Origin: an uncultured Clostridia bacterium
GTDB taxonomy: Bacteria; Bacillota; Clostridia; TANB77; CAG-508
Length of the DNA: 64,000 nt
Reading direction: 5' to 3'
NCBI GenBank assembly: GCA_934178555.1
Contig: CAKPQL010000002.1
Location: 23,419-87,418 of the forward strand
Shown here in pieces: positions 1-64,000 of this stretch (positions within the stretch are counted from its first letter, which is position 1; each line of letters begins with the position of its first letter). Under the pieces are notes generated by a model. That model saw nothing but the letters and a program-made list of their open reading frames with translations, was not told the DNA's origin and did not search any database. Position numbers and translations under genes: made by a program.

Positions 1-60
1 AATTCTGTATCAGAAAGTTCTGAATTTGCAGTATCATCAGAAGATGATTTACCATTTTAG
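1..60 (+). CDS. ssb: single-stranded DNA-binding protein, C-terminal fragment (truncated by window edge)
   Basis: Frame 1 reads NSVSESSEFAVSSEDDLPF*, the acidic DDLPF tail typical of bacterial SSB. It lies directly upstream of rpsR, as in the rpsF-ssb-rpsR operon. Confidence 0.7.
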   Translation, partial: NSVSESSEFAVSSEDDLPF

Positions 61-83
61 TATAACAATGGGGGTGAATAAAA

Positions 84-368
84 ATGGCAGATAGAAAACA
101 AAATAATAAAAGAAGAAACAATAACAATGGTGATGAAGATTTTAATCCAAGATTTAGAAAAGTAAGAAAAAAAGTTTGTGTACTTTGCAGTGATAAAAAT
201 TTTGTTTTAGATTATAAAAATCCAGAACAATTAAGAAAATTTATAAATGATAAGGGAAAAATCTTACCAAGAAGAGCAACAGGTGCATGTGCAAAACATC
301 AAAGAGATATAACATTAGCTGTTAAGAGGGCTAGACATATAGCTGTATTGCCATATACACAAAACTAA
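84..368 (+). CDS. rpsR: 30S ribosomal protein S18
   Basis: 94 aa. Contains S18 motifs (KKVCVLC..., [28 protein letters not shown]), and GGGGTG lies upstream of the ATG. Confidence 0.95.
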
Positions 369-371
369 TAT

Positions 372-396
372 AATGGCGAAGTTAAACTTCGCCATT
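372..396 (+). terminator. hairpin after rpsR (aatggcgaag/cttcgccatt)
   Basis: Perfect 10-bp stem with a 5-nt loop just after the rpsR stop. The T-tract is weak. Confidence 0.55.
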
Positions 397-434
397 AATG
401 TTATTAAAAAAATATAAAAATTTTAAAAAAAGTA

Positions 435-463
435 TTGACAACTTATATAAAATTTAGTATACT
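435..463 (+). promoter_or_regulatory. sigma-A type promoter for the tRNA cluster
   Basis: TTGACA (435-440), 17-nt spacer, TATACT (458-463), about 20 nt upstream of tRNA-Val. Confidence 0.6.
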
Positions 464-481
464 AATCAAGTCACAAGAAAT

Positions 482-557
482 GGGCGCATAGCTCAGCTGG
501 TAGAGCATCTGCCTTACAAGCAGGAGGTCATAGGTTCGAGCCCTATTACGCCCACCA
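482..557 (+). tRNA. tRNA-Val (anticodon TAC)
   Basis: Cloverleaf folded by hand. Anticodon loop is cTTACAa, the T-loop is GGTTCGAGCC, and CCA is encoded. One C.A mismatch in the acceptor stem. Confidence 0.88.
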
Positions 558-565
558 TTTTTTTT

Positions 566-642
566 GGCCTGGTAGTTCAGTTGGTTAGAACGCTAGCCTG
601 TCACGCTAGAGGTCGACGGTTCGAGCCCGTTCCAGGTCGCCA
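566..642 (+). tRNA. tRNA-Asp (anticodon GTC)
   Basis: Acceptor ggcctgg/ccaggtc, anticodon loop cTGTCAc, T-loop GGTTCGAGCC, CCA encoded. Confidence 0.9.
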
Positions 643-672
643 TTTTTTTGTTTATAAGAAAATTTTATATTT

Positions 673-748
673 GGCTCGATAGCTCAGTTGGTAGAGCAGG
701 GGACTGAAAATCCCCGTGTCAGTGGTTCGATTCCACTTCGAGCCACCA
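673..748 (+). tRNA. tRNA-Phe (anticodon GAA)
   Basis: Acceptor ggctcga/tcgagcc, anticodon stem-loop gggga-cTGAAAa-tcccc, T-loop GGTTCGATTCC, CCA encoded. Confidence 0.92.
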
Positions 749-755
749 GTAAAAA

Positions 756-786
756 GCAATATCTTGCAAAAGATGTTGCTTTTTTG
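756..786 (+). terminator. rho-independent terminator after the tRNA cluster
   Basis: gcaatatctt / aagatgttgc stem followed by TTTTTT. Confidence 0.7.
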
Positions 787-942
787 TATAAATGGGAATT
801 TTATTTTGATTTGAAGTTTTTATTAACATATTGTAAGTTTTGCTACCAAGAGAATCCACTTTTTATAAAAAATATCACTAAAACAGTTGATATTTTTTTT
901 TATTTAATATAAAATCTAAAAGTAAAAATAAAAGGAGGACTT

Positions 943-1602
943 ATGATTACTTTAGAAGATGTAAAAAATAATTTGGAAGTCCAAGAGCTAATAAAGGCTG
1001 CACAAAAACAATTAAATGAATTAGGATATACAGAACATTCTACACGACATGTAAACATAGTATCAAACAGAGCTGGCAGAATTTTAGAAACCTTAGAATA
1101 TCCAAAAGGAAGAATTGAACTTGCAAAAATTGCAGGATATTTACACGATATAGGAAATTGTGTGAATAGAACAGACCATGCACATTCTGGTGCAATAATG
1201 GCATATAACATATTAAAAGATATGGGGATGCCTATAGAGGAAAGAACAGAAATAATGATGGCAATAGGAAATCATGATGAACAAACCGGAATGCCGGTTA
1301 GTGATATTTCAGCAGCATTAATATTGGCAGATAAATCAGATGTACATAGAGATAGGGTAGTAAATACAAATATGTCTACATTTGATAAACATGATAGAGT
1401 AAACTATGCTGTTACAGAAGCAAACTTAAATATAGATAAAAAAGATAGAAAAGTAATATTAGATTTGACAATAGATACGAAAATATGCCCAGTATTAGAT
1501 TATTTTGAAATATTTATGGATAGGACAATGCTTTCAAAGTATGCAGCAAAATGGCTAGGAATATGGTTCGAATTAATAATAAATGACACTAAATTGTTAT
1601 AA
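943..1602 (+). CDS. HD-domain phosphohydrolase family protein
   Basis: 219 aa with H...HD (YLHDIGN) and GNHDE motifs of the HD superfamily. AGGAGG RBS. Confidence 0.7.
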   Translation: MITLEDVKNNLEVQELIKAAQKQLNELGYTEHSTRHVNIVSNRAGRILETLEYPKGRIELAKIAGYLHDIGNCVNRTDHAHSGAIMAYNILKDMGMPIEERTEIMMAIGNHDEQTGMPVSDISAALILADKSDVHRDRVVNTNMSTFDKHDRVNYAVTEANLNIDKKDRKVILDLTIDTKICPVLDYFEIFMDRTMLSKYAAKWLGIWFELIINDTKLL

Positions 1603-1650
1603 TATATGTTTTATTTAAAGATTTGTAAAAATTCAAAGGAGGAAATTAAA

Positions 1651-3015
1651 ATGAAAACAAGCAAAAAACTAAAGGCAGTAACATTAATATTAGTAATTTT
1701 ACTAATAACAATACTTTCATTTTTAGGAGTTTACAACGTAGCAAAAGTGCAGGGTGATAATTTAGTAAAAGATTATAATGTAGGAATGGATTTAAAGGGT
1801 AGAAAAATATTAAGATTAAAAGTTGATGATACTGTAAATGAAGTAACTTATGATAGTGAAGGAAATAAGGTGGAAAAACAAGAAGATAATGGACAATATA
1901 CAGTAGCTCAAGAACCGGTTAATAAGCCAGAAAATCTAAATAAAGAAAATTATAAAAAAGCAAAGAAAATAATTGAAGATAGATTGAATTCTATGGATGC
2001 AGAGGAATATAACATAAGATTTAATGAAGAAAATGGAACACTAGAACTAGAAATTATAGATGACGAATTAACTGATTATATAGTAGAAGCTATTAGAGTA
2101 CAAGGTGATTTTAGAATAATAGATACTGAAACTAAAGAAATTTTAATAGATAGAAGTCTTGTAAAAAAGGCAAATGTTTTATATAGTGCTACAGAGTCTA
2201 AATCTACTTCTGTTTATTTGGATATAGAATTTAATAAAGAAGGTTCACAAAAGCTAGAAGAATTAAGTAAAACATATATAAAAACAACAGAACAAGTAGT
2301 AAATGATGAAGGTCAAACTGAGGATAAATCAACAGAAAAAAAGATAGCTGTAAAAATTGATGATAATGAAATTATATCAACATATTTTAGTGAACCATTA
2401 ACCAATGGACACTTATACATATCTGTAGGACAATCTACAACAGATAATGCACAATTAAGAAAATATGCATTACAAGCCTCTATATATGCTGCAATAATAG
2501 AAAGTGATACAGTTCCATTTGTATATGCTGTTGATCAGAATAATTTTGTTGTATCAAATGTAAGTAAAACAATAATACCTATTGTTGCTGCTATTGTACT
2601 TGCATTAGAAGTTGTTGTACTAATTGTACTTTTTAAAGCTAAAGGAATAATTGCTTCTATATTACAAATAGGTTATGTTTCATTATTATTATTAGTTTTA
2701 AAATATACAAATGTATATATAACACTAGGTGGTATATTTGCAATAGTTCTATCAAGTATTATAAATGTTATTTTTATAGGAAAAGTATTATTTAGTGTAA
2801 ATAAAAACGAAGGTGTAGTAAAAGCAATAAATGAAAACTTAATTAAATTTATAAACATGAGTGTACCAGTCTTAATAGTTGCTATAGTATTCTGCTTTGT
2901 AAAATGGCTAGAAATAAATAGCTTTGGTATGATTATATTCTGGGGATATGTTGTATCACTTTTATACAATATATTATTTACAAAAGGAATATTGAAAAAT
3001 ATATTAGATAAATAA
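1651..3015 (+). CDS. SecD-like membrane protein (divergent)
   Basis: N-terminal TM, then VGMDLKGRKILRLKVDD resembling the SecD LGLDLxGG motif. A large extracytoplasmic region is followed by about 5 C-terminal TM helices. Start chosen at MKTSKK after AAGGAGG. Confidence 0.5.
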   Translation: MKTSKKLKAVTLILVILLITILSFLGVYNVAKVQGDNLVKDYNVGMDLKGRKILRLKVDDTVNEVTYDSEGNKVEKQEDNGQYTVAQEPVNKPENLNKENYKKAKKIIEDRLNSMDAEEYNIRFNEENGTLELEIIDDELTDYIVEAIRVQGDFRIIDTETKEILIDRSLVKKANVLYSATESKSTSVYLDIEFNKEGSQKLEELSKTYIKTTEQVVNDEGQTEDKSTEKKIAVKIDDNEIISTYFSEPLTNGHLYISVGQSTTDNAQLRKYALQASIYAAIIESDTVPFVYAVDQNNFVVSNVSKTIIPIVAAIVLALEVVVLIVLFKAKGIIASILQIGYVSLLLLVLKYTNVYITLGGIFAIVLSSIINVIFIGKVLFSVNKNEGVVKAINENLIKFINMSVPVLIVAIVFCFVKWLEINSFGMIIFWGYVVSLLYNILFTKGILKNILDK

Positions 3016-3045
3016 TATAAGCAAATGTGAAAGGAATGGTAAAAG

Positions 3046-3657
3046 ATGACAAAGGGTAAAAAAATTAGTTTATTAATAAGTATAATATTAATATTGATAG
3101 GAGCAGTAATTTTTGCTACAATGGGATTTAATTACGATTTAGCTTATGGAACAGGGAAAAGAATAGTAGTTCCAATGAAAGATGATTTTGCCATAGAAGA
3201 TTACAATAATATTTCAAAAGAAGTATATGGTGATGCAAAAGTAGAATTAATATCAATATTTAGAGATGGGGTATCAATAACAGTAAAAGATACAAATGAT
3301 GAACAATTAGACACATTAGTATCAAAAGTAAATGAAAAATATGGATATGATTATACAAGAGATGAGTTGAAAGTTACAGAAATTTCAAAAGTAGAAGTAC
3401 TTGACATATTAAAACAAGCTTTAATACCTGTTTTAACAACATTATTAATCGTTTTAGTATATATGATGATAAGGTACAGAAAAATGGGGTTAGTAAATAT
3501 AATATTAAATTTATTTTTGCCAGTAATTATTATGCAATTATTAGTTTTGTCAATATACTTGATATGTAGAATACCAGTAACAAATATATTATTACCAGTA
3601 TTATTAACAGTTTATATATTAAGTGTAATATATAGTACAAAACAATTAGAAAAATAG
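3046..3657 (+). CDS. SecF-like membrane protein (short, divergent)
   Basis: 203 aa. N-terminal TM, GFNYDLAYGTG (compare the SecF GIDFtGG motif) and C-terminal TM helices. Adjacent to the SecD-like gene. Confidence 0.45.
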   Translation: MTKGKKISLLISIILILIGAVIFATMGFNYDLAYGTGKRIVVPMKDDFAIEDYNNISKEVYGDAKVELISIFRDGVSITVKDTNDEQLDTLVSKVNEKYGYDYTRDELKVTEISKVEVLDILKQALIPVLTTLLIVLVYMMIRYRKMGLVNIILNLFLPVIIMQLLVLSIYLICRIPVTNILLPVLLTVYILSVIYSTKQLEK

Positions 3658-3771
3658 AATAGTATTCACAAAAAACAAAAACATCTAATATAATGTATTA
3701 GGTGTTTTTTATTATATTGAAAATATATAAAAAACAATTAATCACAATTCATTGAAAGAAAGTGAACACAA

Positions 3772-4128
3772 ATGAATATATGTAGAATAAAAGAGAAATT
3801 AATAAATATATTAAAAATGAATCTTAAAAGTTATAGAACTAATAGAAATATAACAGTAGACGAAGCAAAACAGATATTTGCAACAACACCTAATGCTACT
3901 TTGATAGATGTGAGAAGTAATCAGGAGTATCAGGAGTATCATATTGATGGTGCTATATGTATACCTTATTATGAAATAGCAAGAAGAATAGATAAAGAAG
4001 AACCAAATAAAAATGCTTTAATAATATTGTATTGCCAAAGTGGAACTAGAAGTAAAAAGGCGTTAGAAATATTATTAAAAAAAGGGTATCAAAATGTATA
4101 TCATATAAAAGAAGGTTTAGATGGTTAA
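3772..4128 (+). CDS. rhodanese-like domain protein
   Basis: Active-site loop YCQSGTRS and a typical LIDVRS...EY..GHI pattern. Confidence 0.75.
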   Translation: MNICRIKEKLINILKMNLKSYRTNRNITVDEAKQIFATTPNATLIDVRSNQEYQEYHIDGAICIPYYEIARRIDKEEPNKNALIILYCQSGTRSKKALEILLKKGYQNVYHIKEGLDG

Positions 4129-5003
4129 GAGTGTATTATATTATAAATATCACTAGGCAAATCGGTAGTAATACTGATTTGCTTTTTAGTTATAGGATGA
4201 ATAAAGGAAACTTTGTATGCATGTAATGCTTGTCTATCTATTAATTCAGAGCTTGTACCATATAGCGTATCACCAACAATTGGATGTCCGACAAACTTAG
4301 AATGTACACGTATTTGATGAGTACGACCTGTTTCTAAAACAAATTTTACTATAGATAGGTTATTAACAACTTTAATAACCTCATAATGGGTAATTGCGAT
4401 ATCTCCATTTTGAGATACTTCTCTTTCTATAATGCTATTTTCTTTTCTGGCTATAGGTGCAGAGATAGTACCTTGCTTTGGGGTTAATATACCATTTAGT
4501 ATTGCAATATACTCTTTTATAAAAATTTTAGATTTCATTTGTTTTACTAAATATTCTTGAATATATTCATTTTTGGCAAATAATACAATGCCAGAAGTAT
4601 CCTTATCTAGTCTATTAATAGGGCGAATTTTTTTATTAAAACCAATAGAATTAAAGTAATATTTTATTCCATTAGAAAGACTATCAGAGTAATGCAAATG
4701 TGAAGGATGGACCGGCATATGTGGAGGCTTATTTACAATTAATAAACAATCGTCTTCATACAAAATATCTAAATTGATTGGAGTTGGAACTATATTTGAA
4801 TTATCTTCTTCAAAATCAATAATTACTGTAATAATATCTCCAACAGAAATGGGATTCCAACTATAGGAAATGACTCCATTAAGGTAAATTTGACTTGCTC
4901 TTTTTAGCTTTAAAATAAGCCTATCAGACATATTAAATTCAAGTTTTAAAACATCAAGTATTTTTTTATAATTAATGTTAATATTTTTATATTCTAATTT
5001 CAT
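4125..5003 (-). CDS. RluA-family pseudouridine synthase
   Basis: 292 aa with an S4-like N-terminus plus the motifs HRLDKDTSG-like (NRLDKDTSGIVLFAK) and GRTHQIRVH. Confidence 0.85.
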   Translation of the reverse strand: MKLEYKNININYKKILDVLKLEFNMSDRLILKLKRASQIYLNGVISYSWNPISVGDIITVIIDFEEDNSNIVPTPINLDILYEDDCLLIVNKPPHMPVHPSHLHYSDSLSNGIKYYFNSIGFNKKIRPINRLDKDTSGIVLFAKNEYIQEYLVKQMKSKIFIKEYIAILNGILTPKQGTISAPIARKENSIIEREVSQNGDIAITHYEVIKVVNNLSIVKFVLETGRTHQIRVHSKFVGHPIVGDTLYGTSSELIDRQALHAYKVSFIHPITKKQISITTDLPSDIYNIIHS

Positions 5004-5152
5004 AAATACTCCTAAAATAATAATAACTATTATAACATGAAAAAGTATAAGTGTAAATTAATCATTATATTGAATAAAATCAAATAAATAATAATTTTAT
5101 CTTGACATATCATAATAAAATGTGCTAATATAATTATTGTTAATATAATTAT

Positions 5153-5235
5153 GCGGATGTGGCGAAACTGGCAGACGCGCTAGACTTAGGATCTAGTCCG
5201 AAAGGGTGGGGGTTCAAGTCCTCTCATCCGCACCA
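5153..5235 (+). tRNA. tRNA-Leu (anticodon TAG)
   Basis: Acceptor gcggatg/catccgc, anticodon loop cTTAGGa, long variable arm, CCA encoded. Confidence 0.9.
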
Positions 5236-5283
5236 ATAATAAATCTGTTCGAATTAACAGATAGATACAAAAATCAATCAGAA
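5231..5283 (+). repeat. direct repeat copy 1 (tRNA-Leu 3' end plus downstream flank)
   Basis: caccaataataaatctgttcgaaTtaacagatagataCaaaaatcaatcagaa recurs at 6427-6478 with 2 mismatches and 1 indel. Confidence 0.9.
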
Positions 5284-5805
5284 TAAAATCTGGTTGATTT
5301 TTTTGTTGCCTAAGAACAATATTAAGATCAGCCAAACGAAAGGAGGTACGAAATATGATATGGATTTTAAGCTAAAAAAAGACAAAAGGCTGAAATCAAG
5401 ACATAAACATTAAAGATATGGAAGGTTATAGAAAAATCAAGAAACAATTAAAATATAGAATTACACTTATAAATTTTGGAAAATATAAGCTTGTAATGTT
5501 TACAATGGCTAAACTAATGAAAATAGAAACAACAGAACAAAATAAAGTTGTATTGTATTTACATAATAATATAAATACAATAATGTAACACTCTTTAGAT
5601 ATTTACAAACTGTGTCAAAACTATTGAAAAACTAAATAAAAGATGATATATTATTTATGTTAATTTCTTTTCAATCCTGTTCTACAGGTGTATAGATAGG
5701 CAGTTATTATAAAATGAATATTTTCAGGAGGTGAAATAAAAAAATATTACAATTAAGAAACCGAAAAGTTAAAATCAATTACTACTTTTAAAGGAGAAAA
5801 TCATT

Positions 5806-6291
5806 ATGGATTATAACGAATATTGGGGACTTACAAACACAATCGATGCATATCTGGAAACGGGTAATTGTCAAATGTTGGCAAGTATTCAAAACTGCAT
5901 CAAGACTAAGGAAGGCTGTCGTGAAAAGCTTATAAAAGATTTGTTAGAATATCATGAGAGATATATTCAAGTATTCTCAACTGATGACCAAGTCAAGATT
6001 GTAAGTGATTTAGTGGCACAGATAAAGCAGAGAGAATATCTTGCTCACAGAGCGAGCTGGATATTGGCTTATGTCTCAGATAAAGCTTTGAATCAAATCC
6101 TTAGCAATGCCGATGATGTAGCATTAGTAAAAATAATGTATGAAATCAAAAGGCATATTAGGGTAATAGGAAATCGTTTGTGCGATTCGTCCACATACTT
6201 TTGGCTTCATTCTACTAACATCTTTTCAAGAATGGGCGAAAGAATGATGTGGCGAAACCTCTACAGAAAGTGTAAAAGAAATCTTAAGTAA
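5806..6291 (+). CDS. hypothetical protein (161 aa), visibly GC-richer than surroundings
   Basis: Clean ORF with a GGAG RBS and a terminator hairpin at about 6302-6347. No family recognised. Confidence 0.55.
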   Translation: MDYNEYWGLTNTIDAYLETGNCQMLASIQNCIKTKEGCREKLIKDLLEYHERYIQVFSTDDQVKIVSDLVAQIKQREYLAHRASWILAYVSDKALNQILSNADDVALVKIMYEIKRHIRVIGNRLCDSSTYFWLHSTNIFSRMGERMMWRNLYRKCKRNLK

Positions 6292-6426
6292 TATTTTATG
6301 TGTCTCAAAATAGTTGATATATCAATTGCTTTGAGGCACTTTTTTTAATTTAAAATTAAAACACTTGATTTTTATATCAATCGTCAAGAGAAACCAATGG
6401 CGAGTTGTAAATATCTACGTCATTGA

Positions 6427-6478
6427 CACCAATAATAAATCTGTTCGAACTAACAGATAGATATAAAATCAATCAGAA
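6427..6478 (+). repeat. direct repeat copy 2 (att-like duplicate of tRNA-Leu 3' flank)
   Basis: 52 nt nearly identical to 5231-5283. It lacks the 3' half of the terminator hairpin present in copy 1. Confidence 0.9.
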
Positions 6479-6658
6479 AATAATTAATAGTATCAAATTA
6501 TAAATAAGTAATAGAAAGGAGCTTTTAGAATAACTGAAAATATAGGAAATGATTGATAAAAGCGGATAAACATGATAAAATATTTATTGATACTTATTTT
6601 TAATACTATTGTTATATAAACGATTACCATATAGTAATTATTTTAAGGAGAAAATATT

Positions 6659-7651
6659 ATGATAATTGTAGAAGAATTTTTTAAAATGATAAAAGAAATA
6701 GATGGTTTTAGTGCTAAAAAAACGGAAAATGGAATCGTTTTTGTACCACCAAAATCAAAATATTTTTATATACCTAAAATTGTAGTTAATGATTTATGTA
6801 GATTTAAAGATGCTTTAGATAATTATATTGATGCAGTATTAAATACAGATATAAAATCTACTAAGATGGATGCAAAGCATGATGTACCTTATTTTTTATT
6901 TTGCCTCATAAAGAATTTGTCTAATTATGATTACAATAATTTTGAAGAATATATTGAAAAGTATACTGAATTTATAAAAGACGAAACTTTTTCGAAATAT
7001 AATCAAAAAACTAAAATAGGAATGCTAGATGAAAGAAATTCAATTTTAGTAAGAAGAACAGAAGAGTATTATGGAGCTGAAACGCCATATGTAATGAAAA
7101 CATTTATAAAAAATAATCACATTGAATATGAACTTCCTCTAATTAGATATGGAGTATCAGGAGATAAAAATGGTAAAACAGCATACATATGTATGGTGCA
7201 GAGAAAAAAACAATATGGAGATTCAAAATTTGCTAAAGAAATTGATAAGTTGATTAATCAAGTAAATAGTGGTGTAAAAAATATGAGAGATGTAACACCA
7301 AGTATGATATTTGTTTCAACCTTATTTGTGGGGATGCTTCAACATGAAGGAATTAATGATATTGTTATTCCAGATCTTCTACCAAGAAGATATTCTCATT
7401 TTCAGAATGTAACTTCAGAAGAACAGAGAGATAATATTCAATATAATGCAACCAACAAATTTTTAAAAATCTTTTTGAGATTGGAAGAACAACTAGATGG
7501 ATTTAAGATAAACGCATTACCCAATGATATAGATAGTTTAATGCATATATCTATTCAAAATAAATTAAAAAGTAAAAACGAATTTTTAAACAAGGCTTAT
7601 TTAACAGGATATCAAGATATATTAGACATAGATATGAATGATGAGAGATAG
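6659..7651 (+). CDS. hypothetical protein (330 aa)
   Basis: Long AT-rich ORF with an AAGGAG RBS. No recognisable motifs. Confidence 0.55.
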   Translation: MIIVEEFFKMIKEIDGFSAKKTENGIVFVPPKSKYFYIPKIVVNDLCRFKDALDNYIDAVLNTDIKSTKMDAKHDVPYFLFCLIKNLSNYDYNNFEEYIEKYTEFIKDETFSKYNQKTKIGMLDERNSILVRRTEEYYGAETPYVMKTFIKNNHIEYELPLIRYGVSGDKNGKTAYICMVQRKKQYGDSKFAKEIDKLINQVNSGVKNMRDVTPSMIFVSTLFVGMLQHEGINDIVIPDLLPRRYSHFQNVTSEEQRDNIQYNATNKFLKIFLRLEEQLDGFKINALPNDIDSLMHISIQNKLKSKNEFLNKAYLTGYQDILDIDMNDER

Positions 7652-7823
7652 ATATAATTTAAGGAAAATATTGAAAAAGTCAATAAAGAATGATAAAATA
7701 TTTTCATATTTAGTGGTTAGACGACCATTTTAAATAATATCTTTTCTATAGAAAGGATAATAATTAATGAGTATATAATAGAATAATGAACTTTTGACAA
7801 ATTTATATTTAGGAGGTTTATTT

Positions 7824-8030
7824 ATGGCAAAAATTGTTATTGAATATGAATTTGAAAAATGCAACAAGTGCCCATTTGTTTACACGGAGAGAACTGATAC
7901 CCCTGATTCTTTTGAATGTGCTACTGATTATTATTGTGGAGCACTCAATAGAAAAATACAGGGATATGTCGAGAGTTATAGTGAATTAATGGAAGTACCT
8001 AATTGGTGTCCTTATAGTAAGGAAAATTGA
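7824..8030 (+). CDS. small Cys-rich hypothetical protein (68 aa)
   Basis: AGGAGG 6 nt upstream of the ATG at 7824. Cys pattern CxxC...C...C...C. Perfect 10-bp hairpin downstream (about 8073-8097). Confidence 0.5.
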   Translation: MAKIVIEYEFEKCNKCPFVYTERTDTPDSFECATDYYCGALNRKIQGYVESYSELMEVPNWCPYSKEN

Positions 8031-8555
8031 ATGCTTCTCTTATTCATCTTAAAAAATATTTATTTTATGTACTCATTACTAAGGAACTCTTTTACAGAGT
8101 TCCTTTAGTTAATTTAAGAGTAAACTCTTGATTATACTGGAGCTCTTAAATAACATAAAGACAAAAAACAAATATTCCCAAAACATAAGTAGGATAGGAA
8201 TATTTGATGAAAAATGGAGTTATAAAGTTTGACTATATCTGTTATATTACAATTTGACAGATAGTTTAGGATTAGAACTTAAATAAGAGTACTTCAGTAA
8301 AAAAGTAGTATTATGATTTTTTGGCTTTTTTCTGTACAATAAAACAGTATTATAGTATAATAATTGAATGAGATATGAAAACGGAATAACTTGATAATAT
8401 GTTTGCAATTAAAAGAGAATGTTTTGTAAACACTGTTGAGAAAGTATAGATGTGAATTCAAAGTTTTGTAAAAAGTATGGTAGCGAACAAGAGTTATGAT
8501 ATGGATGCATAGGGGCGAGGCTTGGCTTCGCCCTTATATAAAGAGGAGAAATTTT

Positions 8556-9917
8556 ATGGAAATACAAAAAAATCAAGAATATATTGTTGATATAATAGAT
8601 AATGGATATGATGGAGAAGGAATTGCTAAAATTAATGATTTTACTATATTTATTCAAGGAGCAATTAAAGGAGAAAAAGTAAAAATTCTAATTTTAAAGG
8701 TAACAAAATCGTTTGCTTATGGAAAAATATTAGAAATAATAAATGCTTCTAAGAATAGAATAGAGGCAGATTGTAAAACATTTTCTCAATGTGGTGGTTG
8801 TACATTAAGACATATTGATTATAAAGAAACTTTAAATATAAAAAAGAATATAGTAAAAAATTGCCTATATAAGGAATTACATAAAGAAGTTGAAATAAAT
8901 GATACAATTGGAATGAGAAAGCCATTGTATTATAGAAATAAATTGCAATATCCAGTTGGAATTGATAAAGATGGAAAAACTGTTATGGGTATATATTCTC
9001 AAAGAACTCATAATATAATTGAAACTAAAGAAAATTGCTATATACAAAATGAAAAATGTTCAGAAATTGCAAATGATATATTCAAATTCGCTATAGAAAA
9101 CAATATAAAACCATATGACGAAAAGACTAACAATGGAACTTTAAGACATATTGTAATAAGAATTGGAATAAAGACAAATGAGATTATGATTACGCTTGTA
9201 GTAAATAATGATAAATTTAATAATCAAGGTCAATTTATAGAAAAATTAACTAAAAAATATCCTGAAATAAAAACAATAGTAAAAAACTATAATGATAAAA
9301 ACACAAATGTTATATTAGGAAGAAAAAATAAAGTAATGTATGGAGATGGATATATTTACGATGTTTTAGGAGAATATAAATTTAAAATTTCTCCATTATC
9401 ATTCTATCAAGTAAATCCGCTTCAAACAGAAGTGTTGTATAATAAGGCAATAGAATATGCTGGATTAACAGGAAACGAGACTATATTTGATTTGTATTGT
9501 GGAATTGGAACAATAGGAATATTTGCATCTGGTAAATCTAAAAAAGTATACGGAATAGAAGTTGTAGAACAAGCGATAGAAGATGCAAAGCAAAATGCAA
9601 AAATAAACAATGTAAAAAATGCGGAGTTCTTTGCCGGAGAGGTTGAAAGAATATTGCCAGATTTAATAGAAACAAGAAAAATATCATCAGATGTAGTGTT
9701 CATAGATCCACCAAGAAAAGGATGCGATAGTATAACAATAGAAACATTATTAAAAATAGAACCAAAAAAAATTGTATATGTAAGTTGTAATCCTGCAACT
9801 TTAGCAAGAGATATTCGATTATTAGAAGAAAAGTATGAATTAAAGCAAGTGCAACCAGTTGATATGTTTCCATATACAAGCCATGTGGAGTGTGTTACGG
9901 TGCTATGTTTGAAATAA
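8556..9917 (+). CDS. rlmD: 23S rRNA (uracil-5-)-methyltransferase RlmD/RumA family
   Basis: TRAM-like N-terminus, Cys cluster (CKTFSQCGGCTLRH) and a SAM fold (DLYCGIGTIG, DPPRKG, VSCNPATLARD). Start at MEIQK after GAGGAG. Confidence 0.88.
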   Translation: MEIQKNQEYIVDIIDNGYDGEGIAKINDFTIFIQGAIKGEKVKILILKVTKSFAYGKILEIINASKNRIEADCKTFSQCGGCTLRHIDYKETLNIKKNIVKNCLYKELHKEVEINDTIGMRKPLYYRNKLQYPVGIDKDGKTVMGIYSQRTHNIIETKENCYIQNEKCSEIANDIFKFAIENNIKPYDEKTNNGTLRHIVIRIGIKTNEIMITLVVNNDKFNNQGQFIEKLTKKYPEIKTIVKNYNDKNTNVILGRKNKVMYGDGYIYDVLGEYKFKISPLSFYQVNPLQTEVLYNKAIEYAGLTGNETIFDLYCGIGTIGIFASGKSKKVYGIEVVEQAIEDAKQNAKINNVKNAEFFAGEVERILPDLIETRKISSDVVFIDPPRKGCDSITIETLLKIEPKKIVYVSCNPATLARDIRLLEEKYELKQVQPVDMFPYTSHVECVTVLCLK

Positions 9918-10148
9918 TTTCTTAAATGCAGTAAAATCAATACTTTATAGAAAAAGTTTAAGACTATAAAATCTTTATTATTTATCAAAAAATGAAAATA
10001 ACATTATTTTTTATGAAAGTGAAAGGTAAAAGCTGAAAATGAATATGAAAGGTTTAGAATAAAACAAGATAGAGAATATATTTCAAGTATGGATGAAATT
10101 TATTTAGAAGAAAGCAACAAATAGTAAGTTGTAAGGGAGATTAGAAAA

Positions 10149-10664
10149 GTGAAAATAAGTTTTTTTGTGATATTTATATTGGTAGGTTTAATATTGTTAA
10201 TTTTATCATTAATATTTAAGAATAAAGATAAAAAGATGGTTGAACAATGTACTCTAACAACAAAAGGGAAAGTTATAAAGTACACATTATGGAATAATAA
10301 TGGAGTACATTTTCCTATAGTAGAGTATATTGTTAACGATACTAAATATAATCAAAGACTTAAATACGGTTGGATTATAAATAAGTCATCATCTTTTAAT
10401 AGGATAAAAACTGAAGTAGAAAATGATGTTAAAGAAGGAAATTTAGTAATTAATAGTAATGTCCATATTTCTACCAATGCATTAAAAGAACATTTCCCTG
10501 TGGGGACAGAATTAGATGTTTTCTATAACCCACAGAATCCAGATAAAAGTTATGTAATGAGATTTGTAAAAAATCCAGCGGTAAAAGTTTTATTTTTTAT
10601 AGGATTATTATTTATTATTTTAGCATTTGTTGGACTTGTTTTTTTTGCCAAAATAGAAAAATAA
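10149..10664 (+). CDS. membrane protein, DUF3592-like architecture
   Basis: GTG start. N- and C-terminal TM helices flank a beta-rich domain. Family assignment is tentative. Confidence 0.45.
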   Translation: MKISFFVIFILVGLILLILSLIFKNKDKKMVEQCTLTTKGKVIKYTLWNNNGVHFPIVEYIVNDTKYNQRLKYGWIINKSSSFNRIKTEVENDVKEGNLVINSNVHISTNALKEHFPVGTELDVFYNPQNPDKSYVMRFVKNPAVKVLFFIGLLFIILAFVGLVFFAKIEK

Positions 10665-10882
10665 TATAAAGTATACGCAATAAACATTCAACCATTAAGA
10701 GTACTTATTATAAAGAAATTAAGCAAAAATAATACTAATGCAAGTAAAATTGACAAAAATTAGAACAAAAAGCAATAATGTATTCATATGGCTTTGCATT
10801 GTTTAATGGTATATCAAATTTTATAAATAAAATATATGTTAAAGAAGAAAAGAAGAGAAAGATAGAAGATAGGAGAATTCTA

Positions 10883-11407
10883 ATGAAAATATATTTAGTA
10901 AGACATGGGGAAGTAAACCATAATTTGTATAGGTTATATAGCAGAGAAGATGAAGATTTAAATGAAACAGGAATAAAACAAGCTGAAAAATTAAGAGAAA
11001 ATGTAAAGAATATTGAATATGATTTTATTATATCTTCTCCATTATTAAGAGCAAAACATACTGCTAATATTATTAATGTTGAGAATAAAGATATAGTAAT
11101 AGATTATAGACTTAAAGAACGAGATCCAGGTAGTTTAAATGGACAACCTATTGAAGTAACAAGTAGAGGAGAATATTGGAATTATTATACAAATATTCAA
11201 TATGGTACAAGTGAAAATATTAAAGAATTTTTTAATAGAGTTTATAATTTTTTAGATGAACTAAAAACGAAGGATTATAAAAATGTGTTAATAGTAGCTC
11301 ATAGTGGAGTATCAAAAGCATTTAGTGGTTATTTTAACGGAATAGATGATGGCAAATTCTTAAATAGAGGATTAAAGAATTGCCAGATAAAAGAGTATGA
11401 ATTATGA
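10883..11407 (+). CDS. histidine phosphatase (phosphoglycerate mutase) family protein
   Basis: N-terminal LVRHGE motif and a later AHSG motif. Start at MKIYLVRHGE after AGGAGA. Confidence 0.8.
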   Translation: MKIYLVRHGEVNHNLYRLYSREDEDLNETGIKQAEKLRENVKNIEYDFIISSPLLRAKHTANIINVENKDIVIDYRLKERDPGSLNGQPIEVTSRGEYWNYYTNIQYGTSENIKEFFNRVYNFLDELKTKDYKNVLIVAHSGVSKAFSGYFNGIDDGKFLNRGLKNCQIKEYEL

Positions 11408-11465
11408 AATTAACGAGTAAAGAAGTAAGAAATTTAATAGAAATAGAAAGATAGGATTGATATTT

Positions 11466-12107
11466 ATGAAAACAATTAAAAGCATAGACTTATGGACAGA
11501 ACAATATGAGAATCATTATGAATGTTTTAAAGGAGCTTTTGTTGATGGATTTGAAAGCAATAAAATTGCATTTGATGAGTATAAAATAATAAGAAATTGT
11601 AATTGTATAATAACTGTTAGTAATCAAAATATCAATATAAGTAATAAACATAATGCTATTGTTTTTTATAAAGACAAAAATCCTGTTAGATTAATGGTTA
11701 TAAATAAAAATACTGATATTAAAAAATGTATTGGTATAGCATTAGAACAATACTTTAATGAAGGTACATTACAAGATTTGTATGATAGTATAGGTATTAA
11801 ATGGACTAAAATAGATATGAATGAAGAAACTATATATAATAGAGTTGATAGTACAAAAGAAATTGATGTTGGTTCATGTGATAGGTGGAAACTTTTATAT
11901 AATATGTTAAAGGGTAGCTATACAGAAAGTGATACTCAATATGGTAATTTTAAAAGTGATAAGTATGAGTTTATTCCAGACTTATATATAAAATATGAAC
12001 TAAAAACAGATACTGAAATGTTTGAGATAGAGCATAAATGTGCTTTTATAAATACTATAAAAACGAGATTAATTCCTATACAAGAAAATTCAGTATTAAC
12101 TATGTAG
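11466..12107 (+). CDS. hypothetical protein
   Basis: ORF only; no motif recognised. Start uncertain (TTG at 11457 or ATG at 11466). Confidence 0.4.
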   Translation: MKTIKSIDLWTEQYENHYECFKGAFVDGFESNKIAFDEYKIIRNCNCIITVSNQNINISNKHNAIVFYKDKNPVRLMVINKNTDIKKCIGIALEQYFNEGTLQDLYDSIGIKWTKIDMNEETIYNRVDSTKEIDVGSCDRWKLLYNMLKGSYTESDTQYGNFKSDKYEFIPDLYIKYELKTDTEMFEIEHKCAFINTIKTRLIPIQENSVLTM

Positions 12108-12411
12108 AAGAATATCTTCACAAGGTGCTATAACAGAATTACTACCAAATTTTGCAATTATAATATTTGTATCATCACTGCTAGTTGTGTATAATGCGAG
12201 TTTCATAACATTACTAATATATTATATTTTAATGTGCTTTATAAAATCAAATCAAGGTTAAAATGAATGTGCCATTGCATAACCTTGACTTGATTTTGAA
12301 AGCGCATTATTTTTCAGTTAAACGGAATTGATTTTATAAAGACACAATAATATAATGATAGAATGAAAAGAAAGACAAAAGAAAATAATATATAAAAATA
12401 GGAGGTTATAT

Positions 12412-12969
12412 ATGGGAGAAAAAGAAAAAATGCTTGCAGGAGAGTTGTATGATGCAAATTATGATGAAGAATTATTAAAAGATAGATATAAAGCAAAAGA
12501 TATTTGTCAACAATTTAATAACTTAAAGCCATCAGATATAGCTGGAAAAGAAAAAATAATCAAAAGTTTATTTGCAAAAACAGGAAAGCAAATAATTGTT
12601 GAACAAAACTTTTGGTGTGATTATGGCTATAATATCTCTGTTGGAGAGAACTTTTATATGAACCATAATTGTGTTATATTAGATGGCGCAAAAGTAGAAT
12701 TTGGAAACGATGTCTTTATTGCACCTAATTGCGGTTTTTATACAGCAGGACATCCGTTAGATTTTGAAAAAAGAAATAAAGGGTTAGAATATGCAAAGCC
12801 AATAAAAATTGGTAATAATGTTTGGATTGGTGGAAATGTTATTGTACTTCCTGGAGTAACAATAGGAGATAATGTAGTAATAGGAGCTGGAAGTGTTGTA
12901 ACGAGAGATGTTCCGTCAAATGTAGTAGCAGTTGGAAATCCTTGTAAAGCTATAAAAAATTTAGATTAA
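12412..12969 (+). CDS. maa: maltose/galactoside O-acetyltransferase family (left-handed beta-helix)
   Basis: N-terminal MLAGELYDA... Mac domain and hexapeptide repeats (IGNNVWIGGNVIVLPGVTIGDNVVIGAGSVV). Confidence 0.85.
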   Translation: MGEKEKMLAGELYDANYDEELLKDRYKAKDICQQFNNLKPSDIAGKEKIIKSLFAKTGKQIIVEQNFWCDYGYNISVGENFYMNHNCVILDGAKVEFGNDVFIAPNCGFYTAGHPLDFEKRNKGLEYAKPIKIGNNVWIGGNVIVLPGVTIGDNVVIGAGSVVTRDVPSNVVAVGNPCKAIKNLD

Positions 12970-13185
12970 ATGGAGAATTTTAAAAAATGTATCGCCTTGA
13001 TATATTCATTTAGATTAAAGTTATTTAATTGTTCACAAAAAGTCATAAGGAACCTCCACATTTATAATATATCATAAAAATATAAAAAAGAAAATCGCCA
13101 AAAAAGCAATGAAACTTTGGCAAAATCAATACACTAGATATGAAGTTATGATAAAATAAAAAAATAGAAGGGAGGATGGGAAGTC

Positions 13186-14547
13186 GTGACAAAAGCAAAG
13201 ACATTATCAATATTATTTATATTTTGCTTATTAATTAGTTTAATATTTCCAATAACTAAAGTATATGCAGAAAGCGGAAATGAAGTAACATTAAATTTTG
13301 AAGGGGGAATAATTCATGATGGTTATGTAGAATATAGCAAAATAGGAAAATTACAATTATTCAAAGGTGATGATTTAGTTGTTGATATTTCAAATAATAT
13401 GGTAATTGATTTAAATGAAGCAGAGTACAAGTTTGTAATTGAAGAAATTGAAGACGCAAGTGTTTCTGCTGCTAATACACTTATAAAATTAAATATTAAT
13501 AATTGGTATTACCCTATTACAACAATAGTAGGTGAAGCTAAATCTACATTCAAATTGGAATCGGGTAAATTTAGTGGAACATTAGATGTTAAACTTGTAA
13601 GAACAATAACAGCTATTAATACAAAAGTTGAAAATGTTTGGGAAAATATAACATCAAAAGGTGTAATTGATTTGACTGATGGAAAAGAATATGTAATTGA
13701 TTTTTCTAAAAATGATGAGTTAACAGAAGGATTAAAATCATTTGCAGATTTAGATAAAACACTATATTATAAAAGAGACTATAATGGTTTATTATTAACA
13801 GACAACGAAAGTGAAGCTGTTATAAAGATAGTTGGAAATAGGTCAGAAAATAAAGCGATATTAACTGCAGTAAATGTTGGAACTAAAAAAAGTGAAGTTT
13901 TTAAAGGACTTCATACTAAATATACAGGTTCTGCATTGGATTGTGATAGCACTGATGGTGGCATTATATATGAAACAAGATTTGATTATTATACTAAATG
14001 TACTTATGAATTTACATTTCAATATGTAAAAGAAGAAACTGAAGTAAAAGAGTATAAGTTTATTGAAGGTGCTAACCAAACATACATAAAAGGTGAATCA
14101 AATAGTGCAAAATTTAGAATAGATGCAGATTATAGTTTATTTGAAAATGGTGGAAAAGTATATGTTGATGATATTTTAGTAGATAATAACAATTATAATT
14201 CTAAATCAGGTAGTACAATAATAACTTTACAAGATGCTTATTTAAAAACATTATCTGTTGGAGAACATACATTAAAAGTCGCTTTTTCAGATAATGGAGA
14301 AGCTATAACAAAATTTACAATAAAAGAAAAACAACAAGATACAAATATAGAAGATAATAAAAATACTGAAAATGAAGAAAAACAAGAAAATAATAATTTA
14401 ACCAACAATGATGTGAAAAAAGATAATACAATTGCCAATCCTAAAACAGGTGACAATGTAATGCTTTATATAGCAATAGCAAGTATGTCAGTATTAGGTT
14501 TAGGAGCAACAACAATAGTTATAAAAAAGAAAAATGAGCAAAAGTAA
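13186..14547 (+). CDS. cell-wall-anchored surface protein (sortase substrate-like)
   Basis: Signal peptide, then a C-terminal NPKTG motif, a hydrophobic helix and a KKKNEQK tail. GTG start after GGGAGG. Confidence 0.65.
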   Translation: MTKAKTLSILFIFCLLISLIFPITKVYAESGNEVTLNFEGGIIHDGYVEYSKIGKLQLFKGDDLVVDISNNMVIDLNEAEYKFVIEEIEDASVSAANTLIKLNINNWYYPITTIVGEAKSTFKLESGKFSGTLDVKLVRTITAINTKVENVWENITSKGVIDLTDGKEYVIDFSKNDELTEGLKSFADLDKTLYYKRDYNGLLLTDNESEAVIKIVGNRSENKAILTAVNVGTKKSEVFKGLHTKYTGSALDCDSTDGGIIYETRFDYYTKCTYEFTFQYVKEETEVKEYKFIEGANQTYIKGESNSAKFRIDADYSLFENGGKVYVDDILVDNNNYNSKSGSTIITLQDAYLKTLSVGEHTLKVAFSDNGEAITKFTIKEKQQDTNIEDNKNTENEEKQENNNLTNNDVKKDNTIANPKTGDNVMLYIAIASMSVLGLGATTIVIKKKNEQK

Positions 14548-14874
14548 ATATTACAGAAAGAGAGGACTAGATTTTTCTAGTTCTCTTAAAAAAATAAAAT
14601 AAAAAATAAAGAATAAGACAATGTTAATAAATTAATGCATTTTTATAACTTGGAAGATGTAAAACAAATATAATAGTAAAAGTCCTCTTGATAGAGGACT
14701 TTTGGTGTATAGCTAAATTATAACAGTTTAGCAAAGATAACGATTTGTTGTAAAATTATTGAATTTTGTGATATATTGTAAAAAAATAAAAATACTAATA
14801 TGCAATGTGATGAAACTTAAACTGATATGAAGAAAATAAAATTATAATATAAAAGAAAGAGGAAAAATAATATA

Positions 14875-15303
14875 ATGATATATACGAATTTAACTAAAAA
14901 AGCATTAATAATTTCATTTAATGCACACAAAAATCAAGTTGATAAATCAGGACTACCTTATATACATCATCCGCTTCATCTTGCCGAGCAAATGGATGAT
15001 GAATATTCAACCTGTGTAGCCCTACTACATGATGTTATTGAAGATACTAAAATAGCTTTAGAAGATATTAAAAATGAAGGTTTCCCAAGTGAAGTGGTGG
15101 AAGCTATATCTTATTTAACTCGAGATAAGAACGTAGATTATATGAGTTATGTAGCAAATATAAAAAATAATAAAATAGCAACAAAGGTTAAGATTGCTGA
15201 CTTAAACCATAATAGTGATTTGAGCAGATTAAATAAAGTTCTAGATAAAGATTTGAAAAGAGTAGAAAAATATAAATTAGCATTAGAATTATTACAAAAA
15301 TAA
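14875..15303 (+). CDS. HD-domain protein, RelA/SpoT hydrolase-domain-only ((p)ppGpp hydrolase-like)
   Basis: AHKNQVDKSGLPYIHHPLHLA ... ALLHDVIEDT, typical of the SpoT/RelA HD domain. 142 aa. Confidence 0.65.
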   Translation: MIYTNLTKKALIISFNAHKNQVDKSGLPYIHHPLHLAEQMDDEYSTCVALLHDVIEDTKIALEDIKNEGFPSEVVEAISYLTRDKNVDYMSYVANIKNNKIATKVKIADLNHNSDLSRLNKVLDKDLKRVEKYKLALELLQK

Positions 15304-15411
15304 ACATGAAGTATTCATATACCTACCAAGAAAAGGCTGAGATGTATATAAATATTTGGGCATATGAATTAGATAAAAAACTGATATTGCAAATTTGGAA
15401 GAGAGAATATT

Positions 15412-16251
15412 ATGATTAATATAAATGTAATTAATGAATCATTTGAGTTTTATAATATAAATGAAAAATATAAAAATAGATGTTATGAAGCTTTAAAAGC
15501 TATAAATAGTAACGAACGATTTATTGAATCATTCGAAAAAATCTACAAAATATTATATATAGAAGATTTTAAAAAAGTAAAAGAATTATGGAAAATTAAT
15601 GATATAGATATATTATTTTCTAATTCAATTAATCCATTTGTTACGAATTTAATGATTCTATCAGGATATGAAATACATAAAAGAAATATGGAAAAATATA
15701 AATTGGATATTCATCAAATTAATATCCAGAAAAGAAGAGTTAAAGAGTGCTTTGAAAATGATTTGACGGATAGAGGGTATAATGCTGTAAGAATTTCACA
15801 AATGCTATGGAGTGCTTATTTTATTAGAGGAAAGATAATAGAAGTAGGTAGTTTACAATTTGAATATGAAGATGACTCTACTATAAAAATACATATTCCT
15901 AAAAATACCGACTTTGATATTTTAAAAGTAAAAGAATCTATAGAAGCTTCAAAAACTGAACTTAAGAAAATATATGCTATGGATAGTTATGAATACATAT
16001 GTGATTCTTGGATTTTAAGTAATCAATTACATAGTATAATTGATAAAAATACCAATATATCAAAATTTTATGATTTATTTGAGGTTACAGATGGCGAAAA
16101 TTGTTTAGAGGATATATTAAACTTTGTGTTTAATATAAAAAAATGTGATAATTATTCTAATTTAGATGAAAAAACTTCTTTACAAAGAATAATAAAAAAA
16201 GAATTATTAAATAATAGTATTTTTTGTTTAGGAATGGGAATTTTAAAATAA
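15412..16251 (+). CDS. hypothetical protein (279 aa)
   Basis: ORF with a GAGAGA RBS. Weak resemblance to N-acyltransferase-associated domains, not verifiable here. Confidence 0.4.
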   Translation: MININVINESFEFYNINEKYKNRCYEALKAINSNERFIESFEKIYKILYIEDFKKVKELWKINDIDILFSNSINPFVTNLMILSGYEIHKRNMEKYKLDIHQINIQKRRVKECFENDLTDRGYNAVRISQMLWSAYFIRGKIIEVGSLQFEYEDDSTIKIHIPKNTDFDILKVKESIEASKTELKKIYAMDSYEYICDSWILSNQLHSIIDKNTNISKFYDLFEVTDGENCLEDILNFVFNIKKCDNYSNLDEKTSLQRIIKKELLNNSIFCLGMGILK

Positions 16252-16274
16252 AATTATAAGTAGAGGAGTGTACA

Positions 16275-16604
16275 ATGAAAAGAGAAGAAATTATAAAATA
16301 TTGTTTGGAATTACCAAATACTTATGAAGATTATCCTTTCCCGGATGATATGATTTCGGCTACAATAAAGCATAGTAGTAACAAAAAGTGGTTTACGCTA
16401 ATAATGAATGTTAATGATAAATTATATGTAAATGTGAAAACAAATCCTGATTATTCAGATATATTGAGGAATACATATAAATATATAATTCCAGCATATC
16501 ACATGAATAAAGAACATTGGAATACTATTATTGTAAGTGATGATGTTGATGAAGAGATTGTAAAAGAATTAATTAAACAAAGCTATGAATTGACAAAAAA
16601 ATAA
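16275..16604 (+). CDS. MmcQ/YjbR family DNA-binding protein
   Basis: 109 aa. The N-terminal CLELPNTYEDYPF and HMNKEHWNTI patterns are typical of YjbR. Confidence 0.7.
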   Translation: MKREEIIKYCLELPNTYEDYPFPDDMISATIKHSSNKKWFTLIMNVNDKLYVNVKTNPDYSDILRNTYKYIIPAYHMNKEHWNTIIVSDDVDEEIVKELIKQSYELTKK

Positions 16605-16676
16605 TTTATAAGGGATTAAATTTTATTATTAATTGGAAAAGTTAAATTTTGATAGGTAAATAGAGCACTTAAGAAG

Positions 16677-17066
16677 TCATTTGGCTATAGTGCATTCACG
16701 TAAATAGCCATCAATCTTATTTTCTTCTGCAAGTATGGCTGTATAATCTACATAGAATGTACCATTAGGAGAGACTTTTAAGGCTTCACCGGGCTCTGGT
16801 TTAGGGCCTAAAATTTTTTTTGATGGAATATAGTAAATTTTCTTTTCGTTATAATCAAAGCAAACAGCAAAATTGCCATCATTCTTTGCAAAAGTTAAGA
16901 GAGAATATGGGCGTAAAGAATAAAGCAATGTAGAAGAATGCAATTTTGTAAGATAATCTTGCAGTTCATGAATAAAAATATTTGCAATAGAATTATTTAT
17001 TCTATTATGAATGGGTTTGTCTAACTCTTGAAAGGCTTTATTAATCGTGTTAAAAAAGTCATACAA
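16677..17066 (-). CDS. hypothetical protein (129 aa)
   Basis: Minus-strand ORF with a GGAGGTG RBS. No family recognised. Confidence 0.45.
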   Translation of the reverse strand: MYDFFNTINKAFQELDKPIHNRINNSIANIFIHELQDYLTKLHSSTLLYSLRPYSLLTFAKNDGNFAVCFDYNEKKIYYIPSKKILGPKPEPGEALKVSPNGTFYVDYTAILAEENKIDGYLRECTIAK

Positions 17067-17254
17067 TATATATCACCTCCAAAACAATTTTATGGGAATA
17101 GTAAAGAAATAAAATTAAAGAACTTAATATATAGATAATTTAAAAAGTAAATATATTTTAAGTTGAATATGATTAAAAGTCAATGAAATTATAAAAAAAG
17201 TTGTAAAAAAATCACAAGATTATACTAGATATGTTATACTATAAACATTAGGGG

Positions 17255-18112
17255 ATGAGTATGTTGAAAAATGTAAGAAAGATAATAATTATTGTGATGT
17301 TAATGCTAATACTAGTTTTTACTACAAATGTAAATGCACATGGAGGTAATATTACTGGTTGGAAGGATAAAGAGTCTTCAAAAATTGTAGAATATAACGG
17401 AAAATATTATGGCTACCACAATCAAGATGGAGTTAGACATTATCATCAAGTTGAATGGGATGAAAAAGATAAAAAGTGGAATATAATAAATCCAGCAGTA
17501 TATTATGATGAAAACTTTAATGTTATAAATTCTGCCAGTGAAGCTAAAACAACAAAGGTAGAAGTGAAATATTATAAAAAAGTTGATGGAGATACTGCTA
17601 AATTTGAACTTAATGGAGAGATTATTACAGTCAGGTTTTTGGGGATAAATACACCAGAAACTGTAGATAAAAAAAGAGGAGAAGAGCCTTATGGAAAAGA
17701 AGCGAGCGAGTATACCAGCCAAAGACTAGAAAATGGCAATATGATAGAATTGGAATATGATGAAAATGCTTCAGCAAAGGATAAATATGATAGAGTTTTA
17801 GCATGGGTATGGGTAGATGATAGTTTATTGCAAGAAGAATTAGTAGAGAAAGGTTTAGCTGAAACATATATGTTACAAAATAATTATAAATATGCAGGAA
17901 CATTGCAATTGGCACAAGATAAAGCAAAAAATGAAAAAATAGGAATATGGAGTAATGAAATAGAAAGTACAAATAATATAGAAAATGAAAACAAATTAGA
18001 AATAGGTAAACAAGATACGAATGAGATTTATATATTTATAACAATAATAGTTTTGAGTATAGTAGCAATATTAGTTAAAAATAAATGTAAAATAAAAAAG
18101 AAGAAATCTTAA
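17255..18112 (+). CDS. thermonuclease (staphylococcal nuclease) family protein, membrane anchored
   Basis: Signal peptide, then SNase motifs (VDGDT..., RFLGINTPE, YGKEASEYT, DKYDRVLAWV), then a C-terminal TM plus basic tail. Confidence 0.8.
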   Translation: MSMLKNVRKIIIIVMLMLILVFTTNVNAHGGNITGWKDKESSKIVEYNGKYYGYHNQDGVRHYHQVEWDEKDKKWNIINPAVYYDENFNVINSASEAKTTKVEVKYYKKVDGDTAKFELNGEIITVRFLGINTPETVDKKRGEEPYGKEASEYTSQRLENGNMIELEYDENASAKDKYDRVLAWVWVDDSLLQEELVEKGLAETYMLQNNYKYAGTLQLAQDKAKNEKIGIWSNEIESTNNIENENKLEIGKQDTNEIYIFITIIVLSIVAILVKNKCKIKKKKS

Positions 18113-18236
18113 AAAATGAATACTAATTATATAAGTAAAAAACCAAATTTTGCAAAAAAAGTAAAAGTATGCTATAATAATATTAGTTTTGAAAACATAC
18201 AAATGAATTTGCTTAAGTAACAAAGGAGGTTTTTTT

Positions 18237-18938
18237 ATGGATGATATGAAAAAGGTAGATAAAAAAGAAAAATTTAAAAAGAGTATTATGGTTGTTGGAG
18301 CAACTGCTATAATGGCTACAACTGGTGTTGGAATGGCTAATTCAGATTATAATTTGTCAAAATTTGATGTAAATAATGACAAATATGTAGATTATATAGA
18401 TGGTTCTGAAAATGAAAAATTAGAAAGAATGATGAAATTAGATGAACAGATAAGTAGATATGAAGAATTATCTAATAAAAAATTTCCTAGCAAAGAAGAA
18501 AAAACAGAAATAAATAATATAAGAAGCTATCTAGAAAAAGAAATGTCTTCTGGATATTTGGCTGATTTTTATTTAAAAGATATATTAAAAGAAAAAATAA
18601 AAGAAGCGTATAATAGAGATACAAAAAATAAGATAAAGAGAATAGAGACAAGATGGGACTTGGAAGGCATTAGCATAAAAATGTATAACAAATATGATCA
18701 GTATACATCTATGGATGAAAAAGATAAAGTTGCACCAATAAAGAGTGCAATGGATGATATAGCAGCTTTGCAAGAGTATGAAAATAAAGAAGATTTTTCA
18801 AAAACTGATGTAAATAATTTCATAAGAATACATAAAAATATGAAGGGATTTAGCAATCTTAAATTTGTGAAGATAGAAGGAAAACCTTTATCATATGCAC
18901 AAATTGATTTGGATAAGGAAGAAGACTTAGGACGTTAA
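18237..18938 (+). CDS. hypothetical membrane-anchored protein
   Basis: AGGAGG RBS and an N-terminal TM. A 14-bp-stem terminator follows at about 18974-19024. Confidence 0.45.
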   Translation: MDDMKKVDKKEKFKKSIMVVGATAIMATTGVGMANSDYNLSKFDVNNDKYVDYIDGSENEKLERMMKLDEQISRYEELSNKKFPSKEEKTEINNIRSYLEKEMSSGYLADFYLKDILKEKIKEAYNRDTKNKIKRIETRWDLEGISIKMYNKYDQYTSMDEKDKVAPIKSAMDDIAALQEYENKEDFSKTDVNNFIRIHKNMKGFSNLKFVKIEGKPLSYAQIDLDKEEDLGR

Positions 18939-19151
18939 TGTATTAAAATTAAAAATTCGTATATAATGAAGAAAAATGATATAAAATGAAGAAATGATAT
19001 GATTTTATATCATTTTTTTTGTTTATTACTATTGCATTTATTTTTATTTATTGATATTATGTTAGTGAATTTTAAAATATGATGAAAAATTGTATTTATT
19101 AGAAAAATATGTTGAAATAATAAACGAAATTGAAAGGAATGTTTTTTTTAG

Positions 19152-19835
19152 ATGATAGAATTTAAAAATGTAAGCAAGACATATTCTACAGGAACAGAAG
19201 CGGTAAATAATGCTAATTTTAAAATAGAAAAGGGAGAGTTTGTATTTTTAGTAGGAAGTTCTGGATCAGGAAAGTCAACTTTAATAAAATTAATACTAAA
19301 AGAAGAAGAACCTACTAAAGGAAATATTATAATAAATGGAAAAGATACAACATTTTTAAAGCAAAATAGAGTACCATACTTGAGAAGAAGCATGGGCGTG
19401 GTTTTTCAAGATTTCAGGTTATTACCAGATAGAACAGTATATGATAATGTTGCATTTGCAATGTATATAGTTAAAGCAACGCCAAGACATATTCGTAGAC
19501 AAGTACCTATGATGCTATCTTTAGTTGGGTTAAGTGGAAAAGCAAAAATGTATCCAGATGAATTGTCTGGAGGAGAGCAACAAAGAGTAGCTTTAGCTAG
19601 AGCACTTGTAAATAACCCATCTATGATAATAGCAGACGAACCTACAGGAAATTTGGATCCAGATACTGCTTGGGAAATTATGACATTGTTAAATGAGATA
19701 AATATGAGAGGAACCACGGTAGTTGTTGCAACTCATGCAAAAGACATTGTTGATAGAATGAATAAAAGAGTTATTGAAATAAAATCTGGAAATATTGTAA
19801 GAGATGAAAAAGGTGGTTATAGTAGTGAAGTATAA
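19152..19835 (+). CDS. ftsE: cell division ATP-binding protein FtsE
   Basis: Walker A GSSGSGKST, signature LSGGEQQR, Walker B IIADEPTGNLD. Followed by ftsX. Confidence 0.9.
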   Translation: MIEFKNVSKTYSTGTEAVNNANFKIEKGEFVFLVGSSGSGKSTLIKLILKEEEPTKGNIIINGKDTTFLKQNRVPYLRRSMGVVFQDFRLLPDRTVYDNVAFAMYIVKATPRHIRRQVPMMLSLVGLSGKAKMYPDELSGGEQQRVALARALVNNPSMIIADEPTGNLDPDTAWEIMTLLNEINMRGTTVVVATHAKDIVDRMNKRVIEIKSGNIVRDEKGGYSSEV

Positions 19836-20739
19836 TGTTATTGGTTATTTAATTAGTGAAGGTTTTAAAAATGTAATGAAAAATAAAAAATCTACCTTAT
19901 CTTGCTTAGGGGTTATGTGTGCAACAATGCTTATATTTGGCGTGTTCTTTGCGATTGCTCAAAACATAAATCATATTGTAAATTCGGTAGAAGAAGCACA
20001 AGGAATGCAAATATTTGTTAATTCAAATGCGACAGAGGACCAAATAGTAAGTATAGAAGAACAGATAAAAAACATAAAAGTAGATGGAAAAGAAGCAATT
20101 AATAAGATTAGAAGAGTATCAAAACAAGAATCATATGATATAGTTAAAGAAAAATGGAAAGAACATCCTAGTGCAATGGATGCAATTACAGTTGATCAAT
20201 TTAAAGTATCTTTTGTAATAAATCTTACAGATTTAAGTTATAGTAGTGATGTAAAAACTCAAGCTAATGCAATAGATGGTGTTGTAAAAATAACAAGTAG
20301 TGATACTACAATAAGTACATTGATATCAATAGCAAACGGAATAAAACTATTTACTTTAGTTATACTAATTGTATTAGTGGTTGTTTCATTATTTATAATA
20401 TCAAATACAATAAAACTTTCTGTGCATGCGCGAAGAAAAGAGATATCTATAATGAAATATGTTGGAGCAACTAATAGTTTTATAAGAGCACCATTTGCAG
20501 TTGAAGGAGTTGTAATAGGATTAGTAGCAGGTCTTATATCTATATTAGTAATTTGTTTAGGATATAATGTGCTAGCAGAGAAATTTTTAGCATCTTCAAT
20601 TGCGCAACGTATAACAACAATAAGCTTGTTAAGCTTTGGCGAAATGGTAAACTTAATTATTATTGTATACATAGTATTAGGAGTTGGAATTGGAATATTG
20701 GGTAGTACAATTTCAATGAAAAAGTATTTGGATGTATAG
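19825..20739 (+). CDS. ftsX: cell division permease FtsX
   Basis: Four-TM FtsX topology. Start is either GTG at 19825 (after AAGGTGG) or ATG at 19804, both overlapping the ftsE end. Confidence 0.82.
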   Translation: MKYNVIGYLISEGFKNVMKNKKSTLSCLGVMCATMLIFGVFFAIAQNINHIVNSVEEAQGMQIFVNSNATEDQIVSIEEQIKNIKVDGKEAINKIRRVSKQESYDIVKEKWKEHPSAMDAITVDQFKVSFVINLTDLSYSSDVKTQANAIDGVVKITSSDTTISTLISIANGIKLFTLVILIVLVVVSLFIISNTIKLSVHARRKEISIMKYVGATNSFIRAPFAVEGVVIGLVAGLISILVICLGYNVLAEKFLASSIAQRITTISLLSFGEMVNLIIIVYIVLGVGIGILGSTISMKKYLDV

Positions 20740-20750
20740 GGAGAAGTTTA

Positions 20751-21920
20751 ATGAAGAAAAAACTGTATGTTATTATTACAGGAATTATTATATTTATTTG
20801 TTACTTTTCGGTAGAAAGTTTGGCAGAAGGAATTACTGAATTAAGAGAACAAAGAAAGTTAGTACAAGAACAAATTTCAGGTAACACAGTACAATTGGAC
20901 GCATTGCAGTTAGAAATATCAGATTTAATGGAACAGATACAAGCATTAAGTGATGACATTTATAAATATGAAGTAGAAGTAGCAGTTTTAGATAGGGAAA
21001 TTGCCGAATTAGATGCAAAAACTAATGAAGTAGAAGCACAACTAAAAGATGTAGAAAAAAAATACAACAGACAAAAACAAATATTAGCAGATAGAATAAT
21101 TGCTCAATATGAAGACGGCGATGTTGTATATTTGGATTTCCTGCTTAATTCAAAAGGTTTAATAGATTTTATATCAAATTATTATATAATAGGTGAAATT
21201 ATAGAGATTGATACTGAATTGATTAAAGACTATGAAAAACAAAAAACTCAAGTAGAACAAATAAAAACAGAACTGGATGAATATAAAGCAGAGTTAAAAA
21301 GCAGAAAAGACGAGCAAGAAAAGTCAGCAATTGTGCTTTCAAATGTGAAAGTAGTTAAAAATAATCAAATGAGCAGAATGACAGAACAAGAAAGAAAATT
21401 ACAAGAACAAATAGATGAATATCAAAAGCAGGTACAAGAAATAGAAATAGAATTATTAATGATATTAACACAAAATTTAGATAGTGACTATGTTGGAGGC
21501 GCATTAACATGGCCTGTTCCTGGGTATACAACAATAACTTCATATTATGGCATGAGGATTCATCCAATAACAGGTATATATAAATTACACACTGGTGTGG
21601 ATCTTGGAGCTCCTTTGGGTTCATATTTTGTTGCAGCAAATGATGGAACAGTTGTTACTTCAATGTATAGTGCTTCTTATGGAAACATGGTTGTAATAGA
21701 TCATGGAGGAGGACTTTCAACATTATATGCACATGGAAAAGAACGCTTAGTAGAAGTTGGAGATACAGTAAAAAGAGGACAACCTGTTATGACAGTGGGC
21801 TCAACTGGTATTTCAACTGGACCACATGCTCACTTTGAGGTTAGAGTTAATGGAAGATGGGTAGACCCATTAGATTATATATTAAAGAATAATAATACAA
21901 GCCAAACAGAGGAGGAATAA
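20751..21920 (+). CDS. M23 family metallopeptidase with N-terminal coiled coil (EnvC-like)
   Basis: Signal/TM, long coiled coil, then M23 motifs HTGVDLGAP ... GPHAHFEV. Confidence 0.85.
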   Translation: MKKKLYVIITGIIIFICYFSVESLAEGITELREQRKLVQEQISGNTVQLDALQLEISDLMEQIQALSDDIYKYEVEVAVLDREIAELDAKTNEVEAQLKDVEKKYNRQKQILADRIIAQYEDGDVVYLDFLLNSKGLIDFISNYYIIGEIIEIDTELIKDYEKQKTQVEQIKTELDEYKAELKSRKDEQEKSAIVLSNVKVVKNNQMSRMTEQERKLQEQIDEYQKQVQEIEIELLMILTQNLDSDYVGGALTWPVPGYTTITSYYGMRIHPITGIYKLHTGVDLGAPLGSYFVAANDGTVVTSMYSASYGNMVVIDHGGGLSTLYAHGKERLVEVGDTVKRGQPVMTVGSTGISTGPHAHFEVRVNGRWVDPLDYILKNNNTSQTEEE

Positions 21921-21924
21921 TAAA

Positions 21925-23043
21925 ATGAGTAAATTAAAACATGTAGGTATTTGTATAATATTAGTAGCAATAATGTTCTTAACAAATATTATGGGAACTT
22001 GTTCTGTGGCAGCAGAAAGTTTAAGTTCATTAAATAATCAAAAAAATAATTTACAATCGCAAATAGATGATGCTGAAAAAGAGTTAAAATCATTACAATC
22101 ACAAATGGATGAAGCAGAAAAACAAGTTAGTAAACTTAGTACACAAATTACAAAATGTCAATTAGAAATTGATACTTTGCAGGTACAAATTAGTGACAAT
22201 GAAGCAAAATTAAAACAAGCAGAAGCTGATTATGAAAAAAGAAGTAATTTATTAGCAGAAAGAATTATTGCACAATATGAAGCTGGAGAAACAACCTATT
22301 TGGATTTCTTGCTTAGTTCAGAAAGTTTAACAGATTTTATATCTAACTATTATTTGGTTGGAGAAATTGCACAGATGGATGTAGAATTATTAAACCAAAT
22401 AGAAAATACAAAAGAAGAGATAGAACAAACAAAACAACAATTAGAGCAGGATAAAGCGAATATGCAAACACAGATGGATAGCTTACAAAGTGCAAAAGCA
22501 GAAAGACAAACATATATTAATCAATTGTCTGATGATAAAAAAGATATACAAGCAAAAAGAGAACAATATGATAAAGAACTAGAGGATGTAAAAGAACAAA
22601 TCAAAAAATTGTCACGAGGTAATAATTCTACATATGTAGGAGGAGGAACTATGGCATGGCCGGTTCCAGGATATTATTTAAGTTCACTACCTGGAAATTT
22701 GTTTGGATATAGGATACATCCAATATATGGAGATTTGAGATTACATACAGGTGTTGATATTGCTGCTCCAATAGGTGCAAAATTTGTAGCTGCAGAGTCT
22801 GGAACGGTTATATTAGCAAAAAGTTATTGGGGATACGGAAACACTGTAATAATAGACCATGGAGGAGGAATAACAACATTATATGGACATGGTACATCTA
22901 TTTTAGTTTCTGCAGGGCAATATGTAACAAAGGGAACACCTGTATTAACAGTTGGTTCAACTGGTAATTCAACAGGACCACATGCTCATTTTGAAGTAAG
23001 GAAAAATGGAGTGCCAGTAGATCCATTACCATACATAACCTAA
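21925..23043 (+). CDS. M23 family metallopeptidase with coiled coil (paralog of preceding gene)
   Basis: Same architecture. Shared blocks RIIAQYE.GE..YLDFLL and HTGVDIAAP ... GPHAHFEV. Confidence 0.85.
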   Translation: MSKLKHVGICIILVAIMFLTNIMGTCSVAAESLSSLNNQKNNLQSQIDDAEKELKSLQSQMDEAEKQVSKLSTQITKCQLEIDTLQVQISDNEAKLKQAEADYEKRSNLLAERIIAQYEAGETTYLDFLLSSESLTDFISNYYLVGEIAQMDVELLNQIENTKEEIEQTKQQLEQDKANMQTQMDSLQSAKAERQTYINQLSDDKKDIQAKREQYDKELEDVKEQIKKLSRGNNSTYVGGGTMAWPVPGYYLSSLPGNLFGYRIHPIYGDLRLHTGVDIAAPIGAKFVAAESGTVILAKSYWGYGNTVIIDHGGGITTLYGHGTSILVSAGQYVTKGTPVLTVGSTGNSTGPHAHFEVRKNGVPVDPLPYIT

Positions 23044-23209
23044 AATTAAATATTTAAAGGATACGCTGTAGTGTATCCTTTAATGTTATATAATAAAAAA
23101 ATTAAGTTTTTATGAAGTCAAGGTTTTTCTAAAAATTCCAAAAAATACTACTATTAATTGGATTTTTGTAGTATAATATAAAAGTGATTTTAGAAGGGAT
23201 GATGATTTT

Positions 23210-24403
23210 ATGCATTCAAATAATAAAAAAAATATATATAGAATTATAATGTTGATAATAATAACAGTTTTTGTAACAATGTTATTTACTATTGTTGGAT
23301 TTACAAATTATTTAAAGAAAGATGGTAATATAAAATATATAATTAGTTCAGTAGAGGCAGATAATTTAGAAACAGAAATATTAAAAATCAGGGCTGTAAT
23401 TGATGAATATTATTTAAAGGATATAGATGAACAAAAACTTATAGATGGCGCTATAAAAGGATATGTGGAAGCACTTGGCGATAAATATACAGAGTATCTA
23501 GTGGGTGAAGAATGGAACGAAATGAAAACAAATACATTGGGTCATTATGTTGGAATTGGAATTTATATTACAAGTGATACAGAAAATAATCAAATAGTAG
23601 TTATAGCACCAATGGATGGCTCTCCTTCTCAAGAAGCAGGTATTATGGCTGGCGATATAATATTAAAAATAGATGATGTTGAATATACTGGAGAACAAAT
23701 AGATACAGCTGCGGAAGTTATGAAGGGAGAAGAGGGAACTACTGTTAAGTTGGAAATAAAGAGAGGAGAAGAAATATTAACAGTAGAGGTAGAAAGAAAA
23801 GAAATAAGAATGAATAAGGTAACTTCTAAAATATTAGAAGAAAATGTTGGATATATTCGTATACCTAGCTTTGATGAAGGAACAGCAGATGAATTTAAGG
23901 AAAATGTTAAAAATTTAATGAATAGTGGTGCAACTAAATTTATTATAGATGTTAGAGATAATACAGGAGGAATAGTTTCAGAAGCTTTAGAAATAGCTGA
24001 GTATATAATGCCTAAAGATAAAACATTGATGATAACAATTAATAAAAATGAAAAAAGAGAAGAAACAAAATCAAAAGGAAAAAATATACTTGATGGAGAT
24101 TTAGTAGTATTAATTAATGGAAATTCAGCAAGCTCAACAGAAATTTTGGCAGCTGCTATAAAAGATAATAACAGGGGAAAATTAATAGGAACAAAAACTT
24201 ATGGAAAAGGTGTTATGCAACAGATATTGCAATTACCAGAAGGAAATGCTTTAAAGATTACTACAGAAGAATTTGTAACACCAAACGGAAATAAAATAGA
24301 TGGAATAGGAATTGAACCAGATGAAGTTGTTAAATTAACGACAGATCAAGAAGGAAATATAATAGATACGCAATTGCAAAGAGCTTTAGAAATATTGAAA
24401 TAA
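23210..24403 (+). CDS. ctpA: S41 carboxy-terminal processing peptidase
   Basis: TM, a PDZ region (GIMAGDIILKID) and the S41 core (GNSASSTEILAAAIKDN..GKLIGTKTYGKG). Confidence 0.85.
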   Translation: MHSNNKKNIYRIIMLIIITVFVTMLFTIVGFTNYLKKDGNIKYIISSVEADNLETEILKIRAVIDEYYLKDIDEQKLIDGAIKGYVEALGDKYTEYLVGEEWNEMKTNTLGHYVGIGIYITSDTENNQIVVIAPMDGSPSQEAGIMAGDIILKIDDVEYTGEQIDTAAEVMKGEEGTTVKLEIKRGEEILTVEVERKEIRMNKVTSKILEENVGYIRIPSFDEGTADEFKENVKNLMNSGATKFIIDVRDNTGGIVSEALEIAEYIMPKDKTLMITINKNEKREETKSKGKNILDGDLVVLINGNSASSTEILAAAIKDNNRGKLIGTKTYGKGVMQQILQLPEGNALKITTEEFVTPNGNKIDGIGIEPDEVVKLTTDQEGNIIDTQLQRALEILK

Positions 24404-24656
24404 TTGATTATTCATAAAAATTACAAAGAGAAATTAAAAGTAATTTGCAATTGAAATTTGTTAATAAATTTTGGCAGGAAATCTTAAAAATTTGTATTTT
24501 TGAGTACTACCAAAATTTATTTTACAATTTTTATAAAAATTTATTAAACGACTAGATTTAAAATTTTATGAAGAAACTAACTAGAATTACATAAAACTTT
24601 ACAAATAGAATAATTTAATATATAATATACAAATATTGAGAAAAGGAGTAAATACT

Positions 24657-26144
24657 ATGGAAAATAATGAAAATGTAGAAGAATTAGATTTAAATCAATT
24701 GATGAAAGTAAGGAAAGAAAAGTTAGAAGAATTACAAAAAAATGGTAAAGATCCATTTGAAATAACCAAATATAATAGAACACATGAAAGCCAAGAAATA
24801 AGAGATAATTATGATGAATTAGAAGGAAAAGATGTAAGTATTGCTGGAAGGATAATGGCAAAAAGAATAATGGGTAAAGCATCATTTTGTACAATTCAAG
24901 ATAATACAGGTAAGATGCAAAGTTATGTAAGTATAAATGATTTAGGTGAGGAAAGTTATAAACAATTTAAAACATATGATATAGGAGATATTATAGGAAT
25001 TACAGGATTTGTATTTAAAACAAGAACAGAAGAAATATCTGTACATGCTAAAGAAGTAACATTACTTACAAAATCTTTAAGACCATTACCAGAAAAGTTT
25101 CACGGTTTAAAAGATACAGAATTAAGATATAGACAAAGATATGTTGATTTAATAGTGAATCCAGAAGTAAAAAATACTTTTGTATTAAGAAGTAAAATAA
25201 TTAAAGAAGTAAGAAAATATTTAGATAATAAGGGATATTTAGAAGTAGATACACCTATATTAAATACAATAGCAGGTGGAGCTGCTGCAAGACCATTTAT
25301 TACACACCATAACACATTAGATATTGATATGTATTTAAGAATTGCAAACGAATTATATTTAAAAAGATTAATTGTTGGTGGATTTGACAAGGTATATGAA
25401 ATGGGAAGAATGTTTAGAAATGAAGGAATGGATATCAAACACAATCCAGAGTTTACTAATATTGAATTATATGCATCATATCAAGATTATCATGACATGA
25501 TGGATTTAACTGAAGATTTAATAAGAACTGTTGCAAACAATGTATTAGGAAAAGCAAAAATAACATATCAAGAAACTGAAATTGATTTAGAAACAAAATG
25601 GAAAAGAATAACAATGATAGATGCAATAAAAGAGGTAACAGGAATTGATTTTAATGCAATACAAAATGATGAAGAAGCAACATTAGTAGCGAAAAAATTA
25701 GGAATAGAAGTAGATGGAATATTACCAAGAGGAAATATAATAAACTTAGTATTTGAAGAAAAAGTTGAAGAAACTTTAATTCAACCAACATTTATATATG
25801 ATTATCCAATAGAGGTATCACCATTAACTAAAAAGAAGAAAGAAGATCCAAGATTAACAGAAAGATTTGAAGTATTTATTGGCGGTAGAGAATATGGAAA
25901 CGCATATTCTGAATTAAATGATCCTATAGATCAATATGAAAGATTTAAAAAACAGGTAGAAGCAAGAGAAGCCGGAGATGAAGAAGCAAATATGATGGAT
26001 GAAGATTTCATAAATGCACTAGAATACGGAATGCCACCAACAGGAGGATTAGGAATAGGTATAGACAGATTAATAATGTTATTAACAGATTCTGCATCAA
26101 TAAGAGATGTATTATTATTCCCAACAATGAAACCTTTAGTATAA
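24657..26144 (+). CDS. lysS: lysine--tRNA ligase (class II)
   Basis: OB-fold N-terminus and class II motifs ([21 protein letters not shown]). Start at MENNEN after AAGGAG. Confidence 0.95.
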
Positions 26145-26178
26145 AACAAAAGATTAAATTATGAAAGGTAGGAATAAA

Positions 26179-26931
26179 ATGTTTGGATATGGAATAGACA
26201 AAAAAACATTATATATATTACTAGCAATATTAGCAGTATTTACTATTGCAAGCCTAGGAGCAAATGGAATTTTAGATTTATTATTATCAATTCCAGCTGT
26301 GTTAATAGCACTTACATTTCATGAATTTGCGCATGCATATGCTGCAGATAAATTAGGTGATGATACTCCAAGAATGCAAGGAAGATTGAATTTGAATCCG
26401 TTCAGCCATGTAGACTGGTTTGGAATGATAATGTTAATTATTGCTGGTTTTGGATGGGGAAAACCAGTTCAAATAAATAGAAGAAACTTTTCAAATAGCA
26501 AAATTTCAACTTCAGCTGCAGAAGCAATTGTTGCAATTGCCGGACCCATAATGAATTTTATAATAGCATTTATCTTTACAATAATAATGTTTGTTTTACT
26601 AGTATTTGCACAAAGTGTATTAGCGGCATTAAATGGTTCAATATATGTAATATTTTTAAATATTATACTTGTTAATATAAGTTTAGGTTTGTTTAATTTA
26701 ATACCAGTTCCACCATTAGATGGATCAAAAGTATTAATACACTTTTTACCATATAATGCAAAGCAATGGTTTGAAAATAATCAATACACATTTTATATAG
26801 TATTGTTGTTGTTAGTATTTATAAGGATAAATGGAGTTTCACTAATTTCACATATACTAACTCCAGCTATATCTGGAATATTTAATGGAATGAGTTGGGT
26901 AGTAACTTCAATAATAAATTTATTTATATAA
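26179..26931 (+). CDS. site-2 protease (M50) family membrane metalloprotease
   Basis: HEFAHA zinc motif and NLIPVPPLDGSKV motif in a polytopic membrane protein. Alternative start at 26161. Confidence 0.78.
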   Translation: MFGYGIDKKTLYILLAILAVFTIASLGANGILDLLLSIPAVLIALTFHEFAHAYAADKLGDDTPRMQGRLNLNPFSHVDWFGMIMLIIAGFGWGKPVQINRRNFSNSKISTSAAEAIVAIAGPIMNFIIAFIFTIIMFVLLVFAQSVLAALNGSIYVIFLNIILVNISLGLFNLIPVPPLDGSKVLIHFLPYNAKQWFENNQYTFYIVLLLLVFIRINGVSLISHILTPAISGIFNGMSWVVTSIINLFI

Positions 26932-26989
26932 ATGTGTATGGAACATATAGAGATTTTGTTCCAAATAAAAAATCAAAAAGGAAAAATAT

Positions 26990-27976
26990 ATGAAAGATAT
27001 AATTGTATTAGGAATTGAAACAAGCTGTGATGAAACCTCTGTATCTATCGTGAAAAATGGTAGAGAGGTTATTTCTAATGTAGTGAATTCGCAAATAAAA
27101 ATACATGAAAATTATGGTGGTGTAGTTCCAGAAATTGCATCAAGATGTCACATAGAAGTTATAAATCAAGTAACAAAAGAAGCATTAAAGCAAGCTAATA
27201 TGACATTTAAAGATATAGATGTAGTAAGCTGTACCTATGGACCAGGTCTAGTGGGGGCGTTATTAGTTGGAGTATCCTATGCAAAAGCCTTAAGTTTTGC
27301 ATTAAATAAGCCACTAGTAGGAGTAAACCATATAGAAGGACATATTGCGGCAAATTATATTACTCATAAGGAATTAGAACCTCCATTTTTATGTTTAGTA
27401 ATTTCTGGAGGACATACACATTTGGTAAACATAAAAGATTATACAAAATTTGAAATATTGGGAAAAACAAGAGATGATGCAATAGGAGAAGCTTTTGATA
27501 AGGTTGCAAGAGTTGTAGGATTGGGATATCCGGGTGGACCTAAAGTAGACAAGCTAGCAAAAGAAGGAACACCTAATATAGATTTACCAAAAACACATTT
27601 TGACAATTTGGATTTTAGCTTTAGTGGAATAAAAACAGCTGTATTAAATTTAAATCATAAAAACCCAAATATAAATAAAGCTGATTTGTGTGCAAGCTTT
27701 GAAAAAACAGTAACAGAAGTTTTGCTAACGAATTCATTAAAAGCTATGAGAAAATTAAATGTAAATAAAATTGCATTGGCAGGAGGAGTATCTTCTAATA
27801 GTTATATCAGAGAGACTTTTAAAGCTGTTAAAGATATAACTGTATATTATCCAGAGATTAATTTGTGTACGGATAATGCAGCAATGATTGCATCTGCGGG
27901 ATATTATAATTTTATTAATGGAAAAATATCAGATTTAACATTAAATGCAATACCTAATCTAAAAATAGGAGAATAA
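26990..27976 (+). CDS. tsaD: tRNA N6-adenosine threonylcarbamoyltransferase TsaD
   Basis: [24 protein letters not shown] and CTDNAAMIA motifs. Confidence 0.92.
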
Positions 27977-27989
27977 AAGAGGTGAAACG

Positions 27990-28688
27990 ATGTCAATATA
28001 TGCAATAGCAGACTTGCATTTATCGTTTGGAACCAATAAACCAATGGATATATTTGGAGAAAATTGGGGTAGGCATTGGGAAAAAATAAGAGAAGATTGG
28101 TTACAAAAAGTAAAAGAACAAGACTTGGTTCTGCTACCAGGGGATTTTTCGTGGGCTACATATTTAAAAGATACGTATGATGATTTTAAATATTTAAGTG
28201 AATTACCAGGAAAAAAGATATTACTAAAGGGAAATCATGATTATTGGTGGACAACACTAAAATCAATGAGAGAATATATAAAAGAAAATAATTTTAAAGA
28301 TATAGATTTTTTGTGCAATAATAGCTATTTATATGAAGACTACATAATTGCTGGGACAAGAGGTTGGCAATGGAATGACTCTGAGGAAGATTATAAATTG
28401 CTAAGAAGAGAATTATTAAGATTAGAGATGTCTCTAAAGGATGGTGTGGAAAAATTTGGTACAAATAAAAAAATAATAGTGTGCACACATTATCCTCCAT
28501 TTAATACTACTAAAAATGCAGAATTGAATTACATAAATTTGATGAAACAATATAATGTAGAAAAATGCTTATATGGACATTTACATAGTAATGCACATAA
28601 GGAGGCTATTCAAGGAATTATAGATGGAATAGACTTTAAATTAGTAAGTTGTGATTATACAAATTTTAAATTAGAAAAAATATATTAA
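27990..28688 (+). CDS. metallophosphoesterase family protein
   Basis: DLH...GD...GNHD...H.P... calcineurin-like motif series. Confidence 0.75.
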   Translation: MSIYAIADLHLSFGTNKPMDIFGENWGRHWEKIREDWLQKVKEQDLVLLPGDFSWATYLKDTYDDFKYLSELPGKKILLKGNHDYWWTTLKSMREYIKENNFKDIDFLCNNSYLYEDYIIAGTRGWQWNDSEEDYKLLRRELLRLEMSLKDGVEKFGTNKKIIVCTHYPPFNTTKNAELNYINLMKQYNVEKCLYGHLHSNAHKEAIQGIIDGIDFKLVSCDYTNFKLEKIY

Positions 28689-28835
28689 AATAGTGACAAT
28701 AAACTATATATTTGGTATAATTAAATCTAATAGGAAAATAACATAAAGAATAATAATGAATATAATAAAAGTGTATAAGCAAAGGCATTTTTTGCATATT
28801 AGAAATGCAAGAAATCAAGATAGGAGCAAAAAACA

Positions 28836-29819
28836 ATGGATAAAAAGAAAATAATTACAATTATTTCAATAGTTTTAACAATACTTATTATTGCTGCAGC
28901 TGCAGTATTGATAATAAATAAAAATAATAAAACTACTAAAACAGTTATAGCAGAAAATAGTATGTTAGATAACCAAATTGAAGAAACTACTGAGCCTACA
29001 GAATTACCAACACCAATAGAAGAAACTCCAAGTCCAGTACCTACAAGCACTCCAGTACCATCTGCACAAAAAAATAAATATTATATAAAAGTAAATAATC
29101 AAATGAATACAGTAACAGTTTATACAAAAAATGAAAAAGGAGAATATACAGTGCCTGTAAAAGCAATGGTATGTTCAACAGGTTATGCATCTCCAAAAAA
29201 CTCAAAATATCAAACTAAAGGTAAATGGACATGGGGAAAAATGTTTGGCGGAGTATATACACAATATGAAACACTCATAACTGGAAATATATTATTTCAT
29301 TCAGTGCCATATTTGAAACAATATGATCATGGTTCGCTAGAATATTGGGCATATGATCAATTAGGTACTACATGCTCAGCAGGGTGCATTAGACTTACAG
29401 TTGCTGACTCAAAATGGATATATGATAATTGTGCTATAGGGACAACAGTTGAGTTTTATTCTAGTTCAAATCCTGGACCACTTGGAAAGCCTAGTGCAAT
29501 GAAAATATCAAGTTATACAAAATATAGAGGTTGGGATCCAACAGATCCAAATCCAAATAATCCTTGGAGAAATGCAGTAATAGAGACACCAACACCAGAA
29601 CCAACACCAATTACTCCAGAAACACCTACAATACCTAGCGAAGAGCCAACTAAAACACCAGAACCAACACCAGTTGTAACACCAAGTTCAGAAATTATTG
29701 CAACACCAACAATAAAACCAACAGAAACGCCGGCAAGTACTCCTACACCAGCTGCTACCGCAATGCCACCTACTGTTGAAACACCTACAGTACCAACAGT
29801 AACACCAACAAGTATATAA
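28836..29819 (+). CDS. L,D-transpeptidase (YkuD domain) with Pro/Thr-rich linkers
   Basis: N-terminal TM, then the YkuD catalytic motif HSVPY ... SAGCIRL. TP-rich low-complexity N- and C-terminal segments. Confidence 0.8.
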   Translation: MDKKKIITIISIVLTILIIAAAAVLIINKNNKTTKTVIAENSMLDNQIEETTEPTELPTPIEETPSPVPTSTPVPSAQKNKYYIKVNNQMNTVTVYTKNEKGEYTVPVKAMVCSTGYASPKNSKYQTKGKWTWGKMFGGVYTQYETLITGNILFHSVPYLKQYDHGSLEYWAYDQLGTTCSAGCIRLTVADSKWIYDNCAIGTTVEFYSSSNPGPLGKPSAMKISSYTKYRGWDPTDPNPNNPWRNAVIETPTPEPTPITPETPTIPSEEPTKTPEPTPVVTPSSEIIATPTIKPTETPASTPTPAATAMPPTVETPTVPTVTPTSI

Positions 29820-29924
29820 AAACATATTAATATATTTATTGTAAATAACGTAGTGGTCGATGTTCTCAACGATTAAATTTGCACAACGTGCTCTAACAAA
29901 TAAAAAACAAAGGAGAAACAAATT

Positions 29925-30002
<78 letters not shown>

Positions 30003-30034
30003 ACTAGTAAACAAAAATAAAGAAAAACATAGAT

Positions 30035-30087
30035 AACACAATATTCTATGTGTATTTTTAATATGCATAAAATATTGTGTTTTTTTA
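30035..30087 (+). terminator. hairpin plus T7 tract between leader ORF and the 673-aa gene
   Basis: aacacaatatt (30035-45) pairs with aatattgtgtt (30071-81), and tatg pairs with cata inside. TTTTTT(T) follows at 30081-87. Confidence 0.6.
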
Positions 30088-30105
30088 ATATCACAAAATA
30101 TCACA
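30087..30105 (+). promoter_or_regulatory. tandem 9-bp direct repeat AATATCACA x2 (10-bp phasing)
   Basis: Copies at 30087-30095 and 30097-30105, upstream of a weak TTGCAA-17-AAATAT promoter candidate (30129-30157). Confidence 0.4.
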
Positions 30106-30216
30106 TTGCAACATACAAAACAAAAAAATTGCAAAAAACCTTAAACGCGGCAAATATGAAAATGACAAGGGGGCGGCGTCCTCAACGACCCACAAATAAA
30201 ACAAAGGAGAAAACTA

Positions 30217-32238
30217 ATGAATATACAACCTAAAAATTTCAAGATAAAATCAATAATAACAATAACTATAGCAATAATATTGTTACTATTATTAATATTT
30301 TCGGAAGATATAATTAAAATGCAAAATAAAAACAAAATAGGATTATCCGAGAGTTCGTCATTTGAAACAATACCCAATGAGCCTAATATACCTAGAATTT
30401 CAGCAGGAATGATACCAATTAAATGGAATGGAAACTATTGGATAATAACAACACAAGATGATAAAGAGTGGTATGATTATTCTACTGGAAAACTTGCTTA
30501 TATGATGCTAAATGATGGAACATATCAAAGTGAATTATTACGAGATATGGAAGATAAAAAATTAGCAGAAGATAATATAGGAGTTCCAATAGGAGAAAGT
30601 CAACTTGGAACAATATTTGCGTGGTTACCAAGATATGCATATAAAGAGAGTGGAGAAATAAAATATGCTCCAAGTGAAATGCAACCAGGTGGCGAATGGC
30701 TTGTGCCACAAATGTTTGTATATAGTGTAACAGATGAAACCAAACCAGACTTTTCATTAGGAGGAGTATGGATACAGAAAAATGATGATATAGAATATGC
30801 AAATAAATTAACGGAAATGAAAAAAGAAGAAGGAAGATATGGATTTTTAGCAAATACAAAAGCTATGAAGATAATATCAGAAGAGGCAACAACAATTCAG
30901 AAATATATTGTAGATGAAGGCGTCCCAGAAGACCAGTTTGCTGACCTTACAAGCACTAGTAGAATAATATTAAAAATAGTAGATACAACAAAATATGAAC
31001 CAATAAAAGCAAATGTACAGTATAATGCTATAGATTCAAAAATAGAAATAAGAGTAACATATAGTAAGAATGGAATAAATAAAATATTAGATGAATATGG
31101 AAATGAAATGACTTATACAGAAAAAGATGGAATGATATTGGCCGATACAGGGGATAAAGGATTGGCAAAAGGAACATACTATTTTACAATAATAGATAAC
31201 GAAGAAAATAAAAAAGAATTAAATATAGATGTAATAGTGGACAGCTTATTTAAAATAGCATATATAAATGGAATAGATAATATGAATATAGATAAAACAT
31301 ATGCAAAAACACAAGAAACAAAAACAACAGCAGAAAACACCTTATTAAATCAAATAACAGCAATAGATACTTCTACAACATATAGTAGAGCCATCAAAGA
31401 TGGTAATAATGCAATAACAGCAATTGGAGAAGAAACACGTGGTAGTGAAGATGAGCAAATATACTTGTATGGAAAATATAAGGTAAATGAAAAAAATACT
31501 TATTCATTAAGTAAGTCAACAACGAATACTACTAGAATGTTTAGATGGAGCGGAGAAAATCAAAATTATGGTTGGAAATCGTATTCGTTTGATAGTTCAA
31601 GTGGAAAAGTAACTTTTTCTAATTGGAGTAGTCCAACAACAGCTTCTACTTCAATAACCTTATATTCTGTTTCTGGATTGTCGACAAGAAAGAGCGCTAC
31701 AACGAATTCAACAATTAGTTCTTTTTATCAGTATGATAATCAGGGAACGGAACATATAGTGAACACGGTATATTGTAAATATAATGTATATACATGGAAT
31801 ATTAATAAAAAGACTACATATTCACGAGGAAATTTTATAGAATATATATCTGGTACTATAGATCAATATCCAAATAATGATCGTTCTGGTTCATACTGGT
31901 ATGTTAGAAATAATCTTATGAAAAAATACAAACTATACAAATATGATGAAAACTTAAACTTAAAAAGTACATATAATGTAGATACAAAAGAGATAACAAC
32001 AATACCAATAGATATTTCTTACAAAGGAAATAATAAAGTAAAACTTACATTAACTACATCTGGCTCAACATATAAAACATACATATCAAATGATAATTCA
32101 ACATGGCAAGAAATAACAGATATAACGTCTGGAATACCAAAAGAATTAAATGTAGATGGATGGGATAAACTATACATAAAAATAGAAACAAATACAAGTA
32201 GAATAGATAATATAGATGTGACATATTATAAAGATTAA
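30217..32238 (+). CDS. large secreted/membrane-anchored hypothetical protein (673 aa)
   Basis: AAAGGAG RBS and an N-terminal TM anchor. Ser/Thr/Asn/Tyr-rich beta-type sequence with no recognised domain. Confidence 0.6.
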   Translation: MNIQPKNFKIKSIITITIAIILLLLLIFSEDIIKMQNKNKIGLSESSSFETIPNEPNIPRISAGMIPIKWNGNYWIITTQDDKEWYDYSTGKLAYMMLNDGTYQSELLRDMEDKKLAEDNIGVPIGESQLGTIFAWLPRYAYKESGEIKYAPSEMQPGGEWLVPQMFVYSVTDETKPDFSLGGVWIQKNDDIEYANKLTEMKKEEGRYGFLANTKAMKIISEEATTIQKYIVDEGVPEDQFADLTSTSRIILKIVDTTKYEPIKANVQYNAIDSKIEIRVTYSKNGINKILDEYGNEMTYTEKDGMILADTGDKGLAKGTYYFTIIDNEENKKELNIDVIVDSLFKIAYINGIDNMNIDKTYAKTQETKTTAENTLLNQITAIDTSTTYSRAIKDGNNAITAIGEETRGSEDEQIYLYGKYKVNEKNTYSLSKSTTNTTRMFRWSGENQNYGWKSYSFDSSSGKVTFSNWSSPTTASTSITLYSVSGLSTRKSATTNSTISSFYQYDNQGTEHIVNTVYCKYNVYTWNINKKTTYSRGNFIEYISGTIDQYPNNDRSGSYWYVRNNLMKKYKLYKYDENLNLKSTYNVDTKEITTIPIDISYKGNNKVKLTLTTSGSTYKTYISNDNSTWQEITDITSGIPKELNVDGWDKLYIKIETNTSRIDNIDVTYYKD

Positions 32239-32379
32239 TAAAAAATCTAAATATATTTCTATTGAATGCAGGTAGAACTCATTAAAGTTAAAAATAGGGT
32301 ATAATTAAAATATTAATTCTAATTATACTCTCTTTTTGTGCATTTTTCCTAATGCATAAAAATATTTTAGCAAAAGGTA

Positions 32380-32408
32380 TTGACAATTGCTAAAAATGGA
32401 TATAATAT
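32380..32408 (+). promoter_or_regulatory. sigma-A promoter of the hrcA operon
   Basis: TTGACA (32380-85) with TATAAT/TAATAT at 32401-08. Confidence 0.65.
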
Positions 32409-32415
32409 ATATACG

Positions 32416-32442
32416 TTAGCAATCCAAAAACACAAGTGCTAA
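32416..32442 (+). promoter_or_regulatory. CIRCE operator (HrcA binding site)
   Basis: TTAGCAATC-N9-AAGTGCTAA matches the CIRCE consensus TTAGCACTC-N9-GAGTGCTAA. Lies directly upstream of hrcA. Confidence 0.85.
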
Positions 32443-32456
32443 CAAGAGGTGAAAAA

Positions 32457-33497
32457 ATGCTTGATTCAAGAAAGAAAAAAGTATTACAAGCAATAATTGA
32501 AGAATATATTAATACAGCTGAACCAGTAAGCTCTGCAGCAATAACTGTTAATCATGGATTGAATTGCAGTAGTGCAACAATAAGAAATGATATGGCAGAA
32601 TTAGAAAGAGAAGGTTATTTAGATAAACCACATACTTCTGCAGGAAGAGTTCCTTCAGAAAAGGGATATAGGTTCTATGTAGATGAATTAGTTAATGACG
32701 AGAATATTAGTTTAGATGAAATTCAATTTATAAAATCAAAATTAGAAACAAAAGTGAATGAAATTGAAGAACTAACAAAAATAACTACAAATACTATATC
32801 TGAATTAACTCATTATGCAACTGTTGCAATAGGTCCAAGAACGATGGAACAAACAATAGAAGATATAAAGTTTGTTTTACTGGGAAGTAAAGTGTTAATG
32901 GCAGTTATATTAACCAATTCTGGAGCAATAAAAGAATCAATAATAAAATTTGATGAAGATATTACCAATAGTCAAGTAGAAAATCTTAATTTTATATTTA
33001 ATAATAAATTAAGAGGAAAACCATTAGGCAAAATAGATAAGCCAATGGAAGAATATATTTCATCAGAAATGAGTAATCAAGTAAATGTTATAAAACCAAT
33101 AATAGCACAGATGAATAAAGCAATAGGAGAAACGGAACAATTATACTTAGAGGGAGCAAGCAAAGTTTTTGATTTCCCAGAATTTAATAAAATAGATACT
33201 GCTAGAAACTTTTTAAATATACTAGATACTAAAGAGATGGTTATAGATTTATTAAATAATGGATTTGCAAAAGATATTAATGTATATATTGGTGATGAAA
33301 ACAGTAGTGATGAATTAAAAGATTTTAGTGTTGTAACATTTAAACACACAGTTGGAAATATAGATTTGGGAACTATAGGTATTATAGGACCTAAAAGAAT
33401 GGATTATTCAAAAGTTATATCAGTAATGAAATATATTAGTAAAAACTTAAATGAACAATTAAAGAAATATAATGAGGAGGAAAATGATGATGGATGA
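32457..33497 (+). CDS. hrcA: heat-inducible transcription repressor HrcA
   Basis: N-terminal RKKKVLQAIIEEYINTAEPVSS winged-helix region. First gene of hrcA-grpE-dnaK-dnaJ. Confidence 0.9.
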   Translation: MLDSRKKKVLQAIIEEYINTAEPVSSAAITVNHGLNCSSATIRNDMAELEREGYLDKPHTSAGRVPSEKGYRFYVDELVNDENISLDEIQFIKSKLETKVNEIEELTKITTNTISELTHYATVAIGPRTMEQTIEDIKFVLLGSKVLMAVILTNSGAIKESIIKFDEDITNSQVENLNFIFNNKLRGKPLGKIDKPMEEYISSEMSNQVNVIKPIIAQMNKAIGETEQLYLEGASKVFDFPEFNKIDTARNFLNILDTKEMVIDLLNNGFAKDINVYIGDENSSDELKDFSVVTFKHTVGNIDLGTIGIIGPKRMDYSKVISVMKYISKNLNEQLKKYNEEENDDG

Positions 33498-33963
33498 AGA
33501 AAATAAGGAAGAGTTAAAAGAAGAGCCTAAAATTGATGAAAAGCAAAAGGAAATTGATGAATTAACAGATAGGTACAAAAGAATATTGGCGGAATTTGAA
33601 AACTATAAAAAAAGAAGTGCAAAAGAAAGAGAAAACTTATATAATTCACTATTGTCAGATATAATAACTCCAATGTTACCAGTATTAGATAATTTAGAAA
33701 AAGCAACAGATGCAAAAACAGAAGATAATGCATATAAAGAAGGAATAAATTTAGTATTAAAGCAATTTAAAGATGTATTAAATTCATTAGGAGTAAAAGA
33801 AATAGAAGCACTAGGACAAAGTTTTGATCCAGAAGTTCATGAAGCAGTAACAAGCATTCAAGATGAAAGTCTAGGAGAAAAAGAAGTTAAAGAAGTATTA
33901 AGAAAAGGCTACAAAATAGGCACAAAAGTAATTAGGCATGCAATGGTAGTTGTAGCCAACTAA
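33484..33963 (+). CDS. grpE: nucleotide exchange factor GrpE
   Basis: RILAEFENYKKR motif and a C-terminal beta domain. Overlaps the hrcA end, with GAGGAGG as RBS. Confidence 0.9.
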   Translation: MMMDEENKEELKEEPKIDEKQKEIDELTDRYKRILAEFENYKKRSAKERENLYNSLLSDIITPMLPVLDNLEKATDAKTEDNAYKEGINLVLKQFKDVLNSLGVKEIEALGQSFDPEVHEAVTSIQDESLGEKEVKEVLRKGYKIGTKVIRHAMVVVAN

Positions 33964-33986
33964 TTTGTTATTAATTTTTAATATAA

Positions 33987-35861
<1,875 letters not shown>

Positions 35862-35935
35862 TTTTTCTTATATATTTATTTAATAAATTATGTTATATGC
35901 ATTTGAACTTAATTTATATAAAGAGGTAAAAAGGA

Positions 35936-37087
35936 ATGGCGGAGCAAAAAAGAGATTATTATGAAGTTTTAGGCGTTAATAAAAATGCAACAGATGAAGA
36001 ATTAAAAAAAGCCTATAGGCAACTGGCAAAGAAATATCATCCAGATGCTAACCCAGATAATCCAAAAGAAGCAGAGGCAAAATTTAAAGAAATATCAGAA
36101 GCATACGAAGTGTTATCAGATAAGCAAAAAAGAGCTATGTATGACCAATTTGGACATGATGGACCACAAGGGTTTGGCGGAGGAAATCCAGGAGGTGGAT
36201 ATTATTCATATTCTACTTCTGGTTTCGACGGATTTGATGATTTAGGAGATATATTTTCTTCATTTTTTGGTGGAGGATTTGGAGGAAAATCATCAAGAGC
36301 AAATCCTAATGCAGCAACAAAGGGTACAGATTTAAGGTATAATATGGATATTACATTTGAAGAGTCATATTTAGGAGTGGAAAAAGAAATTGTTATAAAT
36401 AAATATGATGAATGCTCTACATGTCATGGAAAAAAAGCAAAACCAGGTACAAAAGTTGAAACTTGTACTATGTGTGGTGGAACTGGTCAAATAAAGCAAA
36501 ATGTAACAATATTAATGGGAATGCAAATGCAAACAACTAAAACTTGTCCTCAATGTAATGGAGAAGGAAAAATCATAAAAGAGCCTTGTCCAGACTGCAA
36601 AGGAAAAGGAAAAATAAAAAAACAAATAAAAATAAAAGTAAAAATCCCAGCAGGTATAGATGATAACCAAATGGTAGTTTTAAGAGGTGAAGGAGAGCCA
36701 GGAACCAATGGAGGTCCTAAAGGGGATTTGTATGTGGTAGTGCATGTAAAGAAACATAGTATCTTTACAAGAAAAGGAGACCATGTATTATGTGATATTC
36801 CTATAACTTTTACTCAAGCTACTTTAGGTGCAGAAATAGAAGTACCGATGGTTGATGGAAAAAAAGAAAAATATAAAATTCCAGAGGGAACACAAACAGG
36901 AACTCAGTTTACACTAAGAGGAAAAGGCTTTCAGAGTAGAAATAGAAGTTGGGATGGAGATTATATATTTACGGTAATTGTACAGACACCAAAACGACTA
37001 ACTTCAGAACAAAGAGATTTGTTAGTAAAATTGGCAAAAACAATGAGCGAGCAACCACCAATAAAGAAAAAGGGGTTATTTGGATAA
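35936..37087 (+). CDS. dnaJ: molecular chaperone DnaJ
   Basis: J domain with HPD, a G/F region and four CxxCxG zinc-finger repeats. Confidence 0.96.
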
Positions 37088-37130
37088 AACAAAGAGACAC
37101 ATTTTTTCAAAAAATGTGTCTCTTTGTTTT
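37086..37130. terminator. bidirectional terminator (21-bp perfect palindrome)
   Basis: aaaacaaagagacacatttttt c aaaaaatgtgtctctttgtttt, between convergent dnaJ and the DUF368 gene. Confidence 0.85.
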
Positions 37131-37135
37131 ATATA

Positions 37136-37931
37136 TTATTTTATTAAAGATATTTTATAAGACAAGAACAAGCTGCCAATAAATAATAATATTGATACAA
37201 TTCCTTCAAGTCCTATACTAAATCCAGGAAATAGAATAAAAATAGAACCTAATGTGAATCCAGCAATTGCATAGTATGTATATTGAGAGCAATGTTTTAG
37301 TAATAATTGGATAATCTTTAGAAATATTAATCCTCCTATAACAACTCCAACAGCGATAGGGAAAAGTATTGAAAGGTTTATAGTGGAGATTGCACTAAGA
37401 TATATATCATATATTCCAAATAACATAAGTATTACAGTACTGCTAACTCCAGGTATTACAATGCCAGCAGACATAAAAAATCCTGCACTAATAAGTCTAC
37501 TATATGATAATTCTGATGTATAAGAATTATATGATGTAGATTCAAATGCTACAAGAAATAAACTTAAAAATAAGGTAAATAACAAAATGATAATACTAGT
37601 TAAATTAAACTTTTTAGTGTTTTGTTTTAATAAAGATGGAATTCCACCAATAATAAATCCAATTATACAAAAACAAGTTTGCATATGGAAAGAATCAAAA
37701 AGAAATTTTAGTATATTTCCGAATAATATTATACCTACAAAAACTCCAATAATAATTGGTAGTAAGAAGAATAGATTTTTCTTATAATCATTAAAAAAAT
37801 TTAAAATTGAATCTATAAGTTTTTCATAAATGCCAAATATAACGCAAAAAACGCCACTGCTTATGCCGTGGAAGTATTGCTCCAGAACCTATAAAAATAC
37901 CTTTTATGAATTGTAGTAAATTATATTTCAT
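37136..37931 (-). pseudogene. DUF368 family membrane protein, reading frame interrupted (+1) at an in-frame CGG
   Basis: The N-terminal frame reads MKYNLLQFIKGIFIGSGAILP-R(CGG, complement of 37866-37868), then a stop 14 codons later. Skipping the C gives GISSGVFCVIFGIYEKLIDS..., continuous with the 182-aa ORF 37136-37684. The PG(V/I)S(G/S)G motif is typical of DUF368. Confidence 0.7.
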
Positions 37932-37999
37932 ATAACCCCCCCAATGATGTATTATTATATTTTATTATTTTTTTAAATTAATATACCTAAAAATTTATA

Positions 38000-38028
38000 T
38001 TGACAAATAACAAAAAATATCGTATTAT
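38000..38028 (+). promoter_or_regulatory. sigma-A promoter of the folate-transport operon
   Basis: TTGACA (38000-05), 17-nt spacer, TATTAT (38023-28). Confidence 0.7.
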
Positions 38029-38032
38029 GTAG

Positions 38033-38135
38033 AAAATAGAGTAGAAAACAATAGTTAAGGACTACTAAACGGGAAGTTGTTAGTAGGAGAAAAAATACTT
38101 ATTTTGCTTATTAGTTTTCGCATTCCGCTATTAGT
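38033..38135 (+). promoter_or_regulatory. THF (tetrahydrofolate) riboswitch
   Basis: Matches the remembered THF aptamer layout. AUAGAGUAG-AAAAC...AGUUAAG, then CUACUA-AACGGGAAGUUGU-UAGUAG, then GUUUU-CGCAUUCCGCUAU, with compensatory P1/P2/P3 pairings. Located in the folT leader. Confidence 0.78.
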
Positions 38136-38215
38136 AAAAAGAAAGATAATAAAGAATATTGCAAACTTCTTTCTTAAAAGGTGGAAATCTATTTAAAAGA
38201 AAGGGGTTTTTTATT

Positions 38216-38741
38216 ATGTCAAAAATTAAAAAAATTGTATTATCAGCTATGTTTCTTGCATTATTGCTTGTACTTTCAAGGTTTTTATCAATTAAAACAC
38301 AACTATTGGTAATAAGTTTTAGCTTTATACCAATAATGTTGTCAGCTAATTTACTTCGGACCTAAATATAGTACAATTATAGCAGCATTGGGAGATTTGA
38401 TCGGAGCATTACTATTTCCATTTGGCTCATATTTTCCAGGATTTACACTAAGTGCAGCTTTAACTGGACTTATACATGGAGTATTTTTATATGAAAGCCC
38501 AGAAAAACCAATGAATGACGGAAAATTTTTAGTACGAGTTATAATTAGTAGTGTATTAGCTTTAGGAGGAGTAAGCATACTATTAACATCATTATGGTTA
38601 AATATTCTTTATGGTTCTGCATATACAGCAGTACTTGCAACAAGAGTAGTACCACAAGTTGTAATGCTTCCAATACAAGTTGTTATTATATTTGCTTTAA
38701 GAAAGTTATTAAAACCAGCAGTAAAAAAATATTTGTATTAG
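38216..38741 (+). pseudogene. folT: folate-family ECF transporter S component (FolT), reading frame interrupted (+1) at an in-frame CGG
   Basis: Frame 1 reads MSKIKK...IPIMLSANLL-R(CGG 38357-59)-T-stop. Skipping the C gives GPKYSTIIAALGDLIGALLFPFGSYFPGFTLSA..., continuous with ORF 38388-38741. Confidence 0.75.
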
Positions 38742-38839
38742 TAAAAAAATAGTATTAAGCAACGCTTATGTTGTTAAAAAAATAGGGCGCTTTAAAAGCG
38801 CCCTATAAAGTATTAAATAATTTATGAAGGAAATAAAAG

Positions 38840-39664
38840 ATGATTGAAATAAATAATGTAAATTATAAATATAAAAATGGTAAAGTTGTAATAAAAAATT
38901 TGAATTTGCAAATAAATGACGGTGAGTTTGTTGCTATTATTGGTAGAAATGGCTCTGGAAAATCTACATTGTCAAGGTTAATTTCAGGATTAGAAAAGCC
39001 GACAGAAGGAAATATTAATGTAAATGGAATTGATACCAAAAATAAAAAAATGACGCTTGAATTAAGAAAAAATGTAGGAATTGTTTTTCAAAATCCAGAG
39101 AATCAAATTATATTCAATAGAGTATATGATGATATTATATTTGGTATGAAAAATATAGGAATAAATTCAAATGAAATAAACGAAAAGGTAAATGAAGCTT
39201 TACAAAAAGTAAATATGAGTGAATATATATACCATGACACTTACGAGCTTTCATTAGGTCAAAAGCAAAGAATAGCTATTGCAGGGGTGCTTGCATTAGA
39301 TACAAAAATAATAATATTCGATGAACCAACTACAATGCTTGATCCTGCGGGAAAAAAAGCAATATATGAAATAGTAAATAATTTAAAAAAACAGGGGTAT
39401 ACAATAATATATATAACAAATGCTATAGATGAAATATTATTAGCAGATAGAATTATAGTTTTAAAAGATGGATGTTTCCAAAAAGAATTTCTAAAAAAGG
39501 ATATAATGCAAAATATAGAAACATTAAAATTATTGGATATAGAATTGCCTGTAATAATACAGATTACAGAAAAATTAAAAGAGAAAAATATAAATATCAA
39601 TTTGAGTGACTTTACAATAGATGAATTAGTAAAAAAAATATTAGAAATTTATATGAAGGCATGA
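38840..39664 (+). CDS. ecfA: energy-coupling factor transporter ATPase
   Basis: Walker A GRNGSGKST, LSLGQKQR, Walker B IIFDEPTTMLD, and an ECF-type C-terminal extension. Confidence 0.85.
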   Translation: MIEINNVNYKYKNGKVVIKNLNLQINDGEFVAIIGRNGSGKSTLSRLISGLEKPTEGNINVNGIDTKNKKMTLELRKNVGIVFQNPENQIIFNRVYDDIIFGMKNIGINSNEINEKVNEALQKVNMSEYIYHDTYELSLGQKQRIAIAGVLALDTKIIIFDEPTTMLDPAGKKAIYEIVNNLKKQGYTIIYITNAIDEILLADRIIVLKDGCFQKEFLKKDIMQNIETLKLLDIELPVIIQITEKLKEKNININLSDFTIDELVKKILEIYMKA

Positions 39665-39686
39665 AAAGTGCTCAAAAGGAGAAAAA

Positions 39687-40262
39687 ATGAAAGAAACACT
39701 AAAGTTATTGATATTATTGGTATATACAGTACTAATATTTTTCATAAGCAATTATTTGATATTGGGTATAATTGCTATTTGTAATATTGTATTAATGATA
39801 CTTTTTAAAGTACCAAAATTAAAAGCATTAAAAAATATTTATTTTTTGAGTTTTTTTATATTATTTACAGCAGTTATTAATTATTTTTTAGTTGATATGC
39901 AAACAGCATTATTAATTATAGTAAGGCTGATTTTAGTTTGCAATTTTACGTATACATACCAATATATATTATCGGCAACTGAATTATCAAAAGCAATAGA
40001 AATATTATGTTTCCCATTGAAACTAATAAGTATTAATCCAAAAGATGTAAGCTTGATAATAAGTATAGCAATTACATTTGTTCCAATATTATCAAACGAA
40101 TTTGTGCAAACTAAATATGCATTAAAAGCAAAAGGACTGAGTAAACAAAATAATAGTATTACAAAAAGATTACAATATACTCTAAAACCAATCTTGTATT
40201 CAATACTAAGAAGAACTGGAGAAGTAGAATATTCGTTAAAATCAAAAGGTTATACAGAATAA
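39687..40262 (+). CDS. ecfT: energy-coupling factor transporter T component (short)
   Basis: Polytopic membrane protein ending in the ...ALKAKG...RR..E...SLKSKGY pattern typical of EcfT. At 191 aa it is shorter than usual. Confidence 0.65.
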   Translation: MKETLKLLILLVYTVLIFFISNYLILGIIAICNIVLMILFKVPKLKALKNIYFLSFFILFTAVINYFLVDMQTALLIIVRLILVCNFTYTYQYILSATELSKAIEILCFPLKLISINPKDVSLIISIAITFVPILSNEFVQTKYALKAKGLSKQNNSITKRLQYTLKPILYSILRRTGEVEYSLKSKGYTE

Positions 40263-40286
40263 AGTATAGTAAAAGGAGAGAGAGTA

Positions 40287-41558
40287 ATGGACATAGAAAA
40301 GTATTTATCTAAATTTAATAAGGTTACAGAAAATCCAACATTAGAGGCAATGGAATGGATAATGAATGAATTTGGTAATCCTCATAAAAAGCTTAAATTT
40401 ATACATGTAGCAGGTACTAATGGTAAAGGAAGTATATGTGAGATGATGTCAAATATATTAAAAAATGCTGGATATAAAGTTGGTAAATTCATTTCACCTC
40501 ATTTAATAAAATTCAATGATACTATATTAGTAAACAATGTAGAAATAACAGATGATGAAGTATCAGAGATTTTAGAGAATTTATCTAAAAAGATAGATAT
40601 CTATAACAATACTCATAAAATTCCTGTAAAATGGTTTGAGGTTATTACATCACTTGCGTTAATATATTTTGCTAAAAAAGAATGTGATATTGTAGTATTA
40701 GAAACTGGATTAGGAGGAAGAACTGATTGTACTAATATTGTAGATTCAACTATATCTATAATAGCAAATATTGGATACGATCATATGGATATTTTAGGAA
40801 AAACAATAGAAGAAATAACTTCTCACAAAGCAGGAATAATAAAAGAAAATTCAGATACAGTTATGTTATATCAAGAGGGAATAACTCCTATCATAGAAAA
40901 AGAGTGTATGGAAAAAAATGCAAAATTACATGTGATAAAAGAAAGTAATGTAACAGATTATGAATATAATGAATATTATCAAGTTTTTAATTTTGAAAAC
41001 TATAATCAAGTAGAAATAAATTTAAAAGGAAAAGTGCAAATATATAATGCTGCTATATGTATCAAGTGTGTAGAAATATTGAATAAAAATGGATATACAA
41101 TTAGTGAAGAAGCAATGAGAAGCGGATTAAAGGCAGTTGTGCATAAGGCTAGATTTGAAACCTTAAGTCAAAATCCATTAGTGATTTTTGATGGAGGACA
41201 TAATGAAAATGCAATCAAAAACTTAATAGGTACATTAACACAGTATTATCAAAATAAAGATAAGGTTTTTATAGTATCAATATTAAAAACTAAGGATTAT
41301 AAAACCATTATATATAACTTATTAAAACAAGATGGAAAGTTCATTTTCACAAGTGGCAATGATAAAAACAGATATGTTTCAAAGGAAGACTTGCTAGAGG
41401 AAGCAAAAAAATACAAAGAAGAAGGAATATTTGCGTATGACTTAGAAACTGCAATAAACAAATCTTTGCAAGAATATAAAAATAGTGTAATATGTATAAT
41501 AGGAAGTTTTTATGTGTATGCAGACGTAAAAAATTATTTAAACCAATTTCATAATTGA
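40287..41558 (+). CDS. folC: folylpolyglutamate synthase/dihydrofolate synthase
   Basis: Mur-ligase P-loop HVAGTNGKGS and the downstream motifs DHMDILG and DGGHN. Confidence 0.88.
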   Translation: MDIEKYLSKFNKVTENPTLEAMEWIMNEFGNPHKKLKFIHVAGTNGKGSICEMMSNILKNAGYKVGKFISPHLIKFNDTILVNNVEITDDEVSEILENLSKKIDIYNNTHKIPVKWFEVITSLALIYFAKKECDIVVLETGLGGRTDCTNIVDSTISIIANIGYDHMDILGKTIEEITSHKAGIIKENSDTVMLYQEGITPIIEKECMEKNAKLHVIKESNVTDYEYNEYYQVFNFENYNQVEINLKGKVQIYNAAICIKCVEILNKNGYTISEEAMRSGLKAVVHKARFETLSQNPLVIFDGGHNENAIKNLIGTLTQYYQNKDKVFIVSILKTKDYKTIIYNLLKQDGKFIFTSGNDKNRYVSKEDLLEEAKKYKEEGIFAYDLETAINKSLQEYKNSVICIIGSFYVYADVKNYLNQFHN

Positions 41559-41616
41559 CACTATAATAAGAGTAATATATAATGTTTTCGTATAAAAAAT
41601 GTTAGGAGGAGTGAAA

Positions 41617-42780
41617 ATGGAAAAAAGTACAGAAGAAAATAATGTTAGCACATTAAATGCTAAAAATGAAAAAAAAGGTAAATCTAAATTAATAAAGATT
41701 ATAGTTCTTTTATTAATTATTGCTCTAGTTGCAGCTATAGCATTATTTATAGTAAATAAAGAAGATAATAATGATGTAGCTAATTCTGAGGATACTAAAA
41801 TTGGTAATACTTATTATGAAACTTTAAAAAAATATGAAACGGATGAAATGTATAAAGAAACTAATGAATGGAATTTTAAAGTATACAATATGAAGGATGT
41901 AGAATACCCTGTTTTAGTAGCTGATTGCACTGACACTGATTATATAAACCGTTGTACGATTTATTATATAAAAAATGATAAAGTAGTAGAAAAAGTATAT
42001 TCACCTGAATCAGAAGTAAAGTGTTTATTTAATACAGATAAAGAAGAGTATGGTTATTATCTAGTTGAAAATGATGGAACAACAATCACGTATACTTTAT
42101 TAAATGATTTAGTTAATGAAGTAGAAAATCCATTTAAAATTTCAATTTTAATTAAAGATAATGAAGAATCATATGATTCAAAGAGTGGATTAACAGTAAA
42201 AATAATGCCAACAGAGGAACATTTTATTAAAGTTGGAGTGGTTATTGGTCGTTCTTTAATCGTTTCAAAAGAAGAAAAAGATTTGAAAAAAGAATTAGAA
42301 AGTATGATAAAAAATACGAAATACTTGGAAGACTATCTTGATAGTGATATAAAAAGAGATGTACAAGAAAAGTTAACCAAAATTAGAAAACAACAAGAAG
42401 AAGTAAAAGAATATAAAGAAAAACATAGCACTTCATCAAGTAGTAATACTTCAAGTAATTCTAGCTTAACAAATACAGATACTAATTCTACTAGTTCATC
42501 TAATGGAACAACTAATCAAACTACAGACATAATTCAAGTTGGACAATATACTATAAAAGTAGGAACTTATAAAGGTAAAGCACAAGGTATGGATGGTTCA
42601 TACTATGATGTTATTTTAAAAATTAACAAGAATAATTTGACAATTGATGGTCAAACATTATCATATTCTATTAGAGACAATTATATAGTTGCTAATGGAT
42701 TTGAAATGTTCCAAGTAAACGGAAATAATTCTATTCAACAACTTGCTGGAGATATGCCTACACTTAAATATCAGAACTAA
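41617..42780 (+). CDS. hypothetical membrane-anchored protein with Ser/Thr-rich linker
   Basis: AGGAGG RBS, N-terminal TM and a poly-S/T/N stretch. No family recognised. Confidence 0.5.
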   Translation: MEKSTEENNVSTLNAKNEKKGKSKLIKIIVLLLIIALVAAIALFIVNKEDNNDVANSEDTKIGNTYYETLKKYETDEMYKETNEWNFKVYNMKDVEYPVLVADCTDTDYINRCTIYYIKNDKVVEKVYSPESEVKCLFNTDKEEYGYYLVENDGTTITYTLLNDLVNEVENPFKISILIKDNEESYDSKSGLTVKIMPTEEHFIKVGVVIGRSLIVSKEEKDLKKELESMIKNTKYLEDYLDSDIKRDVQEKLTKIRKQQEEVKEYKEKHSTSSSSNTSSNSSLTNTDTNSTSSSNGTTNQTTDIIQVGQYTIKVGTYKGKAQGMDGSYYDVILKINKNNLTIDGQTLSYSIRDNYIVANGFEMFQVNGNNSIQQLAGDMPTLKYQN

Positions 42781-42905
42781 ACAAAGTAACGAAACTTTTA
42801 TATAAAGGGATTTTATATATTAAAAGAATAAAATATTTTATTAGCCATGCACTTTTGCTTTTTCTTATACATATATTGATGTATAGAAAAAGTGGAGGTG
42901 CATTT

Positions 42906-43604
42906 ATGTTAGCTCTTACAATATCTGGTTTTTTAGCATTTTTGAATTCTGCTTTGTTTGTAGTTGGATACATACAGAGTAGTAATTTGTTTCCAGAACC
43001 ATTAACTTCAGAAGAAGAAAATGTGTATTTAGATAGATTTATGAATGGAGATGAAGAAGCACGAAATGTGTTGATAGAAAGAAACTTAAGACTAGTTGCA
43101 CATGTTTGTAAAAAATATAATGGAACTAATATAGACAATGATGATTTAATTTCTATAGGTACAATTGGACTTATTAAAGGATTAAATAGTTTTAAAAAAG
43201 ACAAAGGTGTTAGATTGGCTACATATGCCTCGAAATGTATTGACAATGAGATTTTAATGTATTTAAGAAATGTAAAAAAGATTGGAGCAGAAGTACCTTT
43301 AAACGAACCTATCGGTAAAGATAAGGATGATAATGAAATATCACTAATGGATATACTTGTAAATGATGAAAGAGCTATAGAGGATGAGATTGATTTAAAA
43401 ATGAAAATAAAGAAGATGTACGATAAAATCAAAGAAATTTTAAAAGGAAGAGAGAAGACGGTTATAGAATTAAGATTTGGATTAGATGGAAACAAACCGA
43501 AAACGCAAAATCAAATAGCAGAGATGATGGGGATAAGTCGCTCTTATGTATCAAGAATAGAAACTAAAGCTATAGGAAAATTAGCAAAAGAAATAAGAGA
43601 ATAA
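42906..43604 (+). CDS. sigK: sporulation sigma factor (pro-)SigK, uninterrupted
   Basis: Hydrophobic pro-sequence followed by FPEPLTSEEE, LIERNLRLVAHVCKKY, ISIGTIGLIKG, LATYASKCIDNEILMYLR and ISRSYVSRIE. Closest to the SigK pattern, with SigE as the alternative. Confidence 0.8.
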   Translation: MLALTISGFLAFLNSALFVVGYIQSSNLFPEPLTSEEENVYLDRFMNGDEEARNVLIERNLRLVAHVCKKYNGTNIDNDDLISIGTIGLIKGLNSFKKDKGVRLATYASKCIDNEILMYLRNVKKIGAEVPLNEPIGKDKDDNEISLMDILVNDERAIEDEIDLKMKIKKMYDKIKEILKGREKTVIELRFGLDGNKPKTQNQIAEMMGISRSYVSRIETKAIGKLAKEIRE

Positions 43605-43756
43605 AAATAATATATATTTTTATTTTTTAATATTATAATTCAATTTATGAAAAAATTATAAAATAAAAATATATTAAATTAAAATAAAAATGTATATTTT
43701 TTTGTTAAAGTTTAATAATAATTATAGACAGAGTAATATATTTATTATGGAGGTAA

Positions 43757-43954
43757 ATGATGAAAATAATTGATACAATAGCATTAATACTAATTATAAT
43801 AGGTGCTATTAATTGGGGTTTAATTGGTTTTTTTGAATTTAATCTAGTTGATACTTTATTTGGAACAATGTCTATAATTTCTCGTATAATATATGCCTTA
43901 GTAGGTATATCTGGATTATGGGGAATAAAATTATTATTTGATAATCACAATTAA
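43757..43954 (+). CDS. DUF378 family small membrane protein
   Basis: 65 aa with two TM helices and the GAINWGLIGFF motif. Confidence 0.7.
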   Translation: MMKIIDTIALILIIIGAINWGLIGFFEFNLVDTLFGTMSIISRIIYALVGISGLWGIKLLFDNHN

Positions 43955-43988
43955 ATGATGAATTAACTATTGGTTTATTAATGTTTAG

Positions 43989-44016
43989 AAGGCACGGTAT
44001 ACCGTGTCTTTTTTTG
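43989..44016 (+). terminator. rho-independent terminator
   Basis: aaggcacggta/taccgtgtctt palindrome followed by TTTTTT. Confidence 0.8.
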
Positions 44017-44131
44017 AGTTTAAATTAAAAAATAACTAGGTTATTTGAACTATTGACTACTAAAAAATAAAGTATTATAATAAAAAAATATCGCTAAAAT
44101 AGCTGTAAACAGTATAGAAAGAAGGATTGAA

Positions 44132-46156
44132 ATGGAAAAAGAAGGGAACATATTAGAAATAGAAAAAATAGGAAAATTGATTAGAAAATTTTCAATACCT
44201 TGTATTATATCATTAGTAGTAAACTCATTATACAATATGGTAGACCAAATATTTATTGGGTGGGGAATTGGATATTTAGGAAATGGAGCAACAAATGTAG
44301 TTTTTCCATTAACTATGATAGCATTAGCTATTGCCTTGATGCTTGGAGATGGAGCATCAGCATATATGAGCTTGAAATTAGGTGAGAAAAAGAAAGAGGA
44401 AGCGGCTAAAGGCGTTGGTAATGGAATTGCATTATCTGTTATATCATCTATTATATATTGTGCTATTACATTGATATTTTTACCTCAATTATTGACTATA
44501 TTTGGATGTACAGATACTTTAAGAGATTATTCTACTAGCTATGGAAAAGTTATAGCAATAGGATTACCTTTTATGATAATTGGAACTACATTAAATTCTA
44601 TAATTAGAGCAGATGGCAGTCCCAAATATGCAATGATATCTATGGTGTTAGGTGCAGTTTTAAATATTGTATTAGATCCAATTTTAATATTTGTATTTAA
44701 CATGGGAATAGAAGGTGCAGCAATTGCAACTATATTTAGTCAATTTGTTACATTTGCTTTAAATGTAACATATATTAAAAAATTCAAATCTATTAGTTTA
44801 AACAAGGAGATGTTTAAACCTAAATTAAATATAGCTAAAAGAGTAACAACATTAGGAATAAGCAGTTTTATTACCCAAATGAGCTTTGTGTTTGTTATTG
44901 CAGTTGAAAATAATCTACTTGGAAAATATGGCATAGAGTCTAAATTTGGTTCTGATATTCCAATTACAGTATTAGGAATAGTTATGAAAGTGAGCCAAAT
45001 ATTAAATAGTATTATTATAGGTATTGCAGCAGGAACACAGCCTATATTCGGATATAATTATGGAGCAAGAAGATTTGATAGAGTAAAAGAGGCATTAAAA
45101 ATAGTTTTAAAAACGAGTATTATTATAAGTACAATTGCATTTATATTATTCCAAACAATACCAGATAAATTGATTTCAATTTTTGGTAGTGGTGATGAGT
45201 TATATATGGAATTTGCATGTTTAACATTTAGAACATATTTATTATTATGTATTTGCAATGGTATACAAATTCCATCAGGAATTTTCTTTCAGGCAATTGG
45301 AAAAAGTGTAAAAAGTGCAGTATTATCTTTATCACGACAAATAGTATTTTTAATTCCGGCAATGATAATTTTAAGCAATATGTTTGGAATTATGGGAGTT
45401 TTGTATGCTGGACCTGTTGCTGATGGTACGGCATTTGTTATTGCTATAGTGCTACTTGCTTTGGAAATAAAACATTTAAGAAGCATACAATATAATAGTG
45501 AGGCATTACCAGATGATACAAGTACAGATAATAAGCTACAAAAACAAATGATTATTACTATATCAAGAGAATATGGTTCAGGAGGAAGATACATAGGAAG
45601 ATTAATTGCAGATAAGTTAGGAATTAAATTTTATGATAAAGATTTTATAGGAAAATTATCAAAACAAACAGGATTATCAGAAGAATATATCGAAATAAAT
45701 GAACAAAAAAGAGATGTATTTGATGCATTAAATAGTGGATATTATTCAGGCATAAGTAATGCAGATGAGTTATTTATAAAAGAGTCAGAATTAATTAAAG
45801 AAATTGCTGATAGAGAATCTTGCGTAATTATAGGAAGGTGTGCTGATTTTATATTAAAAGATAGAAAAAATATATTAAAAGTATTTGTATATAGCGATAT
45901 GGAACATAAGATACAAAGAGCTAGTGATTTTTATGGACTTAATAAAGAAAATGCAGAAAAAGAAATTAAGAGAATTAATAAATTAAGAGCAAATCACTAT
46001 AAATATTATACAGAAAAAGATTGGAATAATTATAATAATTATGACGTTTGTATAAATAGTGATACTTTGGGAGTAGAAAATGCAGCAGAATTAATTTGTA
46101 ATCTAGTAAATAAGAAGGAGTATTCAGATGAACAAAATTTTGTTAGTAGAAGATAA
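44132..46156 (+). CDS. MATE family efflux transporter fused to a C-terminal cytidylate kinase-like domain
   Basis: The first 450 aa or so form a 12-TM MATE pattern (NSLYNMVDQIFIG..., GTQPIFGYNYGA). The C-terminal 200 aa or so begin ITISREYGSGGRYIGRLIADKLG, typical of the cytidylate-kinase-like family. Confidence 0.78.
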   Translation: MEKEGNILEIEKIGKLIRKFSIPCIISLVVNSLYNMVDQIFIGWGIGYLGNGATNVVFPLTMIALAIALMLGDGASAYMSLKLGEKKKEEAAKGVGNGIALSVISSIIYCAITLIFLPQLLTIFGCTDTLRDYSTSYGKVIAIGLPFMIIGTTLNSIIRADGSPKYAMISMVLGAVLNIVLDPILIFVFNMGIEGAAIATIFSQFVTFALNVTYIKKFKSISLNKEMFKPKLNIAKRVTTLGISSFITQMSFVFVIAVENNLLGKYGIESKFGSDIPITVLGIVMKVSQILNSIIIGIAAGTQPIFGYNYGARRFDRVKEALKIVLKTSIIISTIAFILFQTIPDKLISIFGSGDELYMEFACLTFRTYLLLCICNGIQIPSGIFFQAIGKSVKSAVLSLSRQIVFLIPAMIILSNMFGIMGVLYAGPVADGTAFVIAIVLLALEIKHLRSIQYNSEALPDDTSTDNKLQKQMIITISREYGSGGRYIGRLIADKLGIKFYDKDFIGKLSKQTGLSEEYIEINEQKRDVFDALNSGYYSGISNADELFIKESELIKEIADRESCVIIGRCADFILKDRKNILKVFVYSDMEHKIQRASDFYGLNKENAEKEIKRINKLRANHYKYYTEKDWNNYNNYDVCINSDTLGVENAAELICNLVNKKEYSDEQNFVSRR

Positions 46157-46803
46157 TGAAGCCATATTATTAGGATTATCATATCTTTTAAAAGAAGAAA
46201 ATTTTGATTATATTATTGCAAAAACTAAAAGGGAAGCTTTAAAGTTGATTGATACTACTAACTTTGATTTATGTTTATTAGATGTTACATTATTAGATGG
46301 CAATGGATTTGAGTTATGCAAATATATAAAGGATAAAAATAAGGCTCCTGTAATATTTTTAACTGCTATGGATGAAGAAAAAGATGTTGTACAAGGTTTA
46401 GATATGGGGGCTGATGATTATATAATAAAACCATTTAGAAACAGAGAACTAATTTCAAGAATAAATAATGTATTAAGAAGAAACAATAAAACGAATGCTT
46501 GCTTGATTTGTGAAAATATCAAAATAGATATAGAGAGTGGTAAGGTATTTAAAAGTAATCAGGAGATAGAATTAACGAAATTAGAATATAAAATTTTAGT
46601 AAATTTATTTTCTAACATAGGAAAATTAGTTACAAGAGAAAAAATTTTAAATGATATATGGGATATATGCCGGTAATTTTGTAGAAGATAATACACTAAC
46701 GGTATACATAAAGAGAATTAGAGAAAAAATTGATGATAAAGATGGAAAAATAATTAAAACAATAAGAGGGTTAGGATATAGAGTAGGAGGAGACTCTAAA
46801 TGA
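46128..46803 (+). pseudogene. OmpR-family response regulator, reading frame interrupted (+1) at an in-frame CGG
   Basis: Receiver domain (LLVEDNE...DLCLLDVTL). The frame reads ...ILNDIWDIC-R(CGG 46671-73)-stop. Skipping the C gives GNFVEDNTLTVYIKRIREKI...IRGLGYRV, ending in TGA 46801-03, which overlaps the kinase ATG (ATGA). Confidence 0.8.
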
Positions 46804-48020
46804 AACTGCTAGAAAATAAAGAAGTAAAAAAATTACTTATAATTTGCAGTGCTGTTATTATTTGTTTTACTATTTTTATGGCAGTAAGAACAAAAAATCA
46901 AATTGATTTATATAAAGATAGTGTAAATACAGCAATTGCTAATATTATAGGCACTATAAAAAATAAATATCCCAATATTGATGATGAAGAGATTATTGCT
47001 ATTTTAAATGATTCTGATAATAGTAACTATGGAAAAGAAATTTTAGAAAAATATGGAATAGATGAACAATCTTATGCAATCGTTAGTATGAAATCAGAAG
47101 CTAAAACTATGATAATTACAAATTGCATTATATTAGTATCGACAAACTTGATTTTTTTAATGATATTTATATGTTATTTAAAGTATAGACAAAGGAAAAT
47201 TGAAAGATTAACTAAATACATTCAAAAACTATCTAACAAAGAATATTCATTAGATATAGAAGAAAACTCTGAAGATGAATTAAATAACTTGAAAAACGAA
47301 TTGTACAAAATAACTGTTATGCTAAAAGAAACAGCCAATAATTCAATAGCACAAAAAGAGTTTTTATCATCTTCTGTATCAGATATTTCTCATCAACTAA
47401 AAACACCATTAACTTCTATATCGATTTTATTAGATAATTTGAATGAAAGTAGAGATATGGATGAAAATACTAAAAAAGCATTTTTATTAGAAATTTCAAA
47501 ACAAATAAAAGATATGAATTTTCTAATAATTTCACTTTTACAATTATCAAGATTAGATGCGGAAGTTGTGGAATTTACTAATGATAAAATAAGTATGAAA
47601 AAAATGTTAGAAGATATTAAAAATAATTTAGATATAATTGCAGAGATAAGAAATGTAGATTTAAAAATAAATGATGCAGACGAAGTATTTATATATGGAG
47701 ATTACAATTGGAATAAAGAAGCTATACAAAACATTGTAAAAAATGCGATAGAACATGCAAGAACTAATGTTAATGTAAGTATTAGCCAAAATAGTGTTTA
47801 TACTAAAATAGAAATAGAAGATGATGGTGAAGGCATAGATGAAAAAGATATAAAACATATTTTTGAAAGATTTTATAAAGCTAAAAATTCTTCTGAAAAT
47901 AGCATTGGGATAGGTCTTGCACTAGCTAAAAATATTATAGAAAAACAAAATGGATATATTACAGTAGATAGTAAAATTGGTGTGGGCACAAAATTTATAG
48001 TTAAATATATAAAAAATTAA
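46800..48020 (+). CDS. sensor histidine kinase
   Basis: Two TM helices, H-box SDISHQLKTPLTS, N box and G boxes (DDGEGI, GIGLALAK). Confidence 0.88.
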   Translation: MKLLENKEVKKLLIICSAVIICFTIFMAVRTKNQIDLYKDSVNTAIANIIGTIKNKYPNIDDEEIIAILNDSDNSNYGKEILEKYGIDEQSYAIVSMKSEAKTMIITNCIILVSTNLIFLMIFICYLKYRQRKIERLTKYIQKLSNKEYSLDIEENSEDELNNLKNELYKITVMLKETANNSIAQKEFLSSSVSDISHQLKTPLTSISILLDNLNESRDMDENTKKAFLLEISKQIKDMNFLIISLLQLSRLDAEVVEFTNDKISMKKMLEDIKNNLDIIAEIRNVDLKINDADEVFIYGDYNWNKEAIQNIVKNAIEHARTNVNVSISQNSVYTKIEIEDDGEGIDEKDIKHIFERFYKAKNSSENSIGIGLALAKNIIEKQNGYITVDSKIGVGTKFIVKYIKN

Positions 48021-48065
48021 ATTTATTGCACGTTGTAACTTTTTTATTACACTGATTTCTAAAGA

Positions 48066-48100
48066 AAAAACCTAAACCAACTGGTTAAGGTTTTTCTTTT
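48066..48100. terminator. bidirectional terminator between the kinase and the convergent zinc-ribbon gene
   Basis: aaaaacctaaacca / tggttaaggttttt stem with A/T runs on both sides. Confidence 0.65.
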
Positions 48101-48109
48101 TGGAGATGA

Positions 48110-48826
48110 TTAATCTAAGGTGAATTTTTTGCCCTTAATTTTGTCCAAAGTGTATGATTCATTCACTTGAATATTAACCCAAATATCTTTTTTAGTAGTT
48201 ATTTTAACCGGTCCTTTATTATCTTCTACAGTAATTGTAAATTGAACTTCAGAACAACTGTCAAGTATTTCTGTTCCATAAAGAGTTACTTCCTTAAATG
48301 TGGGAAGATTTTCTGAACCGTTTACAGTAACAAATCTAACAATTTCTTTTTTTGTAAAGTCATAGGTGTATTGGGTTCTATACCAGCCATTTTCTTGCAT
48401 TACTTGTTGGATGGTAATATTTGTTGCGCCTTCAGGAGGTTTACTATAAGATACAATGTTCTTTTGGGTTACATTATCTGCAATAGTTGCGGTATAACTC
48501 CATTGTTTTGACAAAACTTTTTTAGATGAAGTAGAAATATTATAAATACAAACAGCAATTTGTATTGTAGCAACTATTAGTACTATGTAACCTAGTAATT
48601 CCCAGCCGTTTGGAAGGTTTTTATCAGGCTCATTGAGGTCATCATTAATGTCATCATACGAAATTTTTTCCACCTCTTCATAATCTGTTAAGATGTTGGT
48701 TGTTTCTTCGCTTCCGGTCCGTACAGCACCACAGCCTCCACAACTTTTTTGTGATAAGTCGTTTAGAAAGCCACAGTAAGCACATTTCCATTTCTTTTCG
48801 CTTTTACGAATGATGTCTTTTCCCAT
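48110..48826 (-). CDS. zinc-ribbon membrane protein (hypothetical)
   Basis: N-terminal CAYC...CGGC zinc ribbon, acidic linker, one TM and a 140-aa extracytoplasmic domain. Visibly higher GC than the genome background. Confidence 0.6.
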   Translation of the reverse strand: MGKDIIRKSEKKWKCAYCGFLNDLSQKSCGGCGAVRTGSEETTNILTDYEEVEKISYDDINDDLNEPDKNLPNGWELLGYIVLIVATIQIAVCIYNISTSSKKVLSKQWSYTATIADNVTQKNIVSYSKPPEGATNITIQQVMQENGWYRTQYTYDFTKKEIVRFVTVNGSENLPTFKEVTLYGTEILDSCSEVQFTITVEDNKGPVKITTKKDIWVNIQVNESYTLDKIKGKKFTLD

Positions 48827-49143
48827 ATATATTCTCCTTTTTAATGTTATATGATCTTACTATACAGATCATTAGGTTAATAAAGTCTATTAACATAATA
48901 TCATTTTTAAATTACAAAGTCAATAATTATAAAATATTATAATATAACTATTGTTGTTGAAATATTGTAAAAATATGGATATTAATATAAATTGACATAA
49001 AATTGACTTATGATGAAAAAACTGGTAAGATATATATGGTTTATTTTTAGAGTGCAATTTAACTATAAAAAATAGTATATATTTTTATAATGTTTAATTG
49101 CAACCTATTAACTCAATTACTATATAAACAGGAGGAAAAGAAC

Positions 49144-50514
49144 ATGAGTTTAAGAACCAAATGGTACATTGCAAATCAATTTAATGAGGTAACACACACA
49201 ACATTAAATCCTCATGGACCTGGTTGCATCCGGATACATTTAGTACCTGCCAAGAATGCTAGTAAGGAACCATCGGTAGTGGTATTAAATGGTATGGATA
49301 TTGTTCCTATCAATCCATCATGGGCTATTTTGCTTAACTGCTTAATTGATGAAATTAACCATTACAATGGTCATCAAATTACTGAAGAGCAAATGCGCTC
49401 AATAGTTACTAATGCATTACACACTGCACGAAAGGTATTTCCTAAAACAGCTATTGAAACTTTGAAGGATGACTTAAAAACCATTATGCAAACTCTTCAG
49501 GACGTAGCATATGGTAAAACTCCTTCAGTTGATATTGGTTATATGTCAATAGGAGAGTATGCACCTTTTATGAAAGGACCACACCGTATGGACTTTATGG
49601 TTACTGGTATGAAAAAAGACAATCACTGGCACTGCAATCAAAAATGTTTGCACTGCTATGCGGCTGGTCAATGTGAGGCTGAAGTGCCTGAAATGCCCAC
49701 AGAAGACTGCAAAAGAGTTATTCATAAGTTACGTCAGATAGGTATTCCTCAGATTACATTTACTGGTGGGGAGCCCACGATGCGTGATGATCTTGTAGAA
49801 CTGGTAAAAACAGCTTACTGGTTCGTAACGCGTCTAAATACCAATGGAGTAAGACTGAGCCAGGAACTTTGTCGAAAACTTCATGATGCAGACTTAGACA
49901 GTGTACAAATTACTTTCTATTCTGATAATGAAGAAACCCATAATACATTAGTAGGTGCTCAAAATTATCATAAGACTGTAAATGGTATCAAAAATGCACT
50001 TGACGTGGGGCTTGCAGTGAGTATTAATACACCACTGTGCACGATTAACCGTGATTATGTTTCTACACTTAAGTTTTTACATAAACTGGGTGTGGAATAT
50101 GTATCGTGTTCTGGACTTATACTTACTGGTAATGCTCGTAATTACAATTCAAAGATAACTCAACTGCCAAATGATGAACTTTATGGAATCTTGAAAGAAG
50201 CAGTAGAATACTGCAATGCTAACCAAATGGAAATTTCATTTACTAGTCCAGGTTGGATTGAAGATGAAAAAATTCGCCAACTTGGTCTTACAGTTCCATC
50301 TTGTGGTGCTTGCTTATCCAATATGGCTATTGCACCTAATGGAGACATTGTGCCTTGCCAAAGCTGGCTTTCTGACAAACCTCTTGGCAATATATTGGTA
50401 GACAAGTGGAGTAAAGTATGGAACAGCAGTGAATGCGAGCAAATTCGTAATTATTCGGCTGGAATGTATGGTAAATGTCCTTTACGTAACAAAAATAAAA
50501 CAGAAGGAGAATAA
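49144..50514 (+). CDS. radical SAM enzyme with SPASM/twitch-like C-terminal Cys domain and a roughly 165-aa N-terminal extension
   Basis: CNQKCLHCYA is a CxxxCxxC motif, and GGEPTM is present. The C-terminal CGACLSNMAIAPNGDIVPC (Cx11Gx4C) plus further Cys are SPASM-like. AGGAGG RBS. Confidence 0.8.
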   Translation: MSLRTKWYIANQFNEVTHTTLNPHGPGCIRIHLVPAKNASKEPSVVVLNGMDIVPINPSWAILLNCLIDEINHYNGHQITEEQMRSIVTNALHTARKVFPKTAIETLKDDLKTIMQTLQDVAYGKTPSVDIGYMSIGEYAPFMKGPHRMDFMVTGMKKDNHWHCNQKCLHCYAAGQCEAEVPEMPTEDCKRVIHKLRQIGIPQITFTGGEPTMRDDLVELVKTAYWFVTRLNTNGVRLSQELCRKLHDADLDSVQITFYSDNEETHNTLVGAQNYHKTVNGIKNALDVGLAVSINTPLCTINRDYVSTLKFLHKLGVEYVSCSGLILTGNARNYNSKITQLPNDELYGILKEAVEYCNANQMEISFTSPGWIEDEKIRQLGLTVPSCGACLSNMAIAPNGDIVPCQSWLSDKPLGNILVDKWSKVWNSSECEQIRNYSAGMYGKCPLRNKNKTEGE

Positions 50515-50519
50515 ACATT

Positions 50520-51488
50520 ATGAAGGTTTTACGTATAAGTTTGTTAATGTTGCTTTTGGTGATAATGTTTGTAAGTCACTGGGCTATATCTGTATTTGCC
50601 AAAGAAAATTTGGATGAGATTGAACAGTATACAATTACATCCAATGTTCGGGAAGATGGTACATTAGACCTTAAATACTATATTGAATGGAAGGTTCTGG
50701 ATAGTGAATCTGAAGGACCATTAGAGTGGGTAAAAATTGGAATCCCAAATAAGCATGTTGATTCTATTACACCACTCACGAACAGCATAAAGAGTGCAGA
50801 ATACTATGCAGACGGAGGTTCTTTTGTACGATTGGATCTTGACAGAAAATATCAGGCGGGTGAAACTGTAATTATGGAGTTTACTATTCATCAAGGCTAT
50901 ATGTATATGCTTGATGATGATAATATTAAGTATTCTTTTACAGCTGGTTGGTTTGACAAGATTATAGTAAAAAGTATTGAAATTCGTTGGAATAGCAACT
51001 GGGTAGCTGAATCTACAGCATCAGAAGTATCTTTAGATGGAAAATATTTAATTTGGAAAGGTAGTTTAGCAGAAGGTGAACATTTTAGTACATCTGTTAA
51101 ATATCCAAAGGATACATTTGCTACCAATGAAAATGAGCAATTTGTTGAAGGACATGATAAAGACAGTTCAGGTGTTTTGCTCACCATAATTATAATTGGA
51201 GGTATTATACTTGTTTTTGTTATTATTGTTATTGAGAATGATGATTACAACGGAGGTAATGGCTTTAAAACAGGAGGTAAACAATCTACTTACGTATCTT
51301 CTTGCGTACGTAGCTCATGTGCTTGCGTTAGCTGTGCGTGTGCATGTGCTTGCGCGGGTGGAGGTAGAGCAGGATGTAGTGTCAAGGAGCTGTACCATGG
51401 ACAAAATATCCGTAATGACGAAAAGAATGACTCACAGGTTACTCTTTTAATTAAGGTACTTAGTGAAAAAGTAATTGAATTAAAATAA
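50520..51488 (+). CDS. single-pass membrane protein, DUF2207-like N-terminal domain, Cys-Ala repeat cytoplasmic tail
   Basis: Signal peptide, a 190-aa ectodomain, one TM (LLTIIIIGGIILVFVIIVI), then the tail SSCVRSSCACVSCACACACAGGGRAGCS. Starts 6 nt after the radical SAM stop. Confidence 0.65.
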   Translation: MKVLRISLLMLLLVIMFVSHWAISVFAKENLDEIEQYTITSNVREDGTLDLKYYIEWKVLDSESEGPLEWVKIGIPNKHVDSITPLTNSIKSAEYYADGGSFVRLDLDRKYQAGETVIMEFTIHQGYMYMLDDDNIKYSFTAGWFDKIIVKSIEIRWNSNWVAESTASEVSLDGKYLIWKGSLAEGEHFSTSVKYPKDTFATNENEQFVEGHDKDSSGVLLTIIIIGGIILVFVIIVIENDDYNGGNGFKTGGKQSTYVSSCVRSSCACVSCACACACAGGGRAGCSVKELYHGQNIRNDEKNDSQVTLLIKVLSEKVIELK

Positions 51489-51507
51489 TTATAAGATAGG
51501 TTTTTTT

Positions 51508-51536
51508 AGCAGTTCCATTTGGAACTGCTCTTTTTT
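51508..51536 (+). terminator. rho-independent terminator
   Basis: agcagttcc/ggaactgct stem followed by TTTTTT. Confidence 0.8.
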
Positions 51537-51642
51537 GCTTACTAAGAAAGTACAACTGGTTTGTTGATGTATTGTATAATTAATTGGCGGTAATACCCAC
51601 ATAGTTTCGTCTGAGAAAGCAACTTTAAAAAAATTTAGTATA

Positions 51643-51659
51643 GTCACAGAAATGTCACA
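51643..51659 (+). promoter_or_regulatory. direct repeat GTCACA-N5-GTCACA overlapping the -35 region of the ABC exporter promoter
   Basis: GTCACA at 51643-48 and 51654-59 (11-bp phasing), a third TGTCA at 51674-78, and TATAAT at 51669-74. Confidence 0.45.
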
Positions 51660-51700
51660 TTAACATTATATAATGTCATTAATAATGGAGGGGATTAAAA

Positions 51701-52375
51701 ATGAAAGAAATATTAAGAGTAGAGCATTTAACTAAAAAATATGGAAAGGGAGAAAATGAAGTAGTTGCAGTAAATGATATGTCTTTCTCAGTTAATAAAG
51801 GAGAATTTTTGAGTATAGTAGGAAGTTCTGGAAGTGGAAAGTCTACATTACTGCATTTATTAGGTGGAGTTGATAGACCAACTTCAGGAAAAGTTTTTGT
51901 AGAAGGCAAAGATATATATTCGTTAACAGATGATAAATTAGCAATATTTAGAAGAAGGCAAATAGGTTTAATATATCAATTTTACAATTTACTTCCAATA
52001 CTAAATGTCAAAGAAAATATAACATTGCCTTGTGACTTGGATGGAAGAAAAGTAAATGAAGATAAAATAAAAGAATTATTAATAACATTAGGATTAGAAA
52101 ATAGGACGAAACATTTACCAAACCAATTATCTGGAGGGCAACAGCAAAGGGTGTCTATAGGAAGAGCATTGATAAATAATCCTGCTATAGTTTTGGCAGA
52201 CGAACCAACAGGAAACCTAGATTCTAAGGCGAGTGATGAAATCGTAGAGTTATTAAAAATGTCAAATAAAAAATTTAACCAAACAATTATAATGATTACT
52301 CATGATTTAGAAATTGCTAAGTTAGCAGATAGAATTATAAAGATAGAAGATGGAAAAATTGTTAAGGAGGTGTAA
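51701..52375 (+). CDS. ABC transporter ATP-binding protein (MacB/LolD-type)
   Basis: GSSGSGKST, LSGGQQQR, LADEPTGNLD. Confidence 0.9.
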   Translation: MKEILRVEHLTKKYGKGENEVVAVNDMSFSVNKGEFLSIVGSSGSGKSTLLHLLGGVDRPTSGKVFVEGKDIYSLTDDKLAIFRRRQIGLIYQFYNLLPILNVKENITLPCDLDGRKVNEDKIKELLITLGLENRTKHLPNQLSGGQQQRVSIGRALINNPAIVLADEPTGNLDSKASDEIVELLKMSNKKFNQTIIMITHDLEIAKLADRIIKIEDGKIVKEV

Positions 52376-52377
52376 AA

Positions 52378-54993
52378 ATGGATATATTAAAATCTTTAAC
52401 AATAAAAAATTTAAAATTAAATAAAAAAAGAACAATTGTTACAATTATAGGTATAATGCTTGCAACAGCATTAATAGTTGCTTTATCTAGTTTAGTATTT
52501 AGCTTTAGAGAGAGTTTTATAGAATTTGAGAAAAATAATAGTGGAGATTATCATTATGCATATTTAAATGTTCCTAAAAAAGAAACAAAGTACATAGAGA
52601 ATAATAGAAATATTGAAAAAACATATTTAACAGAAGAAATAGGATATACAATTTTAGAAAATAGTCAAAATGAAAATAAACCATATATGTATTTACAAGC
52701 TTTTTCAAAAGATGCATTTGATAATTTGTCAATTAAATTATTGGATGGAAGATTACCGGAAAATGATAATGAAATTGTAATTTCAAATCATATAAAGACA
52801 AATGCAAGAGTTAAATATAGCATAGGCGATGTGTTAACATTAAGTATAGGAAAAAGAATTAGTGATGGATATGAGTTAACTCAAAACAATCCAATTGTAG
52901 AAGGGGAAAGTGAACAATTAGAAGAAAACTTTACTAAAACTTATACTATAGTTGGAATAATAGAAAGACCATGTAATTCTATAGAAGCATATAGTGCACC
53001 TGGATACACAATAATTACTGCTTTAAATGAAAATGAAACAGATGGAAATGTTAATATATATGCAAGATATACAAAAGATGGGTTAAAAAATCAATATGTA
53101 ACAACAGCAAATATATTGGAAACTGATGAAAAAACAGTTAGAGATTTAATAAATGGAGAAAATACAGAAGAAACTGATAGAGTTAAATATGATTTTTTGT
53201 GTAATTCATATCTAATAAAATATGAAACGATGGATTTTTCAGATTCTACAATGCTTATGTTATATAGTCTTGAAGCTATTATTATAGTTATAATAATAGT
53301 AACATCAATATTTTGTATTAGAAATAGTTTTGCAATATCAATTACAGAAAAAATACAGCAATATGGAATGTTAGCATCTGTTGGCACAACCTCAAAACAA
53401 ATAAAGAAAAACGTCTATTTTGAAAGTATAGTATTAGCAATTATTGGTATTCCATTAGGAATAATTTTAGGTTTAATTGCATCATTTATTCTAATAAAAA
53501 TATGTAACATTTTATTAAAGGATTCATTGCCAATAGCTTTAATATATAGAGTTTCAATAGTAGCAATACTAATTTCTACAATATTAAGTGTAATTACTTG
53601 TTTACTATCTGCAAGAAGTAGTGCGAAAAAGGCTTCAAAAATATCACCTATAGATGCAATAAAAGGAAATGAATATATAAAAGTAAAAAACAAGAAAATG
53701 AAATCCCCAAGAATAATAAGAAAAATTTGGGGTATAGGTGGGGATATTGCATATAAAAATTTAAAGAGAAACAACCAAAAATACAGAACTACAGTAGTTT
53801 CAATAGTGGTTTGTGTTGCTGTATTTATAGCAACATCATCTTTTGTAGATTTAGCATTTAGGGTTGTAAAAATAGAGATGGGAGAAATGGATTATAATAT
53901 TTCTATTAGAGGAAATATGCAATATGTCGATACTTTTACAGAGAAATTAAATAAAATATCAACTTTTGAAAATGTTGGAAATTATACATTACAAAGAGAT
54001 ACTACTATTGTGACAAATAATTTAAAACATACTGATGAATATACAAAAGTTTTAGGAAATGGCTTAGAGAAAAATGATAGGTACTTAACGGTATATTCTG
54101 TAGGAAAAGAAGAATATAATAGATACATTGAAAAATTAGGATTGAGCTATGAGAAATGTAAAGACAAGGCAATATTAATTAATAATTTTGTAGTAGAAAT
54201 AGTAGATAATAGTGGTAACCGTAAAACTAATGAAGTAAGTATATATAATTATAAAAAAGGAGATACTATATCAGGAGAATTTACATTAACTTATAGTGAA
54301 ACTGAAAAAAATAAAGTAAAAGAACATGTGAATATAGAAATTTGTGCTGTAACAAATGAACGACCAATGGCATTAAAAAATAATTATTATGAAGATGGAA
54401 TGATAATTGTAAGTGATGAATTTATGGATGAGCACAAAGAAGATATAAGCCCTTATGTGGCTATGTATATTGATTCTAGCAATGCCGATAAATTACAAGA
54501 CGATATAGATGCATATTTAAATAATGAAGGTGAATATTATATTGAAAATGTGAATCAAAATATGAGAACAATTAAATCAATGTACTTAATTATTGCAATA
54601 TTTCTTTATGGATTTATAACCGTAATAGCTTTAATTGGAATAACAAATATCTTTAATACAATTACTACTTCTATGGAACTAAGGTCAAAAGAATTTGCAA
54701 TGTTAAAATCAGTAGGAATGACAAAAAAAGAATTTGCCAGAATGATAAAACTAGAGAGTTTCTTTTATGGAACTAAGTCACTAATAATAGGAATACCAAT
54801 AGGAATTGGACTATCAGCCTTAATGTTTAAAGCATTGAAAGTAGGATATGAATTTTCATATCAATTACCAATAAGAGGAATAATAATATCTTTAATTGCA
54901 GTATTTTTGCTTGTTTGGTCTATTATGAAGTTTTCATTGAGTAAAATTAATAAGCAAAATATAATAGAAACAATAAGAAAAGATAATATATAA
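52378..54993 (+). CDS. ABC transporter permease with two FtsX-type modules and two large extracytoplasmic domains
   Basis: 871 aa made of two repeats of the pattern TM, roughly 250-aa loop, 3 TM. Directly follows the ATPase. Confidence 0.85.
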   Translation: MDILKSLTIKNLKLNKKRTIVTIIGIMLATALIVALSSLVFSFRESFIEFEKNNSGDYHYAYLNVPKKETKYIENNRNIEKTYLTEEIGYTILENSQNENKPYMYLQAFSKDAFDNLSIKLLDGRLPENDNEIVISNHIKTNARVKYSIGDVLTLSIGKRISDGYELTQNNPIVEGESEQLEENFTKTYTIVGIIERPCNSIEAYSAPGYTIITALNENETDGNVNIYARYTKDGLKNQYVTTANILETDEKTVRDLINGENTEETDRVKYDFLCNSYLIKYETMDFSDSTMLMLYSLEAIIIVIIIVTSIFCIRNSFAISITEKIQQYGMLASVGTTSKQIKKNVYFESIVLAIIGIPLGIILGLIASFILIKICNILLKDSLPIALIYRVSIVAILISTILSVITCLLSARSSAKKASKISPIDAIKGNEYIKVKNKKMKSPRIIRKIWGIGGDIAYKNLKRNNQKYRTTVVSIVVCVAVFIATSSFVDLAFRVVKIEMGEMDYNISIRGNMQYVDTFTEKLNKISTFENVGNYTLQRDTTIVTNNLKHTDEYTKVLGNGLEKNDRYLTVYSVGKEEYNRYIEKLGLSYEKCKDKAILINNFVVEIVDNSGNRKTNEVSIYNYKKGDTISGEFTLTYSETEKNKVKEHVNIEICAVTNERPMALKNNYYEDGMIIVSDEFMDEHKEDISPYVAMYIDSSNADKLQDDIDAYLNNEGEYYIENVNQNMRTIKSMYLIIAIFLYGFITVIALIGITNIFNTITTSMELRSKEFAMLKSVGMTKKEFARMIKLESFFYGTKSLIIGIPIGIGLSALMFKALKVGYEFSYQLPIRGIIISLIAVFLLVWSIMKFSLSKINKQNIIETIRKDNI

Positions 54994-55116
54994 TAGGATA
55001 CATAAGTACTCAAAGCAAATAATAAATAATGAATATTGACATAAACTAGTGTTTGTGATATACCTTAAACAGAAAATTAAATATAAAAATAGTTATATAG
55101 AAGAAGGAGTTTTATT

Positions 55117-55656
55117 ATGGATTTAAAAGGTACAAAAACAGAAAAAAATTTAATGGAAGCTTTTGCAGGAGAATCACAAGCAAGAAACAAATATACATAT
55201 TTTGCAAGTAAAGCAAAAAAAGAAGGATATGAGCAAATTGCAGCAATATTTACAGAAACTGCTGAGAATGAAAAAGAACATGCTAAAATTTGGTTTAAGT
55301 TATTAAATGGTGGAAATATTGGAACAACTGTTGAAAATTTAAAAGCTGCAGCAGAAGGAGAAAATTACGAATGGACAGATATGTATGAAAAGATGGCAAA
55401 AGAAGCAAGAGAAGAAGGATTTGATTACATAGCCGGATTATTTGAGGGCGTAGCAAAAATAGAAAAAGAACATGAAGAAAGATACAAAAAATTATTAGAA
55501 AATGTAGAAGATGGTTTAGTATTTAGTAAAGATGGAGACAAAATATGGAAATGTAGAAATTGTGGACATATATGCATAGGAAAAGAAGCACCAGAAATTT
55601 GTCCAGTTTGCGCACATCCAAAAGCTTATTTCGAGATAAAGGCTGAAAATTATTAA
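55117..55656 (+). CDS. rbr: rubrerythrin
   Basis: Ferritin-like diiron motifs (E...EKEH twice) plus a C-terminal rubredoxin-like CRNCG...CPVC. Confidence 0.92.
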
Positions 55657-55802
55657 TATATGGTTGGAAAAGACAAAATTGAAATAGTTGAAGATTAATT
55701 ATAATAATTTAACTTAAGAAACCTAAATAAAATACTTGACAAAATAAATAATATGGATTAAAATATAACTTGCTATTTGCTTAGGGCAATTAGTGAGTTA
55801 AT

Positions 55803-55880
55803 GGTGGATGTAGCTCAGTTGGTTAGAGCGCTAGTTTGTGGCACTAGAGGCCGTGGGTTCGAGTCCCATCTTCCACCCCA
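55803..55880 (+). tRNA. tRNA-His (anticodon GTG)
   Basis: Anticodon loop tTGTGGc and an extra 5' G(-1) opposite discriminator C, characteristic of tRNA-His. CCA encoded. Confidence 0.88.
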
Positions 55881-55910
55881 TAAACTTTTATAAAATATTA
55901 TATAATATAT

Positions 55911-55986
55911 TGGGGTGTAGCCAAGCGGTAAGGCACCAGACTTTGACTCTGGCATTTCGGCGGTTCGAATCCTCCCACCCCAGCCA
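55911..55986 (+). tRNA. tRNA-Gln (anticodon TTG)
   Basis: Acceptor tggggtg/cacccca, anticodon loop cTTTGAc, T-loop GGTTCGAATCC, CCA encoded. Terminator hairpin at about 55993-56016. Confidence 0.88.
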
Positions 55987-56083
55987 AAAAAAAATAAACC
56001 ATTTTTATGGTTTATTTTTTTATATAATAGTAAAAAACACGATTTAATTGTAAATCGTGCTTCTTACTAGTTTAGGGGATATG

Positions 56084-56317
56084 CTAGTTGTTTTGCCGAT
56101 AACGAGCATATGTCGCGATGCTGTGGTTGATTTCGCTAAGTCTGCAAGTGAGATTTAGCTTTTTGGCTTTGAGCTTGATAAGTTCTGAATGGTCGGGAGT
56201 ATAGGTTCCAGAATATGAAATAGTTCTCTGCAGTGCGAGTATTTGCAAATTTACATTTGCTATAGCCTGGGTAACCGTAGATTTTTCTTCTTTTAACTGT
56301 TCCAACCGTGTGTCCAT
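56084..56317 (-). CDS. small coiled-coil hypothetical protein (77 aa), GC-richer than surroundings
   Basis: Minus-strand ORF with an AGGGTG RBS and its own terminator (cacgattta/taaatcgtg, 56037-56062, plus a T-run on the minus strand). Confidence 0.45.
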   Translation of the reverse strand: MDTRLEQLKEEKSTVTQAIANVNLQILALQRTISYSGTYTPDHSELIKLKAKKLNLTCRLSEINHSIATYARYRQNN

Positions 56318-56477
56318 TAAGCAACACCCTTTCTAAAATTTATAATAAAATTATACTACAAAAATATATTAATATCAATATTTGAAATAAATTCCAAAAA
56401 TTGTGTTGCAAAATAAACATAATGTGATATAATATAAAGGCTTTTTAGCAATATTTAAAAGAAGGGATATGAATTAA

Positions 56478-57770
56478 ATGAGTTTAAAGATTGAAAAAAC
56501 AGACAAAAAAAACGAAGTAAAATTAGAATTTAGTATAGAGGCAGAAAAATTTGAGAATGCAATAAAAACAGTTTACAACAAAAATGCTAAATATTTTAAT
56601 ATACCTGGATTTAGAAAAGGTAAAGCACCAATGAATATTGTAGAAAAATACTATGGAAAAGAAATATTTTATGAAGATGCTTTTAATGAAATAGTACCAG
56701 AAATATATGAAAAAGAATTAAAAGATAATAATATAGAAGCAGTTAGCAAACCACAAATAGATATAGTACAAATGGAAAATGGTAAGGAATTAATATTTAC
56801 AGCAACTGTTCAAACAAAACCAGAGGTAAAACTTGGGAAATATAAAGGTATAGAAGTAGAAAAAGTTGAGTATAATGTATCTGATGAAGATGTTGAACAT
56901 GAATTAGGACATATGGCAGAAAGAAATGCAAGATTAATTACTGTGGAAGATAGACCAGTTGAGAGTGGAGATATTACAGTAATAGATTTTGAAGGATTTG
57001 TTGACGGAAAAGCTTTTGATGGAGGAAAAGCAGAAGGACATGAATTAACAATAGGAAGTAATACTTTCATTCCAGGTTTTGAAGACCAAATAATAGGAAT
57101 GAAAATAGACGAAGAAAAAGATATAAATGTCAAATTCCCAGAACAATATTTTTCAGAAGAATTGGCTGGAAAAGATGCTGTATTTAAAGTAAAATTACAT
57201 GAAATAAAGAAAAAAGAAATGCCAGCAATAGATGATGAACTTGCTAAAGATATAAGCGAATTTGATACATTAGCAGAATTAAAAGCAAGTATAAAAGAAA
57301 AAATACAAAAAGAAAATGAAACACGTGCAAAATATGAGACAGAAGATGCTGTAATAAAAGCAGTAGCAGAAAATACAGAAATTGATATTCCATCTGGAAT
57401 GATAGACTTAGAAATTGAAAACAACATAAGAGATGTAGAAAATAGATTAAGTTATCAAGGGGCAACTTTAGATCAATATTTGACTATGATGGGAAAAACA
57501 ATGGAAGAATTTAAAAATGAATATAAGCCACAAGCAGAACAAACAGTAAAACAAAGATTAATATTAGAAGCTGTTGCTAAAGAAGAAAATATAGAAGCTA
57601 CTGAAGCCGAAGTAGATGAAAAAATAAAAGAGATGGCAGAAAAATATGGTAAAAAAGAAGAAGAAATAAAAGAAAATGAACAACTAAGAAATTACATAAA
57701 AGAAAATAGCAAAGTGGACAAAACAATAACATTTTTAGTAGACAATGCTAAATTCAAAAAAGCTAAATAA
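56478..57770 (+). CDS. tig: trigger factor
   Basis: N-terminal ribosome-binding GFRKGKAP motif, an FKBP-type PPIase domain and an acidic C-terminus. Confidence 0.95.
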   Translation: MSLKIEKTDKKNEVKLEFSIEAEKFENAIKTVYNKNAKYFNIPGFRKGKAPMNIVEKYYGKEIFYEDAFNEIVPEIYEKELKDNNIEAVSKPQIDIVQMENGKELIFTATVQTKPEVKLGKYKGIEVEKVEYNVSDEDVEHELGHMAERNARLITVEDRPVESGDITVIDFEGFVDGKAFDGGKAEGHELTIGSNTFIPGFEDQIIGMKIDEEKDINVKFPEQYFSEELAGKDAVFKVKLHEIKKKEMPAIDDELAKDISEFDTLAELKASIKEKIQKENETRAKYETEDAVIKAVAENTEIDIPSGMIDLEIENNIRDVENRLSYQGATLDQYLTMMGKTMEEFKNEYKPQAEQTVKQRLILEAVAKEENIEATEAEVDEKIKEMAEKYGKKEEEIKENEQLRNYIKENSKVDKTITFLVDNAKFKKAK

Positions 57771-57824
57771 TTATATTGCAGATAAGATTATTTGGCTAAA
57801 ACAAATTCAAAGGAGGAAAGATAT

Positions 57825-58427
57825 ATGATAAACAATAGTTTAGTACCTTATGTAATCGAACAAACAAATAGAGGGGAAAGATCATATGATATATTCTCAA
57901 GATTATTAAAGGATAGAATTGTATTCTTAAGTGAAGATGTAAATCAAGCAACAGCAAGCTTGGTTGTTGCTCAAATGTTATTTTTAGAGTCAGAAGACCC
58001 TGACAAAGAAATAAACTTTTATATAAATAGCCCAGGAGGTTCTATAACAGATGGAATGGCAATATATGATACAATAAATTATATAAAATGCCCAGTATCT
58101 ACAATATGTATAGGTATGGCAGCTAGCATGGGTGCATTTCTTTTAGCTGCGGGAACAAAAGGAAAAAGATTTGCTACTCCAAATGCTGAAATTATGATTC
58201 ATCAACCATTAATTGGTGGTGGCGGACTTTCTGGTCAAACAACTGAAATTAAGATTCACGCAGAACATATGGTAAGAACAAGAGAAAAACTAAACAAAAT
58301 TTTAAGTGAAAGAACAGGAAAATCATTAGAACAAATAGAAAAAGATACAGAAAGAGATAATTTTATGACAGCGCAACAAGCATTAGAATATGGATTAATT
58401 GACGGAATAATGGATAAAAGAATGTAA
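57825..58427 (+). CDS. clpP: ATP-dependent Clp protease proteolytic subunit
   Basis: [15 protein letters not shown], and the catalytic Ser/His context ([17 protein letters not shown]). Start at MINNS after AGGAGG. Confidence 0.95.
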
Positions 58428-58488
58428 TTCTAAAGAAAAAATAGTGAAGGTTTTAACTTCTACTAATATAGAAAGGAATGTTTGATAG

Positions 58489-59805
58489 ATGGCACATAAA
58501 AACGAAATGTCTAAAGGAATAAGATGCTCTTTTTGTGGTAAAAGCCAAGACTTAGTAAAAAGAATTGTTGCAGGTCCTAGTGTATATATATGTGATGAAT
58601 GTATAGAGGTATGCAACAGTATACTAGAAAACGAGGCTTTTGATGATGTTGAATACGAAGATGTAAAAAAAGAAAAAATTCCTACTCCAGCTGAAATAAA
58701 AAAGATATTAGATGAATATGTTATAGGTCAAGAAAATGCAAAAAAAACATTATCTGTAGCGGTATATAATCATTATAAAAGAATAAACAATGAAGAAGCT
58801 ATTGAAGATGTAGAAATACAAAAAAGTAATGTATTGCTTATTGGACCTACTGGATGTGGAAAGACAGAACTTGCAAAAACATTAGCAAGAATATTGAATG
58901 TACCATTTGCTATAGCTGATGCAACAACACTTACAGAAGCTGGATATGTTGGCGAAGACGTCGAAAACATATTACTTAAATTAATACAAGCAGCAGACCA
59001 GGATATAGAGAGAGCTGAAAAAGGTATTATATATATAGATGAAATAGATAAAATATCTAGAAAATCTGAAAATCCATCAATAACAAGAGATGTTAGTGGA
59101 GAGGGAGTTCAACAAGCTTTATTAAAGATAATAGAAGGTACTGTTGCTTCTGTTCCACCTCAAGGGGGAAGAAAACATCCACATCAAGAGTTTTTACAAA
59201 TAAATACAGAAAATATATTATTTATTTGTGGTGGCGCTTTTGAGGGACTAGAAAACATAATAAAGGCAAGAACTGGGAAAAAATCAATAGGTTTTGGAGC
59301 AGAGATAGAAAGTAAAAAAGAAACAGATAAATATAAAGTACTTCAAGATATGTTGCCACAAGATTTATTAAAATACGGAATGATACCTGAGTTTATAGGT
59401 AGGTTACCAATAATAGCAACACTAGATGAGTTGGATAAAGATGCATTAATACAAATAGTAACTAAGCCAAAAAATGCATTAATAAAGCAATATAAGAAAT
59501 TATTTGAATTAGATGATGTAGAACTAGAATTTGAACCAGATGCGTTAGAATTAATTGTAGAAAAAGCAATTGAAAGAAATACAGGAGCTAGAGGTTTAAG
59601 GTCAATAATAGAAGATACAATGAGAGATATAATGTTTGAGATACCTGGAAACAGTAAAATAGAAAAGTGCATAATAACAAGGAAAACAGTAGAAGGAGCA
59701 GAAGGACCAAAACTAATTTTAAACGAAAATAAAAAGCCAAAGGATACAATAAAAAAGAAAAAGTTATCTTCAACAGAAAAGAAAGATAAAAAAACAGCAT
59801 CATAA
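58489..59805 (+). CDS. clpX: ATP-dependent Clp protease ATP-binding subunit ClpX
   Basis: N-terminal zinc finger CSFCGK...CDEC, Walker A GPTGCGKT, and IIYIDEIDK. Confidence 0.97.
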
Positions 59806-59812
59806 AATATAG

Positions 59813-59846
59813 AGGCAGACTTTTTTAGTCTGCCTTGTATATTTTT
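59813..59846 (+). terminator. terminator after clpX
   Basis: aggcagact/agtctgcct stem followed by a T-rich tract. Confidence 0.65.
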
Positions 59847-59948
59847 AGTTGTAAAAAAAAGACATCAATGATATAATCGTAGACAATCTAGTAGATGATT
59901 ACGATAGCGACACATAACAATAAAAATACCATAAAAGGAGAGATAACA

Positions 59949-60617
59949 ATGTCTTTTATTATAGGAATAGATGGACCAGCTGGAAGTGGAAAAGGAACAG
60001 TAACAAAAATTATAGCAAAAAAGTTTGGACTAACACATATAGATACAGGAATAACATATAGAGCAGTGGCAAAAGCTGTATTAGATAATAATATAAAACT
60101 GGATGAAAAAGAAAAAATAATTGAAATAGCAAAAAATATAAATATAGAAATAGTAAATGATGAAAATGTAGACAAAGTTTACTTAAATGGTAAAGATGTA
60201 ACAAAAGACATAAGATCAAAAGAGGTTACAGCAATTGTTTCTCAAGTTTCATCAATTAAAGAAGTAAGACTACTAATGGTAGAATTACAAAGAAAATTGG
60301 CTGAAGGTAAAAATGTAATAATGGAGGGAAGAGACATTTGTACATATGTATTTCCAAATGCAGATTTAAAGATATACCTAAAAGCTTCATTAGAAGAAAG
60401 AGCAAGAAGAAGGTATGAGGAAAATAAAGAAAAAGGTATTGATACAACTTACGAAGAGGTTTTACAAAGCATAAAGTTAAGAGATGAAAACGATATGAAT
60501 AAAGAGATAGGTTCATTAAGAATAGCAGAGGATAGCATTGTTGTAGATACGACAGGCTTTGAAATAGAACAATCAGTAGAAAAAATATCAGAAATAATAA
60601 AAGAACGAATGAAATAA
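59949..60617 (+). CDS. cmk: cytidylate kinase
   Basis: IIGIDGPAGSGKGT P-loop and DTGITYRAVA. Start at MSFII after AAGGAG. Confidence 0.9.
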   Translation: MSFIIGIDGPAGSGKGTVTKIIAKKFGLTHIDTGITYRAVAKAVLDNNIKLDEKEKIIEIAKNINIEIVNDENVDKVYLNGKDVTKDIRSKEVTAIVSQVSSIKEVRLLMVELQRKLAEGKNVIMEGRDICTYVFPNADLKIYLKASLEERARRRYEENKEKGIDTTYEEVLQSIKLRDENDMNKEIGSLRIAEDSIVVDTTGFEIEQSVEKISEIIKERMK

Positions 60618-60641
60618 CATAAAAATGGAAGGAAGAAAAAT

Positions 60642-61220
60642 ATGCAAAGAAAAATAATTAAAGCTATTATTAGATTTTTTATGAGAATAATGTTTAGACT
60701 AAAAATAGTGGGGCAAGAGAATATACCAAAAGAAGGAGCTTGTATAATATGTGCAAATCATAAAAGTTATTTTGATCCACCGCTTATTGTAGCTTTTAAC
60801 AAAAGACATATAAATATGATTGCCAAGAAAGAGTTATATAAAAATCCAATTTTAGCATGGTTAGGAAGAGTCTTTAATGTATTTCCGGTAGAAAGAAATG
60901 GAAAAGATATAGAAGCTGTTAAACATTCCTTAAAGGTTCTAAAAAATGGAGAGATATTAGGAATATTCCCAGAAGGAACAAGAAACGGAATGAAAAAAGG
61001 AATAAAACCCAAAAGTGGAGCTGTTACAATGGCAATAAAAACTGGTGTGCCAATAATACCAGCAGGAATAAAAGGAGAATATAAATTTTTGAGAAAAGTA
61101 ATGATTACATATGGTGAGCCAATATATTATGATAAGTCTAAGATTAATTCACAAGATAAAGAGCAAACAGATAAATTAGCGAAAGAATTAATGGAAAAAA
61201 TAGTTAGTTTGACAAAATAA
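60642..61220 (+). CDS. plsC: 1-acyl-sn-glycerol-3-phosphate acyltransferase
   Basis: NHKSYFDP (HxxxxD) and FPEGTR motifs. Confidence 0.82.
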   Translation: MQRKIIKAIIRFFMRIMFRLKIVGQENIPKEGACIICANHKSYFDPPLIVAFNKRHINMIAKKELYKNPILAWLGRVFNVFPVERNGKDIEAVKHSLKVLKNGEILGIFPEGTRNGMKKGIKPKSGAVTMAIKTGVPIIPAGIKGEYKFLRKVMITYGEPIYYDKSKINSQDKEQTDKLAKELMEKIVSLTK

Positions 61221-61308
61221 TGTAAATATTGTATAATATATAATCGTTATTATAATGATGAGGATGCATACCTCATCATTAAACATTGTATTAAAAGGGG
61301 TAATTTTT

Positions 61309-63117
61309 ATGAATAACAAAAATATAAGAAATGTAGCAATAATAGCTCACGTAGACCACGGAAAAACAACACTTGTAGATGCTTTGTTAAGACAAAGTGG
61401 AACTTTTAGAGAAAATGAGCAAGTAGAAGAAAGAGTAATGGACTCAAACGATTTAGAGAGAGAAAGAGGAATTACAATACTTGCCAAAAATACATCTGTA
61501 ATGTATGGAGATATAAAAATAAATATAGTAGATACACCAGGACATGCTGATTTTGGGGGAGAAGTAGAAAGAGTATTGAAAATGGTTGATGGTGTTGTAC
61601 TATTAGTAGATGCTTTTGAAGGAGCAATGCCTCAAACAAGAGAAGTGTTAAAAAAATCATTGGCATTAAATTTAAAACCTATAGTAGTTATAAACAAAAT
61701 AGATAGACCAGGAGCAAGACCATTAAAGGTAATAGATGAAGTATTAGAATTATTTATAGAATTAGGAGCAAATGATGAGCAATTAGATTTCCCAGTTGTA
61801 TACGCTTCTGGAAAACAAGGTGTTGCTAAATTAAAATTAGAAGATGAAGCAAAAGATATGAAATGTTTATTTGAAACAATAGTAAATACAATAGAACCAC
61901 CAACATGTGACCAAGATGGACCAATGCAAATGTTAGTTTCAAATATATCATATGACGATTATGTTGGTAGAATTGCAATAGGTAGAATTGAAAGAGGTAT
62001 TATAAATAATGGAATGCCTGTTGCTGTATGCAAGAAGGACAAGACAGAAAATGCAAAGATAACAAAATTATACACATATATGGGATTAAAAAATGTAGAA
62101 GTTGAAACAGCACAAGCAGGGGATATAGTAGAAATTGCTGGTGTAGCAGATATAAATATAGGAGATACAATATGTGACGTAAATTGTCCAGAAAAAATAG
62201 ATTTTGTTGATATAGATGAACCAACAGTATCTATGACATTTAGTGTAAATGATGGACCTTTTGCTGGAAAAGAAGGTCAATTTGTTACATCAAGACATTT
62301 AAGAGATAGATTATTTAAAGAACTAGATAGAAATGTTAGTTTAAGAGTAAAAGAAACAGACAGAGCAGAGAGCTTTGAAGTATCAGGACGTGGAGAACTA
62401 CACTTATCTGTATTAATAGAAACAATGAGAAGAGAAGGATTCGAATTGTTAGTATCTCGTCCAAAAGTTATCTTTAAAGAAGAAAATGGTAAAAAAATGG
62501 AACCAATGGAAAGATTGGTTGTAAGTGTTCCAGAGGAATTTGTAGGAAATGTAATTGAAAAATTAGGAAAAAGAAAAGGCGAAATGGTTAATATGGAGCC
62601 AACTGGAGACGGACACACAAAGATAGAATTTAGAATTCCTGCAAGAGGATTAATTGGTTATAGAACAGAATTTATGACCGATACAAAAGGAAATGGAACT
62701 ATGAATAGTGTATTTGATGGATATGAAGAATACAAAGGAGATATTTCTGCTAGAACAAGAGGAACAATAGTTGCATTTGAAAAAGGAACATCAGTAACTT
62801 ATGGATTATACAATGCTCAAGATAAGGGAGAATTATTAATAGGACCAGGAGTAGATGTATACGAAGGAATGATTGTTGGATTAAACTCAAGATCAGAAGA
62901 TTTAGCTATAAATGTATGTAAAGAAAAACACTTAACAAATACAAGAGCTTCAGGTTCAGATGATGCATTACGTTTAGTACCACCATTACAGTTTTCATTG
63001 GAAAAAGCAATAGAATTTATAAATGATGATGAGTTGGTAGAGGTAACACCAAAAAATATTAGATTAAGAAAGAAAATACTAGATACAAAAACAAGAGAGA
63101 GAATGGCAAGAAGATAA
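61309..63117 (+). CDS. typA: translational GTPase TypA/BipA
   Basis: AHVDHGKTT, DTPGHADF and NKID G-motifs, with an EF-G-like domain order. Start at MNNKNIRN. Confidence 0.95.
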   Translation: MNNKNIRNVAIIAHVDHGKTTLVDALLRQSGTFRENEQVEERVMDSNDLERERGITILAKNTSVMYGDIKINIVDTPGHADFGGEVERVLKMVDGVVLLVDAFEGAMPQTREVLKKSLALNLKPIVVINKIDRPGARPLKVIDEVLELFIELGANDEQLDFPVVYASGKQGVAKLKLEDEAKDMKCLFETIVNTIEPPTCDQDGPMQMLVSNISYDDYVGRIAIGRIERGIINNGMPVAVCKKDKTENAKITKLYTYMGLKNVEVETAQAGDIVEIAGVADINIGDTICDVNCPEKIDFVDIDEPTVSMTFSVNDGPFAGKEGQFVTSRHLRDRLFKELDRNVSLRVKETDRAESFEVSGRGELHLSVLIETMRREGFELLVSRPKVIFKEENGKKMEPMERLVVSVPEEFVGNVIEKLGKRKGEMVNMEPTGDGHTKIEFRIPARGLIGYRTEFMTDTKGNGTMNSVFDGYEEYKGDISARTRGTIVAFEKGTSVTYGLYNAQDKGELLIGPGVDVYEGMIVGLNSRSEDLAINVCKEKHLTNTRASGSDDALRLVPPLQFSLEKAIEFINDDELVEVTPKNIRLRKKILDTKTRERMARR

Positions 63118-63282
63118 AATTAGATATATAATAAAATTAGGTTTCATAAATTATTTCTTTCAGTTGGTTGACCTTCGAGTGTTGGGAAAACTACTATGAA
63201 GGAGCATGTTGTTAAAAATCAACTTGTAAAAATAATTTATGAAACCTTTAATATATCACTAATATTACAAGGAGATAAAAAT

Positions 63283-64000: not shown

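What the first reader, a model, noticed from the sequence alone, without database searches (positions are those of the whole stretch)
49144..51488. Radical SAM/SPASM-like enzyme tightly linked to a membrane protein bearing a Cys-Ala repeat cytoplasmic tail: possible enzyme-substrate pair
**The enzyme.** The radical SAM gene has a CxxxCxxC motif at CNQKCLHCYA and a C-terminal Cx11Gx4C plus extra Cys, resembling a SPASM/twitch domain. It also carries a roughly 165-aa N-terminal extension that could be a substrate-recognition domain. It ends 6 nt before the next gene.

**The candidate substrate.** That next gene encodes a signal peptide, an ectodomain, one TM, and then a C-terminal tail containing YVSSCVRSSCACVSCACACACAGGGRAGCS.

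**Topology.** The tail lies in the cytoplasm, where an oxygen-sensitive radical SAM enzyme could act on it.

SPASM enzymes typically install thioether or other crosslinks on Cys-rich peptides (sactipeptides, SCIFF, ranthipeptides) or oxidise Cys to formylglycine. Modification of the tail of a full-length membrane protein, rather than a small precursor peptide, would be an undescribed variant.
Basis: inference. Interest (0 to 1): 0.7.

Follow-up and report, generated by a model that had tools for sequence, protein, structure and literature searches.

The report
Radical SAM enzyme paired with Cys-Ala-tailed membrane protein
A two-gene operon found across several phyla of anaerobic bacteria pairs an iron-sulfur "radical SAM" peptide-modifying enzyme with a membrane protein whose cytoplasmic tail carries a nearly invariant CACACACAGGGRAGC motif, which points to an undescribed modification made on a full-length membrane protein.

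Summary
Genes 49144-50514 and 50520-51488 form one operon with an RBS, a 5-nt spacer and a terminator.

**Enzyme.** It has CxxxCxxC and a SPASM-type C-terminal domain that lacks the CX2CX5CX3C block, so it is twitch-like. A confidently modelled 150-aa N-terminal domain (four strands, three helices) looks RRE-like. The best structural matches are the RiPP maturases SkfB, SuiB and CteB. No curated family claims it.

**Partner.** It has a signal peptide, a beta-sandwich ectodomain, one TM helix and a disordered tail. The tail motif C-A-C-A-C-A-C-A-[GS]-[GS]-G-R-A-G-C-[ST]-x-K-D-F-[YF] is nearly invariant in 226 distinct tails, while synonymous sites are scrambled.

**Linkage holds both ways.** Of 47 genome loci found through the tail, 46 carry the enzyme next door; the exception is cut by a contig edge. 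Every testable metagenome locus found through the enzyme carries the tail protein. No other gene is conserved family-wide. I found no literature or curated model.

The enzyme-substrate reading is strongly supported by genomic evidence. The chemistry is unproven; thioether cross-linking is my leading guess. I rate it a new variant of a known kind.

The parts
49003..49031 (+). Promoter-like site TTGACT-17-TAAGAT
   Evidence: consensus match only
49144..50514 (+). Radical SAM / truncated-SPASM (twitch-like) enzyme, 456 aa; RBS at 49131-49136
49144..49593 (+). N-terminal RRE-like domain (aa 1-150), the candidate recognition domain
   Evidence: no direct sequence hit
49633..49656 (+). CxxxCxxC motif (C164, C168, C171)
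50296..50484 (+). Auxiliary-cluster domain (C387, C390, C405, C445); the CX2CX5CX3C block is absent
50520..51488 (+). Single-pass membrane protein with Cys-Ala tail, 322 aa
50520..50600 (+). Signal peptide (aa 1-27)
   Evidence: cleavage is inferred
50601..51164 (+). Extracytoplasmic beta-sandwich domain (ribophorin-I / M1 N-domain type, DUF2207-like)
51165..51236 (+). Transmembrane helix (aa 216-239)
51237..51434 (+). Disordered cytoplasmic tail
51333..51395 (+). Invariant core CACACACAGGGRAGCSVKELY, the proposed modification site
51508..51539 (+). Intrinsic terminator
48110..48826 (-). Divergent accessory gene (zinc ribbon, TM helix, ectodomain), linked only in the window's close subclade

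Best explanation
The two genes form a dedicated enzyme-substrate module.

- The membrane protein sits with its beta-sandwich domain outside the cell. Its cysteine-rich, disordered tail of about 80 residues stays in the cytoplasm.
- The soluble radical SAM enzyme docks on the tail, probably through its RRE-like N-domain.
- Using a 5'-deoxyadenosyl radical and its single auxiliary Fe-S cluster, it modifies the invariant core CACACACAGGGRAGC.
- The most likely chemistry is intramolecular thioether cross-links from the repeat cysteines.
- The product stays on the membrane protein and is not released.

**Shown:** operon structure, domain architecture, protein-level conservation of the motif, and near-obligate co-occurrence across phyla.

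**Inferred:** the tail is the substrate (about 0.65); the N-domain recognises it (about 0.5); the chemistry is thioether formation (about 0.3).
For: - **Operon signals** are in place.
- **The enzyme is adjacent** in 46 of 47 loci found through the tail. These span Lachnospiraceae, Oscillospiraceae, Chloroflexota, Aminicenantes, Zixibacteria, Krumholzibacteriia and Chitinivibrionia.
- **The tail protein is downstream** in all testable loci of the 80 found through the enzyme.
- **These are the only two conserved genes** in the neighbourhood.
- **The link follows the tail, not the ectodomain.** A 603-aa DUF2207-like protein with the same tail also neighbours the enzyme (L047). Gene order and strand vary while adjacency is kept. 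Some loci carry two tail proteins.
- **Selection acts on the protein**.
- **Structural matches:** full-length Foldseek hits are the RRE-bearing maturases SkfB, SuiB and CteB.
- **Sequence match:** the hit to the thioether synthase SkfB runs through the auxiliary domain.
- **RRE link:** a paralogue's N-domain hits Pfam PqqD above threshold.
Against: - There is no biochemical or mass-spectrometry evidence.
- The RRE assignment fails at the sequence level for the window enzyme, and the hhalign link is weak (E = 0.013).
- Cys-x-Cys repeats could instead be a metal or Fe-S binding site.
- The best PDB sequence hit for the rSAM core is a lipid-modifying enzyme, GDGT-MAS.
- The reverse survey covered only enzymes 53-66% identical to the window's.
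- Enzyme-tail co-variation rests on about 5 loci and is confounded by phylogeny.
Confidence: 0.65

Rival explanations
1. The tail is the substrate, but the chemistry is not thioether formation. Candidates are Cys-to-formylglycine oxidation (anSME-like), epimerisation of Ala or Cys, C-C cross-linking, or H-abstraction in the GGGRAG stretch.
For: anSME, which acts on full-length proteins, is a top structural match. Ala and Gly are as invariant as Cys. No equivalog assigns a reaction.
Against: The closest full-length matches include two thioether synthases, SkfB and CteB. Runs of Cys are typical thioether donors (established knowledge). Nothing is decisive.
Confidence: 0.3
2. The tail is not modified. 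It binds metal or an Fe-S cluster, and the membrane protein tethers, regulates or supplies the enzyme, which acts on another substrate such as a lipid.
For: The alternating Cys pattern fits metal binding. The best rSAM-core PDB hit is the lipid enzyme GDGT-MAS. Obligate partners would also co-occur.
Against: The architecture and full-length matches are those of a peptide maturase. The Ala, Gly and Arg residues are invariant too. The GDGT-MAS match covers only the generic core, residues 163-272. No gene for another substrate is conserved nearby.
Confidence: 0.18
3. The membrane protein is an oversized RiPP precursor: the modified C-terminal peptide is cleaved off and exported.
For: The enzyme is of RiPP-maturase type. 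The window has an ABC/FtsX transporter just downstream, and 10 of 47 loci have an ABC ATPase nearby.
Against: No protease or transporter is conserved with the pair. The ectodomain and TM helix are themselves well conserved. The tail is cytoplasmic and is followed by a conserved helix. The operon has its own terminator before the ABC genes.
Confidence: 0.05
4. The adjacency is coincidental, or the repeat is a DNA-level feature rather than a protein motif.
For: None beyond the prior.
Against: Co-occurrence is near 100% across phyla. 99 nucleotide versions encode one peptide motif.
Confidence: 0.01

Closest known systems
Sactipeptide/ranthipeptide synthases with an N-terminal RRE (SkfB, CteB/SCIFF maturase, AlbA)
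   Same: Same domain order: RRE-like domain, rSAM core, auxiliary-cluster domain. They are the best structural and sequence matches. The partner is Cys-rich and encoded next door.
   Different: Their substrates are small, soluble precursor peptides that are cleaved and exported. Here the Cys-rich segment is the tail of a 322-aa membrane protein. No protease or exporter is conserved, and no equivalog HMM passes.
anSME (anaerobic sulfatase-maturating enzyme)
   Same: It is an rSAM/SPASM enzyme that modifies a Cys in a full-length protein in the cytoplasm, and it is a strong structural match.
   Different: anSME has two auxiliary clusters, no RRE, and targets a C/S-x-P-x-R motif in soluble sulfatases.
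QhpD/QhpC (quinohemoprotein amine dehydrogenase)
   Same: An rSAM/SPASM enzyme installs Cys thioethers in a protein subunit, and these are retained in the mature protein (established knowledge).
   Different: QhpC is a small soluble subunit. There is no sequence relation to the tail, and this was not tested here.
DUF2207 / LemA / TPM membrane-protein systems with Gly-rich tails
   Same: The architecture is similar: signal peptide, beta-sandwich, TM helix and a Gly-rich tail. DUF2207 hits are sub-threshold, and LemA and TPM genes lie beside the pair in L033.
   Different: The window protein has no Pfam hit. DUF2207 proteins are not known to carry Cys-Ala tails or rSAM partners (from memory, not tested).
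Haft's in-silico rSAM/SPASM-target pairs (ACGX-repeat peptide system, TIGR04133 rSAM-with-lipoprotein)
   Same: These are predicted enzyme-target pairs defined by co-occurrence, and the ACGX targets are Ala/Cys/Gly repeats. The enzyme gives weak hits to both (58 and 85 bits).
   Different: The scores are far below the cutoffs of 400 and 425. The targets there are short peptides or lipoproteins, and none has this motif.

Membership tests
Radical SAM superfamily | CxxxCxxC cluster motif; PF04055 above threshold | tested here: met
   C164/C168/C171; 75.8 bits against 29.5
SPASM domain | PF13186 above the gathering score | tested here: met
   35.1 bits against 21.5
SPASM domain | Full seven-Cys pattern CX9-15GX4C ... 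CX2CX5CX3C ... C (two auxiliary clusters) | tested here: not met
   The CX2CX5CX3C block is absent in the window enzyme and all Bacillota relatives. It is present only in the Chloroflexota and Zixibacteria versions. The enzyme is therefore twitch-like.
RRE (PqqD-like) domain | Winged-helix fold of three strands plus three helices, with a PF05402 or HHpred match | tested here: inconclusive
   The AF2 topology fits and RRE-bearing maturases top Foldseek. A paralogue hits PqqD at 28 bits against 23.4. The window domain itself has no hit, and hhalign gives E = 0.013.
Any named rSAM maturase (WgkB, NirJ, PqqE, MftC, SkfB, ScmE/F, HxsC, ACGX and others) | NCBIfam equivalog score above the curated cutoff | tested here: not met
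   Best hit 105.8 bits against 650; all 25 families listed (of 53 matched) are far below their cutoffs
Sactipeptide/ranthipeptide system | Enzyme-installed Cys thioethers in the partner | not testable with these tools
   Needs mass spectrometry
Sactipeptide/ranthipeptide system | Short precursor peptide with a leader, plus a protease or exporter | tested here: not met
   The partner is a 322-aa membrane protein, and no protease or exporter is conserved
DUF2207 | PF09972 or PF20990 above threshold | tested here: not met
   No hit for the window protein. Homologues reach 17.5 bits against 24.4 and 12.8 bits against 33.
Viperin / defence systems | A specific PADLOC model plus viperin architecture | tested here: not met
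   Only generic rSAM-core similarity over residues 163-303, and the partner has no hit

The most novel reading that the evidence does not exclude
The radical SAM enzyme converts the invariant CACACACAGGGRAGC tail into a cross-linked, protein-bound cofactor, for example a polythioether or a metal- or redox-active centre. This stays on the cytoplasmic face of a single-pass membrane protein. It would be a new class of post-translationally built cofactor, coupling an extracellular beta-sandwich domain to intracellular redox or metal chemistry, and it is widespread in gut and rumen anaerobes.
Probability: 0.15. Interest if true: 0.9.

Novelty: new variant of a known kind. Interest (0 to 1): 0.72.

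Why it matters
RiPP-type radical SAM maturases are known to act on small, soluble precursor peptides. A family that instead targets the tail of an intact membrane protein would extend this chemistry from natural-product biosynthesis to in-situ maturation of membrane proteins.

The module is abundant in the databases searched: 2688 homologues of the tail protein passed E <= 0.001. The loci retrieved come largely from human-gut, rumen and other animal-gut metagenomes and MAGs. The module spans several phyla, and its 15-residue core is nearly invariant.

It offers a clean, directly testable enzyme-substrate pair, and any result would be new enzymology.

Tried and rejected
- **Zinc-ribbon/TM gene as a universal third component.** The gene upstream at 48110-48826 is conserved only in the window's close subclade. 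It is absent elsewhere.
- **Direct RRE assignment by sequence.** Pfam on five N-domains, a PDB profile search and hhalign gave nothing or only weak support.
- **DUF2207 membership.** Hits are sub-threshold only.
- **Defence-system reading.** PADLOC gives only generic viperin-like core hits.
- **DNA-repeat explanation.** Rejected because of synonymous variation.
- **Apparent exception L120.** This is a 2.9-kb contig at 2.4x coverage in which the protein switches to a PPK2 sequence right after the TM helix, so it is probably chimeric.
- **Tail-only search for free-standing short peptides.** It gave 35 hits. The short ones are mostly fragments. L133 may be a minimal TM-plus-tail form and L132 is ambiguous; both contigs are too short to show a neighbouring enzyme.
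- **Literature.** Seven searches found nothing relevant.

Full report
**Observation.** The window holds two co-directional genes, 49144-50514 and 50520-51488. The first has an AGGAGG RBS before ATG 49144. Its product of 456 aa is identical to database protein P0121. The second gene starts 5 nt after the first one's stop codon, and its RBS lies inside the end of the first gene. A 9-bp stem followed by a T-run comes directly after it, at 51508-51539. This is a two-gene operon.

**The enzyme.** Pfam gives Radical_SAM (75.8 bits) and SPASM (35.1 bits), both above threshold. Against NCBIfam it gives only sub-threshold hits: WgkB 106 bits against a cutoff of 650, followed by NirJ2, MoaA, AhbD, PqqE, MftC, SkfB and others. 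No curated family claims it.

Alignments show an invariant C164/C168/C171 motif. In the C-terminal domain only C387, C390, C405 and C445 are conserved. The CX2CX5CX3C block of canonical SPASM is missing from the window enzyme and all its Bacillota relatives. It is kept only in the distant Chloroflexota and Zixibacteria versions. The window enzyme therefore most likely carries one auxiliary cluster and is twitch-like.

The AF2 model has a mean pLDDT of 82.7. It shows a confident N-terminal domain of four strands followed by three helices. The best Foldseek matches over the full length are SkfB, SuiB and CteB, all RiPP maturases with an N-terminal RRE, followed by anSME. By sequence, SkfB matches residues 164-434 (E = 8e-11), and GDGT-MAS matches the generic core.

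A direct RRE assignment failed: there was no Pfam hit and no PDB profile hit. However, a degenerate paralogue in locus L047 hits Pfam PqqD above threshold at the equivalent position. That paralogue aligns collinearly with the window's N-domain, although the hhalign statistics are weak. I treat the RRE-like assignment as likely but not shown.

**The partner.** It has no Pfam or NCBIfam family. The AF2 model gives:
- an N-terminal hydrophobic helix (a signal peptide ending SVFA|KE);
- a confident beta-sandwich at residues 32-196;
- a TM helix at 216-239;
- a disordered stretch at 241-308;
- a terminal helix.

Foldseek places the sandwich with ribophorin I/OST1 and the N-domain of M1 aminopeptidases. 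Homologues give sub-threshold DUF2207 hits. With a signal peptide and a single TM helix, the tail is cytoplasmic. This is an inference from the sequence and the model.

**Conservation of the tail.** All 120 best homologues, at 42-58% identity to the window protein, carry the motif. Across 226 distinct tails the consensus is C-A-C-A-C-A-C-A-[GS]-[GS]-G-R-A-G-C-[ST]-x-K-D-F-[YF]. Most positions are 96-100% invariant. A variable Ser/Cys/Ala stretch precedes the core, giving 5-11 cysteines per tail. In the fetched loci, 104 core motifs are encoded by 99 different nucleotide strings, with all synonymous codons in use. The constraint therefore acts on the peptide, not on the DNA.

**Linkage, tail to enzyme.** They came from Lachnospiraceae, Oscillospiraceae, other Clostridia, Chloroflexota, Aminicenantes, Zixibacteria, Krumholzibacteriia and Chitinivibrionia. 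In 46 of them a homologue of the enzyme is adjacent. The remaining locus begins at a contig edge.

The arrangement varies while adjacency is kept. The enzyme is usually upstream on the same strand. In L001 and L002 it is flanked by two tail proteins, and in L028 it lies downstream. In L047 a 603-aa protein that does not match the window's ectodomain carries the same tail and is followed by the enzyme. The link therefore follows the tail.

**Linkage, enzyme to tail.** A metagenome scan with the enzyme alignment kept 80 loci. Every locus with more than about 300 nt of downstream sequence has the tail protein there. Many carry the variant CACACACASSGRAGC. L120 is a probable chimera. Clustering of all ORFs in the 47 genome loci found no other conserved gene. 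The next most frequent was an ABC ATPase, in 10 loci.

**Local extras.** In the window's close subclade, where the enzymes are at least 63% identical, a divergently transcribed gene is also kept. It encodes a zinc ribbon, a TM helix and an ectodomain, and lies at 48110-48826. It is absent elsewhere. The three genes form a GC-rich island, with GC3 of 0.25-0.27 for the two plus-strand genes against 0.12-0.17 in the flanks. This suggests the block was acquired as a unit.

**Interpretation.** The most economical reading is a dedicated enzyme-substrate pair: a peptide-maturase-type radical SAM enzyme acting on the cytoplasmic tail of a membrane protein, with the product retained on the protein. I favour thioether formation, for three reasons. 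The closest full-length relatives include two thioether synthases. A run of cysteines is the classic donor pattern. And a single auxiliary cluster, as in SkfB, would suffice. This is an argument by analogy, at about 0.3.

The main rival is that the tail is a metal or Fe-S site and the protein is a partner rather than a substrate. The invariance of the Ala, Gly and Arg residues and the maturase architecture argue against this, but they do not exclude it. Release of the tail as a RiPP is unlikely, because no protease or exporter is conserved and the ectodomain is itself conserved.

**Novelty.** I found no curated HMM for either protein. I also found no paper that mentions the motif or the pairing. 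The kind of system, an rSAM/SPASM enzyme with an adjacent Cys-rich target, is known. The variant, in which the target is the tail of a full-length single-pass membrane protein with a motif nearly invariant across phyla, appears undescribed.

**Limits.** The reverse survey covered only close enzyme relatives. Tail-less homologues were not examined as a negative control.

Noticed in passing
window 46128-46803: The OmpR-type response regulator is split by a frameshift near 46660 into a 182-aa ORF and a 50-aa Trans_reg_C ORF. The same split is seen in four independent assemblies.
   Followed up: partly
window 44132-46156: A MatE efflux domain is fused to a cytidylate-kinase-like domain in one 674-aa ORF.
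   Followed up: no
window 48110-51488: Compositional island: GC is 0.33-0.38, and GC3 of the two plus-strand genes is 0.25-0.27 against 0.12-0.17 in the flanking genes. It covers the zinc-ribbon gene, the enzyme and the tail protein.
   Followed up: partly
window 38035-38132: THF riboswitch, 58 bits.
   Followed up: no
L047 3817-4977: A second, degenerate radical SAM paralogue lacks CxxxCxxC but has a PqqD hit. It lies directly after the active enzyme. The tail protein in this locus ends at ...CACACAGGGR.
   Followed up: partly
L001, L002, L016: There are two tail-bearing paralogues per enzyme. L016 also has a third, tail-less middle copy.
   Followed up: partly
P0246, P0272: These short database proteins join the enzyme's N-terminus (…HTT) directly to the tail region. 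They could be assembly artefacts or real deletions.
   Followed up: no
L033 1589-2790: TPM-domain and LemA genes lie directly downstream of the pair in an Aminicenantes MAG. This echoes DUF2207/LemA/TPM operons.
   Followed up: partly
L033, L039, L042, L044, L045 tails: Tails outside Bacillota replace the Arg (GGGGAGC) and add a downstream H-x-C-P-x-C motif. Where the enzyme's C-terminus could be read, it keeps the full SPASM motif.
   Followed up: partly
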